Shown here in pieces: positions 1 through 64,000 of a stretch of 64,000 bases of DNA. This stretch comes from an uncultured SAR86 cluster bacterium. Its GTDB lineage: Bacteria > Pseudomonadota > Gammaproteobacteria > Magnimaribacterales > AG-339-G14. Position 1 is the first letter of the stretch, and each line of letters opens with the position of its first letter. Made by a program: the position numbers and the translations under genes. The notes beneath the pieces were generated by a model. That model had not been told where the DNA came from. It made no database searches and saw only the letters and a program-made list of their open reading frames with translations. The DNA is taken from contig CABZHD010000001.1 in NCBI GenBank assembly GCA_902525435.1, positions 100,125 through 164,124 of the forward strand, read 5' to 3'.

Positions 1-974
1 TGATCGACTAAAGTACCTCCAATAAAGACATAATCAGCAATCTCATAAAAATCTAATAGCCGCCCTATTACGTCAACTATAGTCACGTCACTCTTGTGAT
101 TAGGATTAGAAGAAATTTCAGTATAAAAAATGCTAGTTAATTTTTTTTCTTTTAATAATTCTTTGATCTCATTAAACCTTTCTGGATGCCGAGGTGCTAA
201 AACTAAATGCTTATTTTCTTTTTTTAAATCTATGAAACTTTCAATGAGTATTTCTTCCTCTCCGGGATGTGTACTTCCGCAAACGAATACATATTTTTCC
301 TTGTAATAATTAATCTCATTTTCGTTAAAATTTTTTGGAGATGCTGAGTTCGCATCAAACTTAATTGAGCCGGTCACACTCATTGCATCTTCTTTAACTC
401 CAGCCTCATAAAATCTTTCAAAGTCACTTTTTGATTGGACAAAAGCATGATTAATTTTATTGAAACTACTTTTGAAAAAGAAATTCAGTCTTTGATATTT
501 CTTTAAGGACTTATTAGATAGTCTTCCATTAACTAAAACTACCGGTAGCTTAACTTCATTGAAGACATTAATGAGATTTGGCCAAATTTCGGTCTCTACG
601 AGTAAGAGTATTGAAGGTTTATAAAAGTTAATGAATTTCTTGCAAATAAATTTTAAATCAAATGGAAAATAAACATGTATTAAATTTTTATTAAGATTTT
701 CTTTAGCTTTTCTTGCTCCAGTTAAAGTTGTCGTTGATAAAATAAAATTTGGATTTTCTAAGATCTCTTCTAAATCTTGAATTAACTTTAGGGCGACATT
801 CACCTCGCCGACTGATACGGCATGAATCCAGATTGATTTATTTGGGTTTTTATCTCCTTTAAAAAATCCGATCTTTTCAAGAGCTTGATATCTTTTTTCT
901 CCGAAAGAACTTGCTTTTAGTATGTGCCTCACTAAAGCAAAAGGAATTATTAAAGAAATTAAAAAACTGTACAA
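1..974 (-). CDS. waaA: Kdo transferase (3' end runs off the window)
   Basis: Manual minus-strand translation gives LYSFLISLIIPF...IWIHAVSVGE...LVETEIWPNL...NGRLS...CGSTHPGEE...LAPRHPERF. The likely start is TTG at 974, with an in-frame stop just upstream. Absent from the ORF track because it is truncated. Confidence 0.9.
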   Translation of the reverse strand, partial: MYSFLISLIIPFALVRHILKASSFGEKRYQALEKIGFFKGDKNPNKSIWIHAVSVGEVNVALKLIQDLEEILENPNFILSTTTLTGARKAKENLNKNLIHVYFPFDLKFICKKFINFYKPSILLLVETEIWPNLINVFNEVKLPVVLVNGRLSNKSLKKYQRLNFFFKSSFNKINHAFVQSKSDFERFYEAGVKEDAMSVTGSIKFDANSASPKNFNENEINYYKEKYVFVCGSTHPGEEEILIESFIDLKKENKHLVLAPRHPERFNEIKELLKEKKLTSIFYTEISSNPNHKSDVTIVDVIGRLLDFYEIADYVFIGGTLVD

Positions 975-1048
975 GAAGAAAATAAAATGCTCCGAATCTT
1001 CGATTTATTCAAATGCTACTATAATGGGAAAAAATTTAAATGTCTTAA

Positions 1049-1900
1049 ATGCTATATTTATTGAACTTTGTAGAATTTCTCTTTGCAAAATCTGTTGCAT
1101 ATCTCTTAAGGACTTTTGGAAATATAAGAAGGAAAATTGCTGATAAGAATTTAGAAGTTTGTTTTCCTGAATTAGATGAATTAGATAGGTCTAAAATTCT
1201 AAATAAGCATTATCTTCACCTTGGAGCCTCAATTTTTCAAAGTCTTAAAGCTTGGGTTCTGAATAGTGAAAATTTTAAGAGACTTCTGATAAATCTTGAT
1301 GAATTTGATTTAGATGAGCTAAAAAAATCATCACAGGGTAATCTAATTTTAATTCCTCATACAACTGACCTAGAAATCACAGGTCGAGTAGCAGCAATGA
1401 TGTTTAATGTGAATGCCATGGCAAAAAAACAAAAAGGAAGATTAGTAAATAATTTTATTTTTAGTTCGAGAGAAAAATATTTCAAACAAATTTTGTTTCC
1501 AAATGAAGTATTAAAATCTATGAGACTATTACAAAAAGGTGAAAATTTACTCTATTTACCAGATCAAGACTATGGATATGATCACTCAATTTTTGTGCCA
1601 TATTTCAATATACCTGCGTTAACCGTTAAATTTCCGTCAATTGCCAAAAAAAGAACTGGATGCAAAATTTATTTTCTTTATTTGGAGGATATAAAAAATA
1701 GATACAAAATAATTTTAAAGAAAATAGATATGAGCGGTGAAAATCTTTATGAAGACTTAGCTTTGCTAAATAAAGAAATTGAAATATCTATAAGGGAACA
1801 ACCAGAGAGATATCTTTGGATACATAGGAGATTCAAACATCGACCTAAAAATACTCAAGATATTTATGATGAAAGCCTCTTACGAAAAAGGCTATATTGA
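1049..1900 (+). CDS. lpxL: Lipid A late acyltransferase (LpxL/HtrB family)
   Basis: Motifs NLEVCFPE, HTTDLE (HxxxxE), LPDQDYG, PERYLWIHRRFK; divergent from waaA. Confidence 0.85.
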   Translation: MLYLLNFVEFLFAKSVAYLLRTFGNIRRKIADKNLEVCFPELDELDRSKILNKHYLHLGASIFQSLKAWVLNSENFKRLLINLDEFDLDELKKSSQGNLILIPHTTDLEITGRVAAMMFNVNAMAKKQKGRLVNNFIFSSREKYFKQILFPNEVLKSMRLLQKGENLLYLPDQDYGYDHSIFVPYFNIPALTVKFPSIAKKRTGCKIYFLYLEDIKNRYKIILKKIDMSGENLYEDLALLNKEIEISIREQPERYLWIHRRFKHRPKNTQDIYDESLLRKRLY

Positions 1901-2713
1901 AAAAACAATATTATCTATTAGTCTTGTATTTCCAATTTTTGCAGCAGTTGCTAAAACAAAATTACCTTTAAGGTGAGGACTTTCATTTATTGATTCCAAA
2001 GACTCTGCATCAAATAGATCAAAATAAATTACATTGATATTATTTTTTTTAAGATAAATTATTTTATTTTTTAAATCCTTTCTCTTAAAACCGTTCTTAA
2101 AAATAAGATTTTTCGTATCTACAAGCGTTGAATATATTTTAGCTGCCTGCATCCTTTCGGTTTCTGTCAGATAATTATTCCTCGAAGACATTGCTAACCC
2201 AGAATTTTCTCTTGCAGTAGGTATGGTTATTAATTTGCATTTGAAATTATGCTTGATGATTAGTTCCTTAATTACTAGGGTTTGCTGAAAATCTTTTTCC
2301 CCCATGATGATCGAATTAGGTTTTATAATTTCTAGAAACTTTCTAATAATTGATGCTACTCCGTTGAAGTGTTCTGGACGATCTATCCCGCAAAGAAAAT
2401 TGTTATATCTTGAAGTTTCTTGATGAATTCCATTTAAGAGTTCTTTAGATTTAGGCAGAAAGAGATAGTCACATTCCTTACTTATGAGTTTTAATTTGTC
2501 TTCCTTTAAAGTTTTTGGATATGAATCAAAATCTTCATCTTTTCCAAATTGTAGAGGATTAACAAAAATAGAGACTATAACTTCATACTCTAATTTTTTT
2601 GCTTCAGAAACTAACTTCAAATGTCCAGCATGAAGGTTCCCCATAGTCGGAACAAATGCAAGTTTTTTTGAATTTAATGCTTCTAGTTCTTTATTTGATT
2701 TTATTATCTTCAA
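1892..2713 (-). CDS. panC: Pantoate--beta-alanine ligase
   Basis: Motifs FVPTMGNLHAGH, SIFVNPLQF, GEKDFQQ, GLAMSSRN, RLIDN. Confidence 0.96.
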   Translation of the reverse strand: MKIIKSNKELEALNSKKLAFVPTMGNLHAGHLKLVSEAKKLEYEVIVSIFVNPLQFGKDEDFDSYPKTLKEDKLKLISKECDYLFLPKSKELLNGIHQETSRYNNFLCGIDRPEHFNGVASIIRKFLEIIKPNSIIMGEKDFQQTLVIKELIIKHNFKCKLITIPTARENSGLAMSSRNNYLTETERMQAAKIYSTLVDTKNLIFKNGFKRKDLKNKIIYLKKNNINVIYFDLFDAESLESINESPHLKGNFVLATAAKIGNTRLIDNIVFSI

Positions 2714-3525
2714 TCTAAAAAAGTATGCTCTTTTGATGGAAAAATGCCTTCTCTTACCTCATACACATAAGAACTAATTGCTTCTTGAATAGAATTATTT
2801 TCAGCAAGGTAATCTTTAACAAATTTAGGTTTTTTTGCTAAGGGAGAAATTCCCAATATATCGTGCAAGACCATAATTTGCCCATCTGTTTTGGGCCCCG
2901 CTCCTATACCAATTGTTGGTATTGATAAATTATCCACTAAAGAATTTGTTAATGAATCAGGAATGCATTCAAATAAAATCATTTCGGCTCCCGCATCTTG
3001 AAGTTCAATAGCTTCTTTAAGTATTTTTTTCTTATCCTTTGGATCTCTTCCTTGAACAGAATAACCTCCAATTCTATTTATTGATTGAGGAGTAAGACCA
3101 ATATGAGCGCATATCGGAATGCCTTGAGAGGATAAAGTTTTTGTAATATTCAGCATCCATTGACCACCCTCAATTTTTATAGAATTTGCTCCTGCCTGCA
3201 TGATCCTAGAAGCATTTTCAAAAGCGAGATCTTCGGTTGCACAACTCATAAAAGGCATATCCGCCATAATGTGTGCGCTCAAATTTCCTTTTTTTACACA
3301 TCTCAAATGATAAATAATATCATCAACAGAAACCGGAAGAGTTGAATCGTGCCCTTGTATAACCATACCCAAGCTATCTCCAACTAAGATCATCTCGACG
3401 CCATTGTCACTTAAAGTTTTTGAAAGAGTAGCGTCGTAGCAAGTAAGTGCAGAGAATTTAGTTTTATTCTTTTTGTGCTTTCTAAAATTTTCAATTGTAA
3501 TTTCAGGAGATTTTACTGCACTCAT
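2710..3525 (-). CDS. panB: Ketopantoate hydroxymethyltransferase
   Basis: Motifs ILVGDSLGMV, ADMPFMS, HIGLTPQS, IGIGAG, DGQIMVLHD. Confidence 0.96.
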   Translation of the reverse strand: MSAVKSPEITIENFRKHKKNKTKFSALTCYDATLSKTLSDNGVEMILVGDSLGMVIQGHDSTLPVSVDDIIYHLRCVKKGNLSAHIMADMPFMSCATEDLAFENASRIMQAGANSIKIEGGQWMLNITKTLSSQGIPICAHIGLTPQSINRIGGYSVQGRDPKDKKKILKEAIELQDAGAEMILFECIPDSLTNSLVDNLSIPTIGIGAGPKTDGQIMVLHDILGISPLAKKPKFVKDYLAENNSIQEAISSYVYEVREGIFPSKEHTFLD

Positions 3526-3528
3526 AAC

Positions 3529-4875
3529 TCAAGAAGATATTTTATTAATTATATTAGAAGTTGATTTTCCTTTGACAAGTTTAACTAACTTTATTTGACC
3601 TCCATAAGATTCGACAAATTCCCCGCCGACAACTTGTTCTTTTGTATAGTCTGCTCCTTTAACTAAAATACTGGGCTTCAGTTTTTTGATTAATTTAAGA
3701 GGATTTTCTTCATTGAAAATAATTACTTCATCAACGAATTTTAATGCTGAAAGGATTTTTTTCCTTTCGGACTGACCAATTATTGGCCTATCAGGCCCTT
3801 TTAATTTGCTGATTGATTTATCAGAATTAAGACCAACAATTAGCTTGTCTCCGTAACTTCTTGCTTCTTTAAGTAAATCTAAATGACCAGAGTGGATAAT
3901 ATCGAAGCAACCGTTTGTAAAAACAATAACTTGTTCTTTATTACCTTTTGAGGCCTCCAAACTGGCAACCTCATCTTTGCTTACTGTAGAAGTTCCTAAC
4001 TTAGAAACTGAAATAGATGCTGCTAAATTTGCGAACTCAGCGGCAGAAAAAATATCATTACCCTGAGATAAGGCTGCACCCAAAGCAGATATCGTTGTAT
4101 CCCCTGCACCTGATACATCAAATACCTCTTGCGGATAAGCATTTATGAAGTCTCCTACAATTTTTTTATTAGATTTTGTTAGAACATACATTCCTTCTGA
4201 GCCTAAAGTTATTATTAGAGATTCCAAATTCAAATGCTCCAACATTTTCTTTGCTTTATTTACCAAATCTTTTTTAGAGTCCACCTTGCCCATAATATTT
4301 TCAAATTCAGATTTATTAGGAGTAATTAAATTTGCACCTTTGTACTTTGTAAAATCTTTTCCTTTAGGATCAATAAGGATCTTTTTCTTAAGTTTTTTGG
4401 CAGATTGGATGAGCTTTCTTGCGTTAAAAATAGTGCCCTTCCCATAGTCTGAAACTATTATTAAGTCTGTTTTAGCAATATTTTTAATAAATGTGTTAAA
4501 TATATTGGTTAGCTTGCTTCCATGAAAATACTTCTCATAATCTATCCTTGCTAATTGCTGATTAGAAGACATCAATCTTTGTTTGCAGATGGTTTGAAAG
4601 CTTTTTTCTATTAATAAATTAAACTTTATTTTTTCTGCCTTTAGATGTTCTTTCAGTAAGGAACCAAAATGATCATTGCCAATAGCGCCTATAAGAAAAG
4701 GTTCGATTTCAAGATGCTTTAAATTATTTGCAACGTTTGCTGCGCCGCCCAATTGAAACTTAGACTCTTTGAAATTAACAACTGGTACAGGTGCTTCCGG
4801 AGAAATTCTTGAGGATTCTCCGTGGAGATACCAATCGATCATGACATCACCGATTACAGTTATTTTCTTTTTCAT
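3529..4875 (-). CDS. hldE: Bifunctional heptose-7-phosphate kinase / heptose-1-phosphate adenylyltransferase
   Basis: Kinase motifs RISPEAPVPVV, GGAANVA, DVSGAGDT; C-terminal FTNGCFDIIHSGH. Confidence 0.95.
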   Translation of the reverse strand: MKKKITVIGDVMIDWYLHGESSRISPEAPVPVVNFKESKFQLGGAANVANNLKHLEIEPFLIGAIGNDHFGSLLKEHLKAEKIKFNLLIEKSFQTICKQRLMSSNQQLARIDYEKYFHGSKLTNIFNTFIKNIAKTDLIIVSDYGKGTIFNARKLIQSAKKLKKKILIDPKGKDFTKYKGANLITPNKSEFENIMGKVDSKKDLVNKAKKMLEHLNLESLIITLGSEGMYVLTKSNKKIVGDFINAYPQEVFDVSGAGDTTISALGAALSQGNDIFSAAEFANLAASISVSKLGTSTVSKDEVASLEASKGNKEQVIVFTNGCFDIIHSGHLDLLKEARSYGDKLIVGLNSDKSISKLKGPDRPIIGQSERKKILSALKFVDEVIIFNEENPLKLIKKLKPSILVKGADYTKEQVVGGEFVESYGGQIKLVKLVKGKSTSNIINKISS

Positions 4876-4879
4876 TTTT

Positions 4880-5755
4880 TTAATTCAAGATAAAAGATTC
4901 TATATCAGAACTAAGTTGATCGCCCTTTTCCATTGGCAGGAAATGTGAAGCATCGTATGGTTGAAGCCTAAAATTATGGTTTTTTTGGAGACTTTTTCTT
5001 GCACCATCTCCCAAGGTTGATGCGATTAATGCATAGGGTACGAATACTTTGCACTTTACTTTTTTTATGTATTTCCATGTATCTAGAGATGCGGTATTGA
5101 ATACTTCTGCCTCCCAATGAGGATGGCAGCTTAAATAAGCCTTATCCTGTTCAACAATCATTCCTCCATTTAAGTAATCTTGCAAAATATCATCAGCCCA
5201 AGATTTATAGGCTCCTCTACCTTTAAAGTGATTGAATGCTTCTTGCTTCGATGAAAATTCGAACCTTCTATTTTTTGCAGCCAAAACCATATGAGAAGTT
5301 TTATTCAATCTAAAAAATTTTTTTACTCTTCCATAAGCAGAAAATTTGGGGCCTGGTAAAACAGGATCTATCAAAAATAATCTAGAAATTTCTGAGAACT
5401 CTGTTGAAAGCTTCAAAGCAATAATTGCTCCCATTGAATGACCAGAAAAATATAATTTCTTAGAGGAAAATTTTTGAACAAATTCCTTTGCGTCATCTAC
5501 AAGTGAATTCCATGTAGAGAGTTTTCTGGGGTCTGCATTTGCTGAAGATAATCCATGTCCCCTTTGATCTAAAGAAATTATTTTGTAATTGTCGCCTAAT
5601 TTTTTTGATAGATTGCTCAGAAAGCTATTGTAAGTCTCTGCATTGAAACCGGTGGCATGAAAGAAAAAGATCAAGTTTTCTGCTGCTTGGTTTCCATGGG
5701 TCAGATAGGAAAAATTTTCTCCTTTTGAATTCGTGTAGACTTCTCTAGTAAACAT
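4880..5755 (-). CDS. Alpha/beta-fold hydrolase (esterase/thioesterase-like)
   Basis: Motifs HATGF, DQRGHGLS, GHSMG nucleophile elbow, SHFLPME catalytic His. Confidence 0.85.
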   Translation of the reverse strand: MFTREVYTNSKGENFSYLTHGNQAAENLIFFFHATGFNAETYNSFLSNLSKKLGDNYKIISLDQRGHGLSSANADPRKLSTWNSLVDDAKEFVQKFSSKKLYFSGHSMGAIIALKLSTEFSEISRLFLIDPVLPGPKFSAYGRVKKFFRLNKTSHMVLAAKNRRFEFSSKQEAFNHFKGRGAYKSWADDILQDYLNGGMIVEQDKAYLSCHPHWEAEVFNTASLDTWKYIKKVKCKVFVPYALIASTLGDGARKSLQKNHNFRLQPYDASHFLPMEKGDQLSSDIESFILN

Positions 5756-5763
5756 TTTTTAAA

Positions 5764-6381
5764 GTGAATTGGATTAAAAATTTTAATAATCATATAGGTT
5801 TCCTTGATTTTTCTGAAGCAGAAAGACTTTTTGAAATAGCATCAGAAGCCTCAAAAAAAGGTCCTTGCCTTGAAATTGGAACATATTGTGGGAAATCCTC
5901 GTTAGTCATTGCTGAAGCCTGTGAAACTAATGATAGTTATTTAATAACAGTCGATCATCATATAGGTTCAGAAGAGCATCAGCCTGGCGAAGAATATTTC
6001 GATAAAAATTTCTATGATGAAAGAATTGAGAGATTTAATACTTATCCTGTTTTTAGGTCTTATATTGAGAATTTTCCATACAAAAAATCCATATTGCCTG
6101 CAGTGGGTGATTCAAAGGAAGTAAGTTCGCTCTGGCCGAGGAATTGCGAGATTGGTCTTCTCTTCATCGATGGCAGTCACAGCAAAAAATCGGCATTTTC
6201 AGATTTTAAAGCTTGGAGTGATTTCATTTGCAAAGATGGTTATTTGCTCATACATGATGTTTTTCCAGATCCTAATGATGGAGGTAGGCCGCCCTATGAA
6301 TTATTTGAATATGTAAAAGAAACAAATCAATTTAAATTCATAGAGCTATACAAAACTTTGGGGATATTAAAAAAAATTTAA
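5764..6381 (+). CDS. meT1: SAM-dependent O-methyltransferase, MeT1-like (MMP 1-O-methyltransferase)
   Basis: Motifs EIGTYCGKS, TVDHHxGSEEHQPG, LFIDGSH, IHDVFPDPNDGG match mycobacterial MeT1 as recalled. Methyltransferase class is secure; the specific function is inferred. Confidence 0.75.
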   Translation: MNWIKNFNNHIGFLDFSEAERLFEIASEASKKGPCLEIGTYCGKSSLVIAEACETNDSYLITVDHHIGSEEHQPGEEYFDKNFYDERIERFNTYPVFRSYIENFPYKKSILPAVGDSKEVSSLWPRNCEIGLLFIDGSHSKKSAFSDFKAWSDFICKDGYLLIHDVFPDPNDGGRPPYELFEYVKETNQFKFIELYKTLGILKKI

Positions 6382-6382
6382 A

Positions 6383-7378
6383 CTATAACTTCTTAAAAAA
6401 GTCACCTGTAGAAGTAAATCCACACAATGCATTCGCAGCGAGAATGTATGCTGCTGCAGTCCAAGTAGGTTTTTCAATTGGCCAGTATTTCTCATCATCA
6501 AAGACATAACCCATCCAGAAAATATTGTCTTTGGGATCTTTTAATTCGCTTACTTTTTCAAAGAGATCCTTAGCTTTTTTGGTTTCATCTATTTTTTTTA
6601 GCGTTATTATTAATTCTGATGTTTCAGCTACAGTAATCCAAGGTCTGTCGCTCACGCATCTACAGCCAAACTCTTCATTAATAAAGATGTCCCATTTGGA
6701 ATTAATTTTTTTAATAGCTTCTGATTTATCATAAATTCCTGCCAAAATTGGATAATACCAATCCATGCTGTATCTTTCTTTTGAGTCCCAATTTCTATCA
6801 AATCTAGATGTCTTGTTCAAAAAAACTTTTCTTAAAGCCGTAAGTGAATTTTCTATATGATTAGAATTTAGGCCTAACAAATCAAAAATTTTTTTAAAAG
6901 CTTTCAAGCTCATAAAGATTGATGAGTTACCAGTTTTTAAGGCATCGTCTAACCATTTTCCATTTTCCATAGCCCAAGAGAATTCACCAAAATCAGTTTG
7001 TGCTGAGAGAGTAAACTGAAGCGACTTTTCAAGGGTCGGAAGCAAGTTTTCTAAGAATTTCAAATCTCCATAGCTCTCGTAATTATGTAGTGCCCCAATT
7101 GCAATATAAGAAGAGAAGTTAGATTCTTTTCTAGAAGAAATACTTTTGTTGGCTTGATACTCTGAATACCATGATCCATCATCCTCTTGATGATCAACAA
7201 GCCATTGGAATCCTAGCTTAGATCTTTCCTTTTCTCCAAAAACATCCAAAGCCATACAGCATTCAATATGGTCCCAAGGATCAAGGATTTTATCTTTCTC
7301 CGAAGGAATTCCTCCCCATTCATCTTGACTCTCGGTAATGTATTCCGAAAGATGATTTAACTCAGATAAAGATTTCAA
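6383..7378 (-). CDS. mmpH: (alpha/alpha)-barrel protein usually annotated 'prenyltransferase'; MmpH-like MMP hydrolase
   Basis: Motifs DPWDHIECCMAL, QEDDGSW, TGNSSI, RYSMDWYYPILAG, RCVSDRPWITVAETSE, WPIEKPTWTAAA; located between MeT3-like and MeT1-like genes. Confidence 0.7.
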   Translation of the reverse strand: MKSLSELNHLSEYITESQDEWGGIPSEKDKILDPWDHIECCMALDVFGEKERSKLGFQWLVDHQEDDGSWYSEYQANKSISSRKESNFSSYIAIGALHNYESYGDLKFLENLLPTLEKSLQFTLSAQTDFGEFSWAMENGKWLDDALKTGNSSIFMSLKAFKKIFDLLGLNSNHIENSLTALRKVFLNKTSRFDRNWDSKERYSMDWYYPILAGIYDKSEAIKKINSKWDIFINEEFGCRCVSDRPWITVAETSELIITLKKIDETKKAKDLFEKVSELKDPKDNIFWMGYVFDDEKYWPIEKPTWTAAAYILAANALCGFTSTGDFFKKL

Positions 7379-7387
7379 AACTAGATT

Positions 7388-8092
7388 CTAATTTTTCTCA
7401 AAATAAATAACCGTGCTTTTACCAATCAAAGGTTGCAACATTTTTTCTAAAAATCTTGTTATGAAAGGTTTTTTCATCATATCCCACACTAGAAAGTCAT
7501 GATATTTATTTACTAAGTATGAATCGTCTTGGTTCTTCCAAAATAGGCATTTTAACCACCAATAAGGACTATGAAGTGCATGTTCACGATGTTTCTCAAT
7601 GAATTTACAATTCCTTTCCTCAATCATTTTTCTTAGTTGATTGTATTTAAAAATTCTTACATGTCCGCCTGGAGTTAATTGGTAATCTTTACTGAGAGAC
7701 CAGCAAACCCATTCCGGAAAGAAAGAAGGAACACTCACAGCAATTTTGCCTTTTCGCTTGGTGACTCTAATGATTTCATCAACTGCACAATCAACTTCTG
7801 GAATATGTTCTAGTACCTCTGAGCAAATCAAGTAATCAAAAGTCTCATCGGCAAAAGGAAGTTTTGTGGCATCAGTGCATCCAAAACTGCAACTTTTAGT
7901 ATCAGATTTTTCATCGAATTGTGGAAAATTATCTATTGCTTTCTGAACATCATCTGGATTTAAGTCAAAACCATAAACATCTAAATTTGCATGCATGTAA
8001 GCTCCAAAACAATGCCGACCTTCTCCACAACCAAGGTCAAGAACTTTTGCATTATCTAAAAGATTAAGTTTTTGAATATTTATTGTTTGCAT
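7388..8092 (-). CDS. meT3: Class I SAM methyltransferase, MeT3-like (putative 3-O-methyltransferase)
   Basis: Motifs VLDLGCGEGRH, SEVLEH, GGHVRI, HALHSPYWWLKC, LVWDMM, IGKSTVIYF. Confidence 0.7.
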   Translation of the reverse strand: MQTINIQKLNLLDNAKVLDLGCGEGRHCFGAYMHANLDVYGFDLNPDDVQKAIDNFPQFDEKSDTKSCSFGCTDATKLPFADETFDYLICSEVLEHIPEVDCAVDEIIRVTKRKGKIAVSVPSFFPEWVCWSLSKDYQLTPGGHVRIFKYNQLRKMIEERNCKFIEKHREHALHSPYWWLKCLFWKNQDDSYLVNKYHDFLVWDMMKKPFITRFLEKMLQPLIGKSTVIYFEKN

Positions 8093-9323
8093 GACTCTCT
8101 ATCATTTGATGATAAATATTTTCTAGTTTTAAAGCAGCATTGTGCCACGTAAATTTATCTTTAACTCTAGAGATACCCTTGGCTACCATATTTTTTCTTA
8201 AATCTTCACAAGAAAACAATTCATTTACAGCATCAACGATAGCATTTTCATCTCCAGGAATAATAACCTTTCCAGCTTCTCCAACGATTTCCTTTAAAGA
8301 TCCGCCATCAGATACCACTGCGGGAACCCCACAAGCCATTGCTTCTGCTGCAGCAAAACCAAAACCTTCATACAAGGAAGGAATAACTACTACATGAGAT
8401 GAACAATATTGTTCTCTTAATTCTGAATGAGACAGACCTGATACAAAATTTATATCATCTTTGAGATCTAGACTATTTATGACTCTTTCTGTATGTCCTT
8501 CCTCTCTTATTTTTCCTAAAACACTCAATTTAGCTTTTGGATAATTTTTTTTGATTTCTGGAAAAGCTTTGATCATGAAATCTAATCCTTTCATCGGTAC
8601 GTCAGAGCTTGCGATGGATAATATTTTGTAATCTTCATAAGGCTTATCAGAAGGATAAAAGAAACCCAAATCTATACCGTTGTGAACAACTTCAATACTT
8701 GCATCTTTCAATGAAAAATCTTTAACGACATCTTTCCCAGAAGATTCAGAGGGTACAACAATTTTTTTTAATTTTTTTGCAACCTTTATTTGAGTTGGAA
8801 TAAATGAGTGCCATCTTTTTATAAGGAGTTTTAAGAAAAAATCATTTGTGCTTTTTAGCTGAAATTCTAAATCTTTCGTGATTGGGTGATGGATAGTTGT
8901 CACCAGAGGATATTTCTGCTGAAGAGAAATAAGTTCTTTGCATAAAGTTTGATTGTCATGGAGCACATCAAATTGGCCTACGTTTTCTTCAATAAATTTC
9001 TCGAGTCTTGGGCCAAATGTATGTGGTTCAGGAAAACCGCCACTGTTTGCGCTAATCCATTCTTTCAAATTATTCAAAGAAAATAATTTTGAAAATTTAA
9101 CGTCAAGAAACTTATTTTTTTTTGAAAATAAATCAAGGCTGGGTATTTTAACTAGTTTGATATCTTTTCTTATTTCCGGATAAGGAGGACCAGAGATAAC
9201 AGTAACCTCATGACCAAGATCAGACAGAGCTCTACTTAAATAGTTTATGTAAATGCCTTGACCTCCTGAAGAGGGATTGCCTCTGTAAGTTATCAAACCG
9301 ATTTTTAATTTTTTCTTATTCAA
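8064..9323 (-). CDS. manT: GT4 glycosyltransferase, ManT-like alpha-1,4-mannosyltransferase
   Basis: Motifs YRxxxxSGGQGIY, SGPPYP, PSLDL, GFPEPxTF, HDNQ, HHPITKD, ASSDVPMKG, PSLYEGFG. Start moved to TTG 9323, which overlaps the waaC stop. Confidence 0.75.
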   Translation of the reverse strand: MNKKKLKIGLITYRGNPSSGGQGIYINYLSRALSDLGHEVTVISGPPYPEIRKDIKLVKIPSLDLFSKKNKFLDVKFSKLFSLNNLKEWISANSGGFPEPHTFGPRLEKFIEENVGQFDVLHDNQTLCKELISLQQKYPLVTTIHHPITKDLEFQLKSTNDFFLKLLIKRWHSFIPTQIKVAKKLKKIVVPSESSGKDVVKDFSLKDASIEVVHNGIDLGFFYPSDKPYEDYKILSIASSDVPMKGLDFMIKAFPEIKKNYPKAKLSVLGKIREEGHTERVINSLDLKDDINFVSGLSHSELREQYCSSHVVVIPSLYEGFGFAAAEAMACGVPAVVSDGGSLKEIVGEAGKVIIPGDENAIVDAVNELFSCEDLRKNMVAKGISRVKDKFTWHNAALKLENIYHQMIESHANNKYSKT

Positions 9324-10272
9324 AACTCTCTTCTTTAAGCATCTCAATAATTAGGGAAGGATTTATTTCGGTCATTTTTGATTTCTTGATCACTCTTTGA
9401 TAATCAAAAACAGGCCCTACTTTTGAAGGATCCGTAGGCCCAAATAAAAAAATTCCAGATAATCCTAAGCCTGCGCATATATGAGTTAGACCTGTGTCGA
9501 CTCCTATAAAAAATGAACACTTATCAAACTCTTCTTTGATCTTGTGAAAATTATCAGTTTCCAACTTAAAGGCTCTAGAATTAATTTCATTTATTTCTTT
9601 AAAGTAATTTAATTGATTCTTTCCATGGACAGGTACACAAATATCTAAATTGAAATCTTTTAAGTGATCGGCTAATTTTTTCCAATAATCTAAGGGATAT
9701 TCTTTATTTCTCCTGCTAGACCCATGAACGAAAATAATCTTATTTTTTTTATCTAAACCTTCTTGCTTAAAACCATAATCATGTTCTTTATTTGGCTCAT
9801 AATTTAAACTTTCAGCTGCTAATTTTTTCATTCTCATTACTGCATGTTCATCCTTAGTAATATTTATTCCCTTGTCGTATAAAAATGTTAAAAGTCCTTC
9901 TTTTGCTGATTTAAAGCTATAACCAATAAAATTTTTCGAGCTGGAAATTTTTTTGATTTTTGAACCTATGATTTGAGTTCTCATCAATCCTTGAAAATCA
10001 ATTACAAAGTCATAAGTGATATTTTTAAATGATGCATTTATTTCTTTATTCAAATTCTTAAGTCTTTTCACAAAAGATTGATTTTTTGTTTCTCTTAATG
10101 AAATTGAAAAGAAATTGTCGATAGAGTGATTTAATTTTGCTGTGCTGAGAAATGTGCGATCAACTAGAAAATCTACTCTAGATTCCGGGTAATTCTTTTT
10201 TATGTCTTCAATGGCTGGAAAGGAATGAATTATATCTCCCAGCGAAGAGGTTTTAATTATTAAGATTTTCAA
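9316..10272 (-). CDS. waaC: LPS heptosyltransferase I (GT9)
   Basis: Motifs IKTSSLGDIIH, IDFQGL, HAVMR, GVDTGLTH, LFGPTDP. Confidence 0.85.
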   Translation of the reverse strand: MKILIIKTSSLGDIIHSFPAIEDIKKNYPESRVDFLVDRTFLSTAKLNHSIDNFFSISLRETKNQSFVKRLKNLNKEINASFKNITYDFVIDFQGLMRTQIIGSKIKKISSSKNFIGYSFKSAKEGLLTFLYDKGINITKDEHAVMRMKKLAAESLNYEPNKEHDYGFKQEGLDKKNKIIFVHGSSRRNKEYPLDYWKKLADHLKDFNLDICVPVHGKNQLNYFKEINEINSRAFKLETDNFHKIKEEFDKCSFFIGVDTGLTHICAGLGLSGIFLFGPTDPSKVGPVFDYQRVIKKSKMTEINPSLIIEMLKEESFE

Positions 10273-11207
10273 TTATCAGAAATATTAGTTAACCATTCAG
10301 GGAATAAAATGTGCTCCCCTCTTACATGATTAGAGTATTTTGACTGAAGAATCTTGGTAATAGGTCCTCTTTGACCATTTGATATTTTATTTTTATCAAC
10401 AAACGTTATTGGCAATACCTCTGCTGCAGTCCCTGTAAAAAAAAGTTCATCTGCTTGAATAACCTCTTCTGGAGAGATGTTCTTCTCAATAACATCAATT
10501 TTTTCATTCTTAGCTAAATCAATGATACTTTTTCTTGTTATACCATTAAGTGATGCCTCAACATCAGGAGTGAATATTTTCCCATCTTTCACCATGAAAA
10601 AGTTTTCTCCGGAACCTTCAGCAACATTTCCTTCTGTGTCTAACATTAAAGCTTCATCAAAACCTGCTTCAAGAGCTTCATTAAGTGCAACAATAGAATT
10701 AACGTAGTTTCCGTTAACTTTTGATCTCGACACTTTATTCCCTCTTTGTCTTGTGTAACTAGATAGTTTTACTTTGATTCCTTGCTCGTAAAGCTCTGGG
10801 GAAAGGTAGCTTGGCCAATACCAAGCGGCAACAATGCAGTGAACTTTAAGATTATCAGCTCTAAGTCCCAAGCCTTCAGAACCATAAAAGCACATAGGCC
10901 TTATATAAGCTTCCTCTAACTTATTTCTTTTTACGACTTCTATTTGAGCTTTATTTATTTCGTCTTTTGAATAAGGAATTTTTAATTTAACAGTATCTGC
11001 AGATTCAAAAAGGCGATCTGTGTGGTCCTTAAGACGGAAAATCGTTGGTCCTTGCGTGGTAGAATAAGCTCTAACACCTTCAAATACACCTAATCCGTAA
11101 TGAAGAGTATGAGTTAAAACATGAACTTTGGCATCTTTCCAGTCAACATACTGGCCATCAAACCATACAACGCCATCTATATTTTCAAGGCCTTTTGAAG
11201 TATCCAT
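10269..11207 (-). CDS. ilvE: Branched-chain amino acid aminotransferase
   Basis: Motifs HVLTHTLHYGLGVFEG, AYIRP, EGSGENFF, FTGTAAE. Confidence 0.96.
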   Translation of the reverse strand: MDTSKGLENIDGVVWFDGQYVDWKDAKVHVLTHTLHYGLGVFEGVRAYSTTQGPTIFRLKDHTDRLFESADTVKLKIPYSKDEINKAQIEVVKRNKLEEAYIRPMCFYGSEGLGLRADNLKVHCIVAAWYWPSYLSPELYEQGIKVKLSSYTRQRGNKVSRSKVNGNYVNSIVALNEALEAGFDEALMLDTEGNVAEGSGENFFMVKDGKIFTPDVEASLNGITRKSIIDLAKNEKIDVIEKNISPEEVIQADELFFTGTAAEVLPITFVDKNKISNGQRGPITKILQSKYSNHVRGEHILFPEWLTNISDN

Positions 11208-11224
11208 ATTTAAGTTAGAACCAA

Positions 11225-12604
11225 ATGCAAATTAATCAAAATATTTTTAGAGCATATGATATCAGAGGTATTGCATCTGAGGACCTGAGCGATGAATTTG
11301 TTATGTCTTTGGGATCAGCTTTGAGTCATAAAATTAAAAAATTAGGTTTAAATCAAGTTGTAGTAGCTCGCGACGGAAGATTATCTGGAGCAAGAATTTA
11401 CTCAGCCTTGATTAACTCCTTCTTAGATAATGGTGTAGATGTCATAAATGCAGGAATGGTGCCCTCACCTCTACTTTATTTTGCGGTTGAGAAATTAAAT
11501 ACTAAGAATGGAGTCATGATCACAGGAAGCCACAACCCCAAAGAATATAATGGATTTAAAATAATCTTGGGCGGTAAAACTATTTACGGGCAAGAAATTC
11601 AAAATATTAAAAACTACATACTTCAAGGCACTCACTCGAAAGAAATCCAGAAAGGTAATTTAGAAGAGATAGATATTTTAGATGATTATATTAATGAGCT
11701 TAAAAATAATATCTCATTAAAAAGGTCCATGAAGATTTGTCTTGATTGTGGAAATGGTGTTGGCGGGATGATTGCGCCAAAAGCATTTAAAGCAATTGGT
11801 TGTGAAGTTGTAGAACTTTTCAGCGAAGTAGATGGAAATTTTCCAAATCATCACCCAGATCCTGGTAATCCGAAAAATCTTGAAGACTTGCAGAGCAAAA
11901 TAAAAGAATCAAATGCTGATATTGGCATAGCCTTGGACGGTGATGCAGATAGAGTTGGCATTGTTGATAACTCAGGGAAAATAATCTACCCAGATATTCA
12001 AATGATTCTGTATGCAGGCCAAGTTTTAGAGAAAAATAAAAATGCAACAATCATTTTTGATGTCAAATGTTCTAACATCCTAAAAAATTTCATTGAAGAA
12101 AATTCTGGCATAGCTTACATGTCAAAAACTGGCCACTCATACATAAAGAAGAATCTTTTTGAAAAGAATGCTCTTTTAGCCGGAGAAATGAGTGGGCATA
12201 TTTTCTTTAAAGATAGATGGTTTGGTTTCGACGACGCTATTTATGCTGGAAGTAGAATGTTAGAGATTTTGTCAGAAAAAGAAAAAAATTCATCAGATAT
12301 TTTTTCTGAACTACCTCAGAATTTATCAACACCAGAGATAAATATATCTGTTTCAGATGAAAATAAGTTTTCAATAATAAGTAAACTAATAAAAATACTG
12401 GAGAAAGAAAGTGGAGAGATTAGCTCCCTAGATGGAATTAGAATAGATAGAGATTCTTGCTGGGGTCTTATAAGAGCATCAAATACTTCACCAAACTTGG
12501 TTTTAAGGTTTGAAGGAAATTCGCCTCAAGATTTGGATGATATAAAAAATGTATTTAAAAAAGCTATTTCAAAAGTGGATAATACGATCAAAGCAAACTT
12601 TTAA
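11225..12604 (+). CDS. algC: Phosphomannomutase/phosphoglucomutase
   Basis: Motifs FRAYDIRG, TGSHNP, DGDADR, GEMSGH, RASNT. Confidence 0.93.
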   Translation: MQINQNIFRAYDIRGIASEDLSDEFVMSLGSALSHKIKKLGLNQVVVARDGRLSGARIYSALINSFLDNGVDVINAGMVPSPLLYFAVEKLNTKNGVMITGSHNPKEYNGFKIILGGKTIYGQEIQNIKNYILQGTHSKEIQKGNLEEIDILDDYINELKNNISLKRSMKICLDCGNGVGGMIAPKAFKAIGCEVVELFSEVDGNFPNHHPDPGNPKNLEDLQSKIKESNADIGIALDGDADRVGIVDNSGKIIYPDIQMILYAGQVLEKNKNATIIFDVKCSNILKNFIEENSGIAYMSKTGHSYIKKNLFEKNALLAGEMSGHIFFKDRWFGFDDAIYAGSRMLEILSEKEKNSSDIFSELPQNLSTPEINISVSDENKFSIISKLIKILEKESGEISSLDGIRIDRDSCWGLIRASNTSPNLVLRFEGNSPQDLDDIKNVFKKAISKVDNTIKANF

Positions 12605-13455
12605 TGATCAAAGATAGCAAATCTGCAGAATCACTAGCAAAGATCCTAAGTGAGGCCTTGCCTTACATACAAAAGTTTTCAGGAAAGATAGTCGTCATTA
12701 AGTATGGTGGCAGCGCTATGAAAGAAAACAAATTAAGGCAAAATTTTGCAAGAGACATCGCTTTGATGAGGCAAATTGGAATATTTCCTGTTCTTGTTCA
12801 TGGAGGCGGACCACAAATTGAAAGAAATTTGAAGAAGAACAATATAAAAAGTGTGTTTATTGATGGACTTAGAAAAACAGATGAAAATTCAATAAAAACT
12901 ATTGTTAAAACTCTAAGGGAAGTAAATGGAGATATTGCCGAACTGATCAAAACTTGGGGAGCAAGAACAAAAACATTCAATGACGTTAGAGAGAGTATTC
13001 TTATCTGTAAAAAAATTAAAACACAGATGGATCTTGGATTTGTAGGTGATATCACAAAGGTTGATGGTAGTTTGATCAAGAAAAATATTTTTAGTGGAAA
13101 AATTCCTGTGATTGCTCCAATTGGCAGGGACAGATTTGGAATGCATTACAATATTAATGCTGATCATGTGGCTTGCAAGGTTGCTGAAAAATTAAAGGCT
13201 GAAAAGATAATTATGATGACGGATGTAAAAGGAGTGTTGACAAATACAGGTAAGAAAATATCTGAAATGGATATCAAAAAAGCCAAAAAAGTTGCTAAAA
13301 CCATAAAAGGAGGAATGCTTCCAAAACTCTCATCTGTGATAAAGAGTCTAGAAAGCGGCGTGAAAAGTGCTCATATCGTTGATGGCAGAGTGCCGCATGC
13401 AGTTTTAGTTGAGATACTTACGGACAAGGGCGTTGGAACTTGGATAACAAAATAA
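12604..13455 (+). CDS. argB: Acetylglutamate kinase
   Basis: Motifs EALPYI, IKYGG, VHGGGP, NINAD, GGMLPK, DGRVPHA. Confidence 0.95.
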   Translation: MIKDSKSAESLAKILSEALPYIQKFSGKIVVIKYGGSAMKENKLRQNFARDIALMRQIGIFPVLVHGGGPQIERNLKKNNIKSVFIDGLRKTDENSIKTIVKTLREVNGDIAELIKTWGARTKTFNDVRESILICKKIKTQMDLGFVGDITKVDGSLIKKNIFSGKIPVIAPIGRDRFGMHYNINADHVACKVAEKLKAEKIIMMTDVKGVLTNTGKKISEMDIKKAKKVAKTIKGGMLPKLSSVIKSLESGVKSAHIVDGRVPHAVLVEILTDKGVGTWITK

Positions 13456-13456
13456 G

Positions 13457-14041
13457 ATGACCGAAACTCTGACAAATAGACAAATTAATATTATGCAGAC
13501 TTTAGTTTCCATGCTTGAAAGTAAGGAACCGATAAAAATTACTACTGCTGAATTGGCAAAAAGGTGCGAGATAACTGAAGCTGCCATCTATAAACATTTT
13601 CCAAGTAAAAGAAAGATATATGAAGGCTTGGTTGATTTTTGTGAGGAAAATATATTTCCAAGAATATCATCCATAAAAAAAGAAGTTTCCAGTCCGGAGA
13701 CTCCCTTTAATATTTGTACTTTGATATTAGCGTTTTGTGAGAAAAACAAAGGTATTTGCAAAATTTTGACTAGAGAAGTACTTACTCCAGATGAAATAAA
13801 AATTGAAGAAAAAGTAAACCATTTATTTGAAAGATTCGAACTTGAAATAAAACTTGCCTTCCAAAATTATGAACAATCCAGCAAGGCAAAATTCAACTTA
13901 ACTCCAACTGATTCAGCTGGATTGGTCATTTCTATTCTAGAGGGAAAGATTCAAAGCTTTGTAAGATCAAATTTTAAAAGAAAAATATTGGAAGAATGGA
14001 ATGAATATTCTTCAAAATTAATGCTAACAATTTATAAGTGA
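13457..14041 (+). CDS. slmA: Nucleoid occlusion factor (TetR family)
   Basis: HTH ITTAELA...EAAIYKHFPSK; algC-argB-slmA synteny. Confidence 0.85.
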   Translation: MTETLTNRQINIMQTLVSMLESKEPIKITTAELAKRCEITEAAIYKHFPSKRKIYEGLVDFCEENIFPRISSIKKEVSSPETPFNICTLILAFCEKNKGICKILTREVLTPDEIKIEEKVNHLFERFELEIKLAFQNYEQSSKAKFNLTPTDSAGLVISILEGKIQSFVRSNFKRKILEEWNEYSSKLMLTIYK

Positions 14042-14046
14042 TTTAA

Positions 14047-16443
14047 TTAATTTATAAGAAAATCGAAGAAGATATTCTTTTCGTCCGGCCTGGCAATTTC
14101 TCCAGTGCTTTTATTCAATCTGGCTGCAGATAAATTCTTAGGCCTTGGTTGCGTTCCTTTATCGATATTGTTCTGAACCTCTGAGACATAATTCATCCAA
14201 ATAGGTAAAGCAGTTGTACTTCCGAACTCTCTCTCCCCTAGTGGTTTAGGTTGATCATATCCAAACCAAACTGTTGCTAAGAAGCTGTTATTAAAGCCTG
14301 TAAACCAAGTGCTCTCTGCATCATTAGTTGTTCCAGTTTTTCCTGCAAAATCATCTCTGGATAATTTCTTTATATTGCTTGCTGTCCCTCTTTTTGCCGC
14401 TTCTATCAAAATGTCATTAATTACATATGTAATTCTAGGATCAATAATTTCTTCTTCATTATTTTCTTCATTGTATCCATTCCATAATCTTGAAGCTCTT
14501 AGATCTAAAGTTTTAGTTTTTGAGAAATCTAATACTTCTGAATTAGGAAGAACGATTTTTTCAATGTAATAAGGCTCTATAGATTTTCCTCCATTAGCAA
14601 TGATAGAAAAGGCTTTTGCATTTTGTAAAGGAGTAGAACTATAAGATCCCAGGGCCAGAGACAAATCATTCGGAATTTCATCTTCTTGGAATCCATATTT
14701 CTGAACATGACTTCTTACTTTGTCGATACCTAATTCCTGAAGAAGTCTAACTGAAACTATGTTTCTTGACTGAACCAATGCCTCTCTCAATCTTGTTGGT
14801 CCATAGAATCTACCGGATGAATTTTTTGGGCGCCAGACATCTTCTAAATTGTCATCTTCAAAAACTATGGGTGCATCGAGGATTATTGAGGATGGGTTAT
14901 AACCATTTTCAAAGGCAGCACTATATAAAAAAGGTTTAAAGTTTGAACCAAGCTGAGGTTTTGCTTGAAAAACTCGATTATAGTTACTTGAATAAAAATC
15001 ATATCCGCCGACCAAAGCCAAGATCTTTCCATCCTTTGGATCAAGACTTACGATACATGATTGAATCTCTGGATATTGAGAGAATTCCACTTTTTCACTG
15101 CTTTCATTGATCCAAACGAGATCCCCAGGAGAGAAGAAATCCGAAAATTCCTGAACCTCCCTATCTATTCTATTTTCATCTATTTTTGGTCTAATCTTCG
15201 TATTCAGGTCTTCTTTAAAAATTCTTTTGAGCTCTAAATTAGAATTGATAAGAAATACAACTTGATCTTCTACTGAAACAAATATGGCAGGGACAAAATC
15301 TTTGTATTTTGGGAGTGACTCATAAAGAGATTCAATCTCCCTGAAAGGATGCTCATCGGTTTTTTCTATTCCATACTCATCAGAAAAATCTATGTCTTGA
15401 TAAAAAAATTGATAGAACACTTCGGACTTATTGAGAAATTTATTTGGGATCAAATTTTCATAATTCTTTGGCTTTCTAAATCCATGTCTACTTTCATAAC
15501 TCTCTATTCCATTTTTAAGAGCTTTGTTGGCAGAAAGTTGATGTTGTGAATTTATTGTTGAATAAACTTCATAGCCATCTTTATATACTCCCTTTCCATA
15601 GTTACTAACCATGTATTTTCTAATTTCTTCTGCCAAATGGCCGGCTTCCACCTCGGGTTTGATTCCATAATTATCTGCTGTAAGAGGTTCAGATACATTT
15701 ACCTCATAATCGCTTTCGGAGATGTATCCTAGGTCTTTCATTCGTTTAAGTATCCAATTTCTTCTATTCAATGCTCTTCTTTTATTTGCCAGTGGATTCA
15801 CCTCTGATGGTCTTTGCGTTGATGCAGCAATCATTGCAAATTGAGCTATAGATAAATCTTGAAGAGGCTTTCCATAATAAATTGAGGAAGCCGCAACAAT
15901 GCCATAAGCTCTGTTCCCTAAAAAAACTTTATTTACATAAAGTTCAAATATTTCCTCTTTTGTTAAAAAGACTTCAAGCATAAAGGCCGTATAAATTTCT
16001 TTTAACTTTCTTTTGTAGGTTTTTTCTTGGGTAAGCAAATAATTTCTAGCAACTTGCATTGTCAAGGTTCCACCACCGCTGCCTTTTTCTCCCGTAATTA
16101 TCAACTCACTTAGCGCTCTGGCAAGAGCAGTAAAATCGATACCCGTATGAGAGAAAAATTCATCGTCTTCAGCTGCAAGATATGCATTAACAAGTCCCTC
16201 AGGTATGTCTTCAAAAATAATTTTTGTTCTATGGATTTCCCCAAATTCAGAAATAAGCTTTCCATCTCTAGTATAAATTTTTAATGGAATTTGTAATTCT
16301 GCTTTATCAAGGTCACTTATTTTAGGTAATTCAGGATAAAGATATATATAAATTCCAAGCGCCATTTGAAATGGCAAAAGAATAGTAATTAAAGATATTA
16401 GAAATATCTTTGACCTGAATAATGCCCTAAAAAAATTTTTCAT
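14047..16443 (-). CDS. mrcA: Penicillin-binding protein 1A
   Basis: Transglycosylase motifs AAEDDEF, TLTMQVARN, RKLKE; transpeptidase motifs SNFK, SRN, KTG. Confidence 0.95.
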   Translation of the reverse strand: MKNFFRALFRSKIFLISLITILLPFQMALGIYIYLYPELPKISDLDKAELQIPLKIYTRDGKLISEFGEIHRTKIIFEDIPEGLVNAYLAAEDDEFFSHTGIDFTALARALSELIITGEKGSGGGTLTMQVARNYLLTQEKTYKRKLKEIYTAFMLEVFLTKEEIFELYVNKVFLGNRAYGIVAASSIYYGKPLQDLSIAQFAMIAASTQRPSEVNPLANKRRALNRRNWILKRMKDLGYISESDYEVNVSEPLTADNYGIKPEVEAGHLAEEIRKYMVSNYGKGVYKDGYEVYSTINSQHQLSANKALKNGIESYESRHGFRKPKNYENLIPNKFLNKSEVFYQFFYQDIDFSDEYGIEKTDEHPFREIESLYESLPKYKDFVPAIFVSVEDQVVFLINSNLELKRIFKEDLNTKIRPKIDENRIDREVQEFSDFFSPGDLVWINESSEKVEFSQYPEIQSCIVSLDPKDGKILALVGGYDFYSSNYNRVFQAKPQLGSNFKPFLYSAAFENGYNPSSIILDAPIVFEDDNLEDVWRPKNSSGRFYGPTRLREALVQSRNIVSVRLLQELGIDKVRSHVQKYGFQEDEIPNDLSLALGSYSSTPLQNAKAFSIIANGGKSIEPYYIEKIVLPNSEVLDFSKTKTLDLRASRLWNGYNEENNEEEIIDPRITYVINDILIEAAKRGTASNIKKLSRDDFAGKTGTTNDAESTWFTGFNNSFLATVWFGYDQPKPLGEREFGSTTALPIWMNYVSEVQNNIDKGTQPRPKNLSAARLNKSTGEIARPDEKNIFFDFLIN

Positions 16444-16467
16444 TTTCTAAAAGATAATTCTAATAGA

Positions 16468-16473
16468 TATAAT
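16468..16473 (+). promoter_or_regulatory. Sigma70 -10 box 6 nt before the aroK ATG (leaderless-type)
   Basis: Sequence reads TATAAT-gagtag-ATG. Confidence 0.6.
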
Positions 16474-16479
16474 GAGTAG

Positions 16480-16986
16480 ATGAACATCTTTCTTGTTGGA
16501 CCCATGGGATCTGGAAAATCAAGCTTGGGAAAGAAACTCGCTAAAAGTTTAGATAAAAAATTTATTGATACAGACAAAGAAATTGAGAAAAAAGAAAACA
16601 AAACTATTAATGAGATTTTTGAAAATAAAGGTGAGAAATATTTTAGAGAAAAAGAGAAAGAGTTTTTAATAAATATCCCAAATAGCTTAAATATGGTTAT
16701 TGCAACTGGCGGAGGTATCGTTACTGATCAAGAAAACCGTGAGAAATTAAAAGAAAATAGAGTCATTTTCTTAAATGCCTCAGTCGAAAGACAGAGCAAA
16801 AGAACGTCTAGATCAGATAAAAGGCCTCTCTTAAGAAACGTAGACAGGTTGAAAAAACTTAGAGAACTCTACGATCAAAGGTTAAAGTTTTATAAGGACG
16901 TTTCAAATTTCGAAATCAACGTAGATAAATATAAAAGCAAAGATATTCTTGTGAAAATTATTGAAGAACTAAATGAAAACAATTAA
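16480..16986 (+). CDS. aroK: Shikimate kinase
   Basis: Motifs GPMGSGKSS, DTD, GEKYFR, ATGGG, RPLL. Confidence 0.95.
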   Translation: MNIFLVGPMGSGKSSLGKKLAKSLDKKFIDTDKEIEKKENKTINEIFENKGEKYFREKEKEFLINIPNSLNMVIATGGGIVTDQENREKLKENRVIFLNASVERQSKRTSRSDKRPLLRNVDRLKKLRELYDQRLKFYKDVSNFEINVDKYKSKDILVKIIEELNENN

Positions 16987-18061
16987 ACAATTAAAAGTAA
17001 AAACGCCCAGTTCAAATTATTCCATTTATTTTGGTAATGATTTTATTAAAAGATTTCCTTTAAAAAAAATATCCAACTCAAAAGAAATTTTTTTTATTTT
17101 TGACTCAAAAATGCCTGATTTATCAATCAGAAAAGTAAAGAGTTTCATAAGGCAATCAATGCCGAGTAAATTTGACTCCTTTAAATTTATTGCAAATGAA
17201 AAAAATAAATCTATCGAGACATCTCAAAAAATTATAGAAAAATTAATTGATTTAAAATTCTCAAGAGATTCATTGATTGTTTCTTTTGGTGGCGGCATAA
17301 CAACAGATCTCGCGGGTTTTGTAGCCTCAGTATATCTTCGCGGAATTGAAGTTATGCATATTCCAACCACTCTTCTGGCCCAGGTCGATGCATCTGTGGG
17401 AGGTAAAACAGGTGTTAACAGTAAAAAATTTAAAAATATGATTGGTGCATTTAAGCAACCTGCAGCAGTATTGATTGATACATGTTTTCTCAAATCCCTG
17501 AGTAAAAGGCATTTAGCAGCAGGTTACTCAGAAATAATTAAACATGCGCTAATTGAAGATAAAAATTTGTTATCTAAATTAGATAACTTTGATCAGAATA
17601 TTGATAAGAAAGGAAACATTACCGAGTTATCTAACCTCATAAGGATATCAACAAAAATTAAGGCAAACATTGTTGAGCAAGACGAAAGAGAGAAATCGGT
17701 AAGAGCTCATCTCAACTTTGGTCATACTTTCGCACATGCTATAGAAAGCGTTCAATCTTTTAAGGGATTGAACCATGGCGAAGCAGTTGGCGTTGGAATG
17801 GTTTGTGCGGCCAAATTATCTTTACTGTTAGGTAAAATAAATTCACAAGAGTTTGATAAAATTAAATCGTTAATTAAAAAATTCAACTTACCCATTAAGC
17901 TTCCTGCTAATTGTGAGCCTGCAAAGATTCTTAAAGCCATGCAATCTGACAAAAAAAGTAAAGATTCAACTATAAGATTCATTATTTTAGATGGAATAGG
18001 AAAGGTTAAAATAGTTGAAAACGTTGACAAAGAGAAAATCTTAAATAGCTTAAAAATATAA
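16973..18061 (+). CDS. aroB: 3-dehydroquinate synthase
   Basis: Motifs GGGITTDLAGF, PTTLLAQVDASVGGKTGVN, LNFGHTFAHAIE. Confidence 0.96.
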   Translation: MKTIKQLKVKTPSSNYSIYFGNDFIKRFPLKKISNSKEIFFIFDSKMPDLSIRKVKSFIRQSMPSKFDSFKFIANEKNKSIETSQKIIEKLIDLKFSRDSLIVSFGGGITTDLAGFVASVYLRGIEVMHIPTTLLAQVDASVGGKTGVNSKKFKNMIGAFKQPAAVLIDTCFLKSLSKRHLAAGYSEIIKHALIEDKNLLSKLDNFDQNIDKKGNITELSNLIRISTKIKANIVEQDEREKSVRAHLNFGHTFAHAIESVQSFKGLNHGEAVGVGMVCAAKLSLLLGKINSQEFDKIKSLIKKFNLPIKLPANCEPAKILKAMQSDKKSKDSTIRFIILDGIGKVKIVENVDKEKILNSLKI

Positions 18062-18092
18062 AAAATATTTCTCTTATAACATAGAATAAAAA

Positions 18093-18122
18093 TTGGTCTT
18101 TTTTATTATTTTTTGGTATAAA
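18093..18122 (+). promoter_or_regulatory. Putative gltB promoter
   Basis: TTGGTC, 18-nt spacer, then TATAAA preceded by an extended TG, upstream of the riboswitch. Confidence 0.4.
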
Positions 18123-18173
18123 TAATTAAGCAAGAAATTAACATTCTTCCCTGAGATCTTGGGCTTAAGATCA

Positions 18174-18230
18174 ATCGTTCATCCTTATTTGGGGACGGAA
18201 GTAGGTAAAATATCAAACCGAAGGAACGCA
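18174..18230 (+). ncRNA. Glutamine riboswitch aptamer (glnA RNA motif)
   Basis: ATCGTTCATCCTTATTTGGGGACGGAAGTAGGTAAAATATCAAACCGAAGGAACGCA: P1 CGTTC/GAACG, P2 TCCT/GGGA, CGGAAGTAG core, P3 GGT/ACC, then GAAGGAACGC; lies in the gltB leader. Confidence 0.88.
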
Positions 18231-18263
18231 TCTTTCGATCAGGAAGGATGAAGCATTGACTCG

Positions 18264-21200
18264 ATGGTAAAAGGTATAAATAAAAAATTAATAGAGCGTC
18301 CAAAAAAGAAAGGACTTTATGATCCAGCTAGCGAGAAGGATTCTTGTGGCGTTGGCTTAGTTGCCAACATAAAGGGAATCCCTTCAAGAGAAATCATGGA
18401 TGATGCCTACCTTATCAACTCTAGAATGGATCACAGAGGAGGATGTGGTTTTGAAGAAAACACAGGAGATGGAGCTGGCATTCTTCTTGCTTTACCGGAT
18501 TCTTTTTTTCAAGATCAGGCAAAAAAAATAAATATTAATCTTCCTGATTTTGGTTCTTATGCTGTAGGTAATATTTTTCTGCCCCAGGATCAAACAGAAA
18601 GATCTTTCTGCAAAAAAATTGTTGAACAAACTATTAAATCAGAAGGACAGAAATTTTTAGGTTGGAGAAAAGTTCCTATAAATCCTAAAAAGGCAGACGT
18701 TGGACCTGCTGCTAGAGATTGTCAGCCTGAGATAGAGCAAGTTTTCGTTCAAAAATCGACCAAACTTGATCAGGAGTCGTTTGAGAGAAAACTTTACTTA
18801 ATTAGAAAAATTTTCACTAAACGACTTAGATATCAAGAAAATTTGAGTCAAGCCTCTTTGTTTTATGCCTGCACCCTTTCATCGAGACTGATTGCTTACA
18901 AAGGTATGCTTACCCCAGCTCAGCTTTTCCCTTTTTTCCCAGATCTTGAAAATAAAAAATTCGAGACTCATTTGGCAATGGTTCACTCGAGATTCAGTAC
19001 GAACACTTTCCCTTCTTGGGATAGAGCTCAACCCAACAGATATATGTGTCATAACGGCGAGATAAACACTTTAAAAGGAAACATGAATCAAATGTATTCT
19101 CGACAAGGTCTTGCGAGAAGTGATTATTTCGGTTCAAAAATTAATAAATTATTCCCTATAACGGAACCAGACTGCTCTGATTCTGGTTCATTCGATAATG
19201 TTCTTGAGCTGCTAATAATGTCAGGAAGAGAACTACCTGAGGCTGCCATGATGATGATTCCTGAAGCTTGGCAAAATGACAATGAAATGAGTCCAGCAAA
19301 AAAAGCCTTTTATGAGTATTCATCATCATTTATGGAACCTTGGGATGGTCCTGCATCTATAGTTTTCACAGATGGAAATTATGTTGGAGCCGTTTTAGAT
19401 AGAAATGGGCTAAGACCGAGCAGATTTTATGTAACTGATGACGACAAAGTCATCATGGCTTCAGAGGTAGGAGTTCTTCCGGTTGATCAGTCAAAAGTTT
19501 TATCAAAAGGAAGACTTCAGCCAGGAAAAATGTTTCTTATTGATTTTGAGGAAGGCAGGATGATTCCAGATGAAGAAATCAAAAAAAGGGTCTCAAAAAA
19601 ACTTCCCTATAAAGATTGGGTAAAAAATCAAATTATAGATATCCAAGATCTAAAAACATCCAAAACAAAATATAAAGCAAACGATTTAATCTCAAGGATG
19701 CAGTCTTTTGGTTACACCACTGAAACACTTGAGTTCATGTTGCTGCCCCTTGTAACTGAGTTAAGAGATCCTCTTGGATCAATGGGAAATGATGCTGCTT
19801 TAGCATGTTTATCTGATAAACCCAGAATGATTTATGACTACTTCAAGCAACTTTTTGCTCAGATTACTAATCCAGCAATCGACTCAATAAGAGAGGAAGT
19901 AATCATGTCTCTTGAATGCCTAATAGGCCCGGAGAGTAATTTGCTCGAATCTTTAGAAGAAAATGCACATCGATTAAGATTAAAACATCCTATTCTTTCA
20001 AATGAAGAACTAATTAGTATAAAGAATAACAAAGATTATGGTTGGATTACTAAGACTATCGATATTACATACGAAAGAGGTAGTGGAGCTTCAGGCCTAA
20101 AGAAAGCTCTAAAAAGAATCTGCACTGAATCAGAGGACGCAATAAAGCAAGGATATTCTTTTGTACTTCTATCTGATAGAAATCTGTCGAAAAGTAGAGT
20201 TGCTATAAGTTCATTGCTTGCGTGTTCCTCCGTTCATCATCATTTAGTTAGAAAAGAAAAAAGAACACAATTAGGACTAATAATTGAGTCTGGCGAAGCT
20301 AGAGAGGTTCATCATCACTGCCTTCTTATCGGATATGGGGCTGATGCAATAAATCCTTACCTAGCTTTTGAAGTCTTGGAGAAATCTTTAAAAGATCAAA
20401 TACTGCAAGATAAAAAATTGAGAAATACCTCAGATTTAGTTAATGCCTATAAAAAAGGAGTTGCTAAGGGTATGTTGAAGGTCATGGCCAAAATGGGAAT
20501 ATCGACACTTCAATCTTACAAAGGTGCTCAAATTTTTGAAGCGGTTGGTTTGGCTGATGAAATAATAGATTTTTGTTTCCCGGGGACTACTAGCAGAGTA
20601 CAAGGGGTAAATTTTGAAGTTTTAGCTGAAGAAATAGAGAGAAGACATGCAATAGGTTTTCCTGAATACGATCAAAATAAAATATCTGTACTTCCTAATC
20701 CTGGAGATTTTCATTGGCGTAACGGTGGTGATTCACACATGTGGGATCCAAAATCGATTTCCTCTTTACAACTCGCCTCTCAAGCCAATGACGAGAGTAA
20801 ATATTGGGAATTCTCAAATCATGCAAATGAACAGACTACCAAGAACAGTACTTTGAGAGGCCTAATGAAATTCAAATATCCTAAAAAGGGAATTCCTTTG
20901 GATCAAGTTGAATCTGAAAAAGAAATTGTAAAAAGGTTTGCAACCGGAGCGATGTCACTAGGCTCTATCTCTACGGAAGCTCATGAATCGCTTGCATTGG
21001 CAATGAATGAACTAGGAGGTAAATCTAATACCGGTGAAGGAGGAGAAGATCCTATTAGATTTAAACCATTAAAAGATGGGAGATCTAAAAGATCGGCAAT
21101 CAAACAAGTTGCCTCTGGAAGGTTTGGTGTAACTATGTGGTACCTGACTAACTCTGACGAACTACAGATAAAGATTGCGCAAGGTGCGAAGCCGGGAGAA

Positions 21201-22823
21201 GGTGGTGAACTTCCTGGAAAAAAAGTCGATCAATATATAGCTAAGATAAGACATTCCACGCCAGGCGTTGGACTAATAAGTCCTCCTCCTCATCATGATA
21301 TCTACTCTATTGAGGACATAGCTCAATTAATTCATGATCTCAAAAATGCTAACAGGAAGGCTAGAATAAGTGTGAAGCTGGTCTCTGAAATTGGAGTTGG
21401 AACTATTGCAGCTGGAGTAGTTAAAGCAAAAACAGATCATCTGGTCATTGCTGGTCACGATGGAGGAACAGGAGCCTCTCCATTAACATCGATCAAGCAC
21501 GCAGGCCTTCCCTGGGAGCTTGGAATTGCTGAAACACACCAAACTTTGGTGATGAATAATTTAAGATCTAGGGTGGTTCTCCAAACAGATGGCCAGTTAA
21601 AGACTGGGAGAGATGTTGCTATAGCAGCCATCCTAGGAGCTGAGGAGTTTGGTTTCTCAACAGCACCACTGGTTACTTTGGGGTGCATTATGATGAGAAA
21701 GTGTCACTTAAATACTTGCCCCGTTGGAATTGCTACTCAAGATAAAGATCTAAGAGAAAAATTTAAAGGTAAGCCAGAAAACGTTGTTAATTATCTTTTT
21801 ATGGTTGCAAAAGAGCTAAGAATGATAATGGCGAAGTTAGGAATCAAAAATCTCAATGACATGATAGGAAGAGTTGATCTTCTCGAATTAGATAACGCAA
21901 TCAATCATTGGAAAAAAGATGGCATTGATTTATCAAATCTTCTTACTCCTGCTGAAATAGTATTTAAAAATACTGATGTATTTAAAACTCAAGATCAAAA
22001 TCACAATCTAGAAAAATCACTTGATCTCAAGCTACTTAAAAAGATCAAACCATCAATATTAAGTAGAGAGAAAATTACAATAAATCAGAAAATTGGGAAC
22101 ACAAACAGAGTCTTTGGCACCATTATCTCTAATGAGATCTCTAAAATCTGGGAAAACAAAGGATTGCCTGAGGATACAATTCACATGAAATTAGATGGAT
22201 CCGCTGGACAAAGTCTTGGAGCTTGGACTTGCAAAGGCATGACCATTGAGCTTGAAGGGGATGCGAATGACTATGTTGGTAAAGGACTTTCAGGTGGAAA
22301 AATAATCATCTATCCGGACAAGAGAAGTAAATTTGTAGCAGAAGATAATATTATTCTTGGAAATGTTGCACTTTATGGAGCTACAGAAGGGGAAGCATAT
22401 TTCAGAGGGATAGCCGCAGAGAGATTTTGCGTAAGAAACAGTGGAGCTAAGGTTGTAGTAGAAGGTATCGGAGATCACGGATGCGAATACATGACCGGTG
22501 GAGTAGCAGTAATTCTTGGAGATACTGGCAGAAACTTCGGTGCCGGAATGAGTGGAGGAGTTGCATACGTTTATGATTCAAAAAACTCATTCAAGAGAAA
22601 ATGCAACACCAGTACTTTTGAGTTAGAAAAATTAGAAAATGAGAATGATCTCAAAGAGCTTAAGCAACTAATAAAAAATCATAAGAAATTTACTGGTTCA
22701 GCTGTAGCGACTAGAATCTTAAATGATTGGAATAATTCAATATCAAAATTCGTGAAAGTAATGCCTACTGATTACAAAAGAGTCATGATGGAATTAAATG
22801 AAACAAAACTTAAAGTGAGTTGA
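18264..22823 (+). CDS. gltB: Glutamate synthase large subunit
   Basis: Motifs SCGVG, HSRFSTNTFPSW, HNGEINT, QGAKPGEGG, CIMMRKCHLNTCPVG. Confidence 0.98.
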   Translation: MVKGINKKLIERPKKKGLYDPASEKDSCGVGLVANIKGIPSREIMDDAYLINSRMDHRGGCGFEENTGDGAGILLALPDSFFQDQAKKININLPDFGSYAVGNIFLPQDQTERSFCKKIVEQTIKSEGQKFLGWRKVPINPKKADVGPAARDCQPEIEQVFVQKSTKLDQESFERKLYLIRKIFTKRLRYQENLSQASLFYACTLSSRLIAYKGMLTPAQLFPFFPDLENKKFETHLAMVHSRFSTNTFPSWDRAQPNRYMCHNGEINTLKGNMNQMYSRQGLARSDYFGSKINKLFPITEPDCSDSGSFDNVLELLIMSGRELPEAAMMMIPEAWQNDNEMSPAKKAFYEYSSSFMEPWDGPASIVFTDGNYVGAVLDRNGLRPSRFYVTDDDKVIMASEVGVLPVDQSKVLSKGRLQPGKMFLIDFEEGRMIPDEEIKKRVSKKLPYKDWVKNQIIDIQDLKTSKTKYKANDLISRMQSFGYTTETLEFMLLPLVTELRDPLGSMGNDAALACLSDKPRMIYDYFKQLFAQITNPAIDSIREEVIMSLECLIGPESNLLESLEENAHRLRLKHPILSNEELISIKNNKDYGWITKTIDITYERGSGASGLKKALKRICTESEDAIKQGYSFVLLSDRNLSKSRVAISSLLACSSVHHHLVRKEKRTQLGLIIESGEAREVHHHCLLIGYGADAINPYLAFEVLEKSLKDQILQDKKLRNTSDLVNAYKKGVAKGMLKVMAKMGISTLQSYKGAQIFEAVGLADEIIDFCFPGTTSRVQGVNFEVLAEEIERRHAIGFPEYDQNKISVLPNPGDFHWRNGGDSHMWDPKSISSLQLASQANDESKYWEFSNHANEQTTKNSTLRGLMKFKYPKKGIPLDQVESEKEIVKRFATGAMSLGSISTEAHESLALAMNELGGKSNTGEGGEDPIRFKPLKDGRSKRSAIKQVASGRFGVTMWYLTNSDELQIKIAQGAKPGEGGELPGKKVDQYIAKIRHSTPGVGLISPPPHHDIYSIEDIAQLIHDLKNANRKARISVKLVSEIGVGTIAAGVVKAKTDHLVIAGHDGGTGASPLTSIKHAGLPWELGIAETHQTLVMNNLRSRVVLQTDGQLKTGRDVAIAAILGAEEFGFSTAPLVTLGCIMMRKCHLNTCPVGIATQDKDLREKFKGKPENVVNYLFMVAKELRMIMAKLGIKNLNDMIGRVDLLELDNAINHWKKDGIDLSNLLTPAEIVFKNTDVFKTQDQNHNLEKSLDLKLLKKIKPSILSREKITINQKIGNTNRVFGTIISNEISKIWENKGLPEDTIHMKLDGSAGQSLGAWTCKGMTIELEGDANDYVGKGLSGGKIIIYPDKRSKFVAEDNIILGNVALYGATEGEAYFRGIAAERFCVRNSGAKVVVEGIGDHGCEYMTGGVAVILGDTGRNFGAGMSGGVAYVYDSKNSFKRKCNTSTFELEKLENENDLKELKQLIKNHKKFTGSAVATRILNDWNNSISKFVKVMPTDYKRVMMELNETKLKVS

Positions 22824-22824
22824 G

Positions 22825-24270
22825 ATGGGAAAAGTAACTGGCTTTAAAGAATTCTCTAGAGAAGTTGAGCCTTACAGGCCAGCTAAGTCTAGGGTTTTGG
22901 ACTTCAAAGAAATATACACTGATCATGACGATAAGCTCCTGAATACTCAAGCGGCCAGATGTATGAATTGTGGTGTGCCCTTCTGTCAATCAGGTGAAGG
23001 CTGTCCTGTATACAATTTAATTCCTGAGTGGAATGATTTGGTCTACAACGAGCAGTGGGAAGACGCATTTGATAGGCTTTTCAAAACAAATAATTTTCCA
23101 GAAGTTACTGGAAGAGTCTGTCCAGCAGTCTGCGAAGGAGCTTGTGTTTTAGGTATAACTGAGACTCCTGTCGCTATTAAAAATCTAGAATTTGCAATCG
23201 CTGACAAAGGAATAAAATCTGGATGGCTTAAGCCTAAAGTTCCAGAAGTTAGAACCAATAGAAAAATAGCTATAGTCGGATCAGGTCCCGCTGGTCTTTC
23301 AGCAGCTCAACAACTAAATAGTGTTGGCCATTCTGTTGAAGTCTTTGAAAGATCTGACCGCATCGGTGGATTAATGATGTATGGAATTCCTAACATGAAA
23401 CTCGATAAATCAATATTAGATATGAGAATTGAGATTATGGAGAAGGAAGGAATAGTTTTTCACACGAATACTGATATTGGTGCTCCGAATTCACCCTCTC
23501 TTGAAAACCTTATCAACGAGAATGATTCTGTCCTCTTAACTACTGGAGCTACTAAACCCAGAGATCTGGCCATCCCTGGCAGAGAAGGAGATGGTGTTCA
23601 CTTTGCCATGGAATTTCTTGGTAAAAACACTAAAAGTCTATTGGACAGCAAACTCAAAAATAATAATTTTATCTCTGCTAAAGATAAGAACGTAATTGTC
23701 ATTGGTGGAGGAGATACAGGAAACGATTGCCTTGGCACATCATTAAGACACAAGTGCAAAAGTCTTCTTAATTTTGAAATAATGCCTGAGTTGCCAAAAG
23801 ATAGAGCAGATAACAATCCTTGGCCTCTTTTTCCTAGAATACATAAAGTTGATTATGGCCATGAAGAATCAATCGAGGTATTAGGAAAAGATCCGAGGGA
23901 ATATTCAATCTCTGGCAAAGAATTTTTAAGAGATGAGTCTGGAAAGTTAATAGGAATCAAAACGGTAATGGTTGATTCAGCTTTTAAAGAAATTAAAGGA
24001 ACTGAAAAAACTTGGAAAGCAGATCTTATTCTTCTAGCGATGGGTTTTCTGGGGCCTGAGAACTATATCAATCAAGAAGTAGATATAGATCTCGATGAAA
24101 GATCTAATTTTAAGGCAGATCATAATATCCATAAAACCTCACATCCAAAAGTTTTTGCTGCTGGGGATTGCAGAAGAGGCCAATCACTTGTTGTTTGGGC
24201 TATAAATGAGGGAAGAGCCGCTGCGCGAGAAATTGATAAAGAATTAATGGGCTCTACTGCTCTTATTTAG
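22825..24270 (+). CDS. gltD: Glutamate synthase small subunit
   Basis: Motifs [39 protein letters not shown]. Confidence 0.98.
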
Positions 24271-25150
24271 AGTAATCTGAGTCTATCTTTCTCATCAATC
24301 CTTCTTGGATAGCTGAAGCTACCAATATTCCATCCTGTGTATAAACGCTCCCTCTGTTGAAACCTTTTGCATTACTTGCACTGGGGCTATCTGTTACATA
24401 TAACAACCATTCGTCCGCTCTGAAAGGTCTATGAAACCACATGGCATGGTCAATACTCGCAGCCATTACTTTTCTGTTCATACCTCCCCAACCGATACCA
24501 TGCGGAAGTTGTGCTGTGCTGAGCAAACCAAAATCTGATGCGTAAGCCAATATGTTTTGATGGACAAGAATATCATCTGGAAGGTTTCCATTTGCCTTCA
24601 TCCACGTATGTTTATAAGGAGGTTTTTTTTCACTATTTAATGGATTGAATTGCTCAACTGTTCTTAATTCAATTGCTTTCTCTCTAAGAAATCCATCCCT
24701 GTACTCTTCAGGAATTTGATCCATCATTGACTCTCTTAATTCCCTTTCACTTTTGAGCTCTTCAGGACCAGGAACATCAGGCATGTCAAATTGATGTTCG
24801 AAGCCGCCCTCGTCCTTTTGAAAAGAAACAGACATATTAAAAATTGCCTCACCGTTTTGAATAGCATCAACCGTTCTCGTTGTAAAACTTCCTCCATCTC
24901 TTATTCTTACTACTTGATAAACAATGGGGATGTCTATTCTTCCAGGCCTTAAAAAATAAGCATGAAAAGAATGAGCATATCTTTCCTCTTCAATGGTGTT
25001 ATAGGCTGCACTTAAGGCTTGGCCTAAAACTTGACCACCGAAGACTCTGCCCCATGCAGTTTTTTCGCATTCACCTCTGAAAAGGTTCTCTTCTAATTTT
25101 TCTAAATTAAGCGTTTGAACTAAATCATCTAAACTTTTTTGTGACGACAT
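24263..25150 (-). CDS. tesB: Acyl-CoA thioesterase II
   Basis: Motifs [37 protein letters not shown]. Confidence 0.95.
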
Positions 25151-25935
25151 TAATTTTCCTCAATTGTGTGATCAACTTCAGTCCCAGGAGTTTTTATAGA
25201 AGTCTTACCAACTACTTTTGCTGGAACACCAGCCACGGTCATGTGTTCAGGAACATCTTCTAAAACCACGCTTCCAGCAGCTATTTTTGCACCTTCGCCT
25301 ATTTCAACATTTCCTAAGATTTTAGCTCCTGAACTTATTAAGACTCCCTTCCTTACTTTGGGGTGTCTATCCCCTATCTCTTTTCCTGTTCCACCAAGAG
25401 TAACTCCCTGGAATATAGAAACATCATCCTCAATCACTGAAGTTTCTCCAATCACTATTCCAGTAGCATGATCAAGCATTATTCCTTTTCCAATAGTAGC
25501 TGCAGGATGAATATCTACGCCATAAACTTGCGAGGTTCTGCTTTGTAGAAAATAAGATAAAAGAGTTTCTTTTTTCCAATGATAATTAGAGGCCCTGTAG
25601 GCCTGCAAAGCTGAGAATCCTTTTGAAAATAAGAATGTTTCCAAAATGGTATTCGTTGCGGGATCTCTGGAAATAACCGCATTAAGATCTTTTTCAATAG
25701 CTTTTGAAACATCTTTGGTATTAAGGGCCTGCAAAATACTTGGAAATAATTTTTTTTCAGAAAAAGACCATGCTTGAGATAAATCTCTGGATAATTTTAA
25801 GCTAATGGAAGAAATAAAATCATCATTAGATAAAACCAAAGACTCCAAAAAGTCTTTATAATCTTCATTGGATTTAATATAGTCCTCAGCCTCAGATTGA
25901 AGCTTTGTCCATATATTGTTATCTACGGCATTCAT
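25150..25935 (-). CDS. cysE: Serine O-acetyltransferase
   Basis: Motifs RDPA, VDIHPAA, DHATGIVIGET, TLGGTGKE, RHPK. Confidence 0.95.
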   Translation of the reverse strand: MNAVDNNIWTKLQSEAEDYIKSNEDYKDFLESLVLSNDDFISSISLKLSRDLSQAWSFSEKKLFPSILQALNTKDVSKAIEKDLNAVISRDPATNTILETFLFSKGFSALQAYRASNYHWKKETLLSYFLQSRTSQVYGVDIHPAATIGKGIMLDHATGIVIGETSVIEDDVSIFQGVTLGGTGKEIGDRHPKVRKGVLISSGAKILGNVEIGEGAKIAAGSVVLEDVPEHMTVAGVPAKVVGKTSIKTPGTEVDHTIEEN

Positions 25936-26029
25936 AAAAAAAAAGAAGTCTAGACGAAGTTAACAAAAAGTCATAGCTATATATTTGAAGTTTTAGGGTA
26001 TAAAGGATAATAATTTATAAAAGAATAAT

Positions 26030-27016
26030 ATGACAATTTCAACTTCCCAAAATCTAAGCGCTACTCCAGATATTAAGGTCAGCGTTGGAAATACCTTTGG
26101 CTTTGACTCTAGTCTAGAAGTACCGGCCTTTTCTGAACCAAGTGAATACGTTCCTGCTCTTGATCCCGACTATTGTTTTGACAAAGAGACAACCCTCTCA
26201 ATTCTTGCAGGATTTTCGCATAATCGTCGAGTAATGATTCAAGGTTTGCACGGTTCTGGCAAATCAACTCACATTGAACAAGTCGCTTCAAGATTAAATT
26301 GGCCTTGTGTGAGGATTAATCTAGATAGTCATATCAGTAGATTGGACTTGCTGGGCAAAGATGCAATTGTTATCGAAGATGGAAAGCAATTAACAAAGTT
26401 TGTGGAGGGTATACTGCCATGGGCAATACAGAATTCTGTTGCCTTAGTATTTGATGAGTATGATGCGGGAAGACCGGATGTAATGTTTGTCATTCAAAGA
26501 GTTCTTGAAGCTGAAGGAAAATTAACCTTGTTGGATCAAAATAGGGTTTTGACGCCTAATCCGTATTTTAGATTATTTGCAACAGCAAACACCGTAGGTT
26601 TGGGAGATAGTACTGGTCTTTATCATGGGACACAGCAGATAAATCAGGGACAAATGGATAGATGGCAAATCGTGTCAGTTTTAAACTATTTAGATGAGGA
26701 ACTTGAACAAAAGGTTATTCTTTCAAAAGTAAAAGATCTAGATAACAAAGAAGGAAAAGAAACTGTTCTAAATATGATTAGACTTGCCAACTTAACAAGA
26801 AAAGGCTTTGAGAGCGGAGATATATCAACATTAATGTCGCCTAGAACAGTCATTAGTTGGGCAGAAAATTATTCTATTTTTGAGGATTTGGTTAAATCAT
26901 TCGAGCTGAGTTTTCTCAACAAGTCAGATGAAACTGAAAGACCAATCATTTCAGAATACTTTCAGAGATGTTTTGGTGCTGAAACCAATAGTTCCATAAG
27001 CTCTGAATCCAATTAA
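26030..27016 (+). CDS. cobS: CobS-type AAA+ ATPase
   Basis: Motifs GLHGSGKSTHIEQ, FDEYDAGRPD, GLYHGTQQINQGQMDRW, MSPRTV. Confidence 0.9.
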   Translation: MTISTSQNLSATPDIKVSVGNTFGFDSSLEVPAFSEPSEYVPALDPDYCFDKETTLSILAGFSHNRRVMIQGLHGSGKSTHIEQVASRLNWPCVRINLDSHISRLDLLGKDAIVIEDGKQLTKFVEGILPWAIQNSVALVFDEYDAGRPDVMFVIQRVLEAEGKLTLLDQNRVLTPNPYFRLFATANTVGLGDSTGLYHGTQQINQGQMDRWQIVSVLNYLDEELEQKVILSKVKDLDNKEGKETVLNMIRLANLTRKGFESGDISTLMSPRTVISWAENYSIFEDLVKSFELSFLNKSDETERPIISEYFQRCFGAETNSSISSESN

Positions 27017-27019
27017 ATT

Positions 27020-28765
27020 TTGTTAGAGAAATCTGATAAACAAACCATAAAGGATGCGCTTGCAGCTTCGGCTAAAGCTATTTCTGAAGATACAGAATTA
27101 AATGTAAATTTTGGAATAGAGAACCTTAGACAAAGCTCTTTGCCAGAACCACTTCAACCCGTTAAAAACTTTAATGATCTGAGGGCAAAATCTGATCAAG
27201 TGGCTCTTATAAGTAAATATTCAAGTGATAATTTATTCACACATAGAGATGCAAAAGTAAATGAAATCATCAAGGACTTAGACCTTACTAGAGTCGAGCT
27301 GCTGGGCTCAAAAAAATTTCTAGGAGTTTCAAAAAACCTTGAATTTCTTTTTCAGAAAAATATTAATTCTTTAGATGCTAATGAAGACTCTTCTTCTGTA
27401 GCTATCTCGCATTGGTTGAGATCTGAACTTCTCGGACAAGAATTAGGACGTCCTGATTCAAAAAAATTTGAAGATCTTTATGAAAAACTTATTTCTTTTC
27501 AGGAGAAATACTTAGGGCAATTAGAAGAGTCTTTAGAAAGTTCGTTGGACTTTTCCAAAGTCATCTTTTCTTTACTAAAAGATCTTGAGATTAGCGTGGA
27601 TGAGCAACAGCCTGAAGAAGAAAATGATGAGAAGAATGAAGAAGAAAATGAAGATGAGTCCAGCGAAGAAGAAAATCAGGAAGAGGAAGAAGAAACTGAC
27701 TCAGAGGATGGGCAAAGTGACGAGCAAGATACTTCTATAGAAGATGAAGAAATGGATATCGAAGAGGGAGAAGTAGATGCTGATGAAGATTCATGGATTG
27801 AAAATAGATCAAAATTAGAAGAACTTCTTAAAAAAGTTGGGGAACAAGAATACAAAGTTTACACGAAAGATTTTGATGAAGAAGTTAAAGCGGAGGAGTT
27901 ATGCGACTCTGAAGAATTAGCTAGATTAAGAGGAAGATTGGATCAATTAATGGAATCCAGTAAAAATGCCATAGCGAAATTAGCTAATAGACTGCAAAGA
28001 TTATTATTAGCTCAACAGAATAGATCTTGGGAATTTGATAAGGAGGAAGGTCAGCTAGATCCAAGCAAACTTCACAAAATTATCGTAGATCCTCTCACCC
28101 CACTGAGTTTTAAAATTGAAAAGGACTCAGAGTTTAAAGATACTCTTGTTTCTATTTTGGTTGATAGCTCTGGATCTATGAGAGGAAGATCAATGACTAC
28201 TGCAGCAATCTGTGCAGATATCATTGGCAGCACTCTTGATCGATGCAATATAAAAACAGAGATTCTTGGATTTACAACTAAACACTGGAAAGGTGGAGAC
28301 TCCAGAAAGTTATGGTTAGAGCAAGGCAAAATCCCTAATCCAGGGCGCTTAAATGACTTGAGACACATAATCTTCAAACCTGCAGATCAAGCTTGGAGAC
28401 GGGGACGAAAAAATCTAGGACTGATGCTCAGAGAGGGGCTTTTAAAAGAAAATGTAGATGGAGAAGCATTGATGTGGGCTCAAAACAGACTAAATAAAAG
28501 ACCTGAGCAAAGAAAAATATTAATGGTTATTTCAGATGGAGCCCCTGTTGATGACAGTACGCTTTCGACAAACTCTACCAATTATCTTGATACTCATCTA
28601 CGAGATGTTATAAAAAAAGTAGAAACCGCGTCTGAAACAGAGCTTATTGCGATCGGTATCGGACATGATGTTACAAGATACTATAAAAAAGCAGTCACCA
28701 TTCACAGAGCAGAAGAGTTAGGAGGTGCTATGCTTGATCAATTAACCTCACTGTTTGAAACCTGA
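27020..28765 (+). CDS. cobT: CobT-type vWA protein with acidic linker
   Basis: Motifs [47 protein letters not shown]. Confidence 0.9.
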
Positions 28766-28822
28766 TTAAATTGACCCTAGGCATTCAAAATGCTTTAATA
28801 AATTTTTAAAAAAGGTACACAT

Positions 28823-29974
28823 ATGGAAATTGTTAAAAGAAACGGACCACCTGAAGATTTAATATATTTTGATGATGAATTGCCTCTAGAAGAGAAGCAT
28901 GTTGAAGATGTTATAGAAATCTTTAATACCCCTCTAACCGGAGCATACAACTGGGATTACACTGTAGCAGAAAATAGAATTAAAAGACTTTATGAATTAG
29001 GTAAAGAACTAAACTGGAACGGTTCTATTGATTTAGATTGGAGTTACAATCATCCTAAAGATAAGCCTTTAGTTGGTGGAGAATTGTTCGAGCCACCTCA
29101 TGAACAATTAGATGCTTGGAAAAATCTATCTGATGAAGAAAAAATAGAGTTTGATAGACACGAAACAGCTGAACTCCTATGTCAGTTTTTGCATGGAGAA
29201 CAGGGTGCGTTATTAGTTGCCTCACAAATTGCAAGTTGTGCACCAACATACAATGCAAAACTTTATGCTGCTTCACAAACTTTTGATGAAGCAAGACACG
29301 TTGAAGTTTTCAACAGATATCTTCAGGAAAAAATAGGTTTCCATTATCCTGTTAATGCAAACTTAAAAGCTTTGCTTGATAAAATTTTGACTGATGAAAG
29401 ATGGGACCTTAAGTTTATTGGTATGCAAGTAATTATTGAAGGTCTTGCCTTGGCCGCATTTACTAACTTAAAACTAGATACTAATTGCGTACTTCTGAAA
29501 CAACTACTTCATTATGTAATCAGAGATGAAGCCAGACATGTCACCTTCGGGATTAATTATCTAGAAGAATATATAAAAACTTTAAGTCCAGAAGAAGTAG
29601 AAGACAGAGCACAGTTTGCATACGAAGCATGTGTCATTTCAAGAGATAGAATTATTAACACCACTGCTATGCAGAAATTTTTGAAAATGTCTCCTGAGGA
29701 AGCTAGGCAATTTACTTTAGAATCAGGAGCCATGGAAACTTTTAGAAACTTCTTATTCTCAAGAGTCATGCCTAATTTATCAAAAATTGGTCTTTTGACA
29801 GACTCTATCAGACCAAAATATGAAGAATTAGGTTTACTTGAATATGAAAATGCTCCTAGTGATTTTGAAATTGATTGGGCTGAGATAACAAAACCTCTCG
29901 AAAGCTCAGAGCAAATCGTCAAAGAATCAAACGAGCAAGCTAAGGCTGTAGCAGAAATGCTAAACCAAGCTTAA
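28823..29974 (+). CDS. Ferritin-like diiron protein of unknown function
   Basis: QFLHGEQGAL, two DEARH (ExxH) motifs, IIEGLALAAF. Confidence 0.8.
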   Translation: MEIVKRNGPPEDLIYFDDELPLEEKHVEDVIEIFNTPLTGAYNWDYTVAENRIKRLYELGKELNWNGSIDLDWSYNHPKDKPLVGGELFEPPHEQLDAWKNLSDEEKIEFDRHETAELLCQFLHGEQGALLVASQIASCAPTYNAKLYAASQTFDEARHVEVFNRYLQEKIGFHYPVNANLKALLDKILTDERWDLKFIGMQVIIEGLALAAFTNLKLDTNCVLLKQLLHYVIRDEARHVTFGINYLEEYIKTLSPEEVEDRAQFAYEACVISRDRIINTTAMQKFLKMSPEEARQFTLESGAMETFRNFLFSRVMPNLSKIGLLTDSIRPKYEELGLLEYENAPSDFEIDWAEITKPLESSEQIVKESNEQAKAVAEMLNQA

Positions 29975-29977
29975 GTT

Positions 29978-32383
29978 TTATTTAATTTTTAATCTTAAAT
30001 AGAAAGTCAGGTTAGCCTGACTTTCTGCTTTTATGTTATTGAGATTCTCAACAAGAAATAATTTAAGTCCGAATTCGGAAAAATCATTGATTGGAGATGA
30101 ATAATTTGCTGAAAAAACTCTTTCTCTATGTGCAGGCGCCAAGTTAACTTTCACTGTACCCACCGTGGAATTACCAAAATAGTCTCTTCCAGATATAAAT
30201 TTAAGGTCTGCTGTACCTTTTTCTATAGACAAAGGAACTAAATAGTCCAATCTAAAACGATCTTTTTTATTGAAAATATCTTTACCATGAATGCTTAGGT
30301 TTGTTGATGTAAGAAATGATGAATCAGATCTAATATTGATAAAAGAGAAATTTTCATAAGGTTCAGCCCTCATGCCCGTCAATGATATAAAAGCTGAGAA
30401 ATTCTCATTAATAAAAAAATTTGAATCGATAGTTAATATTGAAGAATAGGAATTTTTTGAAGAACTTTGTCCATTTAAAAACATCATCCCAAGATAAGAA
30501 GAATCTTCCTCAAGGCGTCCCAACTTGATGGATGTTTTATTATTTTTTGAGAAAATATTTAACTGAGTTGAAAAATACTTCGAATAAGCCTTATCTTGAT
30601 CAGTCCAGGGATTCCAACCCTGGAAACCTTTGGAAAAACTAAAACCGTAACCAAATCTTTTGTCTTTGAATGAGTATTTTATGCTTGGCCCATTGGATAC
30701 AAAATTTTTAATTGGATCGTAAGAAGTACTTAGTGATGAATAATAATTCTTCTGATTTAAAGATAAATTTAAAGAATTATTGGGATCTAAAGAAAGAGCA
30801 TAAGAAAAACCACTTTTCTGAGTAGTTTGATTAGATAAAAAATCATAATTCTCTACTGTGGAAAATAACTGTAAATATTCATTTCCTAATGTAGGTAAGT
30901 GCGAGTTTGGAAATCTAGGTATATAACTATTCTCTGGATTATTATTTCTTACGAGTTGACTTGCATTAATTGAAAAGGGGGCTCCAAGCTCGTCAAAATA
31001 AGTTAAGAATAGTTTATCGCCTAAGTTATTTAGACTTCCAAATAATGGCGAACTCAAAAAAATGTTTGCCTGAGAAAAAGTGGTTACTTGGTTTGTTATG
31101 GGAGAAATAAAATAGGTTTGTCCAATCGGTTCTATAGCTTTTTTTAAATCAAGAAGACCTTGACCGTAAATATCAGAATTTGAGTAAACACCTTCTTTAT
31201 TTGCTGTTACATAAATACGTTGGAGTATTTCTTGCCCAGTCAATTGACCCCTAAATTTTTCTGTTAATAATGCTACTGCACCGCTGACGAAAGGGGCTGC
31301 GAAAGAAGTTCCTGAACCTGTTCCATAGTTATCATTTTCAGGATATTCAGTAGTAACATAGGCCCCGGTAATATTCTCGCCCGGAGCAGCAACACAAAAA
31401 TCTTTTGCTAAGCCACAACGATTAGAGTGATCTGCAATTAGACCTTCTTCGTTAACTGAAACAACCGCAACAGAGGTATCCTGGAGCTCTTCGATAAAAT
31501 AGACCATTCCTGGAAAAATTTCTGGACTGGAGTTATCAACTTGTTGTTCTGAATATCCTCCTGCATTACCTGCACTCCATACAAAAATAGTTTTATTAAT
31601 TTTATTCTGTTGCGCAATGGTTTCTATTACAGTAGGAAAAGATGCTCTAACTGCAGGCTCCTCATAATCTGCAATGTTTCCTTGCATTCCATAACTATTA
31701 TTCACTGCCGTAACATATCTAGATGTAAAGTCTTTATAAAAAGAGGCATATGCCTGATCAAGACCACTGTAATCCTCTGCATTTTCTTCAGTTACTTCTA
31801 CAGGTTCATAATCTTCATCAGGTTCTGCAAGAGGGATAGCAATAAAATGAATTTGGGCATTATAGGCAACTCCCTGAATATCATTAGGATTATTGCTTTC
31901 ATCTCTATCTCCTGCTGCAATTGATGCAACAAAAGTTCCATGAGTTTTATCATCCGCTGTGGGTACTCTATACCCTGAAAAATTTGAATAGTCTAAAACA
32001 CTATCAGTTGTAATTTTGTTCTGCGAATCAAGCTCGACATGATTTGTTTCAATTCCACTATCCATTATTCCAATGGTTGTTCCAGCACCAGAAAGACTAT
32101 TTGCATATGGCTCTGCAGCATTAATCATGGCAAGCCCGTATTGATTTATATACTCAACCGAACTTGTAAATTTTGTCATCAACTCTACGTAAGATGCAGT
32201 TGAGTCTGAACTACTAGAGTCTTGAGAAGATGGTGTTTGACTTGAATTTGATTGAGAGTTCTGAGGAGGAACGTCATTGTTTGGAGAAGAAGGCTGTGTT
32301 GAACCACCCTTCCCTCCGCCACCACAGTTAGCCAATGCGATTGCAAAAAAACAAATTGTAATAATTTGCTTAAAATTCTTCAT
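29978..32383 (-). CDS. Subtilisin-like S8 serine protease lipoprotein with beta-rich C-terminal domain
   Basis: Probable start MKNFKQ... at 32383 with lipobox LANC-GGGG and a Ser-rich linker; triad IMDSG / HGTFVA / GTSFAAP; oxyanion SAGN. Confidence 0.85.
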   Translation of the reverse strand: MKNFKQIITICFFAIALANCGGGGKGGSTQPSSPNNDVPPQNSQSNSSQTPSSQDSSSSDSTASYVELMTKFTSSVEYINQYGLAMINAAEPYANSLSGAGTTIGIMDSGIETNHVELDSQNKITTDSVLDYSNFSGYRVPTADDKTHGTFVASIAAGDRDESNNPNDIQGVAYNAQIHFIAIPLAEPDEDYEPVEVTEENAEDYSGLDQAYASFYKDFTSRYVTAVNNSYGMQGNIADYEEPAVRASFPTVIETIAQQNKINKTIFVWSAGNAGGYSEQQVDNSSPEIFPGMVYFIEELQDTSVAVVSVNEEGLIADHSNRCGLAKDFCVAAPGENITGAYVTTEYPENDNYGTGSGTSFAAPFVSGAVALLTEKFRGQLTGQEILQRIYVTANKEGVYSNSDIYGQGLLDLKKAIEPIGQTYFISPITNQVTTFSQANIFLSSPLFGSLNNLGDKLFLTYFDELGAPFSINASQLVRNNNPENSYIPRFPNSHLPTLGNEYLQLFSTVENYDFLSNQTTQKSGFSYALSLDPNNSLNLSLNQKNYYSSLSTSYDPIKNFVSNGPSIKYSFKDKRFGYGFSFSKGFQGWNPWTDQDKAYSKYFSTQLNIFSKNNKTSIKLGRLEEDSSYLGMMFLNGQSSSKNSYSSILTIDSNFFINENFSAFISLTGMRAEPYENFSFINIRSDSSFLTSTNLSIHGKDIFNKKDRFRLDYLVPLSIEKGTADLKFISGRDYFGNSTVGTVKVNLAPAHRERVFSANYSSPINDFSEFGLKLFLVENLNNIKAESQANLTFYLRLKIK

Positions 32384-32408
32384 GTATGATGTAAACAAAA
32401 AAAGTTCG

Positions 32409-33206
32409 ATGAAAGTAGGAATTGATTTTGGTATTAGTTTCACAGATTTATCTATTCTAGATGAATCTGAACCAAAGTTTATATCTTTCGATTCTAAAAA
32501 GTTATCAGTTTCTAATATTTCAAAACAAATTCATAAATTAGTTAATTTTGATGATGTCGAATTCATAGGTGTGACAGGAGGAAAGCACTATGATTTACCT
32601 TCAAAGATTGATGGAATTGAGTTATCGCATGCAAATGAAATAGATGCCATCAGTAAAGGTACAAATTACTTGGCTAAAAATGATAAAAAAAAGTTAATTA
32701 TCAGCTCCGGATCTGGTACGGCATTCGTCTTAAGTGACGGAAATATGATATCTCATGCAGGGGGAACAGGCGTTGGAGGAGGAACTATAGTTGGTTTGTG
32801 TAATCTAATTAATGATGAAAATAATCCTGATGTAATCAATAAACTTGCGAATCGAGGTAAGGTAGAAAAGGTAGATTTATTACTTAATGAAGTTGTATCA
32901 GGACCAATAGGCGAATTACCCAAAGATGCAACCGCTGTAAATTTTGGAAAAGTAAGATATAAAAATAAATCAACTAAAGCAGACAAAGCAGCTGCAATAA
33001 TGAATTTAGTCGGACAAACTGTTGCGAGAATGGCTTCTGCAACTGCAGTAGCATTCAACTGCGAGAATGTTTACGTAGTTGGGAGAACGCCTCAATATGA
33101 TTTATACAAGAGCGTTCTAAAAAGGTGGATTTCTTTTGCTGGATTATCGGCCGATTTTCCAAAGAACGGAGAGTTTGCAAGCTCTTTAGGGACTCTTATT
33201 GATTAA
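32409..33206 (+). CDS. coaW: Type II pantothenate kinase (CoaW/fumble family)
   Basis: Start MKVGIDFGISFTD; motifs VTGG, NEIDAISKG, GSGT, GGTGVGGGTIVGL, VDLL, TAVNFGK. Confidence 0.75.
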   Translation: MKVGIDFGISFTDLSILDESEPKFISFDSKKLSVSNISKQIHKLVNFDDVEFIGVTGGKHYDLPSKIDGIELSHANEIDAISKGTNYLAKNDKKKLIISSGSGTAFVLSDGNMISHAGGTGVGGGTIVGLCNLINDENNPDVINKLANRGKVEKVDLLLNEVVSGPIGELPKDATAVNFGKVRYKNKSTKADKAAAIMNLVGQTVARMASATAVAFNCENVYVVGRTPQYDLYKSVLKRWISFAGLSADFPKNGEFASSLGTLID

Positions 33207-34814
33207 AGAATTATCTCTTATGGATCTAAATTCATTGTTTTGGTACCAATTAGGGAATTCTCTCGAATTTGCTAAATCCTTTGTCATTGAATAGAAGATA
33301 TCTATATCTTCAGCTATTCCATCATAATTCCAATCTTCGTATACTTCATCTGCTACCTGATGATAGAGATTGCTAGTATATTCTGCTGCATACTTCATGC
33401 CTTTTTCCAAACCTCCATCAACAAGGTCGTACCCCGGATCTGCATACAAAACAGGGATTCCTTTTTTTGCAAAACTTATGTGATCTGATCGGTAGAAAAA
33501 TCCTTTTTCAGGGAACAAGTCTGGCGTTATGACTTTTGAATATTTCTTTAAGTGTCTTTTGAGAACATCTTCTAGTTCAGAGGCTCCATAGCCAATAACT
33601 AACATATCTTTTGTTTTACCAATTGCGGGTATTCCGTCAAAATTCATTCCTGCAATAATTTGAGAATAGTCAAAAGGAAAATTCTCAGCTAAATACGCTG
33701 AACCTAATAATCCTGATTCTTCAGCAGTTAAACCGAGAAACATAATAGACCTTTCTGTATCTTCATTTTTTAATCTCTCAGCTACGCTCATAATCAAAGC
33801 AGTTCCGGTAGCATTATCAACGGCTCCATTATAGATTTGGTCTCCATCTAAGGAAGAATCCTTACCTAGATGATCCCAATGGGCCATCAACATTATGAAT
33901 TCATTAGGATAAGTCTTCCCTTTTTTTATGCCAACTACATTATGAGAATTTGAATATTTAATTTGATTGTTAATTTTTGCACTTACCTGAAAGCCTTCCA
34001 GCTCGATGGCTTTGAAGTTTTTCTTCAAAGCAGCACTTTTCATTTCTTCGTAGGAAGATCCAATAAGAGAGAAAATTTTCTCTGAAGTCTCTTTGGTAAT
34101 CCATCCTTCAATCTTTGCTCTATGGACATTCTTTGATTCTGAATATAAATCCAATTGAGGTCCTGTGTTACTTGTCTCTACAACGTTCCATCCGTATGCA
34201 GCTGGAGCAGTTTCATGAATGATGAGCATCCCTGTAGCTCCTTTTTTTGCAACTTCTTCAAATTTATAGGTCCATCTACCGTAGTAAGTCATGGCTTTTC
34301 CTTTAAATATATTTTCATTTTCCAGCTCAAAACCTGGATCATTGATTAAAGCTACAACTACTTTTCCTTTTAGATCTACTCCTTCATAGTCATTCCAATC
34401 GTATTCAGGAGCATCAACGCCATAGCCTATAAAAACCATCTTTTGATTTTTTAGTTCAACTTCATTGACTTGCCGTTTTGTCCAAAAAACATAATCAGTT
34501 CCAAAGTCTATATCTAACTTCTTATCGTTATGGGAAATAGAAAAAGTTGATGAATTCTTAAGAGTTATTTCAGTTAATTTTACATCGCTAAGATAGCTAC
34601 CGTCCAAACCTTCAAGTCCAAATTCTGAAAACTTTTCCGATATAAAGTTCTTAGTTTTAATTCCTCCCAGTGTGCCAGGGGCTCTGCCCTCAAAATCATC
34701 TGAAGATAATGTTTCTACGTAGTCGATAAAGTTATCCATATATTCTGAAGAAATAGATGGTACTTGAGTACAAGATAGTAAGAAAAGGAAAATAAGTAAT
34801 GAAAAGGTTCTCAT
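33186..34814 (-). CDS. M28 family aminopeptidase lipoprotein with PA domain
   Basis: Lipobox LLSC; motifs FEGRAPG, YYGRWTYK, AHWDHLG, GAVDNATG, AEESGLLGS, RSDH. Confidence 0.9.
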   Translation of the reverse strand: MRTFSLLIFLFLLSCTQVPSISSEYMDNFIDYVETLSSDDFEGRAPGTLGGIKTKNFISEKFSEFGLEGLDGSYLSDVKLTEITLKNSSTFSISHNDKKLDIDFGTDYVFWTKRQVNEVELKNQKMVFIGYGVDAPEYDWNDYEGVDLKGKVVVALINDPGFELENENIFKGKAMTYYGRWTYKFEEVAKKGATGMLIIHETAPAAYGWNVVETSNTGPQLDLYSESKNVHRAKIEGWITKETSEKIFSLIGSSYEEMKSAALKKNFKAIELEGFQVSAKINNQIKYSNSHNVVGIKKGKTYPNEFIMLMAHWDHLGKDSSLDGDQIYNGAVDNATGTALIMSVAERLKNEDTERSIMFLGLTAEESGLLGSAYLAENFPFDYSQIIAGMNFDGIPAIGKTKDMLVIGYGASELEDVLKRHLKKYSKVITPDLFPEKGFFYRSDHISFAKKGIPVLYADPGYDLVDGGLEKGMKYAAEYTSNLYHQVADEVYEDWNYDGIAEDIDIFYSMTKDLANSREFPNWYQNNEFRSIRDNSLINKSP

Positions 34815-34834
34815 ATTGAGAATATAAACGAAAA

Positions 34835-34951
34835 GCTCGACGATGTCCTACTCTCGCGTAACAAAAGCTACACTACCATCGGCGCTAAGTGGTTTCACTT
34901 CTGAGTTCGGAATGGAATCAGGTGGGACACACTTGCTATTGTCATCGAGCA
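34835..34951 (-). rRNA. rrf: 5S rRNA
   Basis: Minus strand contains CCACCTGATTCCATTCCGAACTCAGAAGTGAAAC...GCCGATGGTAGTGT...GAGAGTAGGAC; the ends pair. Boundaries approximate. Confidence 0.95.
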
Positions 34952-35024
34952 AAATTCGTTTTTCGTATTGAATTCCAAATATTCTGGCTTAGTTTAGAAA
35001 AATTTCTAAATAACTAAAAATATA

Positions 35025-37930
<2,906 letters not shown>

Positions 37931-37998
37931 ATATATTTTTAATTACTTAAAAATTATGAAAGTTTTCTGATTACTAAGCGCCAGAATTTGCCATTAGC

Positions 37999-38109
37999 AT
38001 TCTGAGATAAATCTCAGAATATTACTTGGTGAATTATCAAAAAATTTTGATAAAACAATCAACAATTGATAACAAAAATTGTTGATCATGAATGAATAAA
38101 TTCATTCAT
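37999..38109. repeat. Four tandem AT-rich inverted repeats in the 16S-23S spacer
   Basis: ATTCTGAGAT/ATCTCAGAAT, TTATCAAAA/TTTTGATAA, ATCAACAATT/AATTGTTGAT, ATGAATGAAT/ATTCATTCAT. Confidence 0.85.
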
Positions 38110-38125
38110 ATTTTGGAATTACAAT

Positions 38126-38139
38126 ACTTTTAAAGAACT
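38126..38139 (-). promoter_or_regulatory. Spacer boxA-like antitermination site
   Basis: AGTTCTTTAAAAG resembles the consensus TGCTCTTTAACAA and follows a boxB-like hairpin. Confidence 0.55.
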
Positions 38140-38228
38140 CTTAAGATCTAAATAGTGTCAATTTAGCGATCTGTAGAAAATTCAAGTAATTCGAACGGAC
38201 ACTCACAATATTAAGTCGTGTATATATT

Positions 38229-39760
<1,532 letters not shown>

Positions 39761-39960
39761 AAAAATGGACGCTCAATAAATGAACATCAATTACGAGTGT
39801 GAGTTGTCGTGTAACAACTCATCAAATGAAGTTTTAAAAAACTTCTAAAAAAATTGCACGAACCTTAATATTTAAGGCAAGTGCCCGCACGAATTACTTG
39901 AATAAACTGTAAAAAAACACCCCTGCAAATGCGCAAAAAAAAAAGGATTTTTGGCGTTCG

Positions 39961-39996
39961 GGACGGTCAGTATACATTTGTTTAAAAAAAAACAAA
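39961..39996 (-). promoter_or_regulatory. Putative rRNA promoter
   Basis: TTGTTT...TATACT followed by a GC-rich discriminator GACCGTCC; A/T tract upstream. Confidence 0.6.
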
Positions 39997-40008
39997 GTAC
40001 TATTTTTT

Positions 40009-41223
40009 TTAACTTACCAGCTTGATTCTTAGATGCTTTCTTTTACCTATTTGGAAGTAATTTTCTTCTCCCAAATTTATCAAAAGATCAGGATTTTCAA
40101 CTTTTTTATTGTTCATTTTAATCCCTGATTGTTTTATCAATCTTCTACACTCTGACTTACTTTGAATAAATTCATTACCTAAATCCTCATGAGTAAGAAG
40201 TTCAACGATTGAAATCTCAGAGGTTTCATTTATTTCAAAAATAGGGACTTCATTAGGTTCTAACTTGTTACTAAAAACATTTGTGAATGCTATCTCGGCA
40301 TTATCTGATGATTTCTTGTCATAAAACCTTTCAACAATTTCTGTGGCAAGTTTCTTTTTAAAGATCATAGGATTCTCTCCGTTTTTAACCTTATCTTTAA
40401 ATGAAGTTATCTCATCATTAGATCTGAAGCTGAGTAAATCAAAATATCTCCACATTAAATCATCAGATATGGACATAACTTTTCCAAACATTTCATTTGG
40501 TTTGTCATTTAAAGCTATGTAGTTATTTAGAGATTTTGACATCTTTTTAACACCATCTAATCCTTCTAATAAAGGTACGGTAATAATTACTTGCTCATTC
40601 TGTCCATAATGTTTCTGAACTTCTCTACCGACTAGAAGATTAAACTTTTGATCAGTTCCTCCTAATTCGATGTCTGCTTTCAGCGCAAAGGAGTCATATC
40701 CTTGAACGAGTGGATATAAAAATTCATGCAAAGAAATCGGCTTATTATTTTCATATCTTTTTTTAAAGTCATCTCTTTCTAGCATTCTCGCAACAGTCAT
40801 TATCGAGGAGAGTTTTATAAATTCATCAGGTTTCAATTTTTTAAACCAAGATGAATTAAATTTAATTTTAGTTTTCTTTTTATCAAGAATTTTAAAAACT
40901 TGATCAGCGTAAGTTTTCGAATTCTCTATTAATTTCTTTTCATCGATATTTGGTCTTGTCTCGTTGACTCCTGAGGGATCACCAATTAAGCCAGTAAAAT
41001 CTCCTATTAAAAATATTACCTTATGTCCCAAATCCTGAAATGCTTTGAGTTTGTTTATAAGTACCGTATGCCCTAAATGCAGGTCTGCTGAGGTAGGATC
41101 AAATCCAGCCTTAACTGTAAGTTTTTTTTTAGTTGTCAATAATTTCTTAAAAGAATCTTCGGGTATGATTTCATCAGAACCTCTTTTGATAATTTCAAGA
41201 GCTTGTTTAGTATCTTTATCCAT
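40009..41223 (-). CDS. tyrS: Tyrosyl-tRNA synthetase
   Basis: Motifs [35 protein letters not shown]; C-terminal S4 domain. Confidence 0.97.
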
Positions 41224-41288
41224 GATCTGTGTTTATGATAATTTAGATCAACCTTATTTACCTATTTTTTTAATTTAAAATTCAATTA

Positions 41289-42608
41289 ATGCTTAGTTTT
41301 TTTAAAGAAATTCGAATTTATTTAGGAATCATATTCTTATTAATAAGTTCTTTAATAGCTCTGATGTACTTCTCATTACCAACTGGATTAGAGGAATTTT
41401 CTTTATCTTTACCTGCTGATGAAGAAATAAAATATGAGCGAGAAACAATAAAACTAGGGCAACAAGATGACAATGGAGTCATCAAGACAGATGACAAAAA
41501 GGTATACAAGCAGATAAAAGTTAAGAGTCAGGATAATTTAATAAAGATTCTAAGAAACGAAAATATTCCAGATAGGTTTATCCAAGCCTTAGTAAGAGCA
41601 AAAGGTTCAGAAAGAATGGCCAGAATCAAAGAAGGAGACTTTGTAGAAATTGTTCATGATTTCTTAATGAATCCAGCATCAATTTCAGTGACATCAAATT
41701 TTATGGATGGATACGAGGCAATCTTCAAAAATGGTTTATTTAAAATATCTAAGTTTTCAAGAATTCTTGATAGAGAAGAAATCTATCATTCAGCAACGAT
41801 TGAAGATTCTCTCTTTATGTCCGGGAAAAAAAGCAATATTCCTGAAAGTATAATCATGGATTTAGCTTACATATTTGGCTGGGACATTGATTTTATTTAT
41901 GACATAAGATCTGGAGATAGTTTTGAGCTTATATATGAGCAACTTTATTGGAAAGGCAACAAGGTAAGAAATGGGGACATAATTTCTGCTAATTTTTATA
42001 GGGGTGAAAATAAATTCAGTGCTGTTCGATATTTTCAAGATGGCAAAAAGGACTATTTTTCACAAGAAGGAAATAACTTAAAAAAGGCATTCTTGAGATC
42101 TCCCGTAGAATTTAGTTATGTGAGTTCAAAATATAACTTGAATAGAAAACATCCTATTTTGAATACCATAAGAGCTCATACTGGTGTTGACTATGCTGCG
42201 AAAACTGGCACACCAGTCAGAGCTACTGGTGAAGGAACTGTAATCTTTAGAGCAAATAAGGGCGGATATGGAAGATTAATTGAGATAAGGCATTTTAATG
42301 AATACACAACTAGATATGCTCATTTGTCAGGATATGCTAAAGGTCTTCAAGTTGGCTCTAAAGTTGATCAGGGAGACATTATTGGTTATGTAGGTAAGTC
42401 TGGTCTAGCAACTGGACCGCATCTTCATTATGAATTCCGAGTGAATGGGATGCATACAGACCCCTTGAGAGTTAAATTCCCTAATGCCAAGCCTATCGAA
42501 TCAGAAAATAAAGAAGATTTTACGAATTTTGCTTTAGCTCTTGATTTGAAAATGAACACACTTAAAAAAAAGCTTTTTAGTTCAAATGAAGAAAAAATTG
42601 AAGAGTAA
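41289..42608 (+). CDS. M23 peptidoglycan endopeptidase (MepM-like)
   Basis: N-terminal TM helix; motifs HTGVDYAA, YAHL, TGPHLHYEFR. Confidence 0.9.
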   Translation: MLSFFKEIRIYLGIIFLLISSLIALMYFSLPTGLEEFSLSLPADEEIKYERETIKLGQQDDNGVIKTDDKKVYKQIKVKSQDNLIKILRNENIPDRFIQALVRAKGSERMARIKEGDFVEIVHDFLMNPASISVTSNFMDGYEAIFKNGLFKISKFSRILDREEIYHSATIEDSLFMSGKKSNIPESIIMDLAYIFGWDIDFIYDIRSGDSFELIYEQLYWKGNKVRNGDIISANFYRGENKFSAVRYFQDGKKDYFSQEGNNLKKAFLRSPVEFSYVSSKYNLNRKHPILNTIRAHTGVDYAAKTGTPVRATGEGTVIFRANKGGYGRLIEIRHFNEYTTRYAHLSGYAKGLQVGSKVDQGDIIGYVGKSGLATGPHLHYEFRVNGMHTDPLRVKFPNAKPIESENKEDFTNFALALDLKMNTLKKKLFSSNEEKIEE

Positions 42609-43710
42609 CTTGTTCATCGGAGTCCTGTCTGGGACGAGTGCAGATTCAATAGATGCAGGGTTATTCAAAATTGATAAAAAGATATCTTTTTTAAACTTTG
42701 CTTCCACCAAATACGATGAAAAACTTAAAGATGCGATCTTAGATATATCAAGAAATAAGAAACTTCCTTCTAAAGGGGTTCTGAAAGATATTGATAATAA
42801 GGTAGGAGAAATTTCAGCCAAGACAATAAATAAGCTCATTAAAAAAACTCCTTTCAAGTCTAGTGAAATTTGTGCAATTGGATCTCATGGACAAACTCTT
42901 ATGCATAAAAGACAAGGAAGGAAAATATTTTCTCTTCAGGTAGGAGACCCACTTTTAATAAGAAGAGAAACAAATATAACCACTGTGTCTAACTTCAGAC
43001 AGGCTAATATAAAAAATGGAGGTCAAGGAGCACCTTTAACTCCATCCTTTCACAAGGAGTTTTTTAAATCTTCTACTGAAGACAGACTCATCATAAACAT
43101 AGGTGGAATTTCAAACATGACATTTCTTCCAAAAAAAGGGAACTCCTTTGGATGGGATTGTGGTCCAGGCAACTGTATGATTGACAATTTTATTCAAAAA
43201 AATTCTGACAAAAAATATCAATTTGATAAGAATGGTCAATTGGCTGCTAAGGGAGACATTTACCCATACGAAATTGAAATTGACAAATATCTAAAATCGA
43301 AATTATTTCAGTTTGAGCTGCCAAATAGCTATTCAATTGAAAATTTTAATTTAGAAAAATTCCAAATAAAACTTGGAAAAGCTTCTTCTGCTGATCAAGC
43401 AGCCTGCCTAACAGAAATAACCGCTCGATCAATCTTTAAAAGCATCGAAAATTTTTGTCCTATCAAAAAAGCTTCTGTTTACCTCTGTGGTGGCGGAGCA
43501 GAAAATAAGTTTCTGGTATCAAGATTAAAGATACTTCTTGGATCGTCGTTTCCAATAAAAAATATAAATACTTTGGGACTTAAGCCAAAATATATTGAAG
43601 CAGCAACTTTTGCTTGGTTGGCAAAAAAAAGACTTAATGGGGAGAAAATATACTTAAAGATTTCAACGGGCGCTAAACCTAGCTTATTGGGCGAGATTAA
43701 CAAAAATTAA
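42586..43710 (+). CDS. anmK: Anhydro-N-acetylmuramic acid kinase
   Basis: Motifs SGTSADSIDA, GSHGQT, GGQGAPL, NIGGISN, DCGPGN, EAATFAWLA. Confidence 0.93.
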   Translation: MKKKLKSNLFIGVLSGTSADSIDAGLFKIDKKISFLNFASTKYDEKLKDAILDISRNKKLPSKGVLKDIDNKVGEISAKTINKLIKKTPFKSSEICAIGSHGQTLMHKRQGRKIFSLQVGDPLLIRRETNITTVSNFRQANIKNGGQGAPLTPSFHKEFFKSSTEDRLIINIGGISNMTFLPKKGNSFGWDCGPGNCMIDNFIQKNSDKKYQFDKNGQLAAKGDIYPYEIEIDKYLKSKLFQFELPNSYSIENFNLEKFQIKLGKASSADQAACLTEITARSIFKSIENFCPIKKASVYLCGGGAENKFLVSRLKILLGSSFPIKNINTLGLKPKYIEAATFAWLAKKRLNGEKIYLKISTGAKPSLLGEINKN

Positions 43711-44060
43711 ATTGAAAAGGATGCTCCGCAACCGCATTGAGTTGCAGCATTTGGATTATCAACAACAAATTTTGCTCCCTCAAGATTCTGCACATAATCT
43801 ATAGTAGATCCAAATACATATTGCATACTTAGAGGATCTACGACAACGTCTGCACCATCAAAATCTATAAGAGTGTCCTCATCATCTTTTTGATCATCAA
43901 ATTTGAATCCATATTGGAAGCCTGAACAGCCACCACCAGTAACAAAAACTCTTAACATAAGAGATTTATTTGATTCTTCTTCTCTCAGTGAGAGAATTTT
44001 TGAAATTGCATTTTCTGTTAAGAAAATTTCTTTGGGTTCAAATTTTTCTATCATTATCAA
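43707..44060 (-). CDS. erpA: Fe-S cluster insertion protein
   Basis: Motifs LRVFVTGGGCSGFQYGF, NPNA, CGCGASF. Confidence 0.93.
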   Translation of the reverse strand: MIMIEKFEPKEIFLTENAISKILSLREEESNKSLMLRVFVTGGGCSGFQYGFKFDDQKDDEDTLIDFDGADVVVDPLSMQYVFGSTIDYVQNLEGAKFVVDNPNAATQCGCGASFSI

Positions 44061-45073
44061 TATTTTAGCGAATGAAACTCATCTATGTCATGCATAAGAT
44101 TAAAACACTGAATTGCTTGACTTGCTGCACCTTTAAGTAGGTTGTCTAAGGCAGCATTTATGATTAATTTGTTGCTGCTCTTTTTGGCACTAACGGCTAT
44201 TTCGCAAGTTGGCATCCCGCTTACATTAGTTATTTCAGGTACTGTACCTTTTTTTAAAACTTTTACTAGTTTTTCATCGACATAGTAATCTTCGTAAATT
44301 TTTTGGAAATCTTTGTTTATATCTTCAGGTTCAACATATGCTGTTATGTACTCCCCCCTGAAGTGAGGGAGTAAGTGGGGAACAAACGAAACATTAAATT
44401 TCTGATCCATGATTTTGTCTGCATAGTATTTGATCTCATCCTCATGCCTGTGAAAATCAGGAGAGTAAACTTTAAAGTTATCTTTCATTGACTCTGCGAG
44501 GCCCCCTTCAGATTTTGCTTTTCCAGCTCCACTGTAACCAGATTTAGCATCTATGATGATATCGTTACTTTTAAGCTGACTCATGATCGGCATTAGTGAC
44601 AAGAGACTTGCAGTTGGATAGCAACCTGGCACCGCAACTAAGTGAGATATCTTTATGTCGTCCCTGTAAAGTTCTGGCAAACCATAGATGCTCTCCTTCA
44701 AATTTATAGGATCTTTATGATCAGTGTCATAATTTTTCTTCCATCTATCTGCATCATTGAATCTATAATCAGCTGATAAATCGATAATTTTGACTCCTGC
44801 AGATAATATCTTTGAAACATACTGCATTGAAAAACCGTGAGGAGTACAAAAGAAGATGGCATCAATATTAGAAAAAGACGCTTTATCGATATCTGAAATA
44901 ATCAAGGCTTCATCTTTCTTTTTGACAGAAGATGGTTCCTCCAGCCTCTCTCCGATACTTGATGATGCATATACAGATACAATTTCTATATGCTCATGTG
45001 CATCCAGAATTTTTTTTAATTCCTTTCCAGAGTATCCCGTGACTCCTGCTATGGCGATTTTAATTTTTTTCAT
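44057..45073 (-). CDS. argC: N-acetyl-gamma-glutamyl-phosphate reductase
   Basis: Motifs GVTGYSG, DLSADYR, PGCYPT, SGYSGAG, DNLLKGAA. Confidence 0.95.
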   Translation of the reverse strand: MKKIKIAIAGVTGYSGKELKKILDAHEHIEIVSVYASSSIGERLEEPSSVKKKDEALIISDIDKASFSNIDAIFFCTPHGFSMQYVSKILSAGVKIIDLSADYRFNDADRWKKNYDTDHKDPINLKESIYGLPELYRDDIKISHLVAVPGCYPTASLLSLMPIMSQLKSNDIIIDAKSGYSGAGKAKSEGGLAESMKDNFKVYSPDFHRHEDEIKYYADKIMDQKFNVSFVPHLLPHFRGEYITAYVEPEDINKDFQKIYEDYYVDEKLVKVLKKGTVPEITNVSGMPTCEIAVSAKKSSNKLIINAALDNLLKGAASQAIQCFNLMHDIDEFHSLKY

Positions 45074-45124
45074 TATCTATATTTAAAAACGGCTGGGAAT
45101 TATACTTAATTAAAATCAAAAAAC

Positions 45125-45871
45125 ATGAAAAAGAAAATTTTAATTATAGGGGGGCATGATCCAAGCGGAGGAGCTGGAGTGATGATGGATGCTAATATTT
45201 GTCGCCTTAATGAATGTCATCCACTGACTTTAATAACTAGTGAAACTGTCCAAAATTCACAGAAATCTAAAGATAATTTTCCTGCAACTGAGAAAGTATT
45301 TAAAAAACAATTAGATTTCATTCTTGATGATATAAAACCAGATGCAATCAAAATTGGCCTGATTGGTAGCTATGAGATTGCTCGGGTAATAAAGAATTTT
45401 CTAGTAAAAACAAAAATGCCTGTTGTGATAGATCCTGTAATTGGGCCAACATCTGGAAAGTCTTTTTTAAATAAAAAAGCTATCGAATTTATGAGAGATG
45501 AATTATTACCTCTAGCTAGTATCGTAACACCTAATGAAGATGAACTTCTTAAATTAAGTAATAAAAATAATATAGAAAATTCAATCAAGTTCTTTTATGA
45601 AATAGGGATTAAAAATACTTTAGTCACTGGCAAAATTAAAAATAACAAGATTGTGAATTATTTATTTAGCGATGGATCTGATCCACTTCAATTTAAGAAT
45701 CATCTTTTAAAAGGAAATTTTCATGGAACGGGATGTATGCTCTCATCTTTGTTAACTATTTTTTTAGCAAAAAAATTCTCTGTTGTAGACTCTTGTGAAA
45801 AGGCAAGCAATCAAACTTCCTCATACTTGAAACTTTTCAAGAAAATTGGAAAGGGTCAAAAATTGTTATGA
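45125..45871 (+). CDS. thiD: Hydroxymethylpyrimidine/phosphomethylpyrimidine kinase
   Basis: Motifs DPSGGAG, IKIGL, IDPV, TPNxxE, HGTGC. Confidence 0.88.
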   Translation: MKKKILIIGGHDPSGGAGVMMDANICRLNECHPLTLITSETVQNSQKSKDNFPATEKVFKKQLDFILDDIKPDAIKIGLIGSYEIARVIKNFLVKTKMPVVIDPVIGPTSGKSFLNKKAIEFMRDELLPLASIVTPNEDELLKLSNKNNIENSIKFFYEIGIKNTLVTGKIKNNKIVNYLFSDGSDPLQFKNHLLKGNFHGTGCMLSSLLTIFLAKKFSVVDSCEKASNQTSSYLKLFKKIGKGQKLL

Positions 45872-46512
45872 AAGGCATTTACGCAATTACTCCAGATGAT
45901 ATTGAAGAAAATGAATTGATAGAAAAGTCACAAGAATTGATAGAGGCAAAAATTAATTTTCTCCAAATCAGAAGAAAGGCTGACACATTAGATCAGATAT
46001 ATTCTGTGGCTAGCAAGATAGTAAAATTCACAAAAAATCATAGCTGTAAATTGATCATTAATGATCACATAGAGATTGCAAAAGATTTAAATGCTGATGG
46101 CGTCCACTTAGGGATGGAAGATTATGAGAACTTTCTTAAAAAACCTGATGACCAAAAAAAAGTATTTAGCTCATATTTTAGAGAAAAAGTTATAGGTCTT
46201 TCTTGCAAAAATAATCTAGGTCTCGTGAAAAATCCCCCTGTCGATTTATTTGACTGGGATTATTTAGCTGTTGGCTCTATGTTTAGAACAACAACTAAGA
46301 CTGATACCGTTTTAGTGAATGCTAATCAAAGATCTCTTTTGATAAAGAATTCTTCTAAGCCTTTAATTGCGATTGGAGGAATTGATGAAAAAAATATAGG
46401 AGTACTTTTAAAGGATAATTATAATTTTTTTGCAATTTCAAAATTTCTTTTTAATAATGATTCACCTTCAACAGCTTTAAAGAAAATAAAAAAAATTATT
46501 AAAGGAAGTTAA
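45868..46512 (+). CDS. thiE: Thiamine-phosphate synthase
   Basis: Motifs YAIT, QIRRK, LIINDH, GVHLG, TTTK, AIGGI. Confidence 0.88.
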   Translation: MKGIYAITPDDIEENELIEKSQELIEAKINFLQIRRKADTLDQIYSVASKIVKFTKNHSCKLIINDHIEIAKDLNADGVHLGMEDYENFLKKPDDQKKVFSSYFREKVIGLSCKNNLGLVKNPPVDLFDWDYLAVGSMFRTTTKTDTVLVNANQRSLLIKNSSKPLIAIGGIDEKNIGVLLKDNYNFFAISKFLFNNDSPSTALKKIKKIIKGS

Positions 46513-47517
46513 ATGGCTAAATTCGATCTCATTGGACTTGGAAATGCCCTAGTTGATAGTGAATTTCACGTAACTGATTCTTTTCTAAAGAAAAAAGGTT
46601 TTGAAAAAGGGACTATGCATTTAGTTGATTCCGACGAACAAACTAATTTATTAAATAGTTTAGAAAAAGAGTATGGAAAACCCAGTTTAGCTTGTGGAGG
46701 ATCTGCAACTAATACTATTTTTGCTGCATCAATTTTAGGATCATCCTGCAGCTATATATGTAAGGTAGGAAATGACAAGAATGGTAATTTTTATTTAGAC
46801 GATCTCTCTGATGCAGGAGTGAATATAGATCACTCAGTTATGCTAGATTCAAATATAAATTCTGGAACTTGCACGGTCATGGTAAGTCCAGACGCTGAAA
46901 GAACAATGAGTACCTGCTTAGGAATAAGCTCTGATTTGTCTGCCACAGATGTAGCTGATGAGATATTTAATGATAGCAAATTAATATATTTGGAAGGATA
47001 TATGATGAGCGGAGATGATTCTTATGATGCCTGCATGGAAGCAATAAGATTGGCAAAAAGTAAAAATGTTCAAATTGCTTTCACTTTATCAGATCCAAAC
47101 ATAGTGTCATCATTTAAGGAAAGGATGCTAAATGTTTTGAATTCCAAAGTTGATGTTTTGTTTTGTAACGATGAAGAAGCAAAAGTAATAACTGATTTAG
47201 AAAACCTTGAGCATGCAATAAAGAAACTCGGAGAGTATTCAAAAAAAGTTTTCGTAACTCTTGGCTCTAAAGGAGCTATGATCCTTGAAAATAGTGATAT
47301 TGAATATGTTGAAGGATACAAAGTGGATCCAATAGATACAAATGGAGCTGGAGATATGTTTGCTGGAGCCGTTTTAAATCGTTTGCTTGGAGGATCTTCA
47401 AATGAAGAAGCTGCGAAATTTGGATGTTTTTTAGCTTCAAGAGGCGTAACCGTTTTTGGTCCTAGATTGCAAAGAGAAGACTATTTAAAGTACCAAAAAG
47501 AATTCAATTCACTTTAA
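46513..47517 (+). CDS. PfkB-family kinase (adenosine kinase-like)
   Basis: Motifs GNALVD, GGSATNT, DAERTM, DTNGAGDMFAG. Confidence 0.88.
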   Translation: MAKFDLIGLGNALVDSEFHVTDSFLKKKGFEKGTMHLVDSDEQTNLLNSLEKEYGKPSLACGGSATNTIFAASILGSSCSYICKVGNDKNGNFYLDDLSDAGVNIDHSVMLDSNINSGTCTVMVSPDAERTMSTCLGISSDLSATDVADEIFNDSKLIYLEGYMMSGDDSYDACMEAIRLAKSKNVQIAFTLSDPNIVSSFKERMLNVLNSKVDVLFCNDEEAKVITDLENLEHAIKKLGEYSKKVFVTLGSKGAMILENSDIEYVEGYKVDPIDTNGAGDMFAGAVLNRLLGGSSNEEAAKFGCFLASRGVTVFGPRLQREDYLKYQKEFNSL

Positions 47518-47575
47518 AAAAAACTAGTAAATTAAAGTTTCTTTTGCTATCTTGCTCAACCTAAATTTCTAATTG

Positions 47576-48217
47576 ATGGCTACAGCAAAAAAAACAAAAT
47601 CGAAACCAAAAGCTTCCTCAAAGAAAGTTTCTGCAAAAACAAAGTCATCAACTAAAGCAGCAAAGGCAGTAAAAAAATCAGTTAATAAAACCACTGCAAG
47701 AAAAGCTCCTGCAAAGAGGGCTGCTGCAAAAAAATCTACTACAAAGAAGGCTGCCAAAAAAACAGCTCCTAAAAAATCTAATATAGATATTTCTGATTTT
47801 TCAAATTTTTCTAGCACCTTTCAGCCTTACAGATCGAAAAAAAATGAAAAATATATGAATGCTAATCAAAAAAAGCATTTTGAAAATATTCTACAAGCTT
47901 GGAAAGATGCCCTTCACGAAGAGCAAGAAAAAACCGAAAATTTAATTCAGACTGATCAAGGTAATTTCCCTGATTCTGTAGATAGAGCATCTAAAGAAGA
48001 GGAATTCATGCTTGAACTACGAAAAAGAGACAGAGAAAGGAAACTCATTTCAAAAATTGAACAGTCTATGAAGGATCTATCAGATAATTTTTACGGCTTC
48101 TGTGAAACTTGCGGTATTGAGATAGGAATTAAAAGACTTGAAGCAAGGCCCACTGCAACACAATGCATTGATTGTAAAACAATCGAAGAGATTAAAGAAA
48201 AGCAACAATACGGATAA
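47576..48217 (+). CDS. dksA: RNA polymerase-binding factor DksA with Lys/Ala-rich N-terminal extension
   Basis: YMN...HF, DSVDRA tip motif, CETC...RLEARP...CIDCK zinc finger. Confidence 0.95.
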   Translation: MATAKKTKSKPKASSKKVSAKTKSSTKAAKAVKKSVNKTTARKAPAKRAAAKKSTTKKAAKKTAPKKSNIDISDFSNFSSTFQPYRSKKNEKYMNANQKKHFENILQAWKDALHEEQEKTENLIQTDQGNFPDSVDRASKEEEFMLELRKRDRERKLISKIEQSMKDLSDNFYGFCETCGIEIGIKRLEARPTATQCIDCKTIEEIKEKQQYG

Positions 48218-48219
48218 AA

Positions 48220-48684
48220 ATGCCTAATGGATCTGATCAGGTCTACCTAGTTTCAGGCAGTAATTCTGGCAATTCACAAAATTACCTAAAAAAAGCTATT
48301 CTTCTTATCGAGAGGATTAAAAACACAAAAATAATTTCTACTTCGTCAATCTATCAATCCAAAAGTTACGGTCCAATTAAACAAAGGGACTATTTAAATC
48401 AGGCCATCCATATTAAAACAAAGTTAAATCCTTTTGAGTTACTCGATCAGGTCTTATCTATAGAAGATAATTTAGGTCGAGTTAGAGATGAAAGATGGGG
48501 GCCAAGAATCATCGATATAGATATTGTTTTTTATGGTGATGAAGAAATCTCAACTCCCAATCTCACAATTCCTCATTATGATTGGAAAAATAGGGATTTT
48601 TTTATTGCATGCTTGGAAGAAATAAGTTGCCCTTTCGTTGAGGGGAATGGTTTATCATTGAAGAAAGTAAAAAAGCTAGTTTGA
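48220..48684 (+). CDS. folK: HPPK (dihydropterin pyrophosphokinase)
   Basis: Motifs [24 protein letters not shown]. Confidence 0.92.
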
Positions 48685-48686
48685 AA

Positions 48687-50621
48687 ATGTCAGATAAGAT
48701 CTTTCCAGTACCAAAAAAATCTAATCTTGTTCCGCTTATTTCTGACGAGAAATACAGTGAACTTTATAGATTCTCCATAGATAACCCAAAAGAATTTTGG
48801 GGTGAGCAAGCTCTATCTAGGATAAATTGGATAAAGCCTTTTGATGATGTGCTTTCCACAAATATGGAAAAAGCTGAGTTTGAGTGGTTTTCTAATGGAA
48901 AGTTAAATGCTTGCTTTAATTGCGTTGACAAACATCTTGAAAATAATGGCAATGACATCGCTTTCATTTGGGAAAGTGACGACGGCAGCACATCTAAAAA
49001 AATTACTTACAAAGAATTATATGAAGAGGTATGTCGATTATCTAATTTACTTAAATCAAGAGGAATAAAAAAAGGAGATAGGGTGTGTATTTACATGCCC
49101 ATGATTTTGGAGGCTATTTATTCAATGCTTGCCTGCGCAAGAATTGGTGCGGTACATTCAGTAGTTTTTGGAGGATTTTCTGTCGAATCATTGAAAGACA
49201 GAATTCTTGATTCTGATTGCCATACGATAATTACTGCAAATGAAGGATTAAGAGGAGGTAAAAAAGTTCCTCTAAAAAACAATGTGGACTCCGCAGTAGA
49301 GCAATGTCCTAATGTTCACACTGTTATAGTTGTTAAAAATACAGATACAGAAATTGATACAAATCCTGAGATTGATGTTGCCTACTCTGACGTAATTTCA
49401 AATTTTGAACCCCACTGTGAATGTGAACCAATGGATTCTGAAGATCCACTTTTTATTCTTTACACATCTGGTTCAACCGGAAAACCAAAAGGAGTCTTGC
49501 ATACAACAGCTGGATACCTTCTCTCTTCTGGAATAACTCACGAACTTGTATTCAATTATAAAAAAGACAAGGTTTATTGGTGCACAGCGGACGTAGGTTG
49601 GATAACCGGTCATACTTATATTGTTTATGGTCCTCTGATGAACTGTGCTACCTCAGTTATTTTCGAGGGAGTCCCAACTTATCCAGATTATTCAAGATTT
49701 TGGGATATTGTGGATAAATATAAGGTAAATATTTTTTATACAGCTCCAACAGCGATAAGAGCATTAATGGCTCAAGGTGATGAACCTGTAAAAAAAACCG
49801 ATAGGGGATCTTTAGAAGTGCTAGGAACCGTAGGAGAACCAATAAATCCAGAAGCTTGGGAATGGTATTTTAATGTGGTGGGTAATAGTCAATGTCCAAT
49901 TGTCGACACCTGGTGGCAAACAGAAACTGGAGCAATGATGATAACTGGCCTAGCTGCTTTAACATCTCAGAAACCTGGCAGTGCTTCTAAGCCATTTCTT
50001 GGAGTAAATCCTGTGCTTCTAGATGAAAATGGCAAAGAAATATCTGGAGCAGGTACAGGTAATTTAGCCATCAAAGATCCATGGCCCTCTCAAATCAGAT
50101 CAGTGTATGGAGATCATCAAAGATGCATTGATACATATTTTAAAACTTACCCTGGGTATTATTTTACTGGGGATGGGGCTAAAAGAGATGAAGATGGATA
50201 TTTTTGGATAACTGGAAGGGTTGATGATGTTTTAAATGTCTCAGGACATAGGCTTGGCACCGCTGAAATTGAAAGTGCATTAGTCTTGCATGAGCAAGTC
50301 GCAGAAGCTGCTGTTGTTGGTTATGAACATAAAATAAAAGGGCAAGGAATTTACTGTTACGTTACCCTAATGGTAGGTTCGTTGGGTAAAGACTCTCTAA
50401 AGATAGAATTAGTGGATTTGGTAGCTAAAGAGATTGGTGCCATCGCTAAACCAGACATTATTCAATTTTCTCCTGACTTGCCTAAAACGAGGTCAGGAAA
50501 AATTATGCGAAGAATTCTGAGAAAAATTGCTGCAAATGAGATCTATGATCTTGGAGATACGACAACCCTTGCTGATCCTGGTGTAGTTGACCAATTGATC
50601 AACAATCGATTAAATAAATAA
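48687..50621 (+). CDS. acs: Acetyl-CoA synthetase
   Basis: Motifs [41 protein letters not shown]. Start is ATG 48687 (TTG 48681 possible). Confidence 0.97.
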
Positions 50622-50623
50622 AT

Positions 50624-51265
50624 ATGTTTTTTATAGATAGATCCAAAAAAACCCTAATGGTGAATGAGCAAGATTCTCTCCCTGGGAGAATTGATGAAAT
50701 GCAGTTTAACGAAAGTCACTTTGTAAATAACTCTTCAATGATAGGGCCCTTTCCTGAAGGTATGTCTGAAATATTTCTTGGGATGGGCTGCTTCTGGGGA
50801 GCTGAGCGACTTTTTTGGAACATAGAAGGAGTTTATGTTACTTCGGTTGGTTATGCAGGAGGCTTTACGCCTAACCCTCTTTATGAGGAAGTTTGTAGTG
50901 GCCTAACCGGACATACTGAGGTTGTGCATGTGGTGTTTGATCCCAAAACTATCTCCTTACAAGAAATACTTAAGATTTTTTGGGAGGGGCATGATCCTAC
51001 TCAAGGGATGAGACAAGGCAATGACATGGGAACGCAATATCGATCTGCAATTTATTACTCTGATGAAACTTTATTGGATCAAATCAAAAAAAGTGAAGTG
51101 AATTACAGCGAAGCACTAAAAAAAGAAGGATATACTGATATAACCACTGAAATTCTTCCATTAAAAGATTACTTTTATGCTGAGGATTATCATCAACAAT
51201 ACCTTGCAAAAAACCCAAACGGTTATTGTGGTATCGGGGGCTGCGGAGTAAGATTTCCGGATTAA
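50624..51265 (+). CDS. msrA: Peptide methionine sulfoxide reductase A
   Basis: Motifs GMGCFWG, QGNDMGTQYRS, AEDYHQQY. Confidence 0.96.
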   Translation: MFFIDRSKKTLMVNEQDSLPGRIDEMQFNESHFVNNSSMIGPFPEGMSEIFLGMGCFWGAERLFWNIEGVYVTSVGYAGGFTPNPLYEEVCSGLTGHTEVVHVVFDPKTISLQEILKIFWEGHDPTQGMRQGNDMGTQYRSAIYYSDETLLDQIKKSEVNYSEALKKEGYTDITTEILPLKDYFYAEDYHQQYLAKNPNGYCGIGGCGVRFPD

Positions 51266-51267
51266 AG

Positions 51268-52089
51268 TTAGCCCCAGATATAAATATCTTTATCTTTAGT
51301 TACTTTTTCTTCTTCTATCAACTTTATTAAATGAGCCTCTAGAGAAGATTTTGCGATGCCATGCAAGTGACTTCCAACATCATCATAAACTTTTGGCAAA
51401 AGTTCATCTATCGTACATCGATTTAACTCAGTTATTGCATCAACTACTTTTTTCTCTCTAAACATCCTATGGCTTACTATCCAGTCAACAACAGCATTAG
51501 CATCTCGCATGGTTTCACCATGTCCAGGTGCAATGGTTTCGATACCAAGTGCTTTCAGTCTTTCTAAAGAATCAATGTATTCCCTCATGTTTCCATCGGG
51601 AGGAGAAATTACAACAGTAGATCCCTCCATGATGTGGTCTCCAGTAAATAACATTTTCTCTTCTTCTAAGAAAAAACAAATATGATTAGATGCATGTCCA
51701 GGAGTATGAATAGCAATCAAAGTATGATCGACTTCTTTGATCTCATCTCCTTCTGAAAGTTCTTTGTTTGGTTTAAAAGTTCTATCTTGATGCTTTGGAT
51801 ACTTGGCATACATACCCATCACTGGAGCCGCAGTCCTTTGGTGAAGTAATTTTGCCCCAGGTGAGTGATCTGGATGCGTGTGTGTCACAAGAATCTGTGA
51901 AATATCCTCTCCACAAACTTTTACAATATCTTTGATATGTTCTTCAATGGCTGGTCCAGGATCGATGACTGTGAAATTTTCTTTACCGACTATATAAGTA
52001 TTTGTTCCAGGTCCTGTAAAGACACTTGGGTTGCCTGCAGTTAATCTTTTTACTAAAGGTGATAGCTCAGTGATCTTCATAACCTTCAT
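51268..52089 (-). CDS. MBL-fold metallohydrolase (LACTB2-like)
   Basis: Motifs NPSVFTGPGTNTY, THTHPDH, TPGHASNH, GDH, PGHG; C-terminal winged-helix-like region. Confidence 0.88.
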   Translation of the reverse strand: MKVMKITELSPLVKRLTAGNPSVFTGPGTNTYIVGKENFTVIDPGPAIEEHIKDIVKVCGEDISQILVTHTHPDHSPGAKLLHQRTAAPVMGMYAKYPKHQDRTFKPNKELSEGDEIKEVDHTLIAIHTPGHASNHICFFLEEEKMLFTGDHIMEGSTVVISPPDGNMREYIDSLERLKALGIETIAPGHGETMRDANAVVDWIVSHRMFREKKVVDAITELNRCTIDELLPKVYDDVGSHLHGIAKSSLEAHLIKLIEEEKVTKDKDIYIWG

Positions 52090-52927
52090 CCCCTGGCAAA
52101 AGTCCTACTAGCTTTCCATCTTCCATGAAAAATTTTGGAAGTATGGAGGGAGACTTTTGGTGATTATTTTTAGATTTATCGTCTAGTAGATCCTCAGTTG
52201 TTGAAAATCCTGAAATAGCTTCGAGATTTTTTATGGTTGGCATGATAATCGGAAAAGTTCCTTCAGCACCTTTTGTTAGTGCTTCCTCTGGAGTAATCCA
52301 AGTGCTCTTAACTCCCTCGCCACCATCGTGCTCTGCTTTTTGATGTTCCGGTGAAAGCGCGACAAAAAATCTAGTGTCGTACCTACGTTTTTCCATTTTT
52401 GGGGTAATCCAATGAGATAAAAATCCTAGATGATCCGTGGCAAGAGTCAGATTAAATTCTTCGCAAATTTCATTTAAAACATGCTCTCCGTTATTTAACT
52501 TATCACGATAAGAATCAAGAATTTTTTGTTGCTCGACATCTGGATTGAATAGTTTCTTGTCTTCGGTATAGGCTAAAAGAACTCCGCATTCTTCAAAGCA
52601 TTCTCTGATGCAAGCTACCCAATAACCCAAACCTGAGGATTCGATGCCCAAGATTTCAGAAGCTTTTTGATCATTTAGTCCTCCACATTTATCGTACAGG
52701 GACTCTTGGTAGTCTTCTTGATCTAACTTACCGCCTGGAAAAACCCAAGCGCCGCCAAAATTTGTTTTGGCTGCTCTTTGGATCATAAAAACCTCTGGGG
52801 TGGTTTTCCCTTCTCTAACCAATAAAACTGTAGCGGCAGGCACTGGGGTTGCAGCCTCTTGATTTGGATCAGCAATGCTGTGATTTATTTTATATTGATG
52901 CTCTTTATTCGAATCTTTATCGGACAT
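52067..52927 (-). CDS. NUDIX hydrolase (Nudt19-like)
   Basis: Motifs PAATV, VFPGG, IRECFEECG, HWITP, RRYDTRFF. Confidence 0.88.
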   Translation of the reverse strand: MSDKDSNKEHQYKINHSIADPNQEAATPVPAATVLLVREGKTTPEVFMIQRAAKTNFGGAWVFPGGKLDQEDYQESLYDKCGGLNDQKASEILGIESSGLGYWVACIRECFEECGVLLAYTEDKKLFNPDVEQQKILDSYRDKLNNGEHVLNEICEEFNLTLATDHLGFLSHWITPKMEKRRYDTRFFVALSPEHQKAEHDGGEGVKSTWITPEEALTKGAEGTFPIIMPTIKNLEAISGFSTTEDLLDDKSKNNHQKSPSILPKFFMEDGKLVGLLPGDEGYEDH

Positions 52928-52991
52928 TGACTAAAATTATTTTTGAAAAGAAATAGAATAACACTATATTTACAAACATCTAATTGAAAAA

Positions 52992-53819
52992 ATGGAAAAT
53001 AAAGTAAGGTCAATACTAAAAAAGCTGAAAAGAATTCCGAATGCTAATAAACATTCTTTCGGACATGTCTTAGTTGTCGCCGGAAACGAAGGATTTGGTG
53101 GAGCAGGAATTCTTGCATCCACAGCAGCTATATCTTGTGGCGCTGGATTAGTTAGTCTGGCCACTAGATCAGAGAACGTGACTGCAGCCTTAAGCTATTG
53201 TCCAGAGGTAATGGCAAAACCAGTAAACTCAGGTCAAGATTTGGATGATCATTTATTAAAACCTAACGTGCTTTGCATAGGACCAGGACTTGGAACCAAT
53301 GCTTGGTCCGAGCAAGTTCTTTATAAATCTTTGCATGCTGCCAAAAAAAGGAATTTACCCATTTTGATTGATGCAGATGGATTGAACCTATTACCTAAGA
53401 TCTTAGACTTCAAGATTCCCAGAAAAAACTTAATCATCTCTCCTCATGAAGGAGAGGCAACAAGGCTATTAAAAGCTAATAAAATTAGCAGTCAAAAAAA
53501 TAGACAGACTATGGCAAAAAAATTATTTGATCTATATCCAGGCACTGTTGTATTAAAAGGCAAAGAAACAATTGTTTATGATGGAGGCTCTTTTTCAATT
53601 TGCCCGGCTGGCAATCCTGGAATGGCTGTTGGTGGTATGGGAGATGTCTTAAGTGGAATGATTTCAGGTTATTTAGCACAAGGACTGTCTTCTAAGGAAG
53701 CATCTATATTGGGCGTTTTTCACCACGCGGTTGCTTGCGATAGCCTGCAAGAGAATTATGGTCAAAGATCTCTTAGACCAAGTATTCTTCTAGATCATCT
53801 TGTCGATTTAGAGTTGTAA
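52992..53819 (+). CDS. nnrD: ADP-dependent NAD(P)H-hydrate dehydratase (dehydratase domain only)
   Basis: Motifs KHSFGHV, GAGLV, IGPGLG, DADGL, SPHEGE, GGMGDVLSG. Confidence 0.9.
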   Translation: MENKVRSILKKLKRIPNANKHSFGHVLVVAGNEGFGGAGILASTAAISCGAGLVSLATRSENVTAALSYCPEVMAKPVNSGQDLDDHLLKPNVLCIGPGLGTNAWSEQVLYKSLHAAKKRNLPILIDADGLNLLPKILDFKIPRKNLIISPHEGEATRLLKANKISSQKNRQTMAKKLFDLYPGTVVLKGKETIVYDGGSFSICPAGNPGMAVGGMGDVLSGMISGYLAQGLSSKEASILGVFHHAVACDSLQENYGQRSLRPSILLDHLVDLEL

Positions 53820-53843
53820 GTGAGACAAATATTAATATAGACA

Positions 53844-54281
53844 TTGGAAGAATTAATCGGCGAAAAGGAAACTGAGGACAAAGCAAAAAATTTTGCCTCT
53901 TTAATTCAAGGATTTAAAAATTCCCTTCTTATAAACTTGATAGGAAATTTGGGAGCAGGGAAAACAACTTTTGTAAGAGGGTTAATTCAAGAGCTTGGCT
54001 TTGATGAATTTGTAAAAAGTCCAACCTTTACAATAGTAGAGTCATACGAATCTGATAATTTAAAAGTTTTTCATTTTGATTTGTACCGAATTGAAGACGA
54101 TAAAGAACTTCAAGCTATTGGGGTGGAAGATTATTTAACTGAGGAAAATGCCATCACCTTGGTTGAATGGCCAGAAAAATCAAAGAGATATTTTAATAAT
54201 CCTGATTATATTATTGAGTTAAATCATTGCGACAATGATGAAAAGAGGCTGATCAATATCATAAAGGATCTACGTCAATAG
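53844..54281 (+). CDS. tsaE: tRNA t6A biosynthesis ATPase
   Basis: Motifs GNLGAGKTT, VKSPTF, HFDLYR, VEWPE. Confidence 0.94.
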   Translation: MEELIGEKETEDKAKNFASLIQGFKNSLLINLIGNLGAGKTTFVRGLIQELGFDEFVKSPTFTIVESYESDNLKVFHFDLYRIEDDKELQAIGVEDYLTEENAITLVEWPEKSKRYFNNPDYIIELNHCDNDEKRLINIIKDLRQ

Positions 54282-56421
54282 ATAACCTAACTTTGTTGCC
54301 AATAATCTTATGATTTTCTAATACTCTATTGAGAGAGTTGTGTAGCAGAGTTCTATTTTTACTTTTTGCTGAAATTTGCCACCTAAAGATGTTTTTTCTT
54401 TTTTCAATGATGCATGGTTGAGGTCCAATCACATCAATGTGAGGATTTACAAACATGCTTCTAATTTTATTTAATTCTTCTTTGCAAGAGATATAAGAAG
54501 TTGATTCTGTTATTAAATTTATCGAATGATAAAAAGGAGGAAGCTTATTTTGATTTCTGTCTTGAAGAAGATTTTCCGCAAGAGTCTCGTAACTAGAATC
54601 GACAACCTTTTCAAGACTTGGATGCTCAGGCACAAAAGTTTGAATCAATACCTTTCCGGACTTATTGCCTCTTCCTGATCTGCCTGATACTTGTGTGATT
54701 AGTTGATTCATTCTTTCCGTTGCTCTGAAGTCAAGACTGTAGAGGCTGAAATCTCCGTCTAAAATAACTACCAAGGTGATATCTGGGAGGTGATGACCTT
54801 TTGCAAGAATCTGCGTGCCAACTAGAATCATAGGATCTCCTTTTAACGGTTGAGCTAACAAAGTATTCAGATCTTTTTTATATGAAATATCGCTATCTAT
54901 TCTTAAGATGGGGAAATCAGGAAAAATAGTTCTTAAAGACTCCTCTAATTTTTCGGTTCCTGCTCCATAGAAAGATAGCTCGTTGTTTGGACAAACTTTG
55001 CATTCTTGAAAGTAATTTTCAGCATATCCACAATGATGACAAGAGTATTTATTTGTTTGTTTGTGATAGACCATTCTAACGTCACAGTTTGGACAATTAG
55101 GCGACCACCCACATGACTCGCAAACAACTACAGGTGAATAACCTCTTCTGTTTTGAAAGATCATCACTTGATTTCCATTGGTAAGTTCTTTCTTAATTTC
55201 AGCTATCGTATTTGTGGCAAGCCCTGAAATAATTTCTTTACCTCGAAGATCAATTAACTCGAGTTTTGGCTTGCTAGCTTCACTTACTCTTTCCTCAAGT
55301 TTATTCAAAGTATATTTTTTTAGTTTGGCATTATTGAACGACTCAAGGCTTGGAGTTGCAGATGCCAAAACAACAGGACAATCATGCAACTTTGCCTTAT
55401 AAATGGCCGTATCTCTGGCTGAATAACAAGGCATCTCATTTTGTTTATATGAAGAGTCATGCTCTTCATCAACAATAATGAGTCCTAAATCAGGAGTTGA
55501 GGTAAAAATAGAAGATCTTGTGCCTAGGATAATTTTTGCACTTGATGATTGAATTGACTTCCAAGATCTTTGTCTGTCTTTGTTAGACAAAGAAGAATGC
55601 ATTGTGACTACCTTATTTCCAAATCTACTTTTAAGTGATTTTTCTAAAGATCCGGTCAAGCCAATCTCGGGAACCAAGACTGCAACTTGTTTATGATTTT
55701 CTAATACATCTCTAACAATATGCATGTACGTTTCAGTCTTACCACTTCCAGTGACGCCGAATAAAAGATGCACCTTAAAAGATCCTAAAGATTCTTTGAA
55801 AGACTCATAGGCTGCCTTTTGCTCGTTGTTTAGTTCAAGAAAGTTTTCTGTAGTTTCGTATTGAATTTCTTCTTTATATTTGATTTTCTTTTTAGAAATA
55901 AGCTCTTTCTTTATAAGCTCTCTAAGAATTCTCGAGTCATATGAAATACTCTTCAAGCCATGACGTGTGGCTGTTTTTTCTTTTCTGAAATAAGACAACA
56001 TTTCAAGTTGCTTAGGAGATTTTTTTAATAGATCTTCGCTGTAAAATTCTCCTTTTTGAGTAAGCTCAAAAATCTCTTGCTCATCCGGAATTTCAATCTC
56101 CTTTCTCATTGAAGGAGGGAAGAAAAGCTTAGCCACCTCTCCTATTGGAGTTTTATAGTAATTTGATAGCCATGAAATTAACTCAATATCTTTTTTGTTT
56201 AGTAATTCCTTATCATCTAAAACAGAATCAATAGACTTTAGATCCTTTTGAAAATTAGGTTTTGTAGATGAAGAAATCACAACTCCAATTAAAGATCTTG
56301 AACCAAAAGAAACCTTTACTCTGGTTCCAGGGAGGATTTGGTTTTTACTGAGATATGAAAAACTGCTCCTTACAGGTACTGGAACAGCTACTTCTACAAC
56401 ATTGTATTCAGAATCTTTCAT
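54259..56421 (-). CDS. priA: Primosomal protein N'
   Basis: Motifs GVTGSGKTE, DEEH, SATPS, NRRGY, CxxC array, QVSGRSGR. Confidence 0.96.
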   Translation of the reverse strand: MKDSEYNVVEVAVPVPVRSSFSYLSKNQILPGTRVKVSFGSRSLIGVVISSSTKPNFQKDLKSIDSVLDDKELLNKKDIELISWLSNYYKTPIGEVAKLFFPPSMRKEIEIPDEQEIFELTQKGEFYSEDLLKKSPKQLEMLSYFRKEKTATRHGLKSISYDSRILRELIKKELISKKKIKYKEEIQYETTENFLELNNEQKAAYESFKESLGSFKVHLLFGVTGSGKTETYMHIVRDVLENHKQVAVLVPEIGLTGSLEKSLKSRFGNKVVTMHSSLSNKDRQRSWKSIQSSSAKIILGTRSSIFTSTPDLGLIIVDEEHDSSYKQNEMPCYSARDTAIYKAKLHDCPVVLASATPSLESFNNAKLKKYTLNKLEERVSEASKPKLELIDLRGKEIISGLATNTIAEIKKELTNGNQVMIFQNRRGYSPVVVCESCGWSPNCPNCDVRMVYHKQTNKYSCHHCGYAENYFQECKVCPNNELSFYGAGTEKLEESLRTIFPDFPILRIDSDISYKKDLNTLLAQPLKGDPMILVGTQILAKGHHLPDITLVVILDGDFSLYSLDFRATERMNQLITQVSGRSGRGNKSGKVLIQTFVPEHPSLEKVVDSSYETLAENLLQDRNQNKLPPFYHSINLITESTSYISCKEELNKIRSMFVNPHIDVIGPQPCIIEKRKNIFRWQISAKSKNRTLLHNSLNRVLENHKIIGNKVRLSIDVDPL

Positions 56422-56424
56422 GTA

Positions 56425-56458
56425 TTGATAATAAAAACTTCTCTGGTATCATGCCGTC
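56425..56458 (+). promoter_or_regulatory. Putative L31 promoter overlapping the divergent priA -10 box
   Basis: TTGATA, 16-nt spacer, TATCAT with extended TG, then GC-rich GCCGTC. The opposite strand has TATTAT 6 nt before the priA ATG. Confidence 0.55.
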
Positions 56459-56481
56459 ACTAAATTTATTAAGCAAACAAA

Positions 56482-56907
56482 GTGAAAAGAGACATTCATC
56501 CAGAATACAGAGAAGTACTTTTTCATGATACAAGTGTAGATCAGTACTTTCTTATTCCTTCGACCATTCAAACGGATCAAACAAAAGAATGGGAAGGAAA
56601 ATCTTATCCCTATTGTCCGCTCGATATATCTTCTGCTTCTCATCCATTTTATACAGGTAAGCATAAATTAGTTGATACAGGTGGAAGAGTTGATAAATTC
56701 AATAAAAGATTCAGAAAACCTTCATCTAAAGCTAAATCAGAGGAATCTCCTGTAGTTGAAGAAGCAGCAGTTGAGACTCCTGTAGTTGAAGAAGCAGCAG
56801 CTGAGACTCCTGTAGTTGAAGAGGTAGCAGTTGAGACTCCTGTAGTTGAAGAAGCAGCAGCTGAGACCCCTTCTGGAGATGAATCTGCAGAAGAACCTAA
56901 GTCTTAA
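56482..56907 (+). CDS. rpmE2: 50S ribosomal protein L31 type B with acidic repeat tail
   Basis: Motifs [31 protein letters not shown]; no Zn-binding CxxC pairs. Confidence 0.93.
56747..56866 (+). repeat. Four 30-bp coding tandem repeats ([10 protein letters not shown]-type)
   Basis: Unit CTCCTGTAGTTGAAGAAGCAGCAG(T/C)TGAGA repeated four times with 1-2 substitutions. Confidence 0.95.
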
Positions 56908-56950
56908 TTAAAATTTATAAATCAGTTACTTTGATAATTCATCTCGTTAC

Positions 56951-58738
56951 ATGAATTCGGAAAATATTAGAAATATTGCAATTATTGCTCATGTTGATCA
57001 TGGAAAAACTACACTCGTAGACAAGCTTCTAGAGCAATCTGGAACTTTAGATAGAAAGGATTTAGGATCAGAAAGATTGATGGATTCTTTCGATCAAGAG
57101 AAGGAAAGAGGCATCACTATACTTGCCAAAAATACTGCTATTAATTGGAAAGATTACAAAATAAATATTGTAGATACTCCAGGTCATGCTGATTTTGGTG
57201 GAGAAGTGGAAAGAATTCTAACCATGGTTGATTCAGTTCTACTTTTAGTAGATGCAGTTGACGGACCAATGCCTCAAACAAGATTTGTTACTGAAAAGGC
57301 TTTTGAACAAGGTCTTAATCCAATATTGCTGATTAATAAAATTGATAGAGATGGTGCAAGGCCAGATTGGGTATTAGATCAGGTTTTTGATTTATTCGAT
57401 CGTCTAGGCGGTAATGATGAACAAATGGATTTCGATGTTATTTATACATCTGCTTTAAATGGAGTTGCTGGATTAGAGCCTGATGAGATTAAAGAAGATA
57501 TGTCTCCTTTATTGGACTTAATAATTGAAAAAGTCCCTTCTCCAAAAGTTGATGTGAGTAAGCCTTTTCAAATGCAAATCAGTGCATTAGATAGTAATGA
57601 ATATGTTGGCGTAATAGGCATTGGAAGAATTAAAGCTGGAAAAATTAAACCCAATGATCCAGTAGTTATTATTGATTCAGATAAAGAAGAAAGAAAAGGT
57701 AAAGTTCTACAAGTGATGAGTCACAGAGGCTTAGAAAGAATTGAGGTATCTGAGGCAGATGCAGGAGATATTGTTTGCGTTTCAGGAATTGAGAAACTCT
57801 TCATCTCAGATACTTTATGCTCTCCTGAAAATATATCTTCACTTCCTCCTCTAAAAGTAGATGAGCCAACCGTAAGCATGACTTTTCAAGTAAATGATTC
57901 TCCATTTGCTGGTCAAGATGGAAAATTTGTTACATCAAGGAACATAAAAGAACGATTAGAACAAGAATTACTCAGTAATGTTGCATTAAGGGTTAAGCAA
58001 GGAGACTCGCCTGATAAATTTATTGTATCCGGCAGAGGAGAACTTCATTTATCAGTTCTCATAGAAAGCATGAGAAGAGATGGATTTGAGCTTGGAGTCT
58101 CCAAGCCTGAAGTTATTCAAAAAGAAATCAATGGCGAAATCCATGAGCCTTATGAACAAGTAGTGATCGATATTGAAGAGGAGTTTCAAGGATCAATCAT
58201 GGAAGAGATGGGTCTAAGAAAAGCAGAATTAAGAGATATGGTTCCGGATGGTAAGGGAAGATTAAAACTAGAATTTTTGGCTCCCTCAAGAGGTATTATT
58301 GGTTTTAGGTCTCAATTTTTAACTTTAACAAGCGGGACCGGGATTTTTACAAGCGTATTTGAAAAATACGACAAAGCGAAAACAAATGAACTTAAGAATA
58401 GACAAAATGGTGTCTTAGTTTCCATGGCGGCTGGAAAAACACTTGCCTATTCATTATTTAATCTGCAAAACAGGGGAAAATTATTTGTTGGTCATGGTAC
58501 AGATGTATACAAAGGACAAATTGTAGGCTTGCATTCTAGAGATAATGATCTACCAGTAAATCCTACAAAAGCAAAACAATTGACAAATATAAGGGCAGCG
58601 GGAACGGATGAAAATTTAATCCTGACCCCGCATATAAATCATTCCTTAGAGCAAGCATTGGAGTTTATTGAAGAAGATGAGCTGGTGGAGGTTACTCCAA
58701 GCCATCTTAGGCTGAGAAAAAAAGAATTTACCTTCTAA
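56951..58738 (+). CDS. typA: Translational GTPase TypA/BipA
   Basis: Motifs AHVDHGKTT, ERGITILAKN, DTPGHADF, GRGELHL, EDELVEVTP. Confidence 0.97.
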   Translation: MNSENIRNIAIIAHVDHGKTTLVDKLLEQSGTLDRKDLGSERLMDSFDQEKERGITILAKNTAINWKDYKINIVDTPGHADFGGEVERILTMVDSVLLLVDAVDGPMPQTRFVTEKAFEQGLNPILLINKIDRDGARPDWVLDQVFDLFDRLGGNDEQMDFDVIYTSALNGVAGLEPDEIKEDMSPLLDLIIEKVPSPKVDVSKPFQMQISALDSNEYVGVIGIGRIKAGKIKPNDPVVIIDSDKEERKGKVLQVMSHRGLERIEVSEADAGDIVCVSGIEKLFISDTLCSPENISSLPPLKVDEPTVSMTFQVNDSPFAGQDGKFVTSRNIKERLEQELLSNVALRVKQGDSPDKFIVSGRGELHLSVLIESMRRDGFELGVSKPEVIQKEINGEIHEPYEQVVIDIEEEFQGSIMEEMGLRKAELRDMVPDGKGRLKLEFLAPSRGIIGFRSQFLTLTSGTGIFTSVFEKYDKAKTNELKNRQNGVLVSMAAGKTLAYSLFNLQNRGKLFVGHGTDVYKGQIVGLHSRDNDLPVNPTKAKQLTNIRAAGTDENLILTPHINHSLEQALEFIEEDELVEVTPSHLRLRKKEFTF

Positions 58739-58743
58739 GCTAA

Positions 58744-59289
58744 CTAGAAGCCAGAGGATCCAAAACCTTTGTCTCCTCTCTCTGACGATGAAAACTCTTT
58801 CACGATTGAAAAATTAGGATTCATAATCGGCAAGAAAATCATTTGAGCAATCCTTGCCCCAGGTTCAACTGTGAATGTTTCATCAGATCTATTCCATAAA
58901 GAAACCATGATCTCTCCTTGATAATCCGAATCAATTAATCCAATCAAGTTACCTAAAACTATACCGTGCTTATGACCTAAACCAGATCTTGGAAGAATGA
59001 AAGCAGCATAATCAGGATTATCTATATGAATACTAAAGCCGGTAGGCACTAATACGGAGTCGTTTGGATTGATGAAAATATCTTCTTCAATGCATGCACA
59101 TAAATCTAGGCCAGCAGAACCAGCAGTCTGAAAGGTGGGCAATGGAAATTCTTTACCTAACCTTTCATTAAGAATCTTAAATTTTACATTTAACGGTAAA
59201 TTAGATTCCTTTTGATTTTTACCTGTGAAAGTTTTAATGATGTCAGGCAAAAGGAAGCCCAAAATTCTAACCAATAACCATCTAATCAC
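58744..59289 (-). CDS. dut: dUTPase with N-terminal extension
   Basis: Motifs [35 protein letters not shown]. Confidence 0.94.
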
Positions 59290-60485
59290 TTTAAATTATC
59301 GGATATATATTTGATTATTTCTCTTGAAACTTTCTCTTTCGTAGATTTATTGATTTTCCTTGAATTTTTTTCTGAGATTAAATGCACTTCGTTATCATCG
59401 GAATCAAATCCAATCTCAGCATTTGAGACATCGTTTGCAATGATCAGATCAAGTTCTTTTTCAGAAAGTTTGAGTTTAGCATTATCAAGAACATTCTCAG
59501 TTTCAGCAGCAAACCCAATTACCTTCTTATTTGGATGAGCTTTTTTAACACTCGCCACAATGTCAGGATTTTCTTCTAAAAGAATGTTGTTTGCATCGAG
59601 TATCTGTTGTTTTTTGATTTTTTGATTTGAAGGATGAGATGGCTTGATGTCACAAACTGCAGCGGTTGCAATGAAAATATCTATCTCATCTATCATTTCA
59701 TTTACTTTGTCATACATTTGTTTTGCAGTTTCAACATCATGTCTGAATATTCTTTCAGGAGTGGGTAAATTGACTGGCCCGGATATCAAACTAACAAAAG
59801 CGCCTTCATCACAAGCTGCTTCAGCTAAAGCAAAGCCCATTTTCCCTGAACTACGGTTTGATATGAATCTAACAGGGTCAATCATCTCACGCGTTGGTCC
59901 TGCAGTGATAAGGATTTTTTTTCCTGCCAATAGACCTTTACTAAAGTTCAGTGAAACTTGTTGAATTATATCCGATGGCTCTGTCATTCTTCCTGGGCCG
60001 GTGTCACCACAAGCTTGGGTTCCAATATCTGGGCCAATAAAAATAAAGTTTTTTTCTGCAAGAGTGGATATATTGTTTTGTGTCGCGCCATCTCTCCACA
60101 TGGCCTGATTCATTGCAGGAGCAACAAAAATTGGTGCATCAGTAGATAGAGCAACCGCACTAAGAAGATCGTCGCCTCTGCCTAAAGCTAGTTTTGCAAT
60201 TGAGTCGGCTGTGCATGGTGCTATGACAATGATATCTGACCACCTAGCCAATTCTATATGTCCCATTGCAGCTTCAGCTCCAGGATCAAGAAGATCAGAA
60301 TGAATTGGGTTGCCGGAAAGAGCCTGCATAGTTAAAGGTGTAATAAATTCCTGAGCGGATTTAGTCATCAAAACCCTCACGTCGGAACCAGAGTTTTTGA
60401 ATAACCTAACTAATTCAGCAGATTTGTAGGCAGCAATGCCACCAGTCACGCACAAGAGAACCCTTTTATTTATTAGCTGATCCAT
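59286..60485 (-). CDS. coaBC: Phosphopantothenoylcysteine decarboxylase/ligase
   Basis: Motifs [40 protein letters not shown]. Confidence 0.96.
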
Positions 60486-60568
60486 AATGCGAAATATAAC
60501 TTAGATAGGTTTTCATAACCATTAGTTTCTGGTATAAATCGTGCCTCAGATTTATAAAAAATATAGTT

Positions 60569-60805
60569 ATGTCAAAAGTTTGTCAGGTAACAGGAAAAAA
60601 GCCAATGGCAGGAAACAATGTTTCCAAGGCATTAAACAGAACGAAAAGAAGGTTTTTGCCCAATCTTAATCAACATAAATTTTGGGTTGAATCTGAAAAT
60701 AAATACGTTTCTCTAACTGTTTCCTCAAAAGGGATGAGAATTATTGATAAGAAAGGAATTGATGAAGTGTTAAAAGACATTAGATCAAGAGGAGAAAAAA
60801 TATGA
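60569..60805 (+). CDS. rpmB: 50S ribosomal protein L28
   Basis: Motifs [24 protein letters not shown]. Confidence 0.96.
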
Positions 60806-60957
60806 GAGAAAAAATTAAGTTAGTATCTTCTGCCGGAACAGGACACTTTTACACTACGGATAAAAATAAAACTTCAACTCCAGATAAGATTGAAATGATG
60901 AAGTTCGATCCAAAAATTAGAAAAAGAGTTATCTACAAAGAAGAAAAAATTAAATAG
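60802..60957 (+). CDS. rpmG: 50S ribosomal protein L33 (below the ORF track cutoff)
   Basis: Manual translation [51 protein letters not shown]; ATGA overlap with rpmB. Confidence 0.96.
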
Positions 60958-61574
60958 TGACTATTTCAGGCTTATACCTAGCCTCTAAATCTCCCCGAAG
61001 AAAAAATATCCTTAATCAATTGATGGTTGATTTCGAAGTTCTTGAAATTGACGTTGATGAAGATGAGATGCAAGACGAGGGTCCTCAAGAATATCTTGAC
61101 CGAATAGTAAAATCTAAAGTCACAGCAGCTGGAAATAAAATACTGCAAGAAAATTTAACTCTTAAGCCTTTTTTAGTGGCCGATACGGTGGTTAGTCATA
61201 AAAATAAAATTTTTGGAAACCCAACTACCAAAGATCATGCTCATAGAATGTTGAAAGAATTATCCGGAACCACTCATACCGTAACAACAGGAATAGCTTT
61301 AGGTCATATCTCTGAATCAAAAGAAATAAAGTTTGTTCAGAATCATTCTCACACAGTTGTAGAAATGAAATCTCTATCTGCAAAGGAGATCGAGAGATAT
61401 ATCTTAACTGAAGAACCAATGGACAAGGCTGGCGGTTATGGCATTCAGGGATTAGGTGCTTCCTTTGTTAAAGGTATTGGTGGTTGTTACTTCAATGTTG
61501 TGGGTTTACCAATTCAAGAAACCTGCCTACTTTTAGATGACTTAAATATCTCCTATTGGTCAAACAAAGATTAA
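60957..61574 (+). CDS. maf: Maf family nucleotide pyrophosphatase (YhdE-type)
   Basis: Motifs LASKSPRR, ADTVV, EPMDKAGGYGIQG, NVVGLP. Confidence 0.92.
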   Translation: MTISGLYLASKSPRRKNILNQLMVDFEVLEIDVDEDEMQDEGPQEYLDRIVKSKVTAAGNKILQENLTLKPFLVADTVVSHKNKIFGNPTTKDHAHRMLKELSGTTHTVTTGIALGHISESKEIKFVQNHSHTVVEMKSLSAKEIERYILTEEPMDKAGGYGIQGLGASFVKGIGGCYFNVVGLPIQETCLLLDDLNISYWSNKD

Positions 61575-61597
61575 ATTTTTATTGATATGATGCCTTG

Positions 61598-63130
61598 ATG
61601 GTGATCATAAAATCATTTACAGCGACTGTAATCGGCGGACTCTTGGTTCTTTCTTTTGAACCATTTGATTTATGGTACCTAAGTCCATTTTTTTTGGCAG
61701 GTTTATGGAGACTGCTAGTTCTTGAGTCACCCAAAAATACTTTTGTAATAAGTTTTTTCTTTGGCTTGAGCCTTTGGATACTTGGAGCTGGTTGGGTTGA
61801 AAACAGTATAGTTAATTACGGAGGAGCTTCGAAGCTCGCTGCTTATACTTTTGTTTTTTTGATCGCATCTTTTTTGAGTATTTTTCAAGCAACAAGTTTC
61901 TTTTTCATGAGTTTATTTCGTCTCAATGATTACCGCAGATTGATTCTAGCTTTCCCTATATTTTATGTTTTCGGAGAATATTTGAGAGAATTTTTGTTCA
62001 CAGGATTGCCTTGGTTATATGTTGGATATTCAAGCTTAAATAATTTTTTCCTTAATGGTTATATTCCAGTCATAGGTGTTTTTGGAATGTCATTTTTAAT
62101 ATGTCTGTTTGCAAGCCTGCTAGGCTCTGTGATCTTTTTTCAAAAATTAAGAAAATCACATTTATTTTTGAGTTTGGTCTTTATGAGTATGTTTGCTCTC
62201 AACGCAACTTGGTTATCAACTAAATCTTGGACAGAAAAGACCTCCAGTTTTCAGGCAATTATTGTTCAGCCAAATATCGATGTTCTTGAAAAGTGGAGTC
62301 GAGATGGTCAGGTAAAATCTAGAAACTATTTTTCTAAGGTATTTTTTGATGAGCTTATCGGTAATGAAAACTCGCAAGAAAAAATTATATTTTTTTGGCC
62401 AGAAGTATCTTTGCCAGGGTTGTTTTCTAGATTTGAAATTTTTTTAAAAGGGTTATCAGGCACCTTAAAACTAGCTAACGCAGGTGCAGTAGTCGGAATG
62501 CTTGATGAAAAAAAGGATGAAGGTTATGTGAATTCTTTAAAAGGTATAGGCATTTTACAAGGGAATTACGAAAAGAAACGTCTCGTTCCTTTTGGGGAAT
62601 ATCTACCTATGGGTGATCTATCAGGTTATTTATTTAATCTCTTTCAATTAGATAGGCCTAATATTGTCAAAGGAGATAATAACTCTTTCATTTCTGGAGA
62701 TGGCCTCAAAATAGGAAGCAGTATTTGTTATGAGATTGCTTATCAAGATGATGTAGCTTTTCAAGCAAAAAATTCAGATGTGATATTTTCAGCTAGTAAC
62801 GATAACTGGTTCGGAACCACCATAGGTCCACATCAGCATCTTCAGATTGCCAGATATCGAGCTGCAGAAAATCAAAAGCCTCTCTTACGCAGTACTTCTA
62901 CCGGTATATCAGCTGCAATAAATTTCCGTGGAGAAGTTATTGAACAAATTCCTACATTCGTAAACTTTAATAATAAAAATGAGTCATATGATGGTCAGAT
63001 TTTGAAAGTTAAAATCAACGCAAGAAGTGGCTCAACGCCATATAACGAGAATGGAAAATATCCATTTCTTTATTTAATTTTATTTATTTTTATTGCCCAA
63101 ATTTTAAGAAGGTTTATATTTGATAAATGA
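61598..63130 (+). CDS. lnt: Apolipoprotein N-acyltransferase
   Basis: Multiple TM helices; motifs TGLPW, QPNI, WPE, KRLVPFGEY, ICYE, NDNWFG. Confidence 0.94.
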   Translation: MVIIKSFTATVIGGLLVLSFEPFDLWYLSPFFLAGLWRLLVLESPKNTFVISFFFGLSLWILGAGWVENSIVNYGGASKLAAYTFVFLIASFLSIFQATSFFFMSLFRLNDYRRLILAFPIFYVFGEYLREFLFTGLPWLYVGYSSLNNFFLNGYIPVIGVFGMSFLICLFASLLGSVIFFQKLRKSHLFLSLVFMSMFALNATWLSTKSWTEKTSSFQAIIVQPNIDVLEKWSRDGQVKSRNYFSKVFFDELIGNENSQEKIIFFWPEVSLPGLFSRFEIFLKGLSGTLKLANAGAVVGMLDEKKDEGYVNSLKGIGILQGNYEKKRLVPFGEYLPMGDLSGYLFNLFQLDRPNIVKGDNNSFISGDGLKIGSSICYEIAYQDDVAFQAKNSDVIFSASNDNWFGTTIGPHQHLQIARYRAAENQKPLLRSTSTGISAAINFRGEVIEQIPTFVNFNNKNESYDGQILKVKINARSGSTPYNENGKYPFLYLILFIFIAQILRRFIFDK

Positions 63131-63708
63131 GAATTGTTTCACTGATATCAGTATTTTTGTTATTTTCTTGTTCGACCATGTTGCTAGATAAAAAAAAATA
63201 TAACTATGAGGAACTTCAAAATGAAAGGTCTTTTATACATATCGACCTAAACGAGCAAAAATTATATTATCAAGACGGTAATCGAGTTATCGACTTTCCT
63301 ATTTCATCATCCAGCTACGGTATTGGCAGCGAAGAAAATTCTTTCAAGACCCCCCTCGGACTTCACGAAATATCTGAAAAAATAGGAAACGATCTACCTT
63401 TGGGGGCTGTGATGAAAGGTAGAATTTGGAATCAGGAAATCATTGAGCCGATTATTGAAGATATCGATATTGAAGAGGACGTTATTACTTCAAGAATTAT
63501 GTGGCTTGATGGCTTAGAACCAGGGAAAAACAAAGGATCCGGGATAGATTCGAAAGCTAGATACATCTACATTCATGGAACTGCAGAGGAAGGACTCATT
63601 GGAAGACCTGCTTCGTTGGGTTGCATCAGAATGATTAATAAGGATGTAATAAGGTTATTTGATTTAGTAGAGGTAGGAACCAAGGTATTGATTTATTCCC
63701 AATCGTAA
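63127..63708 (+). CDS. L,D-transpeptidase family (YkuD) lipoprotein
   Basis: Lipobox LFSC; motifs TPLG, IYIHGT...PASLGCIRM. Confidence 0.88.
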   Translation: MRIVSLISVFLLFSCSTMLLDKKKYNYEELQNERSFIHIDLNEQKLYYQDGNRVIDFPISSSSYGIGSEENSFKTPLGLHEISEKIGNDLPLGAVMKGRIWNQEIIEPIIEDIDIEEDVITSRIMWLDGLEPGKNKGSGIDSKARYIYIHGTAEEGLIGRPASLGCIRMINKDVIRLFDLVEVGTKVLIYSQS

Positions 63709-63721
63709 CCAAATATGATTT

Positions 63722-64000
63722 ATGAAAATTTTATCTTTATTGTTTCTTTTTGCCTCGTCATTGGTGTTTGCTGACGATTCTTCATGTAAAAACCTGCTTG
63801 ATCACGACGTTCGTATATTAGCTTCATCAGATTCCGAAAACCTATGCGCATACAATGATAAAGTCATCATGGCGGTCAATGTTGCTAGCTCGTGTGGATT
63901 CACCTATCAATACGAAGGCTTAGAGAAAATTTACGATAAATATAAACAGAAGGGTTTCATTGTCTTAGGATTCCCCTCTAGAGATTTTTTATATCAAGAA
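63722..64000 (+). CDS. Glutathione peroxidase family protein with signal peptide (3' end runs off the window)
   Basis: Manual translation MKILSLLFLFASSLVFA...KVIMAVNVASSCGFTYQYEGLE...VLGFPSRDF. Confidence 0.88.
   Translation, partial: MKILSLLFLFASSLVFADDSSCKNLLDHDVRILASSDSENLCAYNDKVIMAVNVASSCGFTYQYEGLEKIYDKYKQKGFIVLGFPSRDFLYQE

Follow-up and report, generated by a model that had tools for sequence, protein, structure and literature searches.

Methylmannose polysaccharide (MMP) is seen in the literature as something special to mycobacteria and a small number of their actinobacterial relatives: a linear, cytoplasmic chain of 11-14 alpha-1,4-linked 3-O-methylmannose units with a 1-O-methyl aglycon. 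The question raised by the present locus is whether a Gram-negative gammaproteobacterium from the sea, whose genome measures about 1.1-1.3 Mb, carries the genes for such a polymer. The window (the whole stretch of 64,000 nucleotides that was analysed) belongs to the SAR86 order Magnimaribacterales, and SAR86-type bacteria rank with the most numerous heterotrophs in surface seawater.

The four genes and their mycobacterial counterparts

A preliminary description of this DNA had claimed four adjacent and intact MMP-type genes. The open reading frames bear this out, as all four are intact and lie side by side within positions 5764-9347, and every motif quoted in that description was found in their translations. 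The genes and two of their neighbours are as follows.

4880-5755, minus strand: alpha/beta hydrolase (Pfam Hydrolase_4/Abhydrolase_6), divergent from MeT1 across an 8-bp gap
5764-6381, plus strand: predicted MeT1 orthologue, 205 aa, Methyltransf_24, convergent with mmpH
6383-7378, minus strand: predicted MmpH orthologue, 331 aa, (alpha/alpha)6-barrel
7388-8092, minus strand: predicted pMeT3 orthologue, 234 aa, class-I SAM methyltransferase
8064-9347, minus strand: predicted ManT orthologue, 427 aa (longest frame), GT4 retaining glycosyltransferase
11225-12604, plus strand: phosphomannomutase/phosphoglucomutase (PMM/PGM), PGM_PMM domains I-IV; NCBIfam PgmG, E 1.2e-138, below the curated cut-off

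The ManT frame overlaps the stop codon of waaC (heptosyltransferase I; TIGR02193, E 6.1e-69) and contains an in-frame TTG at 9323, the end given in the preliminary description; it is preceded by AGAGAG and is the likely start codon. ManT, pMeT3 and MmpH follow one another, with MeT1 convergent behind them. This arrangement is that of MHAS_04402-04405 of Mycobacterium hassiacum, orientation included, and recurs in the loci L131, L136, L137, L139, L140, L142 and L145. With a G+C content of 0.33-0.35 against 0.29-0.36 in the flanks, the four genes are as AT-rich as their neighbours, as had been stated beforehand. No signal peptide or membrane segment was predicted in any of the four proteins (maximum Kyte-Doolittle 19-residue mean 1.38), which are accordingly classed, by prediction, as soluble.

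Reverse searches against the whole genome were made with the proteins of four actinobacterial loci, two of which (L142 and L145) are tied to M. hassiacum through MmpH. The window genes were the top genome match for MeT1, MmpH and pMeT3 of all four loci and for ManT of L142 and L145; all four (4/4) are reciprocal best hits of their mycobacterial-type counterparts, at 32-44% identity between the window and mycobacterial proteins. The assignment made in the preliminary description also agrees with the solved structures, the best PDB matches being the MMP enzymes of M. hassiacum. Judged from their sequences, the four genes are orthologues of ManT, pMeT3, MmpH and MeT1 of the MMP cluster.

The MeT1 protein belongs to Pfam PF13578 (Methyltransf_24; E 2.9e-19), and its sole PDB match is 6g7d (E 1.9e-39, residues 11-204 aligned). 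In one mycobacterial-type locus, the product of the gene that converges on MmpH almost equals this structure (373 bits over 191 aa), so that 6g7d marks the MeT1 position. The motifs EIGTYCGKS, DHHIGSEEHQPG and HDVFPDP are present, and 34 of the 38 family columns conserved to at least 95% outside the order are kept, including the DHH.GSEEHQ.G and HD blocks. The protein is predicted to be a 1-O-methyltransferase capping the reducing end.

The barrel protein matched no Pfam family, and its sole PDB match is 7qsj (E 2.6e-62); PDB 7QSJ is MmpH and PDB 7QSG is ManT (PMC9883506). It carries the motifs DPWDH and SMDWYYP and keeps 55 of 63 family-conserved columns. By hand count on the 7qsj alignment (chain offset +1), the published residues D47, W49, D50, F102, T163, M215, Y219, E262 and E265 are identical in the window in nine cases out of nine (D33, W35, D36, F87, T149, M205, Y209, E252 and E255). 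Among these, Glu262 is the catalytic base, Asp47 and Asp50 are acid candidates, and Trp49, Phe102, Thr163, Met215, Tyr219 and Glu265 are subsite residues (PMC9883506). The window MmpH is predicted to be an alpha-1,4-endomannosidase that would turn the polymer into recycled primers.

The second methyltransferase matches Pfam Methyltransf_31/11/25, carries the motif HALHSPYWWLKC and is 41.5-43.9% identical to its positional counterparts in the four actinobacterial loci; these counterparts returned it at 202-219 bits, against 47 bits for the next match in the genome. It keeps 47 of 48 family-conserved columns, in a family with 32 invariant columns (24 sequences, three phyla). The nearest solved folds to its AF2 model (pLDDT 94.9) are those of the sugar O-methyltransferases AtmM and RebM (TM 0.67, 17% identity), a modelled likeness that counts as weak support. 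The protein is a putative 3-O-methyltransferase of mannose units; in mycobacteria, too, this activity of pMeT3 is graded only 'very likely' (PMC9883506).

The glycosyltransferase (Pfam Glycos_transf_1/Glyco_transf_4) matches 7qsg at E 4.8e-80, against 4e-21 for the next-best structure, and the partial L142 and L145 queries returned it at 135-144 bits against 38. The motifs GGQG, GFPEP, HDNQ and HHPIT are present, and 68 of 76 family-conserved columns are kept over positions 14-412, the N-terminal acceptor domain included. A hand count on the 7qsg alignment (chain offset +26) places G15, H142, K240, E313, G314, F315 and E321 among the residues kept, of which K240, E313 and E321 are essential by mutagenesis (PMC9883506). 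L317, a main-chain contact, is replaced by F, and D293 by H, with Leu291 kept. The protein is predicted to be an alpha-1,4-mannosyltransferase. The published catalytic residues of both MmpH and ManT align, in keeping with the preliminary description.

Distribution and descent of the cluster

The order comprises four families with genomes of 0.9-1.8 Mb. The MmpH gene was found in 57 of its 59 genomes (4 families, 14 genera), and all four genes in 55, adjacent in 53, so that a cluster noted in one genome is near-universal in the order. In two genomes MeT1 is separated from the rest by about 10 kb or sits on a different contig, and in two the cluster is cut by contig ends. No MmpH, pMeT3 or MeT1 was found in G024 (92% complete) or G026 (81% complete).

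Outside the order, the four-gene unit was found in Halieaceae, Cellvibrionaceae, some Alphaproteobacteria, Smithella-like Thermodesulfobacteriota and Streptomyces, a spread over at least three phyla. As it occurs widely elsewhere in Proteobacteria and also in Thermodesulfobacteriota, the unit is no private trait of the window's lineage. The MmpH-like family is small: among 1.84 billion representatives, 1046 reach E <= 1e-3 and 117 reach E <= 1e-30; since the same order recurs in many unrelated genomes, the grouping of the four genes is not a matter of chance. The literature search found no description of MMP genes outside Actinobacteria, and the earlier remark had been that no account of such a polymer in this group was known; the survey of Maranha et al. 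(2023) searched only actinobacterial genomes (PMC9883506).

The window MmpH falls inside the MmpH family tree. The order and two metagenome-assembled genomes form their own clade (SH-aLRT 98), and the Actinomycetota a separate one (SH-aLRT 100) that includes the mycobacterial-type L142, in a quick-method, unrooted tree with composition bias flagged for the order's rows. On account of this gene tree, the cluster is taken not to be a recent import and to have resided in the order, by vertical descent, for a long time, as had been suggested from its AT-richness. The label 'mycobacterial-type' given to it beforehand should not be taken to mean acquisition from mycobacteria, as the MmpH of the order stands in its own clade.

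Proposed product, mannose donor and competing explanations

The cluster most likely makes and recycles a soluble, cytoplasmic, alpha-1,4-linked 3-O-methylmannose chain, as in mycobacteria, a reading to which we give a probability of roughly two in three. ManT would extend an oligomannoside primer with activated mannose, pMeT3 would methylate the added units at O-3, and MeT1 would methylate O-1 at the reducing end. MmpH would then cleave mature chains, the defined fragments serving as primers for daughter chains, which is the 'partially conservative replication' of MMP described for M. hassiacum and M. smegmatis (PMC9883506).

The preliminary description had called the gene set complete. This is true of the four known genes, but a canonical GDP-mannose pyrophosphorylase (ManC) was not found in the genome or in most of its relatives. 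In the window's genome (79% complete), ManC (TIGR01479) gave a partial cupin match only, and the two NTP_transferase genes encode a GalU-like protein and a 463-aa frame taken, by its length, to be GlmU. Of the 59 genomes of the order, 5 have a ManC above the TIGR01479 cut-off and 10 have ManC-like frames, while a CTP_transf_like/PMI-cupin fusion is found in 40, the window's genome among them. In this fusion, a putative bifunctional enzyme, an RfaE-domain-II-like nucleotidyltransferase would take the place of the ManC transferase domain before the PMI cupin, and the donor might then be something other than GDP-mannose. Another component of the GDP-mannose route (PMI, PMM and GDP-mannose pyrophosphorylase), the PMM/PGM gene, is present; across most loci of the order it is a neighbour of ilvE and ManT, and it possibly supplies mannose-1-phosphate as a member of the system.

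These observations bear on the suggestion that the same enzyme families carry out a different chemistry here, yielding a related glycan other than MMP. Such a glycan might differ in chain length, in methylation pattern or in the activated sugar, which could be another hexose or mannose on a nucleotide other than GDP, or might be a short methylated oligosaccharide solute. Besides the scarcity of canonical ManC among cluster-bearing genomes and the fusion found in its stead, the modest identity to the characterised enzymes favours this view, and an acetylated variant (AMMP) is already made by Streptomyces griseus, no acetyltransferase having been identified beside the window cluster. Leu291 and Asp293 of ManT are proposed to recognise guanine, which would imply GDP-mannose as donor, by a contact that 'could be maintained' (PMC9883506). 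The Asp293 position holds His in the window and varies within the order; most other Gammaproteobacteria have Thr there, and Asp is confined to Actinomycetota. The donor nucleotide could therefore differ. However, all nine MmpH residues, those of the sugar subsites included, are kept in an enzyme highly specific for alpha-1,4-linked 3-O-methylmannose (PMC9883506), the conserved columns of ManT extend through its acceptor domain, and the co-occurrence of the four genes as a single unit in different phyla speaks for one conserved product. A different chemistry is accordingly regarded as unlikely.

A role in the envelope, with a methylated mannan built or trimmed on the lipopolysaccharide core or O-chain, is suggested by the neighbourhood: ManT overlaps waaC, and hldE, two genes from MeT1 in the window, adjoins MeT1 in 8 of 80 loci outside the order and also in genomes of a second family (f2). 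A proteobacterial 3-O-methylmannose homopolymer is indeed known as the lipopolysaccharide O-chain of Oligotropha carboxidovorans (cited in PMC9883506), although it is likened here by polymer and not by genes and, unlike MMP, is alpha-1,2-linked, 35-40 units long and surface-bound. Yet in three other genera of the window's family the cluster is flanked by panB and ilvE, with waaC and hldE not adjacent, and the unit is unchanged in Actinomycetota, which are without lipopolysaccharide. It includes no flippase, polymerase, ligase or lipid-carrier gene, its proteins lack predicted signal peptides and membrane segments, and an endo-hydrolase together with a reducing-end 1-O-methyltransferase would suit a free soluble chain rather than a lipid-linked one, which makes an envelope function quite improbable. 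It is scarcely credible that MmpH, although a hydrolase in an order said to break down glycolipids and lipid head groups (PMC11582366), serves to degrade methylated mannans of seawater with the other genes acting in salvage. Two SAM methyltransferases and a glycosyltransferase are anabolic, the unit has no transporter, MmpH has no export signal, and deletion of mmpH in M. smegmatis abolishes MMP synthesis (PMC9883506).

If the cluster does make an MMP-like chain, the polymer would be a helical host for long acyl chains, either acyl-CoA or fatty acids. Such a role, in cells centred on the beta-oxidation of lipids, is inferred and is less certain than the product itself; beta-oxidation is central to SAR86 carbon metabolism (PMC11582366), and the acyl-CoA role of MMP in mycobacteria is itself 'proposed' (PMC9883506). 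Alternatively or in addition, the polymer might be a cold-adaptation factor as in M. smegmatis, whose mmpH mutant has a cold phenotype (PMC9883506). The wider proposal, that SAR86-type and other lineages make intracellular MMP as an acyl-chain host during life on lipids, with the donor in most SAR86 supplied through the uncharacterised bifunctional fusion, is decidedly tentative. The other lineages concerned are Halieaceae, Cellvibrionaceae, Spongiibacteraceae, Parvibaculum and Smithella, which are marine, hydrocarbon- or lipid-associated.

Comparison with known systems and significance

The window shares the four families, their order and their orientation with the clusters MHAS_04402-04405 of M. 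hassiacum and MSMEG_6481-6484 of M. smegmatis (PMC9883506), along with the published catalytic residues of MmpH and ManT and the solubility of the proteins. It differs in its neighbours (ilvE, waaC, PMM and hldE), in sequence (32-44% identity), in the separate MmpH clade, in the non-conservation of ManT Asp293 and in the lack of a canonical ManC in most genomes of the order. ManT-pMeT3-MmpH is colinear in all Streptomyces loci seen, as in the window, but MeT1 lies roughly 2.5-5.5 kb past MmpH there, whereas in the window it abuts MmpH. Streptomyces is an MMP producer without a mycobacterial lifestyle. Mycobacteria have a second cytoplasmic polymethylated polysaccharide for which sequestration of acyl-CoA has been proposed, 6-O-methylglucose lipopolysaccharide or MGLP (PMC9883506), and in that respect it would work in a similar way to MMP. 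It has its own sugar, linkage and gene set, and the likeness is one of analogy only, none of the window's proteins having been matched to MGLP.

The intact four-gene unit belongs to the core of this order almost throughout, although the marine genomes concerned are extremely reduced, and the retention of 3.5 kb in such genomes implies selection. Should the polymer be made, polymethylated polysaccharides would be a device of bacteria in general and no mere oddity of mycobacteria, and the lipid-centred metabolism proposed for SAR86 would gain a concrete, testable connection. The function of MMP, still unsettled in mycobacteria, could then be probed in genetically simpler hosts and in a cultured SAR86 isolate. 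More speculatively, the polymer might be one origin of the methylated sugars in marine organic matter. As weak support, contigs of four marine metatranscriptome libraries (three studies) span all four genes at identities of at least 95%, contigs from RNA libraries not being proof of transcription.

The alpha/beta hydrolase gene was not seen in any of the 80 loci outside the order. Within the order, it lies beside MeT1 in nearly all loci of the window's family (f1), the exception, L149, being cut at a contig end, and in one locus of the second family (L015).

Gene layout and protein identities

The preliminary description had recognized in the window a complete methylmannose polysaccharide (MMP) gene set of the mycobacterial type, and every motif quoted in it was found in the translations of the four reading frames. 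ManT, pMeT3 and MmpH follow one another in tandem on the minus strand, with 29 bases of overlap and then a gap of 9, and the series is extended upstream by waaC and ilvE, which overlap each other. MeT1 is convergent with MmpH, the two stop codons being one base apart. The genes concerned are listed below.

Genes of the cluster and its surroundings (positions in the window)
3529-4875: hldE (heptose kinase/adenylyltransferase)
4880-5755, minus strand: alpha/beta hydrolase, divergent from MeT1
5764-6381, plus strand: MeT1, 205 aa, intact reading frame
6383-7378, minus strand: MmpH, 331 aa, intact reading frame
7388-8092, minus strand: pMeT3, 234 aa, intact reading frame
8064-9347, minus strand: ManT, longest frame 427 aa, intact reading frame
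9316-10272: waaC, upstream of ManT in the minus-strand series
10269-11207: ilvE, upstream of waaC in the minus-strand series

An in-frame TTG at 9323 of the ManT frame, preceded by AGAGAG and overlapping the waaC stop codon, is plausibly the true start of this glycosyltransferase. At the other end of the cluster, the start codons of MeT1 and the alpha/beta hydrolase are only 8 bases apart, and the MeT1 promoter must therefore be situated inside the hydrolase gene. Weak NCBIfam matches of this hydrolase were to esterases and an intracellular PHA depolymerase.

Domain searches were of limited use for identification. Pfam recognized a GT4 glycosyltransferase (ManT), a class-I methyltransferase (pMeT3) and a Methyltransf_24 protein (MeT1) and matched no domain in the 331-aa MmpH, while in NCBIfam none of the four has a model of its own, and matches were generic or sub-threshold only. 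Sequence searches of the solved structures were more informative: the sole match of MmpH was 7qsj, "methylmannose polysaccharide hydrolase (MmpH)" (E 2.6e-62), ManT matched 7qsg (E 4.8e-80; next match 4e-21), and MeT1 matched only 6g7d, 6g80 and 6h40 (E 1.9e-39). We take 6g7d to be MeT1. This is supported, as far as sequence likeness goes, by its near-identity (373 bits over 191 residues) to a gene convergent with MmpH in a mycobacterial-type locus, the MmpH of which scores 620 bits against 7qsj. The structures 7QSJ and 7QSG are those of MmpH and ManT of Mycobacterium hassiacum (Maranha et al., 2023; PMC9883506). Taken as sequence comparisons, these searches are decisive for the predicted identities of three of the four proteins, MmpH, ManT and MeT1.

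No specific relative of pMeT3 was found among the solved-structure sequences, and its assignment relies on 41.5-43.9% identity to the corresponding gene of four actinobacterial loci (L131, L137, L142 and L145), where it occupies the equivalent place; L142 and L145 were linked to M. hassiacum through their MmpH. The reciprocal best matches proposed as a check in the preliminary description were obtained throughout: when the entire genome to which the window belongs was queried with MeT1, MmpH and pMeT3 of all four loci, and with the partial ManT sequences of L142 and L145, the window genes ranked first every time. The margins were wide for pMeT3 (202-219 bits, next match 47) and partial ManT (135-144 bits, next match 38), and for MeT1 and MmpH there was no second match anywhere in that genome. 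The genome also carries a second Methyltransf_24 gene (contig 8, 21664-21975; E 2.7e-13 to the Pfam model); the mycobacterial-type MeT1 queries did not match it, and it is thus regarded as a paralogue outside the MMP system. ESM Atlas placed MmpH in unnamed or "prenyltransferase" clusters only, from Actinomycetota, Thermodesulfobacteriota and Pseudomonadota, which is used here as a lead only.

Active sites and the proposed MMP cycle

Residues were mapped by hand count on HMMER alignments, with chain offsets of +1 (7qsj) and +26 (7qsg), both of which reproduce the residue numbering of PMC9883506. All nine active-centre residues placed there for MmpH (Asp47, Trp49, Asp50, Phe102, Thr163, Met215, Tyr219, Glu262 and Glu265) are kept in the window protein. 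The catalytic residues of ManT are likewise kept (Gly15, His142, Lys240, Glu313-Gly314-Phe315 and Glu321). Leu317 is replaced by Phe and Asp293 by His. Asp293 was suggested as a possible guanine contact (PMC9883506). Among 90 aligned ManT homologues, Asp occupies this column only in Actinomycetota; Thr is found in most other Gammaproteobacteria, and the column is variable in the window's order. Asp293 was accordingly rejected as a guide to donor specificity; since the column varies outside Actinomycetota, the His of the window says little either way.

Columns conserved in at least 95% of sequences outside the window's order, which for MeT1 were used in place of a published active-site list, are largely kept by the window proteins (MeT1 34/38, MmpH 55/63, pMeT3 47/48, ManT 68/76), and the departures are mostly conservative. 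Neither a signal peptide nor a membrane-spanning stretch was predicted in any of the four. AlphaFold2 modelled pMeT3 with confidence (pLDDT 94.9), and a fold search with the model returned generic class-I methyltransferases. The top matches, AtmM and RebM, are sugar O-methyltransferases (TM 0.67, 17% identity); the modelled fold is weakly indicative, being compatible with sugar methylation and not specific to it.

In the DPWDH motif of MmpH, the second Asp (Asp50) is replaced by Asn in three loci of divergent genomes of the same class (L026, L027 and L028), and the first Asp by Glu in another (L024). The D50A variant of the mycobacterial enzyme has much reduced activity (PMC9883506), and the copies with an altered Asp may differ in function or be poor enzymes.

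In MMP, 11-14 3-O-methylmannoses are joined by alpha-1,4 linkages in a linear chain that carries a methyl aglycon. In mycobacteria, mature chains are cut by MmpH to defined fragments, which ManT extends from GDP-mannose if they comprise three or four units or more, the free 1-OH is methylated by MeT1, and the 3-O-methyltransferase is "very likely" pMeT3; a mutant in mmpH is without MMP and shows slower growth at 15 degrees C (all PMC9883506). The window enzymes keep the machinery for each of these steps, and for this reason the mycobacterial cycle is taken as the best explanation of the cluster: MmpH would cut mature MMP chains to defined fragments, ManT would extend these from activated mannose, MeT1 would methylate the free 1-OH, and pMeT3 would be the putative 3-O-methyltransferase of the chain. 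Two rival readings, in which the cluster modifies lipopolysaccharide or is catabolic, were ranked low beside the MMP cycle. Several other bearers of the cluster are associated with alkanes or lipids: Smithella, Parvibaculum, Pseudomaricurvus hydrocarbonicus and the mycobacteria with their relatives. Beta-oxidation has been described as central to SAR86 carbon metabolism (PMC11582366), and a physiological role of the polymer beside this pathway, as a host for long acyl chains, would be in keeping with it.

Distribution and descent

The cluster proved near-universal in the window's order, Magnimaribacterales, when surveyed as the preliminary description had proposed. An MmpH homologue (30-99% identity) was found in 57 of 59 genomes, covering four families and 14 genera, and in 53 of the 57 loci, all of which were fetched, the four genes are adjacent with order and orientation unchanged. 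Two genomes of a single genus have MeT1 some 10 kb off or on a separate contig, and in two others the unit is cut by a contig end. MmpH, pMeT3 and MeT1 were all not found in G024 (92% complete) and G026 (81%, 2157 withheld bases). The window genome itself (1.10 Mb, 32 contigs) is 79% complete. Genome sizes in the four families surveyed were 0.9-1.1, 1.0-1.3, 1.2-1.3 and 1.4-1.8 Mb; SAR86 has been described as four families of 1.05-1.66 Mb and 31-40% G+C (PMC11582366). ManT is flanked in most loci of the order by ilvE and a phosphomannomutase/phosphoglucomutase gene. The stretch is present in marine, seawater and estuary metagenomes of 14 studies. Contigs from four marine metatranscriptome libraries (three studies) cover the whole cluster and the genes flanking it at 95% identity or more; being fragments in RNA libraries, with neither strand, ends nor level and with DNA carry-over possible, they lend weak support to expression.

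Outside the order, even samples gave MmpH in 6 of 396 genomes of the same class, 4 of 400 other genomes of the phylum and 69 of 251 Actinomycetes (including one unpublished genome, of which no locus was used). A pattern scan with one genome per species yielded at least 586 confirmed relatives. The best 80 of these came from Halieaceae, Luminiphilus, Cellvibrionaceae, Spongiibacteraceae, Microbulbifer, Pseudomaricurvus hydrocarbonicus and Seongchinamella, as well as two Alphaproteobacteria (one Parvibaculum), Smithella/Syntrophaceae, Streptomyces, Embleya and Nitriliruptoraceae. The cluster is present in the loci of P. hydrocarbonicus JCM 30134 and Seongchinamella sediminis U0301. Of the 80 loci, 75 have ManT, pMeT3 and MmpH in a colinear array, the other five being cut by contig ends, and so do 30/30 loci of the Actinomycetes sample; the unit is thus kept across at least three phyla. 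MeT1 lies within 6 kb in 58 of the 75 colinear loci, on the opposite strand in 57. In the Streptomyces loci (L059, L065-L103) MeT1 is located roughly 2.5-5.5 kb beyond MmpH, unlike the abutting arrangement in the window, so other genes must be inserted in the unit; these could be related to acetylation of the Streptomyces polymer.

The MMP system is taken as already known and its host range as new; among the hosts is now an abundant marine order of streamlined genomes, nearly all of which carry the cluster. The 2023 survey of MMP genes covered mycobacteria and related Actinobacteria only (PMC9883506), and the literature searched, in main texts rather than supplements, contained no placing of MMP genes outside Actinobacteria. 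Nor, supplements apart, was any earlier description of such a polymer in this group found, as had been supposed at the outset; the main text of a comparative study of SAR86 uses neither "mannose" nor "methyltransferase" (PMC11582366).

An MmpH tree was built from 79 rows (129 sequences, near-duplicates above 80% identity dropped) by the quick method of IQ-TREE and left unrooted, with SH-aLRT support. The window's order and two gammaproteobacterial MAGs formed one clade (98), Actinomycetota another that includes the mycobacterial-type L142 (100), and Thermodesulfobacteriota a third (100); the remaining Gammaproteobacteria and two Alphaproteobacteria made up a weaker clade (86). A composition bias flagged for the rows of the order, together with the long branches of L027, L028 and L018, leaves the deep relations unsure. 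Long branches were also seen in the smallest-genome family of the order, for which a fast clock has been reported (PMC11582366). The long residence proposed in the preliminary description is supported by the order's own MmpH clade, by G+C like that of the neighbours (0.33-0.35 in the four genes against 0.29-0.36 around them) and by presence in all four families, which together point to long vertical residence and not to recent transfer from Actinobacteria.

Several neighbouring genes recur. The alpha/beta hydrolase comes after MeT1 in the window's family (f1), adjoining it in nearly all loci there, and in one genome of a second family (f2); the 80 outside loci all lack it at this place. In f2, and likewise in a number of genomes of Halieaceae and Halioglobus, hldE lies directly past MeT1; in the window's genus one alpha/beta-hydrolase gene stands between. 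Among the best 80 outside loci, hldE is downstream of MeT1 in eight, two of them probably in the order, and ilvE is upstream of ManT in two that are not SAR86 (L034 and L101). The shared ilvE and hldE neighbours could reflect either old synteny or block transfer.

Loci with hldE beyond MeT1
L014, L031, L032, L042, L045, L054, L060, L064, L107, L164, L166, L170

Mannose donor and a fusion protein

Of the bifunctional GDP-mannose pyrophosphorylase/PMI (TIGR01479), only the C-terminal cupin part was found in the window genome, in a 254-aa protein. Its NTP_transferase genes are two, a GalU-like protein and a 463-aa frame taken, from its length, to be GlmU; in near-complete relatives the only frames found were of GalU, RmlA, MurU and GlmU size. 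Across the 59 genomes of the order ManC passes the cut-off in five, and ManC-like frames occur in ten. An intact fusion of about 255 aa, joining a cytidylyltransferase-like domain to a MannoseP_isomer cupin, is present in 40, with partial copies at contig ends in three more; six genomes have neither. For the cytidylyltransferase-like part, NCBIfam gave RfaE domain II as its best match (heptose-1-phosphate adenylyltransferase; E 4.5e-17, below the cut-off).

Fusion gene in the window genome
Contig 1, 48452-49213 (= L111:1495-2259, minus strand): 254 aa, about 51 kb upstream of the window

It is neighboured by a gene of the UDP-glucose/GDP-mannose dehydrogenase family and an epimerase. The complementary occurrence of the two genes suggests that the fusion may replace ManC, possibly as a non-orthologous replacement. 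With such a replacement, the donor of ManT in the window's family might not be GDP-mannose. ESM Atlas clusters of this architecture are annotated mostly from marine viruses, and a literature search on its Pfam names found no paper on the fusion. The ManC-like gene and the fusion co-occur in one genome only, the CHAB-I-7-like G055 (family f4), in which the fusion is decayed, with 11 stop codons and remnants on two contigs. The ManC-like gene of G055 (contig 2, 914982-916392) is itself split by a TAG into frames of 100 and 398 aa, and this genome looks like a lineage caught midway through replacement between ManC and the fusion.
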